NCBI RefSeq assembly: GCF_002113885.1
Contig: NW_018406552.1
Coordinates: forward strand, 960,522 to 1,024,521
Source of the DNA: Mizuhopecten yessoensis
Taxonomy: Eukaryota
Direction of reading: 5' to 3'
DNA: 64,000 nt
Shown here: positions 1 to 64,000 of the stretch, piece after piece
Layout of the letters: every line of letters starts with the position of its first letter
How positions within the stretch are numbered: position 1 is the first letter of the stretch
Notes under the pieces: generated by a model
Told to the model about the DNA's origin: nothing
Seen by the model: the letters and a program-made list of their open reading frames with translations, nothing else
Database searches by the model: none
Translations under genes and position numbers: made by a program

Positions 1-1433
1 AGAGGTGCTCGTTATCCTTCTCCGATTCCACTTGGTCCTTAGTTCTCAGCCAGGCGGCCATGTCGGAATTTGACGGTTAAAGTTTGTTCCCGCTATTTCT
101 CGGAAAGTACTTGAAAAATCATTTCTTTTTATACAGATTCATCTAGAATCGGCTCTTAGTTAAAAAGATTTCATTTTGCAGTTCGATCATTCTTAAATTT
201 TATTTTTTGAAGTTTGCTATTGTCATTTTTCAGAAAGTGAAGCACATATTTTTTTTTATTTCCTTTTTAATCAGAAGGTTCTCCCTGTTTCTAAGTTTTA
301 TTTTGAGCTTTTAGCTGATGGAACAGATTTTTTTTACTACTTGAAGAAATCAGAAATCTCTCCCTTTTTTAACAAATTAGTAACTATTCTAGTAAAATGA
401 CAATACCAAGCCCAGCAGTACGACGTTTTGATCGAAGTTGCCTGGAGTTGCATTCACTATTGACAAGATTATGCATTCAATGTCAAACTTGAAAAGGCTA
501 AGATCAACATATTTTCCAAGAATAAATTACACTTAGAGCTGAATAAACTTTTGTATGTAACAGTACGAAAGTATCAGAAAACAAGGCAAAGTCCTGCCAG
601 GCAATCCATACTCCCCACCCCGCTGTTCACCTACCTCAGGATCAACCTACTGTAAAGAACATATCCTGATAAAGAATCGGTAAATTTCTGTCCAATGAAT
701 GTACCTGCATACTGAATCTGGTTACCCTTGGTCAAATATTATTCAATGACTGAAGTCAGAGGTTAAAGCATATACAGATATCAGTGATCTGCTCCTCATA
801 GAAACAGTATAGAAGATATGGGAAAACCCCGTTTTTAAAAGGTCAAGGTCAAGGGTGAAAGCCTAGGTCACAGCGATCTATTCTTGCACTCTATGCATAT
901 CAGATGTAGTTAGTACATGCGACATAGAAGATATATGCTTCAAGGACTTTTTTAGCATATCAAATCATTATTAAAGACCTTCGCCTGATGTTCATGATCA
1001 CAATCAGAAATTCAAATATCATTTTTTGTGTGTGTGTCGATTAGTCTATTTGAATTTTAACTTTGTATACTTTTAAAAGTGGACTTGAAGCCGACAATTA
1101 TTACAAAAGTAGTCAGGGGCAGGCCTACACTCTCCTAACAGTAAATTTTAGGATCCCTGTCCCATTGTACTTTGTTTTTCCCCTATATACAGTAACCTCC
1201 TCTTAACTTTACCATCGTATGGCATTGTCACTATATAACCCTACCAAATTCAGTTGGCATTCATATAGGCTAGGAATGCCATGGACCCATTGTTGACGTC
1301 ATAATTGTAACGTTGGATACCACTGGCCCTCCCTGGGTGATAGCTGTTCTATTCATTGAACAAGCATACACCATACATACAAACAAAATGCTGAATATTA
1401 ATGTGTAATTGAATTTTCTATGATGGTTAATGC

Positions 1434-1637
1434 AAGTATTGAACTGCTTTCAGTTGGTATTCATAGGCAGTATGAATTCCAACTGGACAAAGACAAATGT
1501 AACGCTAGTTTCATAGAATTTGCCTTTGTCCAGTTGGCATTCATATTGCCTATGAATGCCANCTCGTTTCATAGAATTTGCCTTTGTCCAGTTGGCATTC
1601 ATATTGCCTATGAATAACTGAAAGCAGTTCAATGCTT
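1434..1637. mobile_element. Foldback/MITE-like element with roughly 60-bp terminal inverted repeats
   Basis: AAGTATTGAACTGCTTTCAGTT... pairs with ...AACTGAAAGCAGTTCAATGCTT. An internal duplication next to the single N at 1562 is probably an assembly artefact. Confidence 0.7.
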
Positions 1638-1840
1638 AAATAACTAGCACAGTTTGGCCAGGTAGCTAAATTGCTTAGAACGATAGTATAACAATCTGAA
1701 GTCCAGATTTGAATTCCAGTCTTGCTCCGCTGAATTTGTTTCCAATCAAAACACTATTGTTGATCATATTTCTTTTATTTCATTCTTTTAACTTATCTTT
1801 AATGTCCTGCAATGTATGGTTTTCTTTCCTGAAATTATAT

Positions 1841-3197
1841 AACAAGAGAACCCCGAGGGATCTTGGCGCCCACCATTGTACCATCTTCATTAGTTCTTTC
1901 TTTTCTCTTCTTTCCTCTAATCTGTTTGATCCAGTCATGTTAACAATAAATGCACCTTGAGGTAACTTTTGATCTAAACTTAATACTGATGTGTATGAAA
2001 GACAACCTTCAAAGTGAGTTTGTATTTCACATATTGACTAGTACAGTACTTAATGTGAAAGAAATAGAATGATCATTGCAATATGAGAAAGATCTGTTTA
2101 GTTCTTCCTTTAGCCATTTTGTTTTTATGATCAGTCTCAAAATATAACATGCACAACAAGGGAGCAAGGGGAACCTACATATCAAATTTGAGAAAGATCC
2201 CTCAAGTTATTCCTGAGAAATAGTACTAACAAACCTTCAATGTCAAAAATCAAAGATGGCTGTCGGTAGGCCATTTTGTTTAACTGATCAGTTTCAAAAG
2301 TAAACATGAACAATAAAGGACAGTGGGGAACCTGCCGGCCAAATAAAAAAAATTGGGCGAGTAAAAAATTTGAAGCACTTGCCCAAATGACATATTGATG
2401 GCCGAAATAATTTTGGGAAGAAATATTTCCACAGCATTTAACACAATGCTTCAGCACATTTAAATTACATATAACATGACAATGTTTGTAATATGTAAAA
2501 CAGAATAAAACATATTTTTAATTCTTCAACCCTAGTTAAAACCCGACATGATCCAGTCCATTCAGGTCTTCCCAAAATGAAATACACAAAACCCGCACCT
2601 CAAAGAAGAAACCCTGGCAGTATTTATATAGAAAATCTGAAAAAAAAATCATCACATTTTCTAAATCACGGACAGTTCGATTCAAATCGAAGTAATGACA
2701 GCTGAAAAGTACTGCCCCCCCCCAGTTAATGTGGAAGGGACTATAATTTCTTTTATTCATTAATTTTTTGACAGTCGCCCAAACTATTTTTGTTGGGCCA
2801 GTGACTACCTCACTTTTGACAACTTTTGGTTGAGCAAGACTTTAACTGCCATTGGCGAGCAGGCGACCGCCCATTTCAGGCACTGCTGCACAACAAGGGA
2901 ACAAGGGGAACCTACATATAAAATTTGAGAAAGATCCCTCTGGTACTTCCCGAGAAATAGCGATAACAAATTTTCACTATCAAAATCCAAGATGGCTGCC
3001 TGTCGGCTATGTTGTTTATCCGATCGGTCTCAAAAAGCCCTGCACAGCTAAGGACCAAGGGGAACCTACATATCAAATTTGAGAAAGATCCCTTTGGTAC
3101 ATTTTGAGAAATACTGATATCAAGAATTGTTTAAGGACGGACCACGGACGCAGGGTGATTTGAATAGCCCACCATCATCTGATGGTGGGCTAAAAAA
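1841..3197 (-). mobile_element. HINE/DINE-1-like non-autonomous Helentron element (with internal insertions)
   Basis: Hairpin/subTIR TAGCCCACCAT...ATGGTGGGCTA at 3165-3192; CGTC-type microsatellite near 3135-3150; matching subTIR at 1867-1876; terminal stem-loop at 1844-1864; internal repeats (GGGGAACCTACATATCAAATTTGAGAAAGATCCC); T-rich flanks. Confidence 0.75.
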
Positions 3198-3984
3198 GAT
3201 AGTCATGCCGGAAAAAGCTGTTTCCAACATTTAGATAGTCTTTGGCAGTCCCACTGCACTACCGGTATGTATTTTCCTATATACACTCTAACCTGTCAGG
3301 TAGAGCTAAGTGTAACAATCTGAAGTCCAGTGTTTGAATCCTGGTCTAGACCCACCTAATATTCAAGACTCGGAACACTGTTATTGATTATGTTTTGATA
3401 ATTTCGTCTGTATTATTTCTCATAGAAATTCCGCAAGGTATGGTTTACATTTCTGAAATGGTTTATCATAACTATAGGTTAAAACATTTTCCAACACTTC
3501 GTTAGTTTTTGGCAGTGGTACCGGGATCCTAACCAAAACCTTGTTTGAGGTTCATAAGAAAATTTCAAATCAAGAACAGCTATATTGTGATACTTCTGCA
3601 ACTTTTGATAATGGATTGTTTCGTGTAGTTTAAATATTTTATTTGACCGTTTACTTTTGTTCTACATAAGGCTAGTTGTAATTTCAATTCACCTGTTGAC
3701 ACAACAAAGCAATTAGTTTCAAATTAATTTTTATTGTTTTTTTCTTTTTACAGATGATTAGAGGGTACACAAATACAAAAACAAGCACATTTTATGAAAC
3801 AATTTTGTTCACAGTACACTGTACGTCTTCATAACAAGACATAACGCAATAATGCTTTTTTATCGTACCAGCATTCATTTCTTCAATACTCTTCTTCTTC
3901 TTCTTCCCATGTCGCAAGGAGCTGATAATATGAGCACTGTAAAAATGAAATTGAAATAAATATTTGTCCTAGAGTCTTTAAGAT

Positions 3985-6900
3985 CTATAGGGTGCCTCTC
4001 CTCAGGGCATCCTGGTAAGAGTTGCCCTCCTTCTGCTCTGGTGCTAGTTTGATCAAGTCGTCTATTCTCAGGATCGTGATGGCTGCCTCCGTAGCAAACT
4101 TCAGGGATTTGATCTTGGAAATAGTGGGTTCAAATACACCCTGCTTCTTGTTGTCCTTGACCTTACCTTCATACAGGTCAAGGCCGATCCTGTAATATAA
4201 TTGAGAAGGGGATTAAGACATGTTTGCCTCAGGTACATACACATCTACGTACACATACAACAGTTTATGTTTGTGTGTTGTCAAGGAATACAGGGAAAAT
4301 ATCAGTCTAATAGTTTGACGTGGATGAATGAAGTTATCGGAAATTTAACAATGGCTTCTGCTAAATGCACAAGCCGGGCACAAGTATTGTTGAGAGAGCT
4401 GAATAATACTGCTACAAGTGTCAATGACATACCAATCTCATATGGTGGATAAAGGGAAAGTGTCTACCGATCTGTCATTTTCAATCATAGACCTCTAGGT
4501 ATTGCAAAAAGTTACCCATTACATATTCCTCACCCCCCTCGGAGCAGCTCAAAACTTTTCTCGCCCAGCAGGACAGAAAAATTCTATCTCCGTAAAATAG
4601 ATCCATTTGACTCATCACTTTATGTTTAACAGCAAAGTCATTCTAGAACATACTAAGAAGACTCACCATCTGAGGTCTCGGTGTTCCTGTTTCGTCTGAG
4701 ACATGTTGTGGTAGGCGCGGAGCTTGGCGACTAGGTCGGTGGAGTCCTGAGCGGCATTTACGGCCAGCTGTTTGGGGATGACCAGTAGGGACCGCGCAAA
4801 CTCAGCAATGGCCAGCTGTTCTCGGGATCCCTGTAGCAGATTAAACATAAGGCTAGTTATCCTCAAATTGTAGTATGCAGGTTTACAATGCATTCAGTAG
4901 ACCTCTGAAAGTATTTTTTGACACCTTAATTTTAGCTTTCAGCTCACTTCCTCAACAGTCTGTCTGTCCTCAGAAAAAAATTAGAGTGTTTGTGATTACA
5001 ATCATCAAAATTAAATTCATATAGAATGTTCATCATCGGACAGATGGTTATTTATTACCATATAACCTCTTGGGTTTCCATTGGCTACTCGTCTTAACAT
5101 CCACTTTTCATGTCCTCCAATTAACTGATTTTTCTACCTTTTTTGTAGACATTAAGATTTTTTTATGGGGAAACACAGCAACATTTTCACAAAATTGGGT
5201 AAATACGTATATTTTCAAAGCAATGTAATATTTTCAAAACGATTATGAACCCTTAAAATGCTAAATTCTATATGAAAATATATATTCATCATTTGTAGAA
5301 TATGGGAACAAACAAAAAATTTCAATTTTGCGAACAATTATTTTTTCTCATATTGCAGTAAATTGTTATCAGTTCTTAATTCTCCTTTAGAAAACAGCCC
5401 TTAACAAATGCTAAATGTATACAACAAGCCATTCAGATTAATATGTCTCGCCTATGCCCCGCTTTGACCATCAATGCAATGCACAAATCGATCAGAGAAA
5501 CTAACTTAAACACAAAAACATAATGCTGATGGAGATGCTGACAAAGTCAATGGACCATGAAAGGTAGGCCGCATCCAGCATTTGATGCATGGACTGAGAT
5601 GTACTACCTAAGATGCATGTATGGTCCAAGTTTGGTTGGTCTAGCACATATACTTTTAGAGAAACTAACTTTAATGCAAAATCTTAAAGTTGATGGCGAT
5701 GCTGACAAAGTCAATGGACCATGAAAAGTAGGCTGCATCCAGCATTTGATGCATGTGTTGAGATGTACTACCTAAGGTGCATCTATGGTCTAGGTTTGGT
5801 TGGTTTAGCATTGGTACTTTCAGAGAAACTAACTTAATTGCAAAAACTTGACGCTGCCGTTGCCGGAAAGCAAACACCTAAGTCATGCTTCCACTTTGTG
5901 GCGAGACTACAACCCTTGTAATATTGCATAAAGACATCTCTCCAGCAAAAGAATAAACACAAATAAAAACCGAAAACTTATAAATGATTAAACCTCAGAA
6001 AAAAATTAGAGTGTTTGAATAGTACAATCATCAAAACTTCATAATCTATTTTCATCACAGGTCTAACAGCAAAGCAACACCTATGTTTACCTGTGACTAG
6101 AATCTTCTGATCAGTTTGATATTAAGACTTACAGCTCTGATAATCAAACAACATGAACATTTGTGTAGGGCGTAATCAATTGTATGGTTCAACCTGCTTC
6201 TGCTCTTCTCACAAGTTCTTAGGGTGTCAGCTACCACGGGGTGTATGTGAATTTAACAAATATCAATACCCTTATCCTAATCTTGATACATGTATAACTT
6301 CAGCTTGATCAAGTGACTAGTCAATAAATATAATGCAAAATATCTAAAAGACACCAGTACATCATATTTTATAAGTTGGTCTGACTGATTGTAAAAAAAT
6401 GACAAAATTCCATTTAATCAATCCAATATCAAGCTTTTACAGTGATTTATATTTCAGAAACGCTAACAAGAGCCTGGTAGTTGTCAATTATCAAACATCT
6501 CTACATATCAATGATTGGACTATGTGTCTAAGCTCTCTGTCTGTCCTCAGAAAAAAAATTAGAGTGTATTTTATTACAATCATCAAATTTATATTCATAA
6601 TGAAAGTTCATCACCGGACAGATATATCAGTATATTGAATTATAATCACTTTTATATAAATAACTTTATGTTACTGCTCAATATACACTCTTCTGGCTTA
6701 CTATCACAACATGCACTTTTCATCTTCATCTGCAGGGATATAAAATTCCACTAGCCTGATGCCTGGGGCTCGCAGATTATATGCCAGGACCAAAGGAAAT
6801 TTTAAATATTTACTAAATAAAGAAAACTTTGGAGGGCTAGTAATCTACATAAGAAACTGTTAATACAGTGGAATTTTCACAAAATTAGGAAAATGTGTAT

Positions 6901-9900
6901 TTTCAAAGCAATACAACATAAAGCAAAGTGTATGTAATTACTATATAGTGTATGCCGTCAACTAATATTCAATGTCATGATAAATTTGCCCTCATTAGCT
7001 ATAGGGGGTGCAAGAAAGGCCCACGTGAAACTGCAGCAAAACATTTCCCGGTATACATTAAATATTTTGTCCTCAGAAAAAAATTAGAGTGTTTGAATAA
7101 TACAATCATCAAAACTTCATAATCCATTTTCATCACAGGTCTAACAGCAAAGCAACACCTAATTTCACTAGCCTGATGCCTGGGGCTCTCAGATTATATG
7201 CCAGGACTAGAGGAAATTTTAAATATTAACTAGATAAAGAAAACTTAGGAGGGCTAGCAGAATTTTTTAAAATCTGCCTTTTTGGCTAGTACTTTAAATA
7301 GGAAACTGTTCACCCCTGATCCGTCTTCTTTCACAGAGACGGACATAGGGGCTTTTGATTGTGAAAATACAGTGGAATTTTCATAAAATTAGGAAAATGT
7401 ATATTTTCAAAGCAATAGAACATATAGCGAAGTGTATGTAATTACTATTTATTGTATGCTGTCAACTAATATTCAATGTCATGATAAATTTGCCCTCATT
7501 AGCTATAGGGAGAGCAAAAAAGGCCCAAGTTAAACTACGGCAAAACATTTCCCGGTATACACTAAATATTTTGTCCTCAGAAAAAAATTAGAGTGTTTGA
7601 GTGGAACAATCATCAAAACTTCATAATCCATTTTCATCACAGGTCTAACAGCAAAGCAATACCTATGTTTGCCTGTGACTAGAATCTTCTGATAAGTTTG
7701 ATATTAAGATTTACAGCTCTGATAATCAAACAACATGAACATTTGTGTAGGGCGTAATCAATTGTATGGTTCAACCTGCTTCTGCTCTTCTCACAAGTTC
7801 TTAGGGTGTCAGCTACCACGGGGTGTATGTGAATTTAACAAATATCAATACCCTTATCCTAATCTTGATACATGTATAACTTCAGCTTGACCACGTGACC
7901 AGTCAATAAATATAATGCAAAATATCTAAAAGCTACCAGTACATCCTACTTTATAAGTTGGTCCGACTGATTGTAAAAAAATTGGCAAAATTCCATTTAA
8001 TCAATCCAATATCAAGCTTTTACGGTGATTTATATTTCAGAAACGCCAACAAGAGCCTGGTAGTTGTCTATTATCAAACATCTCTAAATATCAATGTTTA
8101 GTCTAATCTCTAAATATAAATGTTTAGACTATGTGTCTAAGCTGTCTGTCTGTCCTCAGAAAAAAAATTAGAGTGTATTTTATTACAATCATCAAATTTA
8201 TATTCATACTGAAAGTTCATCACCGGACAGATATATCAGTATATTGTATTATAATTGGTTGTATGTATATGTAAATATCTTGATATACATTAAGTATGTT
8301 TTACCGTCTCAATACACTTCACCGGCTTATTATCACAACATGCACTTTTCATCTTCATCTGCAGGGATATACAATTCCACTAGCCTGATGCCTGGGGCTC
8401 GCAGATTATATGCCCGGACTAGAGGAAATTTTAAATATTTACTAGATAAAGAAAACTTAGGAGGGCTAGCAGAATGTTTCAAAATCTGCCTGTGGGCTTG
8501 TACTTCAAATATGAAACTGTTCACTCCTGACCCATCTTCTTTCACAGAGACATATATACAGCTTTTGATTGTGAAAATACAGTGGAATTTTCAAAAAATT
8601 AGGAAAATGTGTATTTTCAAAGCAATATAACAACATACAGCAAAATGTATGTAACTACTATATATTGTATGCTGTCAACTAATATTCAATGTCATGATAA
8701 ATTTGCCCTCATTAGGGGGAGCAAAAAAGGCACAAGTTAAACTGCAACAAATTTTCCTGGTATACACTAAATATTTTGTCCTCAGAAAAAAATTAGAGTG
8801 TTTGAAAGGTACAATCATCAAAACTTCATAATCCATTTTCATCACAGGTCTAACTGCAAAGCAACACCTAACTAATTCCACTAGCCTGATGCCTGGGGCT
8901 CTCAGATTATATGCCAGGACTAGAGGAAATTTTAAATATTTACTAGATAAAGAAAACTTAGGATGGCTAGCAGAGTTTTTTAAAATCTGCCTTTTTGGCT
9001 AGTACTTTAAATAGGAAACTGTTCACCCCTGATCCGTCTTCTTTCACAGAGACGGACATAAAGAAGCTTTTGATTGTGAAAATACAGTGGAATTTTCATA
9101 AAATTAGGAAAATGTATATTTTCAAAGCAATATAACATAGCATAGTGTATGTAATTACTATATATTCTATGCTGTCAACTAATATTCAATGTCATGATAA
9201 ATTTGCCCTCATTAGGGGGAGCAAAAAAGGCCCAAGTTAAACTGCGGCAAAACATTTCTCGGTATACACTAAATATTTTGTCCTCAGAAAAAAATTAGAG
9301 TGTTTGAAAGGTACAATCATCAAAACTTCATAATCCATTTTCATCACAGGTCTAACAGCAAAGCAACACCTATGTTTACCTGTGACTAGAATCTTCTGAT
9401 CAGTTTGATATTAAGACTTACAGCTCTGATAATCAAACAACATGAACATTTGTGTAGGGCGTAATCAATTGTATGGTTCAACCTGCTTCTGCTCTTCTCA
9501 CAAGTTCTTAGGGTGTCAGCTACCACGGGGTGTATGTCAATTNNNNNNNNNNNNNNNNNNNNNNNNNNNNNNNNNNNNNNNNNNNNNNNNNNNNNNNNNN
9601 NNNNNNNNNNNNNNNNNNNNNNNNNNNNNNNNNNNNNNNNNNNNNNNNNNNNNNNNNNNNNNNNNNNNNNNNNNNNNNNNNNNNNNNNNNNNNNNNNNNN
9701 NNNNNNNNNNNNNNNNNNNNNNNNNNNNNNNNNNNNNNNNNNNNNNNNNNNNNNNNNNNNNNNNNNNNNNNNNNNNNNNNNNNNNNNNNNNNNNNNNNNN
9801 NNNNNNNNNNNNNNNNNNNNNNNNNNNNNNNNNNNNNNNNNNNNNNNNNNNNNNNNNNNNNNNNNNNNNNNNNNNNNNNNNNNNNNNNNNNNNNNNNNNN

Positions 9901-12900
9901 NNNNNNNNNNNNNNNNNNNNNNNNNNNNNNNNNNNNNNNNNNNNNNNNNNNNNNNNNNNNNNNNNNNNNNNNNNNNNNNNNNNNNNNNNNNNNNNNNNNN
10001 NNNNNNNNNNNNNNNNNNNNNNNNNNNNNNNNNNNNNNNNNNNNNNNNNNNNNNNNNNNNNNNNNNNNNNNNNNNNNNNNNNNNNNNNNNNNNNNNNNNN
10101 NNNNNNNNNNNNNNNNNNNNNNNNNNNNNNNNNNNNNNNNNNNNNNNNNNNNNNNNNNNNNNNNNNNNNNNNNNNNNNNNNNNNNNNNNNNNNNNNNNNN
10201 NNNNNNNNNNNNNNNNNNNNNNNNNNNNNNNNNNNNNNNNNNNNNNNNNNNNNNNNNNNNNNNNNNNNNNNNNNNNNNNNNNNNNNNNNNNNNNNNNNNN
10301 NNNNNNNNNNNNNNNNNNNNNNNNNNNNNNNNNNNNNNNNNNNNNNNNNNNNNNNNNNNNNNNNNNNNNNNNNNNNNNNNNNNNNNNNNNNNNNNNNNNN
10401 NNNNNNNNNNNNNNNNNNNNNNNATATTTTCCTGTTTGCGTAGAGCACAAAGCCGTTTACTGGAAAGTTACATATTATGTAACACCCAAGTATTTCCACA
10501 TCAACCATGCCAAACCCTTCAAAACCTTTATTATCATCGTAGGTGACGATGGAGAATAAATGTTTACCATCATATGCATCGCTTCAATCTACACGTCCGC
10601 CATTTTTATGACTTTTTTTTCCGATTTGAAATTCTCTCGCACACCTTTGGTTATTAATTACTAGGGTACACTGCCGTGAATATCGAAAGTAATGACAAAA
10701 CAACCAATCAGAAGCCTTCTACTATACGCGTTCGGGTTTGGTATAGCAACAACCCGACTTCACACTTCCTGGCTACCGATCAAAACCTACAGACCGAAAA
10801 ACGACTATTGTCGTGCGTAGCAGTGAGGGCCCGACTTTTCAAAACGACTATTGTCGTGCGTAGCAGTGAGGGCCCGACTTTTCAAAACGACTATTGTCGT
10901 GCGTAGCAGCCTAAGGGTTAAATGACCTGCTTTTTCCTGTCATTAATTAACATACATACATGCATATGGTTTATACTGTCATATAATGAAAATAGGATTT
11001 CTTTTGCTTGCTATTTTCCCAAACATAAAATGATGTATTCCTGCTTATAACACATTGTGATATTAACCCTACTGCCTTTCTTATTATATTTTAAGTCGAA
11101 ATACACAATCTTACTTACCAGTGATGTAGCAAAATTCTCCAAGTAGATAGACAGGGCAGCCTCTACAGCCCCGCCCCCAGGAACGACTGACTTGGACTCC
11201 AAGACACGCTTCACCACACAAAGGGCATCATGGACAGACCGTTCCATCTCATCGCACATGAAGTCGTTGGCTCCACGTAGGAGGATGGAAGCTGCAGATC
11301 TTGCCTTGGTGCTAATGAAAAACAAGAGTATAATAATTATGATATGGGTTGACAAACATTAGGTAGAGCATCTTAACTCTATCCTGGCTGTGTAATGTAG
11401 CCGTCCCCAGTCAGAATAACAAGATTTGGTTTCACAGACGTAATACTTCTTACTTTAGGATGAAAAAGCGTAGTAAGGGGCAATAACTACGACTTACTAT
11501 GTATTCTGTCTTTGCATATTGCAGAGTTATCTTCTCTTGGGAGCAGGTATTGATTGTTACGTCACTTGTTTGTGAGAGTAACGTCATCAATTTATGAGAA
11601 AAAGACGTAATTTTCTCGCACAAACCAATGACGTAACAATCAATACCTGCTCACAAGAGAAGATAACTCTGCAATACGCAAAGACGGAATACACCAAGTG
11701 GCACTACACCGCCTGGGCATCAGTTCCTTTCTTGATGTTTCAGGCAGAGAACATAGGCATTCATTCATAATATAATTATTTGAATTTATTTATGTTGTTT
11801 TAAATGCAGTTATTCCCTGATGACGTAGGTTTATACAAAGAGGAATATAATAGTTATATAATTATGATATGGGCTATCAAATATTATGTATAGTATCTTA
11901 ACTCTCTTTCCAGCTGTGTAGTGCAATTGTCCCTAGTTGGCACACCAAGATTTGATTTCACAGACACAATATTCCTTATTTTGGGCTGGAAATTTGGGAT
12001 GAGACAAAAACAATATCCATCCTTAGGGCAAGATCACAGGATAGATTCAGAATCTCACTTCTGCAATAAAGTACCTCTGTCCCACTGCCGGTAAAACACT
12101 ACAGAATTCCACTGTAGTTTTTCATACATACAATAACCTCTACATTAGTTTCATTTTACATATAATTATAGTAGGACTTGCCAGGAAGCTATCACTGAAC
12201 ATTAAGCTCAGTTGGTCAGAGTGACAGACTGTGATCTGTGGTACTAAGTTTAAATCCCGTTCGTCTGTTGCTTTAATTCATTATTGTCAGAACACTGTCA
12301 TTGATTTCTTTATTTTAAATGTCATCTTTATTATCTTTCTTCATTAGAGTGCCGAGAGATATTGGTTTCTTTAGTGACATATTAAAACTTTGTCATGCTG
12401 GTGGCTGTTTCCAATTCATCGTTAGTTTTAACACTGGTATGAGATCTATAGGCCTATTAACTCATTTACCCCTGAAATTTCATAATGAACTATTCCAACC
12501 TTTGAATGGGAAAAGTTCAAATGTGTTTTTAGGGGTGAATAAGTTATGTGGGATTTTTTGGGGATTTTTTTGTGTGGAATTGATCAGGAAACCAATACAA
12601 TTGTCTTGATTACATGTGTACACCACTGACCCTTTAATGAGGATGAGTTCATCGTCCGAGATACGTTCCTGTATAACCTCCTCTGCCTGTCCAAGCATGC
12701 TCGCGTCAAAAGATTCCTCACCTTCTAAATTGGCCAGAGTCAAAACCAGTTGCCCTAAAAGTACAATACAACAATGGCGTTGAAATACAATCATCACTTT
12801 TCAAATATGTTATTTCATATATTTACAGTTGATTTTCCCTAACATCATGAATTCTTATACCGATGATCAGGAAATTTGAGGGTATTTGCCTTGGTTAAAA

Positions 12901-15900
12901 TATATATTTCACTTTTGTTGCCTTTTTTCACTTCTGAACTACAATTTTTGTCATTGTATTTTGATGCTGTGGTTTATGTTGTCAGTCAATCTATGTTGAC
13001 CCTGTGTTGCTAGTCTATGATGCATCAGATTAGACTGGTAAAATAGTGTATTTAAAACTTATAACACTCCATAGTCAACTAAAATTCACAATTTGAAACC
13101 ATCTTTTTGTCTTGTATTTTGATGCAATAATTCATCTTGTCAATCCATGGTGATACTGTATTGCCAGGGTAGGATGCATTAGATCAGACTGTTGTTCATT
13201 TTTTTTAATGATTTACAACACTTGTCAACTAAAAGTCATAATTTTCCAATTTAAAACTATCTTTGGCGTTAATGTAAGTCTCGGAAGCCTCTTACCGCCC
13301 GTTGCCTTAGCGATCCTCCTCAGATCCACCTTCTTACATCTGCGTACAGCCATGGCACCGGCCTCAACAAAGTACTTGAGGCAGAGGTCATCAATACCTC
13401 CAGTAGTTAAGATAACATTGGCCCCTGTTGCAATGATTTTCTCTATCCTTTCCTTGGTAATATCGGTTTCTCTGGAACAGGAAGATAGTTATTAGTTTGT
13501 TGCTTATATTACCGGCCAGCTACGGTGAAGACATATTACAAAACTAAATACACCAAAAAGAAACTGAACAGTAAAAGTTTAAAAACTGTACACTTAAGTA
13601 TACAGCGAAAATGGTCAGATATTATCATACAAAGAATTTATTATTAAACCAATTTCACGCAGAATTTTGAAAGGAACAGGAAAGAAATTTTACTTGATGG
13701 CCTGAAATGGTTACAATTTCTATTTATTGATCTTTTTCCTGATTTACATTTCAAGTGAAACATCAATTACACAAATCTAGTTAAACTAGAACACGACAGG
13801 TCAGTAAAGGCCCAGTATTGAACTTAACACTATATGAATCCCCTATAATTACATTTAGCAGAAGCCACATCAATCAACTTGGATTTAGAAATATGGGTTA
13901 AAAAAGACAAGGTAATGCCCACAATGAACATTTTCCAAACTTCACAATAAAAAAAAATCGCCCTCGTCTCGTTTTTGCCATGTAAAATGAAAAAAATAAT
14001 ACCGCCCTGCCGCACCTATTTTGAAAGAAATTGGCCTGAGAACCAAGCAATTAATTTTATTTGGCCTTATAAGTCAAGTCTCCAACCTGCGACCCAGTGG
14101 TGAAAAGCTATGTAAGACGCCTTAACCACTGCGGCCCAAAAAAGTGTCGGACAGTGACACTGACTATGGTCAAAAGACATCTTTAATTTTATGATCCTGG
14201 CATATCCATCAAATACTTGGCCATTTATGTTACCACTAAAAGTAACACTTGCAGTCTAAAAATGTAATACAATGTATTTTTGATAGTATACCCCAGTATA
14301 CCCCACTTTTTTAAGTGACATTGACCTTCTGAACTTGTTTAACTCCTATTGCATATCTACATATAAAAGCATATATATATTGTGTGAAACTTCTGAAATC
14401 TTAAAGACTTTTGGATTCTTAAAATATCTGCTTAAATCAAAATTTGGATGAGCAGGGAGATTGACAAATGCACCAATACCTCTGATGCAGGGCCCTTAAA
14501 AAAGGAAATATAGTGAGATTTTCTAGCGCGACATTGTTAACATTTTCTACCGTCCCCTTAAATCTTATGTATCAGATTCAGTATGGTCAGAACTGAAGAT
14601 CTGTTTCAAGTAAGATTGCTCTTGACTGTGAACTAGTACCCCAAATGCAATCTATCACATTCTTGTGAATTAAAGTGAAGTCTACCCAATGATCAATACT
14701 TACTTCTGTCGGACTCCATCAAGGTCTTCTGGGTTTTCAATTAGGATCTGAACACCCATCTTCATCTTTGCTTTCATCAAACCGAAATCTAAACAGGCTA
14801 TCTTTGCATTGGTGATCTTTTTCGGCATGGCTGGTGATAAAAAACACAATGTGAACATACGTTTATTACCGTCATAAAATCTTGAGATAGCAGTATTAAA
14901 CAAAGAATTTCTAAAATTTAAAGAATACATTTCATTTTCATAACTTTCACCGGTATAATTGGCCTACTTATCATGGATTACAGAATAAGTTTGATTTTTT
15001 ACCCCACTTTTACTTCATTTTCATAACTTTCACCGGTATAATTGGCCTACTTATCATGGATTACAGAATAAGTTTGATTTTTTACCCCACTTTTACAACT
15101 TTCTAAAAAAATTGAGCAAATAATTATGAGGATGGTATTCTTTATTATGTCCAAAAAGAATAGAAAAAAATATATAATTGAACTTTCACCAAAAATAATT
15201 TAATTATTTGCAAGTCTTACCTTGTGATGCGACTGTACAGTTAAGAGCGTAGCCCTGGATCAGAGTACTTTCAATTGAACTACGTCCGTGGGCTTTCAGA
15301 ACGTTAACAGCCTTAATTGGATATTTGAACCCTCCCTTTCCATCAGATGTCTTGATAGCATTAGCAGCATCTAACACCATGTTGGAGAAGAAATCTGACT
15401 GGCTGATCAGGTTGTCAAGGTAGATAAGTATTCATCAAGATTTTTGATTGGTTGATTAAATTTGTGTTTTGGCAGCATAACTGTTATTAATTATAGGTTG
15501 ATAACGAACTAGGTGAATATGAAAACATGACAAAATATTGATTTCATGGTCAACTGGCTACAAATATGTACAAAATCATGTGCAACAGAAGTAATGAGCT
15601 TCCACTGGGGAATTCACCCACGAACCCAGACTTCCCAGTCAGACGCTCTACCACTGAGCTAAAGAGAAATTCCCTCTAGCGCGAAGCTAGAAGCTTAAGT
15701 TAATCGTAATCCTATGTACAATTAATACCTTAGATGTAAATTTCTGTCATTGATTCAGTAAATGATCTTTCCTTTAAGAAAAGATCAAAATTCATGAAAC
15801 AAGTCATACTGTGCCCCATTGTATATACTTTCAACTTACATAGAAGCTGAAAGGAAGTTGTATGGGATAAAGTCAAAAACTATTTCAGACTTCACTACTG

Positions 15901-18900
15901 CAGGGTATTTCCAGAGTATTTGAGATTCAATTTCTTAACACTTTCATCACTGTACACCATAATGGACTCATCTTGATCAATTTATGGTAGAGTTTATTAA
16001 AGTTACATAGGGGTAAAAGGGTTAAGACACACTGATGTATCTGGATTGAATCTGGATTGATGTTTCTCCATTTTCATCTTGATATTTTTCAAAAGACTGA
16101 AGTTTGTCTTGTTCTAAAACACCTATAACATTAGAAAACATAACTGTGTGTTATGCTACAAAGAATTATTTTTCTTCAATTTTTCTTTTTCAAATTTGGA
16201 GTTTTCTTAAAACTGATAAGAAAATGTCCCGATTCTCTTGAAAACAGTTTTGAAAATGTTTGAGGCAAGAATCCTGCATGGTAACTTGAAAGAAAATGTT
16301 TTTTTTCTTCAAAATAAACTCTTTTAAATCTTGTGATCATGAACGAAAGGATACGACCCAATGATTTTGCTGGACATGCTAGTTTTAGCAGCGTTGATGA
16401 TACATTCACGTCCGAGCTCTTCGGTGTTGATGGTGAGGTGTTCTTGTATGTACTTACAGGCTTCTCTACAAAATCACAGAAACAAAACACTAAGCATTCA
16501 TCTACAGTAACCAGTGATCAATTAAATCTAAAATCACAGAAACAAAACACTTCACTTCAACTAAATTTCAAATCATAAAAGATAATAAAATCCTTCAGCA
16601 TTCAATTACAGTACTATAATACATTCATCTCAATAACCAGTGATCAACTAAATTTAAAACTCCAAAAGATAAAACACTTCAGCATTCAATATCAAAACAT
16701 TCACATCAAGAACCATGCCAGTGATCAATCAAATTTAAAATTTCAAAAGATAAACATTCTGGCAATCAACTACAGAACATCCTTTTCAAGAACCAGTGAT
16801 CAAATAATTGTGAAATTTTAAAAAGCGACTGTTTTTACATAAAAAAATCATTATTGAAGTTTAATACATTTTGAAATATGATGAATTTGAAAGTTTTTTT
16901 AATTTCATTTAATCAGAAATTAGCATTTCACTTCCGGGTCCCATTTACTAGTAACTAAAATCTTTCAAAAGGTGTTATACTTTTTACGAAATTCTTAAGA
17001 TGCATATTAAAATTCTGAAACATGCAGTTTTCTATCATTTGAAATTGAAATTTCAGTCAATATCCCATTCAATTAATGATATTTTGAACAACTCGATTCA
17101 ATTAACGATATTTTGAACAACTCGATCTAGAAGTTGATGACGAAAAGCAAACATATTGTTCTTGTTCCTACTTGGTACATGGATAATTTCAGAAATAAAA
17201 AGATCCAATTTACTATGTAAGGTTTTCTATCTCCCACTGTATATACCTTCAGTTTATGGAATACAAACTGGAGGGAAGTTGAATGGGAGTTCATTGTTAG
17301 TTTTATCATGTAGCAACAAGAGGGAAACTTGAACGCTTATTGTGTAGAAAATTAAGAAAAGTTGAAAAGCGTGTCCCTGTTTATAATTTAGTGTAGAAAC
17401 AGGAGGGACGGTAGTGGTGGTTCAGCTTATCAGTTTACTGTGTAGTTTTACTGTGAGGGACGGTGTGTGGTGGTTCAACTGATCAGTTTACTGTGTAGTT
17501 TTGCTGGGAGGGACGGTAGTGGTCGTTCAGCTTATCAGTTTACTGTGTAGTTTTGCTGTGAGGACGGTATGTGGTGGTTCAACTTATCAGTATACCGTTT
17601 AGTTTTGCTGTGAGGGACGGTGTGTGGTGGTTCGGTTTATCAGTTTACTGTGTAGTTTTGCTGTGAGGGGCGGTGTGTGGTGGTTCAGCTTATCAGTTTA
17701 CTGTGTAGTTTTACTGTGAGGGACGGTGTGTGGTGGTTCAACTGATCAGTTTACTGTGTAGTTTTGCTGTGAGGGACGGTATGTGGTGGTTCAACTTATC
17801 AGTATACCGTTTAGTTTTGCTGTGAGGGACGGTGTGTGGTGGTTCAACTGATCAGTTTACTGTGTAGTTTTGCTGTGAGGGACAGTAGTGGTGGTTCAGC
17901 TTATCAGTTTACTGTGTAGTTTTGCTGTGAGGGACGGTATGTGGTGGTTCAACTTATCAGTATACCGTGTAGTTTTGCTGTGAGGGACGGTGTGTGGTGG
18001 TTCAGCTTATCAGTTTACCGTGTAGTTTTGCTGTGAGGGACGGTATGTGGTGGTTCAGCTTATCAGTTTACTGTGTAGTTTTGCTGTGAGGGACGGTGTG
18101 TGGTGGTTCAACTGATCAGTTTACTGTGTAGTTTTGCTGTGAGGGACGGTAGTGGTGGTTCGGCTTATCAGTTTACTGTGTAGTTTTGCTGTGAGGGACG
18201 GTATGTGGTGGTTCAGCTTATCAGTTTACCGTGTAGTTTTGGTGAATGCTCATTTATTCTAGATACATTGAATGGTGATATTGCAATAAACTCCTACCTC
18301 TGATAACTGTGTGATTAAAAGACACATAAACTGGTATTTCATGACTTACTTGCAAGCCAATCTGTATCCACTGATGATTGATGTGGGGTGGATTTTACAT
18401 TTAACCAACTCGTCAGCATTTTTCAACAGCTCTGCTGCAATTATCACCTGTAAAGAATTTTGTTTCATTAGTAAAATAGACATCCTAACAATTTTCTCCA
18501 TAGTAGATCTAAACCTTAAGGCCGGCCCATCTTGGCATAAAAAAACTCTGATAAAAACTGAATAATCTATTTCAAACCAAAGTACCAACTGATTGGTGTT
18601 CAGTAGGTGAACTTAATAAATTAATTTATTCCGGTTTGAAGCCTGACAATGCGCTGTATACAAGTGGCACACTATTGACTTAAAAGACTTTTATGTTTTT
18701 GATAAAATAAACTTAAACAATTTGTTTATGAACCTGTCCATGCCATAAAATCCTTTGTCATAACGAAAATAAATGATAAGCTTGTCTTTTTAGTCTGAAA
18801 AGAGTCACACAACAGGGTTTTTGCCAGCTATTTTGGGAAAGGCCCCTGAGCAGGAATTTGGGAAAATATCATCGGCATTTGGCAAAATTTGGGAAATATC

Positions 18901-21900
18901 ATCAGTGTTCCCACATGCACAGGTTCAGGAAAATACAAGTTTTGAGAAATATAATCTACAATGTGATTTGCAAAAAGTTTTCCTCTAGCTGTTTTTTGTA
19001 GAATGTATAGCAATAAATAAACATCAATTTTCAGGGTTTTTGTTTATTCAATTACAAATTTCTGTTATTTATGTATTTTGAATGCTCTTTCATGGACAGT
19101 AATACTTTGAACGTTGCACACATAACAACCGGAAACTTGTATAAACATGTTTTTTATATATCTTATTTGGGAAAATAAAGACTGGAATTGGGAAAATAGT
19201 GTTATTTTTTAATCGAGAATGGGTTCCCTAATTACCGGACCCTATAAACACCTAGCAAAACCCCGGAGATATCTGTTTAAATAGATGTTCTATCAAAAAT
19301 AGCTACACATGTGCAATTTCATTCTGCACGATATGCAAAACAAATGCATTAAAATACAGTAGCCTTCACTGCAATATATGATTTTACAACATATGATGCA
19401 AAACACTACAAGGACCTTGAAGGTAAGTACGTTTACAGACTCCTGAGTTTGAATCGAAGAAGCCCTATAAAAATATGGACAAGTTGTTTTAACAGCGAAG
19501 ATACATAAAATATAGAGAAATTAGGAGGTGGTGAAATATTTTCTGATTTCTCAAGCCAATAAGATGGTGCTTGAGTGGTAAAGAGGTCTAAAGAATAGGA
19601 ATTTGAAGGACATTCTCACCACTGATGTTGTACCATCTCCGACTTCCTGGTCCTGAAGTTCTGCCAGCTCCACCAAGATTTTAGCAGCTGGATGTTCTAC
19701 TTCTAGTAACTTCAGAATGGTGGCTCCGTCATTTGTAATGGTCACATCCTACATTTACGTAATCACAGTTACAAAGGTGCCCAAAAAAGAATACTTATAA
19801 AAAAGCAAATAATGAATTATAATAAAATATGATTCATTGAAATTTATTAATTTCTGAAGCTATTAATTATATGTTTTTAAGCTTTTAATGTGAATTTGAA
19901 TACTATTCCATTTAAGACCTTCACCTTTTATTATAGTTTGATCATCTACATACATTCATAATAATATTATTAAAAACAGGATGTCCAAACCATGCACTTT
20001 GGACCATTTTTTCAGTTGTTCAACTACAAATAGTACCTGCAGCTAAGCTAGCTAGGGAAAAGATGGGAGACACATGAAAGAGCTGCAGTAGAAATTAAAC
20101 AACAGATCAGTTTTGGTTTCTTAAATATCTCAAAAGCAGTGAACATAGATGAAATTATCCTTATTCTGGGAGTGGGGATGTTTCTTGGACTGCTAACACA
20201 AGTTCTTTAAATTTGTATGCGCTGGTGATCTATTTCAAAATTTCATATCTATTTTGAGAATATATGTTGCTTTACCCCAGCGTTAGGTATTAAAATCTTA
20301 CAAAATCGGACTGTTTCTAGTAAGGCCAAAAAAATATTGTCTGTTTAGGGTTGCATGGCCAAAATCAAGGGTAGGTAGGTAAAAAAAAAAAAACAAACCA
20401 ATTTGTATGTTTTTTGTGTACCATGTGGTCATGTGATTATGACGCTAGCTACTATTGTATGTAAAACAAAGAATTACATAAACAAGGTAAATTTGGAGGC
20501 AAATTGTGCCCCTTATGCTGACATTTAGCGCCAACACGGAGCTGGAAGCCATTTTGATTTTTTTTTTATGGCCTAATATGACACTCTGTATGTATGTGCA
20601 ATAATTACTTTGTTGAACACATTCACCCCTACATATTTAAACGGGCCTTAATTGGCCAATCTTTGATTTGGTAAGATTCAAATGTGAATTTAGGGGTGAA
20701 TGGGTTAAGACTAATAAAATCTATTTAAGGCAATGATTCTATTACAAGTTAAGAATCTGGTACATATGAACCAAGGAGGTGTCTTAGGATTGGCGTCGCA
20801 CCTCTGATACTGCATACTTACACCAATATCATCTACCAGCATTTTGTCCAGTCCCACTGGTCCAAGACTGCTTTTGACAATATTTGCAATGGAGCTTGCT
20901 GCCATCACTGGAATTGATTTAGAGGAAAAACTCATTACATTTCAATAGCGACCAACGATATTTGTATATATTTTTTTAATGTTAGGATTGGGCCTTTTTG
21001 AAGCATTTTGGGAAGGAAGACTATCAATTGGGAGGGAAATTTTCAGGATTAATTTATTATACTAGGAATTTTGGGATTAAAGCATGATAGTTTCAATTGT
21101 GAATCCGAACAAAAAGTCCTCAGAAACAAGAGGCCCATGGGCCTAAACGGTCACCTGAGTCTACANAGTGACCTAAAAACCTAGTTTGGTATTTATAATG
21201 TAGCACATTGTACATTTAAAAAGAATAGTTTGTGATGACATTTTCTTCTACTGAATTTTCTAAGACTTAAACAAATGTTATGAGGGACTTTAATTAATTA
21301 TAATGACTTACCAAATTTTTTGTTCGCTCTGGTGGTGATAATAAGAGCAGATTTGGATAAATTATAATCCATTTATCGATATATGTGAGATATGTGTTTT
21401 GTCATATATGAATGTCCTCTGCCCCCACACCAGACATCTATCTGTCAAAATGACTACAGTTCTGTAAGTCTGGTGATCACTCAGGGCCAAAGGAAACTAA
21501 AATTACTTGGGCTTAAACTACCAATAGTGAACTTGATGAATTTGTATGTGTCATTATATTATCCCGAAATCTTTTCTGACCAAACTTAGGTTTAACATTG
21601 AAGACCTTTCATAATACACCACACGTTATTTGATAAAACTATAAGATACTTGTTTAACTAGTAAATTTATTGCAAACTATTTGTACATTCCCAGCACTCG
21701 GCATAGACAACGGTCTTTAAAAGAAACCGGAACAACGACTACAATATTCATAATTTTCATTTGCCCTTTTCTCTTTATCTGTCACGTAGCTTATGACTGA
21801 TCGAAAATCAAAATCAAAGTCTCCTGCTCAAATTTGCGGAGACATGCAGAACGGTCACAGAACATGTCTGTGTATGGGGCTTATATGGGGATTTCGTTAA

Positions 21901-22288
21901 GTCAAATATACTAGAATAACTCAAATAAAACGAACATTACATGTTACATTAACTGAAGTATATTTTATTCTATTTCAGTTTCAAAAAACAAATGTTCAAA
22001 ATCACACTTATAAAATCAAAAAGAGTTTTTAATTATTTACACGAAACCCCTTTGGTTACCGGAACATGCCCGAACATTCGAGACCATGTGCGAGTCATGC
22101 TTCTGTTTTGACACCGGTATTTCAGAAGTTGTCGGCTGATAAAAACGTTTTACTGTAACTCGTATGGTACATCACTTAACTGGATGTAAAAGAAATCGGC
22201 ACAATATATCCTTACCATTTTGTGAACGGACAGACTGGCCCGTAGTTCTGTCGCCACCAACAGTGAGAGTAGCCGTAGTGTTTGCCAT
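3985..22288 (-). CDS. TCP1: T-complex protein 1 subunit alpha (CCT1), 12 coding exons, 555 aa
   Basis: Exons in transcript order: 22216-22288, 20822-20907, 19620-19748, 18350-18447, 16355-16465, 15221-15402, 14704-14830, 13296-13471, 12631-12754, 11119-11311, 4667-4830, 3985-4189. Total 1668 nt, in frame with GT-AG boundaries. Chaperonin motifs [38 protein letters not shown] and [14 protein letters not shown] are present. AATAAA on the minus strand at 3730-3735. Confidence 0.98.
4963..5044 (-). ncRNA. Box C/D snoRNA copy 1 (type A), 18S rRNA guide, TCP1 intron 10
   Basis: Minus strand: TCTGTCC-g-ATGATGA (box C) ... ATGA (D') ... TTGATGA (C') ... AACACTCTAATTTTTTT-CTGA (box D)-GGACAGA. Has a 7-bp terminal stem and canonical k-turn spacing. 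Confidence 0.85.
5422..5912. mobile_element. HINE-like element with 164-bp internal repeats, inserted between snoRNA copies 1 and 2
   Basis: subTIRs GTCTCGCC (5445-5452) and GGCGAGAC (5900-5907); AGAGAAACTAACTT recurs at 5494, 5658 and 5822. Confidence 0.65.
5991..6063 (-). ncRNA. Box C/D snoRNA copy 2 (type B)
   Basis: GACC-t-GTGATGA ... TTGATGA ... AACACTCTAATTTTTTT-CTGA-GGTT. Confidence 0.8.
6540..6622 (-). ncRNA. Box C/D snoRNA copy 3 (type A, 8-U guide variant)
   Basis: TCTGTCC-g-GTGATGA ... ACACTCTAATTTTTTTT-CTGA-GGACAGA. Confidence 0.8.
7069..7141 (-). ncRNA. Box C/D snoRNA copy 4 (type B)
   Basis: Boxes C, D', C', D and the 18S guide are intact; the terminal stem is weaker (GACC/GGAC). 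Confidence 0.75.
7573..7645 (-). ncRNA. Box C/D snoRNA copy 5 (type B)
   Basis: Same organisation as copy 4, 504 bp away. Confidence 0.75.
8149..8231 (-). ncRNA. Box C/D snoRNA copy 6 (type A, 8-U guide variant)
   Basis: Same organisation as copy 3, with a 7-bp terminal stem. Confidence 0.8.
8778..8850 (-). ncRNA. Box C/D snoRNA copy 7 (type B)
   Basis: Boxes and guide are intact. Confidence 0.75.
9280..9352 (-). ncRNA. Box C/D snoRNA copy 8 (type B)
   Basis: Boxes and guide are intact; 502 bp from copy 7. Confidence 0.75.
9543..10423. other. Assembly gap (881 N)
   Basis: Run of N directly adjacent to the tandem array. Confidence 1.
10797..10910. repeat. Short tandem repeat, about 43-bp unit, 2.6 copies
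   Basis: AAAACGACTATTGTCGTGCGTAGCAGTGAGGGCCCGACTTTTC repeated. Confidence 0.85.
11502..11691. mobile_element. Palindromic MITE with TA ends in TCP1 intron 9
   Basis: About 75-bp inverted arms: TATTCTGTCTTTGCATATTGCAGAGTTATCTTCTCTTG / CAAGAGAAGATAACTCTGCAATACGCAAAGACGGAATA. Confidence 0.85.
14931..15096. repeat. Perfect 83-bp tandem duplication in TCP1 intron 6
   Basis: Two identical copies starting at 14931 and 15014. Confidence 0.9.
15403..16354 (-). other. U12-type (minor spliceosome) GT-AG intron, TCP1 intron 5
   Basis: 5' splice site GTATCCTTT (16346-16354); branch point CCTTGAC (15414-15420) about 13 nt from the AG; no polypyrimidine tract. Splicing restores [14 protein letters not shown]. 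Confidence 0.92.
17403..18240. repeat. Minisatellite, 52-53-bp unit, about 16 copies (TCP1 intron 4)
   Basis: GAGGGACGGTGTGTGGTGGTTCAGCTTATCAGTTTACTGTGTAGTTTTGCTGT. Confidence 0.97.
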
Positions 22289-22767
22289 GCTTGTTGTTTA
22301 TTCTCGCACTGTCTCGTTTTTCCTCGCATTACAACGAGACGTTCAATAAATAAACCCTTTGTTTTTTTATATTTCGTGTTATTTATTAATTGATGCTTAT
22401 AGTTCACAGAAAATAATAAATTCGACAAACAACAATAATCTTAATCAAAATGAACGTAATTTATAATAAACACTTAAAACAAAATTCAGTGTTCATGCCG
22501 GAGGCCTCATTAGGGGTTACTCAGTTAACCTTTAATAGCATAAATCTAACTGTGCAGAAACCATTTGAATTAAAAAAATCCCATTAACATTTTTATAAAT
22601 GGTAAAAGCCAAGCAATTATTTTCCTATTCATATAAGTTTTATAAATATGATCAGTTATTTATATATATTTATATAAATTTATATTCCGGACCAGCATCC
22701 GTTTTTTAACTTAGTTAATTCTTAATTCCTAACCTACTTTCACTTTGTCTGCAGTGTACGTTACGTT
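22289..22767. promoter_or_regulatory. Putative bidirectional promoter region shared by TCP1 and the crotonase gene
   Basis: Head-to-head start codons separated by only 479 bp. Confidence 0.7.
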
Positions 22768-25700
22768 ATGTTCCGGAGACGATTGATCGGGTACTTGGCG
22801 TCATCAATGTCTAGAATACCCAGACAATTTTCTTCCGGTAGAAATTATACTGGTATATCACTTTCTTCTGTTACAACTATTAATGAAAAACAGTAAAGTG
22901 ACACATTTATCATTATCTGATACATATCTCATCTGCCAAAGACAATGTATATGTAAATAAAGTTTCTGGGAATCGAACCAGGGACCTTCAAACCTTAGAC
23001 GAACGCTCTTACCAATTGAGCTACCTGGTCACTGGCAATCGACCCAGTCCAGTGTTGCTGCAATGTTTTGAGCGTTATGGATTTAGGAGAGGAAAAATGC
23101 ACGGCCAGACCGGGGTTGGAGCCTGGGACCGTCCAAAGTCTAGACGGACGCTCTACCAACTGAGCTACCTATAGTTGTCTATGATTGACCAAGTCCAGTT
23201 CTGCTACATATCAATGCTTAAAGTCCAGAAACTGGTGATCAATGATCAGGAGCCTGTATATATATATGGCTGGTAAGATACTTAGCTCAGCTACTTTAAT
23301 TCCTACCGACTCAGCTGGGGTTTGGGCGGGGGTGAGATTATCTTTATTTCTGTATCAGGGGTCATTATACATATATTTTTTTCAATGCCTCCACAAGGAG
23401 TCAAACCCAGGACCTCTGGCTAACTAGGCTTACGCTCTAGGCTTATGAGCTAAAGACATGTTCTCCCTAGCCGAGTCGGTAGAAAGCGGCTAGTATTTTA
23501 CCAGGGTGACATACTCCCCCTCCAGGAAAGAACTTTTCTCAAGTTTTCCAGGGGTCATAGCAATTCTTTCGCAAGTGTTGCTGAGTATTTTTGTCAAATC
23601 TCCCGGGTCCCTACGTGGGCCCCAATGAGCTAAAAAAATTCTCCCTAGCTGAGTTGGTAGAAAGTGGCTAGTATTTTAACAGAGTGACAGTTCATTTGGC
23701 AAAACGTTGGTTAATTACTGAGGTTCCAAGTTTCACTCTTAGCCGAGGCATTTTAATGAATTATACTGACCTCTGTTACAGTGGCACCCACGTAGGGACC
23801 TTCGAAACATTGACAAAAATAACCTAGTGATATTTCACGGGCGAGTCCCCATCAAGGATTATTCCTTTATGTGGAGTATTGCACCCAGTGGTGAAATATT
23901 AACTCCTTCCTACCAAATAAGATGGGAAATATTCTCTTAAGCTCATTCAGTTCAGCATTAAACTATAACAGCTAGCATTTAAACCAGAGGTCCCGGGTTC
24001 GACTTCGAGTGGAGGCATAAAAAAATGATGACCTCTGTTACAGATATATACAGTTGAGTTAAGTAATACCCATAGTAACTGATGTGTATTGCTTTCTAAA
24101 GTCATTGTTGTCATAAAGTGCCTTTTGTTAGCATTCAGAAGGAGTCATTAATGATTGGTTTCTACAGAAGACTGATTTGATGTGATTATAAAAAAGAAAG
24201 AACGCTGGAAACACACTGAATGTGGTGCTTGTTGCCTGGTCCCATGGAAAACATGGAAAAAGCCAGAGTTGAAAAAAAGGATAAAATATCTCATGATAAA
24301 GTGTATTATTTCAAACATAAATCAAAACCAAGTCTGAAAAAGTAAATAAAAAAATCAACTGGTTCAATGAATGCAAGAGGAGACCATAAGTGATAAACAC
24401 TTAGAAATTTTATATTATGATAGTCACTCATTTAATATTTATCATTTTATTATTTTTTATTAATATTCCCATGTAGCCATTGGTACTGTGAAAGTGGAGG
24501 TTCTCGGGGACAGGAATGTTTGTGTGATTGAGATCGTACGTCCAGAGGTGAGGAACGCTGTGGATCCACCCACGGCCAAAGCTTTGTACACAGCATTCCG
24601 TGAGTTTGACGAGGACCAGAACTGCCATGTGGCTGTGTTACACGGAACAGGTAAACACGTATAGTAAAACCTTGCTATACTGCTATCATTTGTTTAGAGA
24701 AAGTTTGGTGTTACAAAGTGGTTTAGCGATAAAGTAAGGGAAACATAATGGAATTCTGAAGAAAAGGAGAAAAAAAAGGCCTTGAAATATGTAATCGGCA
24801 GCATGTGAGGTGGGACATGAAACAAAGGGCGTTATATCGAGGTCTTACTGTAGGTTTGACAGTATCAGAACAGTATTAACTTGTTATAAAACTTGATGGA
24901 TCTGTTCTCAGTTAAAGGTATGTCTCAGTGGTGAACCATCTAGTCACTTGTTACTCACTCAGCTAGAGGTATGTCACAGTGCTGAACCATCTAGTCACTT
25001 GTTACTCACTCAGCTAGAGGTATGTCACAGTGGTGAACCATCAAGTCACTTGCTACTCACTCAGCTAGAGGTATGTCACAGTGGTGAACCATCTAATCAC
25101 TTGTTACTGACTAAGCTAGAGGAATGTCACAGCGGTGAACCATCTAGTCACTTGTTACTCACTCAGCTAGAGGTACGTCACAGTGGTAAACCATCTAGTC
25201 ACTTGTTACTCACTTAGCTAGAGGTATGTCACAGTGGCGAACCATCAAGTCACTTGCTACTCACTCAGCTAGAGGTATGTCACAGTGGTGAACCATCTAG
25301 TCACTTGTTACTCACTCAGCTAGAGGTATGTCACAGTGGTGAACCATCTCTAGTCACTTGTTACTGACTCAGCTAGAGGTACGTCACAGCGGTGAACCAT
25401 CTAGTCACTTGTTACTCACTCAGCTAGATGTATGTCACAGTGGTAAACCATCTAGTCACTTGTTACTGACTCAGCTAGAGGTATGTCACAGTGGTGAAAC
25501 ATCTAGTCACTTGTTACTGACTCGACTAGAGGTATGTCACAGTGGTGAACCATCTAGTCGCTTGTTACTCACTCAGCTAGAGGAATATCATAGTGTTGAA
25601 CCATCTAGTCACTTGTTACTCTCTCAGCTAGATGTATGTCACAGTGGTAGACCATCTAGTCACTTGTTACTGACTCGGCTAGAGGTATGTCACAGTGGTG

Positions 25701-28700
25701 AACAATCTAGTCACTTGTTACTGACTCGACTAGAGGTATGTCACAGTGGTTAACCATCTAGTCACTTGTTACTGACTCGACTAGAGGTATGTCACAGTGG
25801 TGAACCATCTAGTCACTTGTTACTCACTCAGCTAGAGGAATGTCATAGTGTTGAACCATCTAGTCACTTGTTACTGACTCAGCTAGAGGAATCTCATAGT
25901 GGTGAACCATCTAGTCACTTGTTACTCACTCAGTTAGAGGTATGTCTTAGTTGTGAACCATCTAGTCACTTGTTACACACTCAGCTAGAGGTATGTCACA
26001 GTGGTGAACCATCTAGTCACTTGTTACACACTCAGCTAGAGGTATGTCACAGTGGTGAACCATCTATAGTCACTTGTTACTGACTAAGTTAGAGGTATGT
26101 CACAGCGGTAAACCATCTAGTCACTTGTTACTCACTCAGCTATGGGTATGTCACAGTGGTAAACCATCTAGTCAATTGTTACTCGCTCAGCTAGAGGTAT
26201 GTCACAGTGGTGAACCATCTATAGTCACTTGTTACTGATTCAGCTAGAGGTATGTCACAGTGCATTGTGGTGAACCATCTAATCACTTGTTACTGCTGAC
26301 TAAGCTAGAGGTATATCACAGTGGTGAACCATCTAGTCACTTGTTACTTACTCAGCTAGAGGTATGTCGCAGTGGTGAACCATCTAGTCACTTGTTACTG
26401 ACTCAGCTAGAGGAATGTCATAGTGGTGAACCAACTAGTCACTTGTTACTCACTCAGCTAGAGGTATGTCACAGTGTTGAACCATCTATAGTCACTTGTT
26501 ACTGACTAAGCTAGAGGTATGTCACAGCGGTAAACCATCTAGTCACTTGTTACTCACTCAGCTAGATGTATGTCACAGTGGTGAACCATCTATAGTCACT
26601 TGTTACTGACTAAGCTAGAGGTATGTCACAGCGGTAAACCATCTAGTCACTTGTTACTCACTCAGCTAGAGGTATGTCTTAGTTGTGAACCATCTAGTCA
26701 CCTGTTACACACTCAGCTAGAGGTATGTCACAGTGGTGAACCCTCTAGTCACTTGTTACTCACTCAGCTAGAGGAATTCACTCAGCTAGAGGTATGTCAC
26801 AGTGGTGAACCATCTAGTCACTTGTTACTCACTTAGCTAGAGGTATGTCACAGTGGTGAACCATCAAGACACTTGCTACTCACTCAGCTAGAGGTATGTC
26901 ACAGTGGTGAACCATCTAGTCACTTGTTACTCACTTAGCTAGAGGTATGTCACAGTGGTGAACCATCTATAGTCACTTGTTACTGACTAAGCTAGAGGTA
27001 TGTCACAGCGGTAAACCATCTAGTCACTTGTTACTCACTCAGCTAGAGGTATGTCACAGTGGTAAACCATCTAGTCAATTGTTACTCGCTCAGCTAGAGG
27101 TATGTCACAGTGGTGAACCATCTATAGTCACTTGTTACACACTCAGCTAGAGGTTTGTCACAGTGCATTGTGGTGAACCATCTAATCACTTGTTACTGAC
27201 TCAGCTAGAGGAATGTCATAGTGGTGAACCATCTAGTCACTTGTTACTCACTCAGCTAGAGGAATGTCACAGTGGTGAACCATCTAGTCACTTGTTACTG
27301 ACTCAGCTAGAGGTATGTCACAGTGGTTAAACATCTTGTCTCTTCTGGCTTGGCTTGAGATAATTTACCTTTAGCTCATTCAGTATACCATGGTAATACT
27401 AGACCAGTCATCTGTAGTCTCAGGTTGGACTTTTAGAGTAGGCATTTGAAAAAGTGACCTTGGTAATATGTGTATATTCATTTCCTCATTAAACAGAAAA
27501 AAAGTTTAATATGTATTTCGTTAGGAATATTTACTAGAAGTATAGATGTTTACCATGGTAATAAGTGGAAAGTATTTGATATGTTATTCCAGTAACAGGG
27601 TCACCTCTGCAAATGTTTAGGACCATGAACAAGGCATTAATTCAATTTGTCAATCTAAGTTAAACACTAAACCTGCCAACAGGCATTGACTTCAAAATAA
27701 TATTTCCTTTGCCTTCTTAGGTGGAAATTTCTGTGCTGGCTATGACTTGAAAGCCTTCTCTAAATCTGACGGTACAGAAAACGGCATAGAACCACCGAAC
27801 GTATCGGATGTTGGGCCTATGGCAAGTAGTATTACTGTTCTTCCTTATATCATCATCCAAATCTCCAGACCCTCTTATTCATTCTCCCTATTTTCCTAGG
27901 TCTTTTTACTTTGTCTCACCCCTCTATCTCCTCATTGTTCCCCCTTTCCCTCCATCCTCTACATCCATCTCTCCATCCTCTTCTGTCCTATATTCTTACT
28001 ATTTACATATCTTTCACTTTTCTGTCTCCATCTAAATCTAAATCTAGACTTGAGAGACAAGAAAACTGATAAAACTCAGAGATTCAATTTTTCTATTTCT
28101 CAAGAGAGCCTATAGCTTCATCAAACTACATAAAAATCACAACAGATTTGATGAGAAACAATTGAAGTAAGCCCTTGGTTCTATAGACATTACTATGTTG
28201 TAGGGTCCTACCCGCCTGAAGCTGTCTAAGCCAGTTATTGCTGCTGTGTCAGGGTATGCTGTGGCTGGAGGATTGGAGCTTGCTCTCATGTGTGACCTCC
28301 GGGTTGTGGACGAGTCCGCTATTATGGGTGTCTTCTGTCGCAGATTTGGTAAGTTTCGTAGCTTTATTATACTCTACAAAAAGATGCTACTGATTTTACG
28401 GATGATTTGGAATGATTACAGGTGTGTCTTATTGGTTACTAATAGAGTCTATCATATGTATCGTTAAGGTACCTGGTACGTGGGAAGTGTAAAATTTGGG
28501 TAAGAACCGAGGCTTTTGCAAGATTCTGACATCACATTCTGCACCCAAGGGTATGTAGAATTTCTATATCACACATACCTTCATAATAATCGACTCCTAC
28601 CTCTTAACTGTAATTTTGGTAAAACACAACTATTAGTGGCAAATGCAAAACTAAACATAGAAAAATGTTTATACACAAACTATAAGGCCATATTAGGAAA

Positions 28701-31700
28701 GAGCAGAATTTTTTTATGGTATACTTCAAATTCTTTGTAAAACCTTTTGGGCAAGCTTGTGCAATAACTTTATGTTCCTGAATTGGTATTACATTTATTA
28801 TGTACTTGTTGCCAGCTAGATTGCCACAGTCAGTCAAACCATTATTTGTTCGGCTTTTGAGTGTGATATCATAAAAATGAAGGTCACATGAGTACTCCAG
28901 ACACATACTGGGTATATCTTACCTACATAGGGGTGTTTCTCTAATTATAGGTATATCTTACCTACATAGGGGTGTTTCTCTAATTATAGGTATATCTTAC
29001 CTACATAGGGGTGTTTCTCTAATTATAGGTATATCTTACCTACATAGGGGTGTTTCTCTAATTATAGGTATATCTTACCTACATAGGGGTGTTTCTCTAA
29101 TTATAGGTATATCTTACCTACATAGGGGTGTTTCTCTAATTATAGGTATATCTTACCTACATAGGGGTGTTTCTCTAATTATAGGTATATCTTACCTACA
29201 TAGGGGTGTTTCTCTAATTATAGGTATGGCCTTGATTGAATATTTACGTGTCTGATTGAGTACAGAAGATTACTGTTGTTTAATTTCCTGGGGCTAATTC
29301 TTTACAATTGTTCCAATAAGAACTAGTTTGCAGGGATTAAATTTCACACCACATTTCTTGGTAAAACTATCGCGCTCATGTGGGTACTTATATTTAGGTG
29401 ATGGGATTCATTTTACAAGTGTTTTGTGAAAAAAGCTAAATAAGATATTTAGTTGTGTTTATCTTCATTATTTGGCAGTGAACAGGTAAACAATTATTCA
29501 TGGAGATTATAGTTCACAATATTAATGTTTGCTGGGTATTCAATTTAGTGCTGTCTTTCATGACCACAAATATAGCCAAATGAAATATCCTACAAATATT
29601 ACCAACTGTACAGTATTTAATCAAAGGTCTCGTTACAGGTGTTCCTCTGATTGACGGGGGAACTGTTCGCCTTCCTCATCTCATTGGGTTGTCCCGAGCA
29701 CTGGACCTCATACTAACCGGGCGACCAGTGGATGCACAAGAGGCCTTGACCATAGGACTAGCTAATAGAGTTGTTCCTACCGGCACAGGTGTGGTTTCAA
29801 TATAATTGAAATCTATAATGATATAGATTTAAATTTGATGAACATTCGTTTTACAGGTAAAGTAGACACATGTATAAAGAACCTCGAATTATGAGATGCA
29901 ATATGTTGGATGTTAACTCATTTACCCCTGAAGACACATTTGAACCCTTCCAATTCAAAGGTTGGAACAGTTCATTATGAAACTTCAGGGGTGAATGAGT
30001 TAAAGGTGGCACAATAAGCGGTGGTTTAACAAGTAAGGCCTACAATTATTTTGCCATTAGAGAGATGACTGTTTCTTGTATGAGGTGTTTCATGAGGTAT
30101 GAGATATATTTTGTGATAGGGTAGGGGTATTTGTATGTAGTAACTAAAATCTTATTCCATTATAAAAGCAATTACATACATGTGTATGACATGCATACAC
30201 TTTCAATATATGTAATGAATCAGGTTGTCTGTTGTCTCTTCCTAGAGAGTATCTTGTTAAAAAACTCCTTCAGTCTTCAATCAGATTTCACATCACTTAA
30301 TTTTCTTACGTGATGACAACCTCTGATGTAGGATGACTGTACTTACTTTCCCAATCTGATTTTTTTTATGGGAGTTATTCCCCTTTAACAAATATAAGGC
30401 AAATCTTGTTTGGACAATTTCTCTTGCTGTATATTCTTATTTTTTTAAACTGATGCAATCATCACATCATGAATCTATGCACCTGTGCTTCTTTTTTTTC
30501 AAATCCAGCTTTTTTATGGGAGTTATGCCCCTTTTGCAAATATCCTTAGCTCAGTGTTGTTCATGCTAATTTACATTTGGTCTAAATTTTGTACAGAATA
30601 TTTTGTTCTGAAAACCTCTGAATATGAGGATTGAATGATGTATTTTTAATTTCATGCTGGTATGAATGCAACATAGTTACATACACAATACACATTCCAT
30701 AGCCCGCTAGGGCTTCATGGTAAATATGTATGTAATCAATTTAATTTCATACCATCATAGTTCATAAACATTGTAAAAATGCTGTTTAATCCTTATTTTT
30801 ACATTCTAAATTGTTAGTTAGTATAATTGACCTATATGTATATATTCCCATATGTTTTCAATATTCAAGTGTCTTCCAACGGTTGTCACATGTTATTTGA
30901 TGAGGGAGGAGAATAATGGCTTTAAAATGAAACTATCAATTTCTTCTTGTACTGCTAATAGAGAAACTTGCAGTGGAAATGTAATTTTATGAAACTTGCT
31001 ACACAAAGTTATCACTTGATATACTGGTTACTACATGTACATTGCAGTTGACTGTATTTGGTAATTTTTTTGGGGAGTCAGGAGTGTTTTTTATAGAAAG
31101 TCTTTCGATTAATGTCACATTTTCTGTTTAATCAAATTTTCTCCAGACAAATGAAATATGACATAGAGGAATGTAGATTTATCTGTTCTGTTATTATCGC
31201 CTACTTTTACCTCCCAGTCCTTGAAGCAGCCATCGACCTTGCAGCAGACATCGCACAGTTCCCCCAAAGGTGTATGAGGACAGACCGAACCTCTGCTCTA
31301 CACAGCGTGTACACCACTGACAGTTTCCAGGAGGCACTCGCACGCGAATTTTACAACGGTATCAAAGTCATTCAGGAGGAAAGTCTTCCAGGTAAAAAAT
31401 AATATCCTTATAACGAGCAAAAGGAGGACTGATCATTGCTGATGTCATTAGAGTAATGCAAAGACTACCTGAATAGTAAAGATCATTTCACTTTAGTTTA
31501 GGGACTGGATATTTAGTTGACAACCCCCATAGTTATATGGCCCTACATCAGAGATGTAGCTGTGCTATACAATTCAGTGTAACTGTCATGCTCTCCATCT
31601 ACAATATTATTTGCAGAAATCATCTCGGAAATTGAGAATTCAAATGTCTAGAATTTCTGAAATTCCACATGATGATACACTGTTATATGTTTATGTGCAT

Positions 31701-32096
31701 CATAGGTTAATCAAGCTCCTAAGGCTAAGGTCAAGGTCGCTGTTACTAGAAATAGAACAGTCAGAATATATAGATCCTGTCAAAAATACATGGAATTGCA
31801 CTTTTAGTGTCCATTTTGATGGTAGATGGTACTTCGCTAATAATAACATATCACCAGGTACTTGGAAATTCTAACATGGCCATCATTGGTTCCTTCGATT
31901 GGCTGATATATATGCACCTATAATTCTTATTCTTTTGGTAAAATTTTGTTCATACTTGGAGGTAAATGGTACTTAGTGGACTTAAAGAAATAAAATGATA
32001 TTTTTCTGTTTAACAGGAGCAAGGTCATTTGCCAAAGGAGCAGGCAGGCACGGCAAGTTCTCAGACTCCAAGACAGATCCCCCATCAAAGTTATGA
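22768..32096 (+). CDS. Crotonase-superfamily enoyl-CoA hydratase-like protein (GPMGP / [13 protein letters not shown] subtype), 7 exons, about 297 aa
   Basis: Exons 22768-22837 (alternative same-phase donor after 22852), 24477-24650, 27721-27821, 28204-28348, 29639-29788, 31218-31391, 32017-32096, all phase-compatible. Motifs [39 protein letters not shown] and [16 protein letters not shown]; protein ends GRHGKF...PPSKL. Exon 1 is the least certain. Confidence 0.93.
22960..23208 (-). mobile_element. Two adjacent tRNA-containing LTR-like units (family 2)
   Basis: Minus strand TG(T/C)AGCA...CTGGACT(G/T)GGTC... followed by GTAGCTCA(A/G)TTGGTAGAGCG (A box) and a GGTTCGATTCCC-like B box. Same family as 49735-49864. 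Boundaries approximate. Confidence 0.65.
23265..24042 (+). mobile_element. Older family-1 TRIM whose 5' LTR is interrupted by the minus-strand copy
   Basis: Both LTRs end GACCTCTGTTACA (23780 and 24042); PBS TGGCACCCACGTAGGGACC at 23782-23800; B box GGTTCGACT at 23996-24004. Left boundary approximate. Confidence 0.7.
23351..23689 (-). mobile_element. Miniature non-autonomous LTR retrotransposon (TRIM) with tRNA-like LTRs, family 1
   Basis: Truncated 5' LTR 23625-23689 (TGTCAC...); PBS TGGGGCCCACGTAGGGACC at 23606-23624 (tRNA-Lys-like); about 110-bp internal region; PPT GGAGGGGGAG near 23514-23523; 3' LTR 23351-23511 (TGT...ACA) with A/B-box-like motifs. Confidence 0.8.
24905..27335. repeat. 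Minisatellite, 51-bp unit, about 47 copies (crotonase intron 2)
   Basis: GTATGTCACAGTGGTGAACCATCTAGTCACTTGTTACTCACTCAGCTAGAG. Confidence 0.98.
28911..29226. repeat. Perfect minisatellite, 39-bp unit, 8 copies
   Basis: GGTATATCTTACCTACATAGGGGTGTTTCTCTAATTATA, with identical copies. Confidence 0.98.
29917..29999. mobile_element. 83-bp TTAA-flanked MITE (piggyBac/Kolobok-type target site)
   Basis: TTAA-CTCATTTACCCCTGAAG...CTTCAGGGGTGAATGAG-TTAA. Related copies at about 12461-12543, 20615-20707 and 40097-40175 (partial); a similar family at about 15935-16025 and 34323-34411. Confidence 0.8.
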
Positions 32097-32345
32097 GGAC
32101 TCTTGGATCTAGACATTTCTACCTCTTACTGTGATATACTGTCAGGCATTACTTGTGATTCCTTAGAAGAGATCAACTGATGATGATTATCAGTTATAAT
32201 ACAGACTTTTGATTGTTTCACATGTACAAACCCACAGTAACCTGTGACCTCTGGGTGGTAGCAGTTAAGGATCCCTGTCCCAATGCAGGTAAAACACTAG
32301 AGAGTTCCACTGTAGTGGTTTTTACTTCAAGTTACTTCCTTCCCC

Positions 32346-32900
32346 CTTAATTATGTCTCCCCTTCGAATGAAGGGAGACATATTGTATTAGTACTGGTTC
32401 TTCTTCTTCTGGTTCTTCTCATCACAACTTGTCCGGGCCATAACTTTTTAACCGTTAAAGATATCTTGATGAAACTGGAGGTATGCCTACATCACCCATA
32501 GAAGGTTTGCTGTGCACTGGAATTAGGTCACTGTGGCCTTCACCTTAAGGTCAAAGGTTAAATAAGTGCAGCATTTTCAGTAAATTTTGTCTGGCCCGTA
32601 AATTTTAAACAAGTAAAGATATCTTGATCAAACTTGAAGTATACCTGCCTCACCCACAGAAGGTGTGCAGTGCACTAGAATTAGGTCTCGTGCCCCACTA
32701 TATACAGAGTTATGGCCCTTTGTTCATTTTTAATACCGAAGTTTGTCCGGAGCATAAGTTCCATGTTATTTCACCTACGTTGACCAAACTTATCATATTT
32801 ATAAATCTTGGGAAGGCAAAAGCTCTCGTGCTGGTACCGGCATACAAAATATGGCAATTTCTGTTAGCAGAGTATGCGACATGCCCCAGAAATGTGCCAT
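32346..32900 (+). mobile_element. HINE-like element
   Basis: 5' hairpin TATGTCTCCCCTTCGAATGAAGGGAGACATA, (CTT)n microsatellite and roughly 160-bp internal repeats. Right end approximate. Confidence 0.55.
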
Positions 32901-35401
32901 ACTGTGTGCAAAGGGTTGTAGCTCTGTAATTTGTGGTGGAAGAAACCTTATTTTCATATACAATGACCAATAAATCCGAGAGATACTCGCATACAGAATT
33001 TGGCATTGTTGATGACAGAATATATGAAATATGCCTAAACATTGTAATGATAAACAAATATTTATAAATAGTGGGGCATAATACCTGATAACAGTTCATG
33101 ACACTAAGACAACCCAAACGGATATAGAGCCCTCTCTAGCTAGAATTAGCCACTCTAAAGTGCTATACAGTGCATAGATATATAATTTCATACAATCAAT
33201 ATAATTAACATATACATTGAATAATACATTAATCATTACAATGTTCAAGGAATTTGCAGGAGCTGCCTTATCAGGCACTAAACTGCTAGTCCTTTTCCAC
33301 CTGGCTAATATCTCCCTATGTGTATGCCTGCGGATGTTGGAGAGGAATTGTGTTCTGTTGGTAGTGGCTATCGTAGATGACAGAATATACAATATATCAT
33401 CCAGACAAAACAATACATGGACAGACAAAGAGCAAACCTATAGTCTCTTCTGGCATAATAAATGGGGAACAAAAAGTGAACATTAATCATAGAAATCTAG
33501 GACACTCAGCTTGAATTAGGAATTGATCCAGAGCACAGAATCTGTATGCAGACAAAATAACAATCCTCAAAAGTGCCATAAATAGAAATGGTCTCTGGCA
33601 GATATCAACTTTATCAATTTTGATCCTTAAAATATTCAAAAAAATAGTAATAATATTTTTACAAGCTAATTTTATTCACAATTTCATTAACAGATTATTT
33701 ATTGCCCTTTTATACATGTAAATGGAGGAATTAATAAGTGCATGGTTTCAAAATGTCCGACTTCCTGTTTATGATGTTAAAGGACATTTCAGGTGTATAA
33801 ATGATTATTTTATGTGCAGTCCAACAACCAGTCATACATGTAACTGCAAAATAATGATAATAATACATGTACAATGTATAAAATATACAAATGTAAAATA
33901 ATAACCAGTAAGGCATCAATATATTTGAAATTTGTTGTTTATTTACAAGCCTGTTAAGAAATAGACAAACTGTATTGAGACAGCAGATGTCAAAATACCT
34001 TAAAACTCCATATGACAGTCAATTTCATGCTAACTCCACCTGTATTAAGTGACCACCTGTATTAAGAGACCACCTGTATTAAGAGACCACTTTTAGAATT
34101 CTCCATTACAGTAATTTTCATGTTAATTGAATCAATAGATAATGAGACAACAGGCACCTGTTATAAGGAACCACTTAGTGTACCTCCTTAAAGTGGTCTC
34201 TGAGTTCAGGTTTCACACTATTTGAATTTTCAGTTGTATATAAATACACAGTAGTTAGAGATGTGTACAGTTGTAAGGTGAAACCTGTGTGACCAAATTG
34301 TACATTCAAGGGAGTAGCTGCCTTAACCCTTTCCCCACTGTAGGCCATAATGGACTCATCCAGATCAATGCATGGTAGAGTTTGGTAAAGTTATGTAGTT
34401 AAAAAGGTTAAATACGCTAGCTGTATGCAGGTAAATCCAACAAATTTTGAAACAAAACAAAAACAAAACAAAAAACAGTTTATAATACCAGCTTGGCCCA
34501 CTTTCAAGGCCCTGCCCTAGACCCGCTCTGTTACTAACTTTTTAAAACTTCTATGGGGGAGATTATGTGTGCTCAGAATAAAAAGCATAAATAATATGTG
34601 AATATGTACACCCTAAGGAAAAAGTAACACCTTGAAAGAGCATCTTTGGAGCTGTTCTTTCAGATGAAATTGTCAGATTTTAGAAAATAGGAACAGTTAA
34701 GCAAATTTACTTGTTAAAAATGCTCAATTTTAGGGTCCAATATCAGGAATCTCCCTCGAAAATAGGGAGAGTTGGCAAGTATGCACTCTTAAATAAATCC
34801 ACTCAGAACAAGAGGTAGCTTCGCCCCTGACAGCACAAACATATTGTCAATCCATACTGCCAAACTTTATATACTAAACATGTTTACAAAGTGAGAGTTT
34901 TTTTTAACAATAATAATAATAATAATAATGCTTTATATATAGAAGGTAGCTCAACTAGTTACAAAACTATTCTCCCTTGAGGCCTTCTCTACAATCTACG
35001 GCAATAATATATACGAGTAATAGCATTAAATATGAATATAAATTCAGTTATACTGTAATTAAAAGTCAACATTGCAAAGACTTGAATTACAATTCTAGCA
35101 TAATTACAGCCAAATATGTTGCTGTAAAATGAGTTAACTTGACACCTATACATGTACACCTTCTATAAGAGATATACAGAATCAATTATACACTTACACA
35201 TAGAATGAAGACTAGAACAATAGTTCTGGGGCAAGTTAAAGCTATGGTTACAAAACAAAATAATACAAACACAGAGTAATGACAAAATATTTCAAATAGC
35301 AAAAAAAAAACATGTTTTGGTGAAATTTTCTTCAACACTAATTCTGTTATGTACATTTATTTCAAAATCTTTGTGGCCAATTCTGTTATGTACTTGCAAG
35401 C

Positions 35402-38400
35402 CTAATTTGGGTTGGTCCTTGATGCAGCTGGTGGTATACCCGAAGGCTCCATACGTGGTAAGGGTGGTCCTGGTGTAGTCCAAGCATTTTCCTAAAATAT
35501 ATAAAACAAGTGATATATTTTAATAGTCTTGGTAGGTTATGTGCCTTTTGGGCATGTATCACTCACCTGTCGCGTTTGTTATCTGAACAAATTGAATTCG
35601 CTGTCATCAATATTCCAATTTTGGTAGGCAAGACATGATGAAATGCACACTTACAATGCGGTAAACTTTAGAATTTTTAATGGCACAGATTGCTAAAGTT
35701 CAAATTGCAGAATCCAAGAGGACTACCTGGTGCATGTATAAAAAACAAAGGCCACAAGACAGTCGTCTTTAGCTTGAGCAATTTTGCTGCCTGCGATAAA
35801 CATTTATTTTATATATATAAACTAGAATGAACTTGAAAAAATAAAAAAAGAATAAGGCCCCTGACAATCTTTTCATTCGTTGTGAGAATTGACATCTGAG
35901 TCTGGAGAAGAAGATTTTTGAAATATCTTTTAATTTTCCCTGTAGGGCCCCATCCTGGCCCCTGGGGTTGGGGCAGGCATCCCAATTTTAAAATTTGATA
36001 CCCACTTCCACCAAGGATGGTCCCTACTAAGTTTGGTGGAAACACACAATGCAAAGCTCAGATGACATAAAAAGGGATAACAAACTTGAACTCTCAAAAT
36101 CCAAGATGGCTGCCTAGGGGCCATCTTGTGTTTTCGATTGGTCCAAAAAGCAAACATGTACAACTTCAGTCCATCTTGAGAAGTAGGCTAAAAAGCAATA
36201 TTATGTTTGTAAGCTCAGACAGCCCTTTTCAGGCGAGGTAAGTAAAAAAAGAATGAGTTTAGAACTGAACAACAGCATTATGTCTCCTGGTAATTCTGTT
36301 GCCTGGCAGTGTCTAGATTACCAAAGTTCCATTGTTTACTGTTCCATCATACATACCATGTTGTCCTTGCCAGCACCATCAGAGCGCCTATAACCATCAA
36401 CCCTTTCACGGTCTGCTAGTAAATAGAATGAGAAATTTACTTAACTTTCTGTTATACATTTCAAGATTAAGAATTATGAATTGGGATTTAAATTTCAGAA
36501 AAAAAATGGTAACTTCTTCAGTAAGAAAAAATTCTATGCTAACCTGAACTACATTTGACATATTTTACATATGTATTCTTCATTTGACATGTTTTACCAG
36601 TTAGCATTGTCTATTTTAGACTGAGATATTTTATACGGCAATAAAGTTTTACCTGTTGGACATCGCTCATCTCTGTTGTAACAGCTGCTGTCTACGACAA
36701 CCTACAATAAAGGACAAGAAATCTTGGTGACTATAGAGTGGCACATAAACCCAGTCGAAACTCGAAACCTTCGATTTTATTGCTAAAAACATATGTAGAA
36801 CAAATACCACAATAAACAAGATAAATCCGAGCTGTTTAACGTACCTCCTGGAGTTCTTGTACAGAGCTCTGTGCATCTTCTGCTGTAAAATTAATACTGT
36901 ATTTAATGATACATATTGAATCTCGCCATCCTGATATATGCATTTTTCAGTCCATTTGATAAATAATTAATGAGAAATTAACTTAACTTTCTGTTATACA
37001 TTTCAAGATTAAGAATTATGAATTGGGATTTAAATTTCAGAAAAAAAATGGTAACTTCTTCAGTAAGAAAAAATTCTATGCTAACGTGAACTACATTTGA
37101 AATATTTTACATATGTATTCTTCTTTAAACATGTTTTACCAGTTAGCATTGTCTATTTTAGACTGAGATAAGTATTTTATACCGCAATAAAGTTTTACCT
37201 GTTCGACATCGCCCATCTCTGTTGTCACCGCTGTGTACAACAACCTACAATAGAGGACAAGAAATCTCGGTGACCATAGAGTGGCACATAAACCCAGTCG
37301 AAACTCGAAACCTTAAATTTTATTGCTAAAAATATATGTAGAACATTGTACAAATACCACAATAAACATGACTGATGGTTTTCCATCAACGCTTATATCA
37401 CCCAAGAAAAACAGCATGTGTTTTTTCATTTGTATGAAATTTGGAGATCCCGTCCGGAATTTGATTAACTTTCATTTTCCCTATATTCTATACATGCCAG
37501 TTCACAGGACAGCATAAACGTTATTATACAAAAACTGCTGATTTAAGCTTTCTGGTCCAATTGCATAGAAGCGTTCCCCAAATATTCACAGAATGCGTGT
37601 GGTAGAAATATAACAGTCTGATTTTTGAGTGTTCTCCCCTAGGACAGGGTCGAGGAAAGGGTACATACAGTCAAACTTCAAAGATTCCAATTTCTCGACG
37701 TGTCAAACTTATGATAATGTCTGAATGTTTTCCTTATTTAACACAACTGATATTCCACTAACGAATCGAACTATTATGAGCTAAATTTCTTCCTGTTTCG
37801 AACTACAATCAAGGTCCGATCGGTAGCAAAACATTCAAAATTTACACACTACATAACGTAATAAAGGAAGAAAAACAATTACCTATAACAGAACATTGAA
37901 ATGTCTTTAAGTTGTAATACTTAAAGATGCAAACTACAGTGAATAAATGCATGTACATGTAAACATATTTTCCCCATTAAATTCAATCCAATATTTATGA
38001 ATTTCAAATTAAATCACATTCAGCTTAATGCATCATGGATCTTGGAAGATATTCAAAGTTCAACGTTTGCGAGTCAAAGTTTCAACATTTCAAATTTTCT
38101 CCGAAGGTCCAGCAAAGTTTGAAACATCAAAGTTTTAGTGTTCCCTTTGCTGCCCTCTCATGATTATGTACCTATGTAGCTAGATACCACAAAATAGCAT
38201 TGCATCTAGTGGTAACCCTTATACAAGAGGCCCAAAGGGCCTTAATGCTGACATGAGTTCAAAAAAGACGAAAATGTCTCGGCCAATCAAATAGCACTCA
38301 ATTGAGTAAAACGCATGAGGTTTGTAATTATTACATCTGCACTGGGTCATTTGGTGCAGTCATTCTTGTGAGAAGAAGTTGAAAATGATTCAGCCAATCA

Positions 38401-41400
38401 GAGGCCAGGATGTCCATCTTGAATTTTTGGGATCGGCACCAAAAGTAAGAACACTTGTTCTGGACCTCAAATGGAACAATTATACCAAGTAGGAGTCAAT
38501 TGCTTAAAACATTCTTGAGAATAAGTAAAAAAATGTCCCAGCCAATCAGAGACCAGTCTTGGAATTTCGGATTGGCACGAAAAATAACAACACTTGGTCA
38601 GGACATCATAAGGAATAATTGTACCAAGTTTGAAATGAATCACACGAGCTGTCTTGAAGAAGAAGTTTGAAAATGTTTGATTGTTAATGCACGACAGCGA
38701 CTGTAATAATTAGACCCCAAAAGCAGCCAGGTAAGAAATGGTACCTGGTAACCCAAATTAAACTGCAGCTAGATCAATTGCTGTAAATAAGCAGCTCTAG
38801 GATCCACTCCTATGAGGAGACAATCTTTCTCTGTTTTTGGGATTTGCAGCATCAATATGCTATATATACTGTCACAAACAGAGTTTTACCATTGACACAG
38901 AGCAAAACCATAAAACAGATATTTGTGACAGTCAAGACGATAATGATCACCATTCCAATTTATATTAGTTATAATTACGGTAAATGGCTGCCAAAAAAAA
39001 AAGATTTTTGGTTATTTTTATTTATTTTACAGAGATCTGGGTTGCTCTACTCGGATTAGTTATTAATGTCACGGAGACATCCAAATTGAGGCAGAATAAC
39101 ATTTATCTTTCATGGCCATGCTATTGTATATGACCTTATAATCATTTTCATTAACAATCACCATCTGGGCTTCTTGTTCCAAAGAGAAACAAATTACATG
39201 GTTATGGGGTCAAAGTTAGTTTGATTGACCAATCAAATGCTGTGTTACATCTCAAATGAATTGGAATAATAGACAAAGATAAATCCGAGCTGTTTAACGT
39301 ACCTCCTCCAGTTCTGGTAGAGGGCTTTGTGAATCTTCAGAAGCTGTAAAATTAATACAGTATTTAATGATGCATATTGAATCTCACTATCTTGATATGT
39401 GCATTTTCAGTCCATTTGATAAATAATTAATTATCACATATTTGTGAGGTATGGAACATTACATCAAAAATTAAGCTTATAAAAAAAAAAAAAATTTGAG
39501 TGAAAGTCTTTGACAGATATATATATATATATACAATGATCAAATATTATAATTGACAAATCACAACAAGAATGTGTTCCAAATATTTTAATAGGTTCAA
39601 ATAAAAAGATAATAATAACCATAATAAGAAATCCTAACAGAAATAAGTCTAGGCAAAGTATAAAATGTGATATCTCACTTAAACTAGGATTTAGCGCAAG
39701 CACAGAATCTGAATATCACAGAACCAGCATGAGAATTGGTTTTGGAATGTTCAGAAAAAGTTCAGTTCCAAATAATGCTGGTTTTGATAGAATATCAAAA
39801 GTGTGATGAACAGAATATCAAATGTGTGATGAACAGAATATTAAACTTGATCCTGTTTTCTTTGTGCTTACCAGCAGGAATTCTTCGAGGCTCCCATGGA
39901 GGGTGAATAGGTCTACCAAGGTCCTGGCAAAATAAAGGAAAAGTTGTCATACCAAACACATGTAGAAATTAAATTAAATGTAGAAAAACAAATCACATTT
40001 TTCTATGCTAATTAATGCATTAATGATTAGAGTGCTAAATTGACATTAAAACTTGAAGTGCCAAAGACAGTTGTATACATATACTAGTAGTTTTAAATAT
40101 AATATATATATAGTGATTAACTTGCTCCAACCTTTGAATTGGAAGAGTTCAAATGTGTCTTCAGGAGTGAATGAAATAATAGCTGAGTATAAAATGCTGA
40201 AAGTAGTTTAGTAAAATATCATTTAACATCGATCCCTGTTATCATTTTTACCTGTAACCAATTCACTGAAACCATGATGATGAGTACCATTAGAAAGCTC
40301 TATTTTCCCAGAGAGAAGAAATCATCCATTTACCCCATATTTCTTAAGATAGTCAAACATTGCCTGTGCTCTGGAACCTTTCTGCATCTGTTCTGCTACC
40401 TCCATCAATGCTGTTATAACAAATCACTGCATTATAATAGGAACATTGTACAGAGATATTAATAATGACTCAAAAAAGTTGACAGAGTGTTTTTTTTTAA
40501 TGTAACTATATTTGGTAAGTTATCATCAATAGGTCCAAAGTTGGAAATTAATTCTCATCACATATTGCTTTCACAATTCCAGAAACTTGTAATAACATTT
40601 TCTCGTGTGAACGTGTCGTATCCATAGTATGTCTTGATATGTTTTTAATTGAATATGAATTTTAAAACACAGAACAAGTACATGTACATGTAGTCTAATC
40701 TGATCATTTGATACCAGTTAAACATATGGTACTTAATAAATACAAACCTATCAGAGGGATCCTTTTGATAGGCATAAACGAGAAAAATGTAAATTATGAT
40801 TAACTATATATATAATAATTGGTTTAAATAAATATTGTAGGTATTAAATTTTGTTATACATGTTTTGTTTATGCATATATTGTCTGGTGTAAAAGATGGT
40901 ATAAGGACCTTTAATGAATCTGCATATATTTAATCCAATTACTAAGTAATAATTAATTACAATACAATCTAAATATACCTATTACATATATTTATAGAAT
41001 GTCTAGGCGTTGAAAAATGGCAGCTCGTCCTCGATACTCCAGGGTTATGCTCACTTTCGCTCTCTGAAACCCTGAATATTTCAAAGCAAAATTGAAGGCA
41101 CACAGCTAGCTATTTGATTGGTCTCAGGTGAAACACAAGGGGCCCAGAAGGCCTGTATGGCTCACTTGGATTTGTTTAAAGGTTTTACCCCTATTTCTCC
41201 TATTTAACCCCACCCCTCTACCACCAGGGGGCCACACCAATCGTTTATACAAAATTGAGTCCTTGGCCAAAGGAAGATTTACCTCTATTTCCCCTATTTG
41301 GACCCACCCATCTGCCCACGGGAGGGCACACCCAACATTTGTTCAAAATTAAGTCCCCTTGGCCCAAGGATGCTCCAAACTAAATTAGAATAAAATCCCT

Positions 41401-44400
41401 TAGAAGGATTGTAAAGGTTTACCTTCATTTCCCCTATAGTGACCCGCTCCTCTGCCCCTAGGGAGGCCACACCCACCGTTTATACAAAATTGAGTCCCCT
41501 TGTCCCAAGGATGCTCAAGACCAAATTGGGATAAAAACACTTGATCCCTATGGTGGGAGAAGGATTTTCAACGTATTACCCCTATTTCCCTTATAGTGAC
41601 CCAGGAGGGTCACACGCACCATTTGAGAGTAATTGAGAGTCCTTGGCCTAAGGATGCACCAGAGTAAATTTAGTCAATATCTTTTAGTCGAATGACAAGA
41701 AGGTAGATTGGAAGACTTGAGCTCAGTCATTAAGGCTAATCAGTTTGAGAGTTTATAAGCATGCAGGCCTGTAAATTATAATGTTGAAACCTCTATAACA
41801 CTGATAATACTTTTAACCGGTGACTATAGGGATGTATGCAGAACTCTGAGAATCTAAGAGATCTCGCAGTTTTGCAAATCCATCATGTTTGGTATAAATT
41901 CCACCACACATGTCACAGAAACTTGGACTTTAGTTAGGCTATTATTTACAAGCTCGTAGGGACTGCTCGTATTTGTTGTGTAAAGTCATGATCTACTGAA
42001 TGGTGGGAAGAATATGAAAACTGCCCATCAATCCTGTTAAACACATCGCTAATGCACAGATACATATTATTGAAGTTATCCTACTTATCATGCTGTATAT
42101 AGACAGACTGACAATAGCAATGTAATTCAAGCAATCAGCACATACACTTCAGCAGTGACGACAGTGTCAATATTCAAAATTACAACTCAAGTTTGATAGA
42201 AAGAGATAACAATAATGACCATGAATGATGAAGATGACATGCTGACACAAAAGGAAGAACAACATGAACAACCTCACATTTAATGTTATTTAGGTTATTT
42301 GATAACTCTAATGCAGGGCTTTCCGTAGACCCTAAGAGTATGGTTTTGACTCCCCAAAAGGTTTTCATTGACTCTTGGGTTTGAAACACCTATTTGGTTA
42401 AAATTGAGCGAAAATTCTATTTGGCTACTGAACTTGCTAAAGGACAAGGGTCAATTGAAAGCCCTGAAATTAATATTATGTCTGAACAAAATAATTCCCT
42501 TTACAAAATGATGATTGCCGAGGTAATATGAGGAAAACTTGTTAAGAAGTTATGATGCAACAGAAATGTGTAAATCATGAGAAACGTAATATTTGTTAAA
42601 TACAAGAAAGCACCATATTTCTAATTAATGTGATTATAAATTTTCTAACACAACTTTGCTGTTAATCAACTTCTACGTAAATGAAGTAAAAGAGTACAAC
42701 CTTTAAGTTTAATTTTATCATTTCTGATGGTACTTTTACAATAAAATATTGTTTATGTCATTTTCAACAGATATATTCCATATATTAAACAAATTTTCTG
42801 ATATGCATTTCGAAGAATTAAATTTTAGAAGGTGGGATAAAAATGTACTGGTACATGTTTACAGAAAACAGAAATGTCAAGGATCAAACTCAGTACCTAT
42901 CCACTACCATTCCTACATCAATGTTGCTGTTGGGAAATTGCAAATGCTTAGTATCAAAATGAAAGAAAAGTACCTTGCCAAGGAATTAGTAGTTCTACAC
43001 CAAAAGAAAATCCTTAAATACTGTAGGTTTTAATTTCTATACATAAAGAAGAATATTTCATGTTAAAAACAAATCACTGAAGTGGAACTCTTCTCGGTGT
43101 TTATTATTTGTTCAGTGGTACCCTTTACCTTAAAGATCCCTGTATCACTGCACTCTGTTTTTTGTATACACAGTTACCTCCCTTTAATTTCATATTTGGT
43201 CAATACTGTGGCACAGCTGGACCAGGCCTGTTCCGCTGACCCGGTACAGTAGCTCAGTTGGTTAGAGTGTAAATTCAGGGTTAGAATCCCAGTCTCATCC
43301 TGCTGACTTTTTTACAAACAGAACGCTGTTAATGATGATTTTTTATTTATTTCATCTCTATTTTTTCATAAAAGTTCCAAAAGAAATATGTTTTTCTTTT
43401 CCGAAATGTTTTGTCAAAGCTATAGCCATGCTCGTAAAATTGGTTTCCAGTGTATGCAGTTTAAGGTAGTACTAGCGTCACAGGAATCCTTAAATGAAGT
43501 TAGAATGACACACATTACTGTAGTCACATGATATAAAAATGTTTACAACACTGCACCACTTTACAACATTATTTCCCGTAGAGTGTCATCCAGGTCTTTG
43601 CCAATAGTGACAATAAGGTCTATTGTCATTATTGTGTAATATTGTATGATTAGCCTATTGGTGAGGATAAGGCAGGCATTTGTTTTTGTATTAAAAGTGA
43701 TAGAAATGTGACGTTAGTTTGTTATTTTATAACGAAAAATATCATATATTTGGTTAAGCAATGTAATATTCCATTGTGACATTTATAAAAATAGACTGTA
43801 GAGGGACGGATGGCGATAATCAGGTATAGAAAAATGCAATAATGACCATTGACTGTATGGTCAAAGTTAGATATAGTAGGGTGAAAATTCATGAACATGA
43901 AAAGCGTTTCCTAAAAGATATGTTACAACTGATTTTTGGCAATTTCTTAAAATTGAAAAGATAGGAAGCAAGATATGTTCTTTCCATTAAAAAGAACTCG
44001 TCTGACATCAATGAATATAATATACTGCAATATGGTCAAGTTCTCAGGATCGAAAAAAATCTGAAATTTCCAAATAAATATCCTTTATAGTGACATACAG
44101 GATACTGCAGTAAAACTTACATTTTAGTTAAACAATTTGCAGCTGTCATAATATCTACACAGACAATCATAAACTTTGCCGGTTCCGAAGTGAATTAGTC
44201 TTGTATCCACGCATAGAAACCTTTAAAACCTGCCACAGCTTATAACTTATCAAGATGATAATTTGAGAGATGCCAAAACATGATCAGATTGACCAATATA
44301 TCATAATCTTTGACTATATATATTTGAAATTCATAACAGTAGGGAATGGTACTGCAATAATGCTGAAATTTACCGAAAATCAGTGAAAATCTACCTTTTA

Positions 44401-47400
44401 GGTATGCTGAATTAATTAAAAAGCAAACACATGAAAATATGAAAAATGACCTACCACGGTACTTATGATCATGCATAGGCCTTTCTTTTTAAAAACTCTT
44501 TCCATTCTTTGGAAAAATATCTTTCCATGCTGCAATGTATATTTCAGTGATAGCTGGGACCCATGGGTTACATGATGACTGGTGTACAAAAACAATCAAT
44601 TGGATAAAGTGTTTTTAGCTAAGAAGGAAACAAACAAAAAAACTAAAGAAAAATACAAAAGATACAAAGTGTTGCTAGATCAATTAAACATACACCACTA
44701 CAGAGCAGTAATTTTCCTAGTTTTATAAAAAAAATATAACAAAAAGCATTTTCTTAAATGTGTGGTAACAAACTTCAGGCAGACTATGTCTGAAATATGT
44801 AGAAAATATTGCATCATGTTTAATAAAATCTACATGTAGCAATGAGAAAAGTCAACTCTCCTTGAGGTTGGCTGTAATTTACTTAGTAATTTGAATTAAT
44901 TCTGGTATGTTTCAATTAAATACTAGTTATAAAAAAGTTTTTCCAGGGGAGGAGCCTCAGGCCCCCTCCCATACTCTCCCCACTCATCACTTCACTTCTC
45001 GCATTGTGCCTGCAACACTCGTCAAACCTCTGCTTACCCAGAAATCATTACCTTACTGTAAATCTTATCGAAATCACTGATAAATCACTTATACAGTCCC
45101 CTTAGGATATATATTGTGCACCATGGATATTTACTTACGTGACAAGTAGACTGTTTTGCGCTGTAAGAGATATTATAATGGTCAGATATAAATTCTTTAT
45201 AACAAATTATGAGAAGTTCTTTTTACACAACCAATAAGATTTTCTATGTGACGTTTCGATGGCTAGTACAATATGTACACTGTCACCTTCATCAGACAAA
45301 TGACCAGTGAAGCGTATGCACACAAATGTGTACGAGTTGTCCACAAAATCATAACAAATGTTCTCCAGTTTTTTTTAATTTTGTCTAGATAACAAATGTC
45401 ACGGACACAGATCATTGTGTTTCATATATGGCAAACACAAAGACGGGGACCTGCCCAGAAATATTTAGCACCCTGCCGAAGCTATGAGCACTGAGTTGCA
45501 TCTTTTAGTTAAACATCAACAAACTCCCTTTATGTGTTCATCACTGATGTTTAATTCAACATTTGTGGATAAAAGAAAACTTTGAACTTTGAAATAGGAT
45601 ATATTACATGGTAAATGAGTGGTGGGCACAGGGAAGATGGTGGTGGGCACAGCACCCAGGATATAAGGCTTGGGTCATACCCTACAAGGGGTTTGAGCCC
45701 AGAAACCTAAAGCATTTATTGACCTGGTGAAAGCCATATAAAAGGATGTAAATTCTCTTAAAATGTTACAGAAATGAATAACCAGGTAAAGCACTACATA
45801 TATGACATAAGAATATGTTATATTATTACATAAAAATATGTTCAAATATTATTAATTCTTAACTCAGAAACATCACATTTATTATAGAAAAGTAATATCT
45901 GACATATACATGTACATTTCTTATAACTTCCATTTCCACAAAAAACATCCAATGATGATTATATTGCTCATAAAATTTTCTCTTTAACATAACTTCTAAT
46001 GTTCTAATTCCTTCAAAATCAGGGCAGCCTACAATCAGCTTTGAATATAGAGGTTAAGTAATTCAATCTAACAGAAAAAAAAAGATTGAATGTCTGCATA
46101 TACATAAAACATGTACATAAAACATATACATAAAACATGCAGCTTAAGTAGAAAAGTGTGGGAACACTCTACCTTAATTTTACAGATATTTCTTACCTCC
46201 TTATGATCAGTCTCCACCATGCGTATGTCAGATGGTGTTGTTGTCACGTTGATAGCCGGAATGCCCTAAAAAGTAATTGTTTCGACAGATAAATGACTTT
46301 ATTACAACAAAATATTTTCATAAAACTATTATTTAATTAACTTCCAATTAAACAATTTTATTTTTTATTTTTGACTGTTATTCGGTTATATGGGCTATGT
46401 TAAGAAGCATGGGTTAACTCCTTTGTTTAAATGTAGTTAACAGACAGGTGGCACTGCAAACCTGTGATGTGGATTACAGTGCAACTTTAGTGCTTCTCTT
46501 GCCTCACTATTTTACCAAAGGATGTGCTGCCTGGTTCTTGGTAGATTTCACTTAAATATATACTGTATACCAGGAAATTTAATTTGACTGCAGTTTAATT
46601 TTTGACTTTTTCGCTCTCCGTAATGATAATATGTCAGATAGAGCTGTCTAGGATAAGGTAGGGGTGTAAGAAATATCTTTCTCACACACATCACAGGTGT
46701 ATCAGCACTTTTACCGGTGCGAGATATCCTTGTCTAACCCTAGCATTGAGACGGGGGGATTCCCCTATTCATAACAATGGTATGACATCATGTCAACAAT
46801 ACAATGACGTCACGTCAACAATCCATTAACGTCACTTCAACCCTGAATTTAGCCTGTAACGTTAACATAACAATATGTATATACTACACAATGAGAACAG
46901 GGAAAGAGAAAAGAAAATCTCTCACCCCCTTGGGTGTGAAATAGGGAAATATCAATCCTCAGGAAAAGATTCCGAAGTTGCCAAACACTCTGCAAAGCCT
47001 CGTGTTTGGCAACTTAAGAATCTTCCCCCTCGGGTTGATATTTCCCTATCTCATCCCCAAGGGGGTTAGAGATTCTATTAAGCTTGCACCCGTTTTCACG
47101 TTATGACACAATGGCTCAACAATGGTGCGATGTCACAATTTTGGAGAAAAAATTGATGCCGCAATGCAGAAGAGGCGATGTGATGAAATTAAAACCTTTT
47201 TTATGATATATTTACCGTACACGATAGAAACATTCGTCAAAAATCTCGGGGGGAAAATTGATATTTTCAAAATGATAGCCAGTCCAAATGAACTTTCATG
47301 ATTACTGAGCTTATATACTGGTAGTTGGAATGAGAGAAAAATACTCTTTCATATCCATCGGTGTAGGAAAGGGAAATTCCACCCTCAAGATTTTCAAATT

Positions 47401-47870
47401 TGGCAAAACCCTCTGGTGGAATTTCCTTATCCTACACCTCTGGGCATGAAAGAGTCTTATAATATGTATAGTACAGGGTATTAGTTAAATGTGAAGGCGA
47501 AACTTTTCCGGTATACAGTTATAACCTAGTCCCGCCATCCCACTACACGATCTCACCTTATGTTGTTCATGGTGCTATTTATTACAATGTAATTATTATT
47601 GCAATATTGTATTTAAGGATGGTCAGGGATCCTTAAATGCAGTGCAATAGAAGAAAGTATATAGGTAACAACACACAGAGAACAGTACAAACTTACTTCA
47701 TGTCCGGCAAGTTCTGTACATGTGTATGGCTTAGGTGTAAAAGGCCACCAAATTATATTTCCAAAACACCTGTAAACGTACAACCTGATGAGTGACCGGG
47801 CCCTCACGATGATCACCATCACAATCATAATGCTGAAAGTCAAAGAGCACATCACCACAATATCTCTCAT
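35402..47870 (-). CDS. Orphan single-pass membrane protein with low-complexity C-terminal tail, encoded by microexons (about 205-238 aa)
   Basis: Phase-compatible exons with canonical AG/GT sites: 47697-47870 (MRDIVVMCSLTFSIMIVMVIIVRAR...), 46197-46265, [45139-45160 and 40334-40410 tentative], 39872-39923, 39303-39343, 37199-37244, 36845-36882, 36653-36701, 36357-36415, 35402-35491 (TAG). An in-frame stop lies upstream of the ATG, within an exon whose acceptor is at 47922/47923. No family recognised. Confidence 0.65.
36427..39430. repeat. Tandem segmental duplication (about 545-bp unit; second copy carries a roughly 1.9-kb insertion) containing a coding exon pair
   Basis: 36427-36815 matches 36970-37368, and 36817-36969 matches 39275-39430. 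Confidence 0.9.
38222..38700 (-). mobile_element. HINE-like element fragment
   Basis: ACAAGAGGCCCAAAGGGCC terminal stem-loop plus internal GCCAATCAGA repeats. Similar termini at about 21126 and 41133. Confidence 0.5.
41131..41710 (-). mobile_element. HINE-like element with tandem internal repeats
   Basis: Stem-loop end ACAAGGGGCCCAGAAGGCC; repeated CAAAATTGAGTCCCCTTGGCCCAAGGATGC modules. Confidence 0.55.
46916..47077. mobile_element. Palindromic MITE-like element
   Basis: Long inverted arms centred on AAGTTGCCAAACAC...GTGTTTGGCAACTT; a related palindrome lies at 47341-47460. Confidence 0.7.
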
Positions 47871-48639
47871 AACACAATTACTTATCAAGTTATAATAACA
47901 TGATACAGATTCTTTCTATGGCCTGTTATACGGAGACATCACATTACACGTTTGTAATAAAACGATCTGTATTACAAAGCTAGGGCGCATAAGTTTTATT
48001 ACCCAGACTTTGGACAGACGCTCTAACTAAATGAGCTACACCTAATTACTGAGAGTCCACCAGTTTACCTACACCATATGATTCTTGTCAGTTTTTACAC
48101 AGAAAGTTTCACTCAAATAACTGTAAACACACTTAAACTACGTAACACAGGGGACAAAATGGGAGGGTGGGTTTAAGTGCATTCACACATATGGGTTGTG
48201 TCCAAACCCACCTACTCGATAAAACAATTGTGAAGAGGGGAGATATGGCAATTCATCTGAATCTTCTCTTTTTGGTAATTACTCCATTTATGACTCGTAA
48301 TTTGATTATCATACTTGATTTGATTCTGCGTGCCCACGTACATCATATTCACTGATGCGCTGAACTACGCCCACTTCCAAAAGCCTATATTAGGCACGCT
48401 GTAATGATTTAATAGCCACTATTAGATTGACAATTTTTTTTTTTAAACCGTTATTTCTCAAATCTTTTAAAGGTAAAATATAAATCACTTGCTATTTTAG
48501 TCTGTTTATACCTTAGAATGTTGATGTAAACCTGCATCTTTTAGTTGACTTGAACACGTGTCTGCTTCCCATAATACAATTCACTGCACTTCCGGTGTCA
48601 TGCATATAATGTACCTCCTGCTTAAATAGTATCCGGATA

Positions 48640-49640
48640 CCTTTTATGCAGAATAAAACTAATGTTTCAAAATTTTTAATCAAAAACAGTTCAGAAATTG
48701 ATCAGAAGGTTACAGTTGCATGTTTATCCACCTCTACCCCACCAATCCCCACCCCCGGGGCCAGGAAATTATGTCCAAATAATTTTCAATCACTGGACAC
48801 AATTAGGTTTGGAGAGTCATATAGAAACATTTAGTTATGTTATAATCATTACCCAACCTCTCTTCAACTCCCCACCCCCCGGATTCTTTTTATACACCTG
48901 ACGAAAATGTAAACCCCCCCCGGATACTTTTTATACCCTGACCAAAAAGTACCCCCTATGAAAAAAAAAAAAATCTCTTTTTTTTTTATCCAATTGAGTT
49001 CAGAACTTGAACAGGACAGTATAGGGGAATATGTATCCACCCCTACCCCACCAATCCCCACCCCTGGGGCCAGGAAATTATGCCAAAATAATTTTCAATC
49101 ACTGGACACAGTAAGGTTTGGGGAGTCATGAAGAAACATTTACAGTTATATTATAGTCATTACCTAACCTCTCTTTACTTTTTATACCCTTACCAAAAAG
49201 TACCCCCCCCCCCCCCATGTTAAAAAATCTTATATTTGAATATTTTTAAAACCAAAACAGTTCAGAAATTAATCAGGATGTTACAGGGGGATACTTATCC
49301 ACCCCTTCCGCACCGAATCCCCATCCCTGGGGCCAGGAAATTTATGCTGAAACAATTTTCAATCACTTGCAACAATAAGTTTTGGGGGGTCAAGTAGAAA
49401 CATTTACAGTTATGTTATAGTCATTACCCAACCTCTCTTTAACTGCCCATCCCCCAGATACTTTTTATACACCAGACCAAAATGTACCCCCCGGATACTT
49501 TTTATACCCTGACCAAAAAGTACCCCCCTATGAAAATTCTTATATTTGAATATTTTTATTCCAATTGAGTTCAGAATTTAGGGAGTCGTATAGAAACATT
49601 TACAGTTATGTTATAGTCATTACCCAACCTCTCTTCATCC
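48640..49640. repeat. Degenerate tandem repeat, about 260-310-bp unit, 3-4 copies
   Basis: TATCCACC...GGGGCCAGGAAATT...CATTACCCAACCTCTC recurs near 48725, 49035 and 49296, with a partial copy near 49570. Confidence 0.8.
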
Positions 49641-49712
49641 CTGAAGACACAACTATTTACAACTCGGGTTTGGATATCCCCTTGAAAAGCATTCACCCAG
49701 TGCTTAAAACAA

Positions 49713-49864
49713 GGGTTGGCAAGCTCGCCAATTTTGTCACCGGAGAAAGAAAAATGCAATGGCAAGACAGGGTTTCAAACCCAGAACCCTCCGAACTCTA
49801 GACGGATGCTCTACCAATTGAGCTACCTGGTCGCCGACAATCGACCCAGTCCAGTTCGGCTACA
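49713..49864 (-). mobile_element. Family-2 tRNA-containing LTR (130 bp, TGT...ACA) followed by a PBS
   Basis: LTR 49735-49864 has A box TAGCTCAATTGG, a B-box-like GGTTTGAAACC and an oligo-T stretch. It is followed by TGGCGAGCTTGCCA, resembling the complement of a tRNA-Arg 3' end. Confidence 0.7.
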
Positions 49865-51588
49865 CTTATATTTTCCTTTGTTGACGAGTTTTGACTATCC
49901 TCAGCTTCCATGGACCCGGACATTTTGTTAACCAGTTATTTTGTCTCACTGATTTCTTTAAAAGCTTTGGGGAGATGCTCTCAGGCTTGTGAAGAATGAG
50001 GGGGAACCGATTAAGAGCAGGTTTACTTAGTTTCAGTCGCTTCTGGCTAATTTCTCCTGTAGCAATCCAAATCCGCATAACAATATCCAAAATCACAGTA
50101 ATTAGTTTGTCCCACTGAGTTCCTGTGTGACTGGATTTGGAGTTTGTCACCTTTATTACAACACTTGTGTGCGAGGTGTTAAGCCATTGGAAATCTGTGT
50201 TTAGGATATTGAACCCTAAGATTCCTTGATTCATATTTTAGCACTTGAAAATGCTTTATATAGTCATGCAAAATTACTTATTCACTACACATAGACTACA
50301 TACAGTAATATTATGATTTTTTAATAAAAGTTTACAGACAACAAAAATTCACTCCACAACACCAGCTCACTTCACTTTCAGTTTGGTGAACTAAAAAGTG
50401 TCTACCTATCATGAGGTCATGACTCTAGGACTAAGATTATAAGACATCTGACCTTTGAGCCGATGTGTCAAATCATATAGCCCCTCACACATAAACATGT
50501 CTAGGCCTCAAAGTTCACTTAAGTTCTACTCAATGTTTAAACATATTTGGCCCTGCTATGTAATATTGAATTGGGGTTAAGGTCATTTCTTTGAACAAAC
50601 TTGAAAACTCTTCAACACAACAACATGATTTTGTGAGAGTGGGCATAAAATTATTTCGTAAAACTCTTCTGCCTTCAGGGGTGGTGAGAAGATCAAGCAT
50701 ATAGTCAAGATTGAATCATTATGTCCCAGGGAGATTCCATAGTAAATATAATCCCTTTTGACATGCAGGGAAGTAGCATTCTTATAGAAAATATAAATGT
50801 ACAAGTAAAGATATGATAGGAAAAGACAAGTTTCCAACTATCAGTACTGGATGTGTTTATACACATTACTATCATAATGTGCCATAATAACAAATACCAG
50901 GTAAGGATTGCTCTTCAATTGATCTCTTCCCCTTGATCAGTCTAGTACAGCTGTACACATCTGGCACAGCTCTTGGATTTCAGCAATATACACAATACGC
51001 CCCCCGCCGTCCCCAGCAAGATGGCAATCCATTTTCTCAAAATACTGTATACTGGAGTTTGTGCTACAGTTTTATTTGCCTTCTCTGCCCTCTGTAACAT
51101 TTGTATTGATTTTACCATCGAAGGGCGAACATTTCCAAGTATACAGTATGAAGTGTATGTACATTGAAAGACTGCAAAGTGTAACTTTAATTATGACCTA
51201 CGAAAGTCAGGTTTCATTTTTCACGAAATTTGTTAACCTGGTCAGTTTCTCTTGGAAGACTGGTCACGGTATATGAGTATCACACCGTTTTTACCCACAG
51301 TATGAGGGTACACAAAATGGAAAACTTCTAAAAACAATATAATAATACTTCCTATTTATTTATTGGAACATCAATTATTTAACACTATTTAGCAGTAGTT
51401 ATCTTAACTTTCATTTTGTGACCCATATTGTTGAGTCGTGTCTGATTGGAAGTTTTAGCTTGAAGGGTACCCAAAGCAGAACACCTTTTAATCACATCAG
51501 TCAGCTTATGAAAATAACTGACAGTATTTATAATATTTTCCTTCATTTCATGTATGTTTTGAAGCTTTCTGATAAATTTCCACATTTA

Positions 51589-52877
51589 CATGATGACTAC
51601 TTTATATATTGTGACAGTTCGTTACCACTCTAAGGCACCTGTTATTTTGTGGGGAACATGATGTCTACTATATATATTGTGACAGGTCGTTACCACTCTA
51701 AAGCACCTGTTATTTTGTGGGGAACATGATGTCTACTATATATATTGTGATAGTCTACCACTCTAAAGCACCTGTTATTTTGTGGGGAACATGATGTCTA
51801 CTATATATATTGTGACAGTTGGTTACCACTCTAAGGCACCTGTTATTTTACGGGGAACATGATGACTACTATATATATTGTGACAGTACTTACCACTATA
51901 AAGCACCTGTTATTTTGTGGGGAACATGATGACTACTATATATATTGCGATAGTTGGTTACCACTATAAAGCACCTGCTATTTTGTGGGGAACATGATGT
52001 CTACTATATATATTGTGACAGTTGGTTACCACTATAAAGCACCTGTTATTTTGTGGGGAACATGATGTCTACTATATATATTGTGACAGTTGGTTACCAC
52101 TCTAAAGCACCTGTTATTTTGTGGGGAACATGATGCCTACTATATAAATTGTGATAGTTGGTCACCACTCTAAAGCACCTGTTATTTTGTGGGGAACATG
52201 ATGACTACTATGTATATTGTGACAGTTGGTTACCACTCTAAAGCCCCTGTTATTTGTGGGGAACATGATGACTACTATATATATTGTGACAGGTCGTTAC
52301 CACTCTAAAGCACCTGTTATTTTGTGGGGAACATGATGACTACTATGTATATTGTGACAGTTGGTTACCACTCTAAAGCCCCTGTTATTTGTGGGGAACA
52401 TGATGACTACTATATATATTGTGACAGTTGGTTACCACTCTAAAGCACCTGCTATTTTGTGGGGAATATGATGTCTACTATATATATTGTGATAGTTTGT
52501 TACCACTCTAAAGCACCTGTTGTTTTGTGGGGAACATGATGCCTACTTTATATATTGTGACAGTTACTTACCACTCTAAAGCACCTGTTATTTTGTGGGG
52601 AACATGATGTCTACTATATATATTGTGACAGTTGGTTACCACTCTAAAGCACCTGCTATTTTGTGGGGAGTGTGATGTCTACTATATATATTGTGATATT
52701 TTGTTACCACTCTAAAGCACCTGTTATTTTGTGGGGAACATGATGTATACTATATATATTGTGACAGTGCCTACCACTCTAAATCACCTGTTATTTTGCA
52801 GGGAACATGATGCCTACTATATATATTGTGACAGTACTTACCACTCTAAAGCACCTGTTATTTTGCGAGGAACATGA
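51589..52877. repeat. Minisatellite, about 68-bp unit, about 19 copies
   Basis: CATGATGTCTACTATATATATTGTGACAGTTGGTTACCACTCTAAAGCACCTGTTATTTTGTGGGGAA. Confidence 0.97.
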
Positions 52878-54114
52878 GTTCCACTCATTATTGTGATCAC
52901 TTCCTCTAAATCAAATTTGATCTGTGATTTTTTTTTTTTTTGTGTATTAGCGCTGTGGTGTTTCTTTTAATCTCAGATGAGCTAACTATATAAATACAGT
53001 ACAAAATTATATATTAATTAATAACAGACCAAGGAATATAATTATTTCATGTTTTCATTCAGCCAAAAACTTTATTTTACAAACAAAACTCATGTATCAC
53101 AATTGCAAATACTTCCATCTCTTTCCACACACAAAATATTTTTTCCATTGATATACAATTTACACAATGTCATACTCAGTAGATAGGTTGAAATCTGGCT
53201 GTGCTGTAGCTATGGAGCATCAATAAGTGAAGGGAAATTAATTCTGAAATTTGTTGTTTAATACCGGTAGATGGTTCTATGATAATTTGTTGATATTCAG
53301 GTTTGTGTGTTGTAGCATTATGGAGACTCTTTACTCGTTTAATCCAAAAAATGATTCACCCTGCATCTCATACTTGTTAGTAATATTGTTACCAACTTAT
53401 AAAGTACCATTCGAAAAGAAAATTTCGAATCTAAGTATTATAGTAGTGGAGTGGGTTTCTGTTTCAGTTGGACAGACTACCACTCATCGGAAGGTGTCAA
53501 GTATACAGATTTTTAGTATTTACAGCAAATTGCTATAGTAAAATATTTCTTAAGTTCGGTTTTCTTAAAAATTAATGATATACAATGTATTTATTTACAT
53601 ATTTGCATAGTCTTCCTATTATATAAGGCGACCAATTTTTCACTTCCTTTTTATATTTCAGCAGAATCCCTACATTTTGACGTTCAAATACCATAGATTC
53701 ACTTGTATAGAACAGCTGAGCAGTTAACTTTGTCATTTTATACAATTCTTTCGTCAGATCATCGTACCTGGTATTGTATGTACTTTTCAGACGTTTTAAG
53801 ATTTTACTATGCATTTTTCCCTTCCATGAAAAACTCAATTTTAAATGCTGATGAATATGATATTGATGCTTCACTTTTGAGCAAGGTTACAAAAGATAAT
53901 GTTTAACCAGTTATATACCCACACACTTCCAGTCTAATGAATGAAGTAATCTTTATCATTTTACTTTCAGGGCCTTAAGAGCTTGACTCCTGATCAATTT
54001 CCTGTAATCACCTTCAAGTTAGACACCAACACTTTTAACGAAGAATTTAACAACTCTCTGGTTACTCACAGTTTTCACACAACACAATGCATACACAATA
54101 CAGATTGCTCTGTA

Positions 54115-56848
54115 TCATTTTTTCGAAACCTTTTTCCGAGATGATTTTGTGTCAATTGTACTTGTTTCCAGCTTTTTAGGATCCTTTTCTGTACACATCC
54201 CATGTAATTTCAGCAAAACGTCTAAAGTTGTTAAATTTTTTGTTTTGAATAACACCTTCTGGCCATCAGCTGCAACAAGGAAAAGAAAAAAGATGACAAA
54301 AACTTTTGATTGTAGCGAGGCATGTCCTGTGAAACGGGAAATCATAACAAATATTTTGTTTTTGCAAATATCTATAACTCTAGCTTTCTTATGGTGACAT
54401 AAATAGGAAAGTAACTCCAAACCAGTTTAGCTCTGTCTATTTGAAAGCAATGGGAAAACTAGACAACTTAATTTCCTAATTAGGCATAGGACTTCTTCTT
54501 CTTCTTCTTCTTCTTTTTCTTGTTTTTGATAAATGGCGCCTTCAACTTGAAGTTTATGCCAGTGCTTGTTAGGAAGACTGCATTAGCGTGAAGATTAGAT
54601 ATTACAGTGTTGTTTTTTAAGTAGTTTTATGGTGGTTAAGATTAAACTAATACGGTAAAAATATCTGTAAGTTTTGTTCTGTAAGTACATGACTATGGAT
54701 GGACATAGGTATTCCCGAACAAAGATGGCTGGTTATCATGTTTATCTGACTGGAGTGAGTTAGTTTTCAAGGCACAAAGGTTTACCGAGTGTGTTTCATA
54801 GTTTGAAAATTAAGTAACAATTAAGAGCTAGATAAACATGCTTATCAATCATAATGAGTTTTGGGGCCTTTTTCTCCCTCAAAGTTCAGATATTATATCT
54901 AGAAAACCTTATGTTTCTCTTGGGAATACCTTGTTCCTGTTGATCGGGGAAACAGTGCAATGAACTATGACATCATCGCAAAGCATTATTACTTGACGTC
55001 ATAATTAGAAGATTGACAAATGAAATAATGTCAAGGGTGTTACCCACTAGTGGGTAACCAAAAATATTTACGAACTCCTAGCAGGTTTATCCCATGAGTC
55101 GAGAGTGAGGAAACCTATAGTGGTTGTGGCAGACATTAAGTTATGAATGTCTGTGAAACTTGGGCCAGATTCATGTACTTATCAGTCTAGCCCGAGTTTC
55201 CTCTGGCCCCAACACCAGACTTAGACATTTTGACAGATAGATGCCTGGTGTGGGGCCAGAGTGCACTCCTATATGAAAACGTGGAATTCTCAGACACCAT
55301 TTGGTATCAGAGAGTTATGAGGTATGGACAACAAAAATCTATTATGACACAGACACAACACATACCTCACATATATATCGATAAATGGATTATTTATTTA
55401 TCCAAATCCACTCTTATTATCACCAACAGCTGCTAAATTCTGTCAATAGACTCCTCGGTTTTCAATCGTTTAAAATTTCCCACCTGAGCGAACGCCAATT
55501 TGTAGTTCATGGGAGTGACCAATCAACAAACTGTACTGATCCGGGCCTAAAACGGAATATATCATTCTTGTTTAGAAAATGTCTGGACCGCGTCTTTTTT
55601 ATTGATTATTCAATCCCGATACCAAACGGTGTCGGAGAATTCCACGTTTTCATACAGGAGTGTGCTCTGCACCAGCACCAGACATCTATATTTATTATTT
55701 TTTCATGTTATTCTCGACAAGAGATTGGCCAGGAGTCTTTCATGTGTCCACCGATAAAAAACGATATTGACTTGGAGCGCGTGATTTTTGTTGAAGGACT
55801 GGGTGTTTCTTAAAATAGAATTATGACTTGTCTCCAAACAATGCACCGTCCAACTTCCGAAGCTTTTTTGTTGTGGGTTTTTTTCAGATTGCTTACATTA
55901 CTGTTTTGTAAAATAATAAAACAATTGTAGCCTTTAACTTCGGTTAATACCTGGATTTATCGACCTGAGAAAAGAAATATTGACCTCGACTGCGTCCTCT
56001 GTCAATATATCTTTTCTCGGGTTAATAAATCCAGGTATCGACCCTCAGCCAAAGCCTATAATTGAATAATGGCAAAATGTCTAAGTCTGGTGTTAATTAT
56101 AGAGCCAGAGAAAACTCAGGCTAATATCAGCTGTTTCAATACTTACTGAAATCTACTTTCATCTCTGGCTCAGACTGATCCGACATGATATCCACCTTGG
56201 GTACACAGTTTAAATTGGTTGACAGAATTTTATCTGAATGTAGTGCATAAAGCACTTCCCTGAAACAATATAATAAATACAATTTAATTTTACAGATTTC
56301 ATTCTCTTTAAAATTGCTTTAAAACACTTTTTTCTATACGGGAACTTTCTGTGAACACAATCGCGGCACCGAAACCGATGACGGCCATAATCAGCAAGTG
56401 AAATTTATTTTGTTGACAATTTTTTTTTTTTTATTCAGTTTTTTTTAAAGGCACATACTTGCATGATTGCGACAATTGTTTGTCCGCATTTAGAAGTTTT
56501 AGTTGATTTTTTTCTCCTTTAAATAACTAGATTGAACACGCGTTAACAAAGTTATACATGCAGGTAATTTCAACAGTTTTCTACCGATATCAGTACGAAA
56601 TCACGGTTGCTCTTATATGTTAAGGTTGGTTCGGGCACCGAAGATTACACGAGGATACCAAAGTCGACCTCTAACAGTGATCATCCATTTGCAACACTGT
56701 CACCGGCCACAACAGTTTGAGTTATTGTCGTAAATTACCTGATGGCTCTCACGTCTGATGAATATGGATCGAATTTGAATATCATTTTCTTTATTGGCCG
56801 GATTTGAAAATTCTTCAAGATCCCTGAAATGGCCCGATTATGCGCCAT
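54115..56848 (-). CDS. MRPL53: 39S mitochondrial ribosomal protein L53 (mL53), 3 exons, 125 aa
   Basis: Exons 56739-56848, 56147-56259, 54115-54269 give MAHNRAISGILKNFQIRPIKKMIFKFDPYSSDVRAIREVLYALHSDKILSTNLNCVPKVDIMSDQSEPEMKVDFTDGQKVLFKTKNLTTLDVL. This matches the mL53 pattern (RPVK..F.PF, TNLNC, D.SEP...V.F.DG....LT.LE). Confidence 0.92.
55188..56123. mobile_element. TIR-bounded non-autonomous DNA element in MRPL53 intron 2, with a nested palindromic MITE (about 55912-56070)
   Basis: TAGCCCGAGTTTCCTCTGGC...AACACCAGACTTAGACATTTTG pairs with CAAAATGTCTAAGTCTGGTGTT...GCCAGAGAAAACTCAGGCTA. Confidence 0.7.
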
Positions 56849-56862
56849 TTTGAACCGGAAGT
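56842..56862. promoter_or_regulatory. YY1-like (GCGCCATTTT, overlapping the ATG) and ETS/GABP-like (CCGGAAGT) motifs at the MRPL53 start
   Basis: GCGCCATTTT at 56842-56851 and CCGGAAGT at 56855-56862, a pairing typical of housekeeping and mitochondrial gene promoters. Confidence 0.55.
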
Positions 56863-58006
56863 TCCTATCATATCAATCTGAGGTACTAAATGCGGCCTAG
56901 GTATTCTAGAAAACAACACTCACTAAGATTTGTCCGTAGTGTGCTCAGTAGAACTAGGTAGCAGTGCAGTTGTGCCTATCTACATGTATATTATGTTATT
57001 AAAAAGTGATGTAATCGTGACACCTAGAAAATATATTCATGTTTTTTTTAAAGTCTGTGATGATTTTATTGATTACTTCAGAGACTAATCAAATTCCGTG
57101 ATATTACAAATTGTATTATAGGCCTTTACGTCTCTGATTAATTTATTTTTTATTAATTAAGAATTTGACATAGATCTCTAAATTATTCCAAATTATACAC
57201 GCTCTACATTACAGCATATCTGATTGGATTATATTTATCACATAAAAGGGGGAAATAGATTGATTGATCATATTTCATTTGAGCTTGCGGCCCTTAATGA
57301 AACTATAATTAATCTATGCAGGGAAACAAAAAAATCATGTTTAATCTATGGGAATCAAAAAATCATGTTTCCGTACAGGGACAATGTGTCTTCGGGTCGA
57401 AGACTTAAAAAAGGAGAGAGGAATGTAGCGGAAGTGCACTTTCTTACTCCCATTACCACAAGATGACTGTATAGATGTGTGATATGGTCAAAGTTTCTTT
57501 GAATACACAGTACGCGATCTAAATGTTACGAGCAACACCGATAAACGAGGGCTGTTCATGAAAAGTCCTACCATGTTAAGTATCGAGATATACAGTAACG
57601 TTAACAACAAATTGGAATACTGATTTCAAGATACGATGTACATGCATTGTACATGTATAAATTCTGTAAAGCACTACGCCAGACTATGGGCAAACGAGAC
57701 CATGTTAATTGGATTCACTTTCATAGTGGGTCAAAACGCTATCTTTGAACCAAAGGACGGCTTACAACTAAAGTGTACATTAAGCGGGAAGATTTCGACT
57801 CTGTTAATCGTTAATCGTTACTTCCTCTTTCTTGGTTGTAATATCCATACCAGGCTACCTTCGTCGTTTACATGTCGTAGTTGATCCGGTACTTAGTGTC
57901 ATGATTTACGTGATATATGTCGACTGCTGACTGAAAAAAAGACAATACAGGTTTTCCAAAGATGTAGGTTAATGAAAACTATGGACATCATCGGGATCTT
58001 GCAGGG

Positions 58007-58325
58007 CATCCTCGATATCCAGTGGTTACGCTCTCTACACCAGAGCAAAATTAAAGGCTCAGTGTGCGCCACCTTGTTGATGAGATAATATACATGAAAA
58101 TAATCTCGCGGTCAGATAACGGTAAAAAATGACAGGCTCTGAAGTCGGGCGTCTCTCGTTTGTAATCTTCGAAGGACATATGCATGTATCAGCCTAGCGA
58201 TTGGTCAGTGGTTTTTTTTTGCATGAGATCAATCAAACAGCTATCTTCGTGTCTTCAATTTTGCTATGATATATTCCAGGGGTGTAGAGAACGAAAGTGA
58301 GCTTAACCCCTGGATATCGAGGATG
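58007..58325. mobile_element. MITE with about 27-bp TIRs
   Basis: CATCCTCGATATCCAGTGGTTACGCTC / GAGCTTAACCCCTGGATATCGAGGATG. Confidence 0.7.
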
Positions 58326-58574
58326 ATTCCAGGGGTGCAGAGAGCGAAAGGACTAAAACTAATTCTAAGATTAAAAACGTATCCCATTAACTAGATTATT
58401 GATGTTTCTGTCTTAAAATATCAGTCAAATAGCAAAAAACTAGATTCCACAGGGACATCAGAATTTGTTACAGCTATATTTTGACCTAAACTAAGAGTAA
58501 TTTTACATGTTTAAGGGGTTTAGATCGACTTTCGGTAAAAATGACACCCCGATGATCATATATACGAGCTTCTC

Positions 58575-59462
58575 GACTGAATGGGACAAACATATAACAA
58601 CATCACAGCCAATGCCAATAGGTCCCTAGGTTTTCTAAAACGCAACTTAAAAATAAACTCACCACGCATACAAAGAACACGCATACAAAGCACTAGTCAG
58701 GCCAAAACTTGAATACTGTTCTTCCATTTGGGATCCACACAACACAAACCAAATTAAACAAATAGAAAAAACACAACGAAGAGCAGCACTCGCTACGTAA
58801 ACAACAGATACCACAACACCAGCTCCGTAACAGATATGATCCAGACACTACAATGGCCAACACCACAATAATTTTTTTTGCAAAATTGTACACCAAATCG
58901 TCGCTATAAACCCAACACATATACTCACACCCGTAGACCCTCGAACCTATAGGGCGCCGTTTTGGTATTTATTCACAAAATGTGATATCATTAAATCGAT
59001 TTTATGATATCATTAATTCGATTGTATGATATCATAAAATAGACGTATTTAATGTTTTTTATTCACAAAATGTGACATCATTAAATCGATTTAATGATAT
59101 CACATTTTGTGAATAAATACCAAAACGGCGCCCCATACGAACCAAACATGCACACCCTCACGCATACAAACACATATCTGCTACTTTCCACACACAATAA
59201 CACAATGGAATCTCCTTCCCATAGCAGCAGTACAATGCACAACACTAGAGGACTTCAAGGCACACTTACCCTATGCATCCCTTGAAGCCCTCATCACACG
59301 CTGAAACATACGCCAGCTTTTATCTTTTATCTATACCTTGCACAAAAGATCACAAAAAACCCAACTATATCACTGTAAATAACCCCCTTTTTGACGCCAT
59401 GCAATAGGACCCCGAGGGCATAAACATCAACATTGATGGAGCCCCCATAATAAAGAAGAAGA
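58575..59462 (+). pseudogene. Decayed 3' fragment of a CR1-group LINE ORF2 plus 3' tail
   Basis: Frameshifted translation WDKHI..ANRSLGFLKRNL..AYKALVRPKLEYCSSIWDPH..IEKTQRRAA..HTITQWNLLP; ends AATAAAGAAGAAG. Confidence 0.8.
58950..59135. mobile_element. 186-bp MITE with about 55-bp TIRs and TA target duplication, inserted in the CR1 fragment
   Basis: TA|TAGGGCGCCGTTTTGGTATTTATTCACAAAATGTGATATC...GATATCACATTTTGTGAATAAATACCAAAACGGCGCCCCA|TA. Confidence 0.9.
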
Positions 59463-59805
59463 GTCGAGTGCTAGATTCAAGTTCGACATGGGCCCCAAGC
59501 TTTCACGTATCCGGTTCAGCCGCTTCAACCAACTGAACACGAAAAGAAATCTTCGGCGATATGCTAAGATATCGATATCGGGAATAGTTGGACTTTCCGT
59601 AAACAATAAAGTAATTTCTCGTTTACGGAAAATGCCGATGGTTCCCGATTGATCTGAACCGAGGCTAGCCTCAGAAATATATGCAGCACGTGCATATCCA
59701 GGCTCGCATATCGAGGGGTCCAGACGTGACTGACTGAAACAAAAACGTTGAGTTGACAATTGCTAGCGTGCATTATTTGTTCATAAAACAGTGTCAATTT
59801 TCCAT

Positions 59806-62651
59806 GTCTTGTCTTGTCTTGTTGTAGTGTCTTGTCCTCCTTTCGTATAGGAGCTGTCCAGGGATCCTGGAGAGTGATTGGTACATCATATATGGATTAA
59901 AAAGTCATAAAAACCACTATTTGGGTTGGTCCATTAAAATTCACGATATGTATCCAATAAAACAGGAACAATGTCCCTCACCACATGCACATGTACACGG
60001 TACTTCGGAGGTTGGAGATTTTAAAAGTTATTTACATTAGTATAAGATTTCTAAAAACTGGATCGTGGGCTGCTTGAATTGCTACACTACTTGCAGTGGC
60101 ATAATGTCTTAAAAATGCTTAGACAGTTAAAAGCTAAAAGCTAGATATAGTCACTAAAAGCATTTAGAGAGCACTAAAGAGCACTACAAGCGGGTATTAA
60201 AACACAGCAAGCGGTATGGTAAAAGCCCTGAAGCAAGTCCACTAGAAGCGTGCGGTTAAGAATGTTATAAGTTAAAAAGACAGTTTGACGTAACACTGTA
60301 CACTTTAAAAACAAATATAACTCATAGCTTGTTGTTCCTTCCCCTCCCCCTGTAATTTGGATTACAGACCGGATGATTTAACTTTCCACTTTATAGGGAC
60401 TCACAGTTCGTGGTGCCTACACACAGCCGCGAGCTGATAGTATTTCAGCCCGTTTGAGGTGGATGGAGTAGCAGAGGTTGCGCGAAAGTCTCTCCAACTC
60501 TGTTGTGTTCCTACGGTTGAGGGTTACGTGCCCTTGCAGTGTTTTTGATGTTGGGTCCAGAAGAAGCTGTAAAAGTAGGTTGTTTGCCTTGATGGTTTCA
60601 GTAGTGCCCCTTCCACCAATTCTCTCTAGTAGGTCCTCAATTTTTTGCATGTGTCCGATTCTTGTAGACTCCAGCATTTGACATCGGAGTAGGAAATGGC
60701 TAATGTCCTCTTCCTCTTGCATACACAACAAGCAAGTCGTATCAACACTGTTTTTGTTGAATTTTGCCGCTCTGCATTGGAGGTTGTACGTGCTGGTGGC
60801 AAGTCGAGCTTTAATTTCAGCTGCCTTGACGTCTCTTGGTGACGTTCCGGTACTGGCCCAGATGTTGTGTGCCTTATACAGAGGTTGGTCTTGTATTTGG
60901 AGGTAGCGCAGGGAGGATTTTTTTTCCAGATTTTCCTCACAAGTTTTTTTCCAGAGATCGTTGGTTGCTGATTTTAGCATCCGTTTCCATGTTGGTTTTT
61001 TAGGAGGATCTTCGAGAATGGACCACGCTGTTGGGAGGCTGTACTTGCCGAGGAGTTGCGCCGCCCTTGAGGCGAAGCATGAGCTGTCTTGGCTGTTCAT
61101 CAAGAGTGATCTGCGAAGGATGGCATATTCGACAGCTTCTGCGTTTCTAGCAATGTTGACGAAGAAAGTCATGATGTTCTTCTCCAGGGTTATGCTGATT
61201 GGTTCAGCGCCAATTAGCGTGTATACAGCTGTGCTGGCTGTTGCCGTTGGTAATCCCTGGAGTTGCTTCAGTATCTTCCTGTGTGCCTTTTCGATGTTTT
61301 CCCTCTCTGTGATCGTTAATGTCATTACTTCTAGCCCATACGTTAGACGTGGGACAGCGTATGCTCTCCAGAGCTTGTGCGTGGCAGTTGGAGACATGCC
61401 ATTTTTTGCGTATAGCCCCGCTCCTAGCAGTGCATAGATGGTATTCCTTGCACATTTGATCCGTTCATTGGTATTCGCTTTGTTGGTTTTTGAGCGGATT
61501 ATGCCCAGATGTTTTGCTTCCACTGATGGTGTGATTGTGGATTCCCCAAAGTTGACAGCTGACTCGCAGCTTTTGCTGTTTCCATATATAATCAGCTCCG
61601 ATTTTGCAGCATTGATAGTGACTCGATCAAGTTTAGTATGGTGGTCTACGAGCTCCAGAATTGCTTCCATTTCATGGTGGTTATTTGCCAGAAGGGCGAT
61701 GTCGTCTGCACAAGTCGGGCATGCGATGTTGATGTCACCGATGTGGGATCCCATGTCTGTGTTGGTAATACTGTCGAGGATGGTGTTGTTGTATACTTTA
61801 TAGAGTGTTGTCGAAAGTTTGGCGCCCTGTTTGGTTCCTTGCTTAAGATGTACGTTGTTTGAGGTATTGTTTTCCCATTTTACTTTGATGTTGGAGTTCT
61901 TGTACATGTTCCGTAGGAGTATCCATAGTGGTCCTTTTACTCCTGCATGGTATAGTTTGTTGAATAAAATTTCGTGGTTTACGGTGTCAAAGGCTTTTTG
62001 GGCGTCCAACGTCACAAGAAACAACTCCTTTTGGTTTTCCTTTGCGTCTATAATAGCTTCCGAAATCATGAGTGCAGCTCCTAGGGGGGAGACACCAGCT
62101 GTGAATCCTCTTTGGAGTGGATTTTGCTTTTGGTTCAGTATTTCCTCCAGCCTAACCTTGATAATTGCTTCGAAGACTTTAGAGAACACGTTTGTGACGG
62201 TGATACCTCTATAATTAGATGGAATTGTCTTGTCCTTTCCTTTTTTGAGGATCGGTGTAAGGATCCCCTCTTTCATGGGTTGAGTTATGTCCAAGTTTTG
62301 TAGCAGCTTGTTGAATGTTTGAGTTAGTGCTGTTGTTAACTCATGTCCTGCATACTTTAGGTGCTCTGCTGAGATGCCATTTGCGTCCATGGCTTTTCCA
62401 GAGTTGAGGTTCCTAATGGTCGTCTCTACTTCATTTTCCGTGATTACTTGGATCTTTTCATCTTTTGATAATTCCGTTTCCATGATGATGTCGTTTTGGA
62501 TTTTTGATAACATTTCCCTGGTTAGATCTTGGTTGTTTGTCTCTGGCGGGGTGGCCAATTGCTGAAAATGCTTTTCCCATTGCTCTAGGATTTCGAGTGG
62601 CTCAGAGTAGACGTTGTTGTTAACTTGAATGACTTTGGTCATTTTAGACAT
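59806..62651 (-). mobile_element. 5'-truncated non-LTR retrotransposon (possibly RTE-X/Proto2-like; clade uncertain)
   Basis: Uninterrupted ORF at 60417-62651, about 600-nt 3' UTR, (CAAGA)n tail at about 59806-59836, and higher GC than the flanks. Confidence 0.88.
60417..62651 (-). CDS. LINE ORF2 fragment: reverse transcriptase plus C-terminal CCHC zinc knuckle; endonuclease missing
   Basis: Motifs NYRGIT, QRGF, LDAQKAFD, GTKQGAKLSTTLY, PTCADD, KHLG and CLLC...EDISHFLLRC. Confidence 0.92.
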   Translation of the reverse strand: MSKMTKVIQVNNNVYSEPLEILEQWEKHFQQLATPPETNNQDLTREMLSKIQNDIIMETELSKDEKIQVITENEVETTIRNLNSGKAMDANGISAEHLKYAGHELTTALTQTFNKLLQNLDITQPMKEGILTPILKKGKDKTIPSNYRGITVTNVFSKVFEAIIKVRLEEILNQKQNPLQRGFTAGVSPLGAALMISEAIIDAKENQKELFLVTLDAQKAFDTVNHEILFNKLYHAGVKGPLWILLRNMYKNSNIKVKWENNTSNNVHLKQGTKQGAKLSTTLYKVYNNTILDSITNTDMGSHIGDINIACPTCADDIALLANNHHEMEAILELVDHHTKLDRVTINAAKSELIIYGNSKSCESAVNFGESTITPSVEAKHLGIIRSKTNKANTNERIKCARNTIYALLGAGLYAKNGMSPTATHKLWRAYAVPRLTYGLEVMTLTITERENIEKAHRKILKQLQGLPTATASTAVYTLIGAEPISITLEKNIMTFFVNIARNAEAVEYAILRRSLLMNSQDSSCFASRAAQLLGKYSLPTAWSILEDPPKKPTWKRMLKSATNDLWKKTCEENLEKKSSLRYLQIQDQPLYKAHNIWASTGTSPRDVKAAEIKARLATSTYNLQCRAAKFNKNSVDTTCLLCMQEEEDISHFLLRCQMLESTRIGHMQKIEDLLERIGGRGTTETIKANNLLLQLLLDPTSKTLQGHVTLNRRNTTELERLSRNLCYSIHLKRAEILSARGCV

Positions 62652-64000
62652 TTTAGGGTGTTAACAGTTATATCATTAAGTGGACGCATGAAAGAATATA
62701 ACAAATTTTGTTCTTTAACATCGCTATTTAATTATTCCCAAAAACCGAAATAGTGCTTTTTAAGCTCTGCCTTCAGGTGCGTTTGTTTATCGCGGAATAT
62801 TTCTGCGCCACCTGAAGTGTTATCCGGGGTTCGAGAATGCGACCTTCATTACCAAACAGTCCCAGTCGGTACTATCGGTCTTGCACTGGTATTAGTGCCT
62901 TGTCTTTATGTAACGGTACTTTTCATTGGTCGAAACAAAAATCCATTCGGATGGATGGATGTGTTGGCTGGATTTGTGTCGAGGTGTGCTAGTAAATTCA
63001 AATTAGACTTTTTGTGGGACAATCGATACAGAAAACCACTACCCACAGTAAGTTAAAATATGCAATATATGGTTCTAATGTTTTGTTTTTCGTCGAAAAT
63101 AAATATTATATGTCTAAATTAGGGTTTGTAGCAACGCTAGACCTGTTGCCGTTTTTGGCCCGCCATCTTGAATAGACAATACACAAGCACGAGTGATGTC
63201 TTTCAGTTTTACGTTTGTTTGACGTTTCAGAGTTACATTAAAATCATTTCCACATATTTTTTTAACATGGGAGAGATTCTGTCTTACACAGTACACTGTA
63301 TGTCGATATGTACGGGTTTAGTTTTAAAGTATTAACAACATCGAAAGAAAACTTAGGAGAATGTTGCAATATACGCAGTCTGCTGTACATCACTCGCACG
63401 CTGTACTTATCAACATAGAGATCTGTCTGTTATAGCATATAACAAATAATTATAAGGCTATTTCATTGTGAAACATGATCTGTTGACACTTTTGAAGATT
63501 TGAACGTATTTTTGCGAGATGGTTCGTTTGAATGCTAGTCGTTTCGGTAACATGGGTAATAATCCTGCATTCGGGTAACAGTTACCCATTTCACTGATTT
63601 CAGTAATAAATTTAATCCTGAAATGGGTAATAAAGTGAAATAAAAACACACAAAGAAATATTACACATTATAAACAAAAGAGGGCGTCATTCTTTCAACA
63701 TAATCAATTAAAAAATACAATTGTGTACAAAAATATGTAAATCCAGTTGTCTAAATTTTTGTGAAAATGACAAATTGTATCACCTCCATTGCTTATAGTG
63801 TGTTGTAGAGTAGCTATAAAAAGCACACATAAAAAATCATGCTCACCTGTCACATTTGCCAACATACCCATTGACGACACACTGAAGTCAATGGAGAACA
63901 AATAAAGTCAGTGATATGGTTTGTTTGTCCTTTTCACAAAAGGTTAGTCATCAGAATTGATAAATTTTTGTGCACAAATCTACTTCATTGTGTTATTTAT

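What the first reader, a model, noticed from the sequence alone, without database searches (positions are those of the whole stretch)
4963..9542. Tandemly amplified array of at least 8 box C/D snoRNA genes in a single TCP1 intron
Seen: eight 73-83 nt units on the host (minus) strand of intron 10, each with box C (RTGATGA), D'/C', box D (CTGA), k-turn spacing and a terminal stem. There are two subtypes: A (7-bp stem TCTGTCC/GGACAGA) and B. Boxes and guide are the parts shared between the otherwise divergent A and B types, which suggests selection. The copies form a higher-order repeat (B-A-B per 1.6-1.7 kb) that runs into the gap, so more copies may be hidden. Established: translation and chaperonin genes, including vertebrate TCP1, host intronic snoRNAs, but vertebrates normally carry one per intron, released by debranching and exonucleolytic trimming. 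Inference: a multi-copy intron would need internal endonucleolytic cuts, or would yield long snoRNA-capped (sno-lncRNA-like) species between outer copies. Either outcome points to an unusual processing or dosage system.
Basis: partly seen in the sequence, partly recalled or inferred. Interest (0 to 1): 0.85.

Follow-up and report, generated by a model that had tools for sequence, protein, structure and literature searches.

The report
Tandem snoRNA gene array in TCP1 intron
One intron of the chaperonin gene TCP1 in this mollusc-like genome carries at least eight tandemly duplicated copies of a small RNA gene predicted to guide methylation of 18S ribosomal RNA. The array is real and well formed, but it is a local example of a gene layout already known from rice and flies, not a new system.

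Summary
Eight box C/D snoRNA units, three of type A and five of type B, lie on the host strand of TCP1 intron 10 (11118..4831). They form a 1.6-1.7 kb higher-order repeat (B-B-A) that runs into the N gap.

All copies keep box C, C', a D'-like AUGA and box D. All keep a 16-17 bp antisense element to this genome's own 18S rRNA (nt 759-775), which predicts 2'-O-methylation of A763, or A762 in A2/A3.

The terminal stem covaries between types. No Rfam family reaches its threshold, so the family is new to Rfam.

New here:
- The same guide family sits in two RPB1 introns, one copy in each.
- Three more copies lie within about 1 kb of a HUWE1-like gene.
- Four small unplaced contigs carry further diverged copies of the array.
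- The genome therefore holds at least 16 members.

The few foreign TCP1 and RPB1 loci I could fetch lack this snoRNA, so the array looks lineage-specific.

The claim of an unusual processing or dosage system is not supported by anything testable here. Intronic snoRNA gene clusters are already described in rice and Drosophila, and two snoRNAs in one intron is the known precondition for sno-lncRNAs.

Verdict: a real array and a new member of a known kind, of moderate interest.

The parts
4963..5044 (-). snoRNA A1. It is the copy nearest the 3' splice site, with its 3' end 132 nt upstream of the AG at 4832-4831. It has a 7-bp stem and a guide with 7 U, predicting 18S A763.
   Evidence: snoR53Y 30 bits and snoZ196 30.4 bits, both below gathering; R1 90.5 bits
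5988..6066 (-). snoRNA B1. It is the only B copy with a complete 7-bp terminal stem (UUAGACC/GGUUUAA). It marks the 3' boundary of the repeated array.
   Evidence: (SNORD47 37.3 bits, below the gathering score of 50)
6540..6622 (-). snoRNA A2. It has a 7-bp stem and 8 U before box D, so the +5 rule gives 18S A762.
7066..7144 (-). snoRNA B2. Its stem keeps 5 of 7 pairs. It predicts A763.
7570..7648 (-). snoRNA B3. Its stem keeps 5 of 7 pairs. It predicts A763.
8149..8231 (-). snoRNA A3. It has a 7-bp stem and 8 U before box D, predicting A762.
8775..8853 (-). snoRNA B4. Its stem keeps 5 of 7 pairs. It predicts A763.
9277..9355 (-). snoRNA B5. Its stem keeps 5 of 7 pairs. It predicts A763.
5993..9542 (-). 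Higher-order tandem repeat. The order on the host strand is B5-B4-A3 | B3-B2-A2 | B1. Periods are about 1.6-1.7 kb with a 0.5-kb B sub-unit, and copies are 90-98% identical. It is cut off by the N gap.
9543..10423 (.). Assembly gap of 881 N inside the intron.
4831..11118 (-). TCP1 intron 10 as assembled: 6288 nt, with GT at 11118-11117 and AG at 4832-4831.
4667..4830 (-). TCP1 exon 11. It corresponds to residues 431-485 of solved TCP1-alpha chains.
11119..11310 (-). TCP1 exon 10. The approximate 5' end is taken from the reading frame. The 3' end at 11119 is followed by gtaagt.
7436..7561 (-). Truncated fragment of a dispersed repeat with at least 460 candidate copies genome-wide at 74-82% identity. 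It starts about 13 nt downstream of B3. The same fragment follows B2, B4 and B5 but not B1.
5492..5856 (.). A 164-bp tandem repeat of 2.2 copies in the unique spacer between B1 and A1.

Best explanation
The region is a lineage-specific tandem amplification of a pair of paralogous box C/D snoRNA genes (types A and B) inside intron 10 of TCP1.

Shown:
- There are eight canonical units, all in the sense orientation of the host.
- All carry one guide that forms a 16-17 bp duplex with this genome's own 18S rRNA at nt 759-775.
- The array was built by duplication of a 0.5-kb B unit and then of a 1.6-1.7 kb B-B-A unit.
- Paralogues with the same guide sit in RPB1 and HUWE1-like introns.

Inferred:
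- The RNAs are co-transcribed with TCP1 pre-mRNA and assemble with the core box C/D proteins on each C/D motif. The 6-7 bp terminal stems, not a fixed distance to the branch point, would support this assembly.
- They are freed from the excised, debranched intron by exonucleolytic trimming, plus either endonucleolytic cuts between units or snoRNA-capped intermediates.
- They direct fibrillarin to 2'-O-methylate an adenosine of the 18S A-run: A763 for most copies and A762 for A2/A3.
- The amplification most likely arose by unequal crossing-over in a genome prone to intronic tandem arrays. It raises the gene dose of one guide and does not create a new mechanism.
For: Anatomy: boxes C, D', C' and D and the 18-nt guide are invariant in all 11 TCP1-type copies, while the spacers and flanks differ.

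Stem: 86.8% of cells pair, against 13-43% when the partner is slid. Three pairs change on both sides between the A type and B1. The RPB1 copies have further different 7-bp stems.

Target: the duplex to the own 18S (L025 742-2555, Rfam SSU 1786 bits) is 17 bp for A1, B and the RPB1 copies, 16 bp for A2/A3 and 15 bp for the HUWE1-like E1 and E3.

Specificity: guide plus box D occurs 16 times in 988 Mb, always in these contexts, with zero hits for the reversed control. All copies are sense to their hosts TCP1, RPB1 and the UBM-repeat gene.

Array structure. Copies differ by 2-10% with indels, so this is not a collapsed or duplicated assembly of one unit. Extra diverged copies lie on unplaced contigs.

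Constraint: 0 of 39 box and guide columns vary among B2-B5, against 28 of 223 flank columns (Fisher p = 0.011). All 5 variable snoRNA columns lie in spacers.

Precedent for the layout: PMC2780460, PMC8351944, PMC4234469.
Against: - No expression, fibrillarin-association or methylation data could be reached.
- No Rfam family reaches its gathering score. The best are SNORD47 at 37 bits against 50 and snoR53Y at 30 against 43.
- To my knowledge, which I did not check against a database, the predicted site is not on the human or yeast 2'-O-methylation maps.
- There is no cross-species support. Four foreign TCP1 loci and four foreign RPB1 loci have no hit to the model and no guide word. Their taxa are unknown and they share only exon similarity.
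- B2-B5 have lost 2 of 7 stem pairs. A2/A3 carry an extra U that shifts the register.
- A 42-nt stretch of the transposon-derived flank is also invariant among B2-B5 (alignment), so zero variation in 39 nt is not strong proof of selection on each copy.
- No copy, A1 included at 132 nt, sits at the 70-80 nt distance from a 3' splice site that favours splicing-dependent assembly in mammals. That distance is from my own knowledge of Hirose and Steitz 2001.
Confidence: 0.8

Rival explanations
1. Only one or two copies work, most likely A1 and/or B1 together with the RPB1 paralogues. The internal B-B-A repeats would be young, neutral by-products of intronic tandem duplication that have not yet decayed and add little or no mature snoRNA.
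For: - B2-B5 have weakened stems of 5/7 pairs, while B1 has 7/7.
- A2/A3 have an 8-U run that moves the predicted target by one nucleotide.
- The repeat units carry a truncated dispersed-repeat fragment and look like ordinary segmental duplications.
- The invariant transposon-derived stretch shows that long unchanged runs occur without function.
- Other first-stage notes report many intronic tandem arrays in this genome (untested).
Against: - Units have diverged by 6-10% in their flanks, yet none of 11 copies has a single change in any box or in the 16-nt guide core.
- The changes that do occur inside the snoRNAs cluster in the spacers.
- A2/A3 and the unplaced C68225 copy keep perfect 7-bp stems.
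Confidence: 0.3
2. The array is a special expression device. It would yield long snoRNA-capped RNAs (sno-lncRNA-like, 430-950 nt inserts) or need a dedicated endonuclease, giving regulated dosage or a function beyond rRNA methylation.
For: Eight snoRNAs in one intron meet the structural prerequisite for sno-lncRNAs given in PMC4234469. Spacers between units are 429-946 nt.
Against: - Nothing in the sequence calls for it.
- Intronic clusters in rice and Drosophila are reported as an ordinary layout (PMC2780460, PMC8351944).
- In human cells only a minority of snoRNA pairs in one intron give detectable sno-lncRNAs: 7 from 48 paired snoRNAs (PMC4234469).
- The spacers are repeat-derived and evolve freely.
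Confidence: 0.12
3. The array is an assembly artefact: haplotigs or a single unit were mis-assembled into an array.
For: The assembly is fragmented (82,659 contigs). There is a gap inside the array. One unplaced contig is a 100% duplicate of 6555-6911.
Against: - The three higher-order units differ by 6-10% with many indels and have a nested 0.5-kb sub-repeat. An assembler would not generate this from one unit.
- Four further contigs are 4-10% diverged from every assembled copy.
Confidence: 0.03
4. The units are not snoRNA genes. They would be a repeat or mobile element that merely resembles box C/D RNAs.
For: No Rfam family passes threshold. The family occurs in introns of three unrelated genes.
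Against: - The units form a 15-17 bp duplex with the genome's own 18S, placed exactly upstream of box D.
- Terminal stems covary across five subtypes.
- There are only about 16 copies, all sense to expressed housekeeping hosts.
- By eye, no A-tails follow any copy.
Confidence: 0.04

Closest known systems
Intronic snoRNA gene clusters of rice (Liang et al. 2002) and Drosophila melanogaster (Huang et al. 2004, 2005), as cited in PMC2780460, PMC8351944 and PMC5932544
   Same: Several snoRNA genes lie on the host strand inside a single spliceosomal intron of a host gene. Clusters often consist of isoforms made by local duplication.
   Different: This case is a mollusc-like genome. All members are box C/D isoforms with one and the same guide, whereas the Drosophila 2004 title concerns box H/ACA clusters. 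They are arranged as a higher-order tandem repeat of at least 8 copies. I could not read the primary papers, so the comparison rests on how later papers describe them.
Mammalian SNORD116/SNORD115 tandem arrays and the sno-lncRNAs of the Prader-Willi region (PMC4234469)
   Same: There are many tandem copies of one box C/D snoRNA. Two or more copies in one intron can cap a stable intron-derived RNA.
   Different: Per PMC4234469, the Prader-Willi sno-lncRNAs arise where alternative splicing of the SNURF-SNRPN host puts two SNORD116 copies into one intron. From my own knowledge, unchecked here, the mammalian copies are orphans that normally sit one per intron of a repeated non-coding host. Here all copies share one intron of a protein-coding housekeeping gene and have a clear rRNA target.
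Rfam box C/D families SNORD47 (RF00281), snoR53Y (RF01279, clan CL00080) and snoZ196 (RF00134)
   Same: They share the generic C/D architecture, and hits span the full model length.
   Different: All scores are below gathering: 37 against 50, 30 against 43 and 30 against 55. The aligned guide regions of these families do not match this guide. The resemblance is architectural only.
Vertebrate-style 'one snoRNA per intron' hosts, including vertebrate TCP1
   Same: The host is a housekeeping chaperonin gene and the snoRNA is sense to it. The two RPB1 paralogues in this genome follow the one-per-intron rule.
   Different: The TCP1 intron here holds at least 8 copies. No copy is at the 70-80 nt distance from the 3' splice site.

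Membership tests
Box C/D snoRNA (2'-O-methylation guide) | Box C (RUGAUGA) near the 5' end and box D (CUGA) near the 3' end | tested here: met
   Both boxes are invariant in all 8 window copies and in 8 further genomic copies.
Box C/D snoRNA (2'-O-methylation guide) | A terminal stem brings C and D together | tested here: met
   The stem is 7 bp in A1-A3, B1 and the RPB1 copies, 6 bp in the HUWE1-like copies and 5/7 in B2-B5. Overall 86.8% of cells pair, with 3 pairs changed on both sides.
Box C/D snoRNA (2'-O-methylation guide) | Internal C' and D' boxes | tested here: met
   C' UGAUGA is invariant in types A and B. D' is a degenerate AUGA in A and B and a canonical CUGA in the HUWE1-like type. 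The C-to-D' spacer is only 9 nt, so no second guide is likely.
Box C/D snoRNA (2'-O-methylation guide) | An antisense element of at least 10 nt directly upstream of box D, complementary to rRNA or snRNA | tested here: met
   There are 15-17 contiguous pairs (one G.U) with the genome's own 18S nt 759-775. The +5 rule gives A763, A762 or A761.
Box C/D snoRNA (2'-O-methylation guide) | A stable 60-100 nt RNA bound by fibrillarin, NOP56, NOP58 and SNU13, with the target site methylated | not testable with these tools
   No transcriptome or modification data can be reached.
Any curated Rfam 15 snoRNA family | Score at or above the family's gathering threshold | tested here: not met
   The gathering scan of the window finds only a tRNA. 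The best sub-threshold hits are SNORD47 at 37.3 against 50 and snoR53Y at 30 against 43.
Intronic snoRNA gene cluster (rice/Drosophila type) | Two or more snoRNA genes inside one intron, on the host's strand | tested here: met
   Eight copies lie between exon 10 (ends 11119) and exon 11 (starts 4830) of TCP1, all on the minus strand.
Intronic snoRNA gene cluster (rice/Drosophila type) | Members are processed from the host pre-mRNA intron | not testable with these tools
   This needs RNA data.
sno-lncRNA locus | Two snoRNAs within one intron (the prerequisite in PMC4234469) | tested here: met
   Seven adjacent pairs have 429-946 nt between them.
sno-lncRNA locus | A stable non-polyadenylated RNA with snoRNA ends accumulates | not testable with these tools
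   This needs poly(A)-minus RNA-seq or a northern blot.
SNORD115/116-type array | Each repeat unit has its own exon, so that each snoRNA lies in its own intron | tested here: inconclusive
   No exon is evident in the units. A strong acceptor-like site lies 70 nt downstream of B3 and B2 only (7503 and 6999) and is absent from B4/B5. Without RNA data, cryptic exons cannot be excluded.
Retroposed snoRNA copy (snoRT) | A 3' A-tail and target-site duplications flank the copy | tested here: not met
   By eye, no A-rich tail follows any of the eight copies. Copies sit inside longer segmental repeat units. I made no formal search for target-site duplications.

The most novel reading that the evidence does not exclude
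The amplified family is a set of register-shifted guides. Most copies place A763 at the +5 position, A2/A3 (8 U) place A762 there, and the HUWE1-like copies (extra CU before box D) place A761 there. Together they would methylate up to three neighbouring adenosines of an 18S A-run that, as far as I know, is unmodified at the ribose in human and yeast. In addition, the multi-copy TCP1 intron would produce snoRNA-capped long RNAs in a protostome.
Probability: 0.15. Interest if true: 0.6.

Novelty: new member of a known kind. Interest (0 to 1): 0.38.

Why it matters
If the copies are expressed, this would be a compact natural test case in an animal outside flies and vertebrates. It would show how many box C/D snoRNAs can be released from a single intron of a protein-coding gene. 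It could also show whether snoRNA-capped RNAs form by default.

The family is absent from Rfam. Its predicted 18S target is not on the familiar human or yeast maps. It therefore adds to the thin record of lophotrochozoan snoRNAs.

The layout itself has precedents, and nothing here shows a new mechanism.

Tried and rejected
1. Rfam membership: no family reaches gathering. The snoR53Y hit looked like a lead, but its guide regions do not match this guide, so I dropped it.
2. Whole-genome searches with the Rfam SSU model and with my covariance model R1 both failed on the server. I used pattern and DNA searches instead.
3. B snoRNA as part of a transposon: rejected. The dispersed repeat starts about 13 nt downstream of the snoRNA, and the dispersed copies lack the snoRNA.
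4. Cross-species conservation: exon-11 and RPB1-exon ORF searches gave foreign loci. None has an R1 hit or the guide word. Their taxa are unknown and only their exons align. This says the array is not widely shared, but nothing about close relatives.
5. A search with a spurious ORF spanning B4, meant to catch other assemblies of the array, found nothing.
6. External stems for type B: folds are inconsistent and z-scores are near 0, so no claim is made.
7. Cryptic acceptor sites after each copy: present only after B3 and B2, which is one independent event. The real acceptor scores lower than my cut-off. I kept this as an idea only.
8. The Arabidopsis modification paper has no text hit for Am758-763, which is uninformative.
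9. The spliced TCP1 model was never joined. The N gap was not filled. No fetched contig was taken for human.


Full report
**What is there.**
- Type A: A1 4963-5044, A2 6540-6622, A3 8149-8231.
- Type B: B1 5991-6063, B2 7069-7141, B3 7573-7645, B4 8778-8850, B5 9280-9352.

Every generic C/D model aligns end to end, but none reaches its gathering score. SNORD47 scores at most 37.3 against 50, snoR53Y 30 against 43 and snoZ196 30.4 against 55. The gathering scan of the whole window finds only a tRNA at 49760-49832. The family is therefore not in Rfam 15.

**Host gene.** Stop-to-stop frames on the minus strand give eleven TCP1-like exons and a short exon 1 at 22288.
- Exon 11 (4830-4667) aligns to residues 431-485 of solved T-complex protein 1 subunit alpha chains at E = 3e-21. 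The other CCT subunits score far worse.
- Exon 10 ends at 11119 and is followed by gtaagt. The acceptor AG is at 4832-4831. The exon 11 donor and exon 12 acceptor are in frame.
- Intron 10 is therefore 11118..4831, which is 6288 nt as assembled and includes an 881-N gap at 9543-10423.
- The exons were searched singly by reference.

**Anatomy of the units.** Alignments of the eight copies, and of eleven copies including three from unplaced contigs, show the same pattern.
- Box C (RUGAUGA), an AUGA at the D' position, UGAUGA (C'), the 16-nt guide core and box D (CUGA) are identical in all copies.
- The C-to-D' spacer, the C'-to-guide spacer and the flanks differ strongly between A and B.
- The terminal stem pairs in 86.8% of cells, against 13-43% when the 3' partner is slid by 1-3 columns. 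Three of seven pairs change on both sides between UCUGUCC/GGACAGA (type A) and UUAGACC/GGUUUAA (B1).
- B2-B5 end in GGACAAA and keep only five of seven pairs.
- Single-sequence folds recover the type A stem but are otherwise unremarkable, with z-scores of -0.95 to +1.0. I would expect this for protein-bound C/D RNAs.

**Predicted target.** The genome's own 18S (L025 742-2555, Rfam SSU model 1786 bits) contains the exact complement of the guide. A script that enforces pairing at the fifth nucleotide upstream of box D gave the following.
- A1, all B copies and the RPB1 paralogues: a 17-bp duplex with one G.U, to 18S 759-775, target A763.
- A2, A3 and the C68225 copy: 16 bp. Their run of eight U moves the target to A762.
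- A 16-17 nt match to about 2 kb of rRNA, placed exactly at box D, is not a chance event.
- From my own knowledge, not checked against a database, the two U that follow this A-run correspond to pseudouridines 814/815 of human 18S. No ribose methylation is listed in the A-run for human or yeast. An earlier first-stage note on this window (s1-509094) says the same.

**The array.** Self-comparison gives the order B5-B4-A3 | B3-B2-A2 | B1 on the host strand.
- The higher-order period is 1582-1707 nt, with a nested B unit of about 502-504 nt. Identities are 90-98%.
- Homology reaches the gap edge at 9542. The repeated region ends exactly at the 3' end of B1 (5993).
- Then come 946 nt of unique sequence, which includes a 164-bp tandem repeat, and then A1. 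A1's 3' end is 132 nt upstream of the acceptor.
- A1 shares only the snoRNA itself with A2/A3: 89 aligned nt at 88.7%.
- A segment beginning about 13 nt downstream of B2-B5 is a truncated copy of a dispersed repeat with at least 460 candidate copies. The dispersed copies do not contain the snoRNA.
- Because the units differ by 2-10% with indels, the array cannot be an assembler's duplication of one unit.
- Contigs C68225, C67646, C40395 and C21019 carry pieces that are 4-10% diverged from every assembled unit. Three of them hold further snoRNA copies. These are either hidden units of the gap or a divergent haplotype.

**More of the family elsewhere (new).** A pattern search of the 988-Mb genome for guide plus box D finds 16 sites and none for the reversed control.
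- Two copies lie in two different introns of RPB1 (L037 2746-2821 and 4501-4576). Neighbouring exons hit Pfam RNA_pol_Rpb1_1 and RNA_pol_Rpb1_2, and named RPB1 fragments. The guide is identical and the 7-bp stems are new, covarying ones.
- Three copies lie within about 1 kb of a gene with UBM repeats, HUWE1-like (L051 6785-6864, 7006-7087, 7695-7778). Two of them are only 141 nt apart, so they share an intron.
- These three have a canonical CUGA D' box and two extra nucleotides before box D. That puts A761 at +5 in E1 and E3. E2 has two mismatches in the guide.
- All copies are sense to their hosts. The snoRNA reading is therefore well supported, and a multi-copy intron is not unique to TCP1 in this genome.

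**Are the internal copies under selection?** Among B2-B5, none of 39 box and guide columns varies. This compares with 28 of 223 ungapped flank columns and 5 of 30 spacer columns inside the snoRNA (Fisher p about 0.011-0.013). That is suggestive but not strong. The copies are not independent, and the same alignment shows a 42-nt invariant stretch in the transposon-derived flank. The much older A/B split, and the RPB1 and HUWE1-like paralogues, show long-term constraint on boxes and guide for the family as a whole, not for each array unit.

**Cross-species check.** Using the exon-11 ORF and an RPB1 exon as handles, I fetched four foreign TCP1 loci and four foreign RPB1 loci.
- The foreign TCP1 loci have an intron 10 of roughly 110-1050 nt.
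- None has a hit to model R1 or the guide word, and none has any Rfam gathering hit.
- Only exons align to the window, at 75-83%, and the taxa are unknown. This shows only that the array is not widely shared.
- A search meant to catch other assemblies of the array found nothing.

**Mechanism and comparison.** Two facts stand: many sense-strand C/D units in one intron, and a clear rRNA guide. Their release from the intron is inferred.
- No copy sits at the distance from the acceptor that favours splicing-coupled assembly in mammals. That distance is from my knowledge of Hirose and Steitz 2001.
- The long terminal stems of A1-A3, B1 and the paralogues fit stem-assisted, position-independent assembly.
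- Internal units then need either endonucleolytic cuts or they would leave snoRNA-capped intermediates.
- Both outcomes have precedents. [quoted passage not shown] Two snoRNAs in one intron is the stated prerequisite for sno-lncRNAs, although only 7 such RNAs were seen from 48 paired human snoRNAs (PMC4234469).
- I could not open the primary Drosophila paper. A literature search found nothing on mollusc snoRNA organisation.

**Verdict.** These are very probably genuine snoRNA genes amplified in tandem, but the inference of an unusual processing or dosage system has no support beyond the layout, and the layout is of a known kind. I class the array as a new member of a known kind, with interest of about 0.4.

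The assembly statistics (988 Mb, 82,659 contigs) remind me of a published scallop assembly, but I did not test this.

Noticed in passing
L037 2746-2821 and 4501-4576 (G000:C2222:200745-200820 and 202500-202575, + strand): Two further box C/D snoRNAs with the identical 18S guide lie one per intron in two introns of the RPB1 gene. Each has its own 7-bp terminal stem. They lie roughly 400-700 nt upstream of the next exon.
   Followed up: partly
L051 6785-6864, 7006-7087, 7695-7778 (G000:C76676, minus strand): Three related box C/D snoRNAs lie within about 1 kb of a UBM-repeat (HUWE1-like) gene, with a canonical CUGA D' box. Two extra nucleotides before box D shift the predicted 18S target to A761. 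One copy (6785-6864) has two guide mismatches and may be decaying.
   Followed up: partly
window 6540-6622 and 8149-8231; also contig C68225: Type A2/A3 copies have eight U before box D where the other copies have seven. This moves the predicted methylated base from A763 to A762. With the HUWE1-like copies (A761), the family covers three adjacent registers. A homopolymer sequencing error cannot be excluded.
   Followed up: partly
window 7436-7561, and the same segment after B2, B4 and B5: A truncated fragment of a dispersed repeat, with at least 460 candidate copies in the genome at 74-82% identity, lies about 13 nt downstream of B2-B5 and was amplified along with them.
   Followed up: partly
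window 7503 and 6999 (minus strand): The two strongest acceptor-like sites of the intron (15-16 of 17 pyrimidines followed by TAG) lie exactly 70 nt downstream of B3 and B2. B4 and B5 lack them because of a 6-nt deletion. This could be a cryptic or recursive splice site, or chance.
   Followed up: partly
window 10798-10909: A perfect 43-bp tandem repeat (2.6 copies, 100% identical) lies in the 5' part of intron 10 and is unrelated to the snoRNA array.
   Followed up: no
window 5492-5856: A 164-bp tandem repeat (2.2 copies, 85% identical) lies in the unique spacer between B1 and A1.
   Followed up: no
window 49760-49832 (minus strand): A tRNA gene was called by Rfam at 40.7 bits. It is the only gathering-level RNA hit in the window.
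   Followed up: no
G000 contigs C68225, C67646, C40395, C21019, C46346: Small unplaced contigs (234-709 bp) carry pieces of the array. Four are 4-10% diverged from all assembled units, so they are extra units or another haplotype. C46346 is an exact duplicate of 6555-6911.
   Followed up: yes
window 14931-15096: A perfect 83-bp tandem duplication (2.0 copies) lies in the TCP1 intron between the exons in frames 15207-15431 and 14703-14963. Its 3' end overlaps the upstream, non-coding part of the 14703-14963 frame.
   Followed up: no
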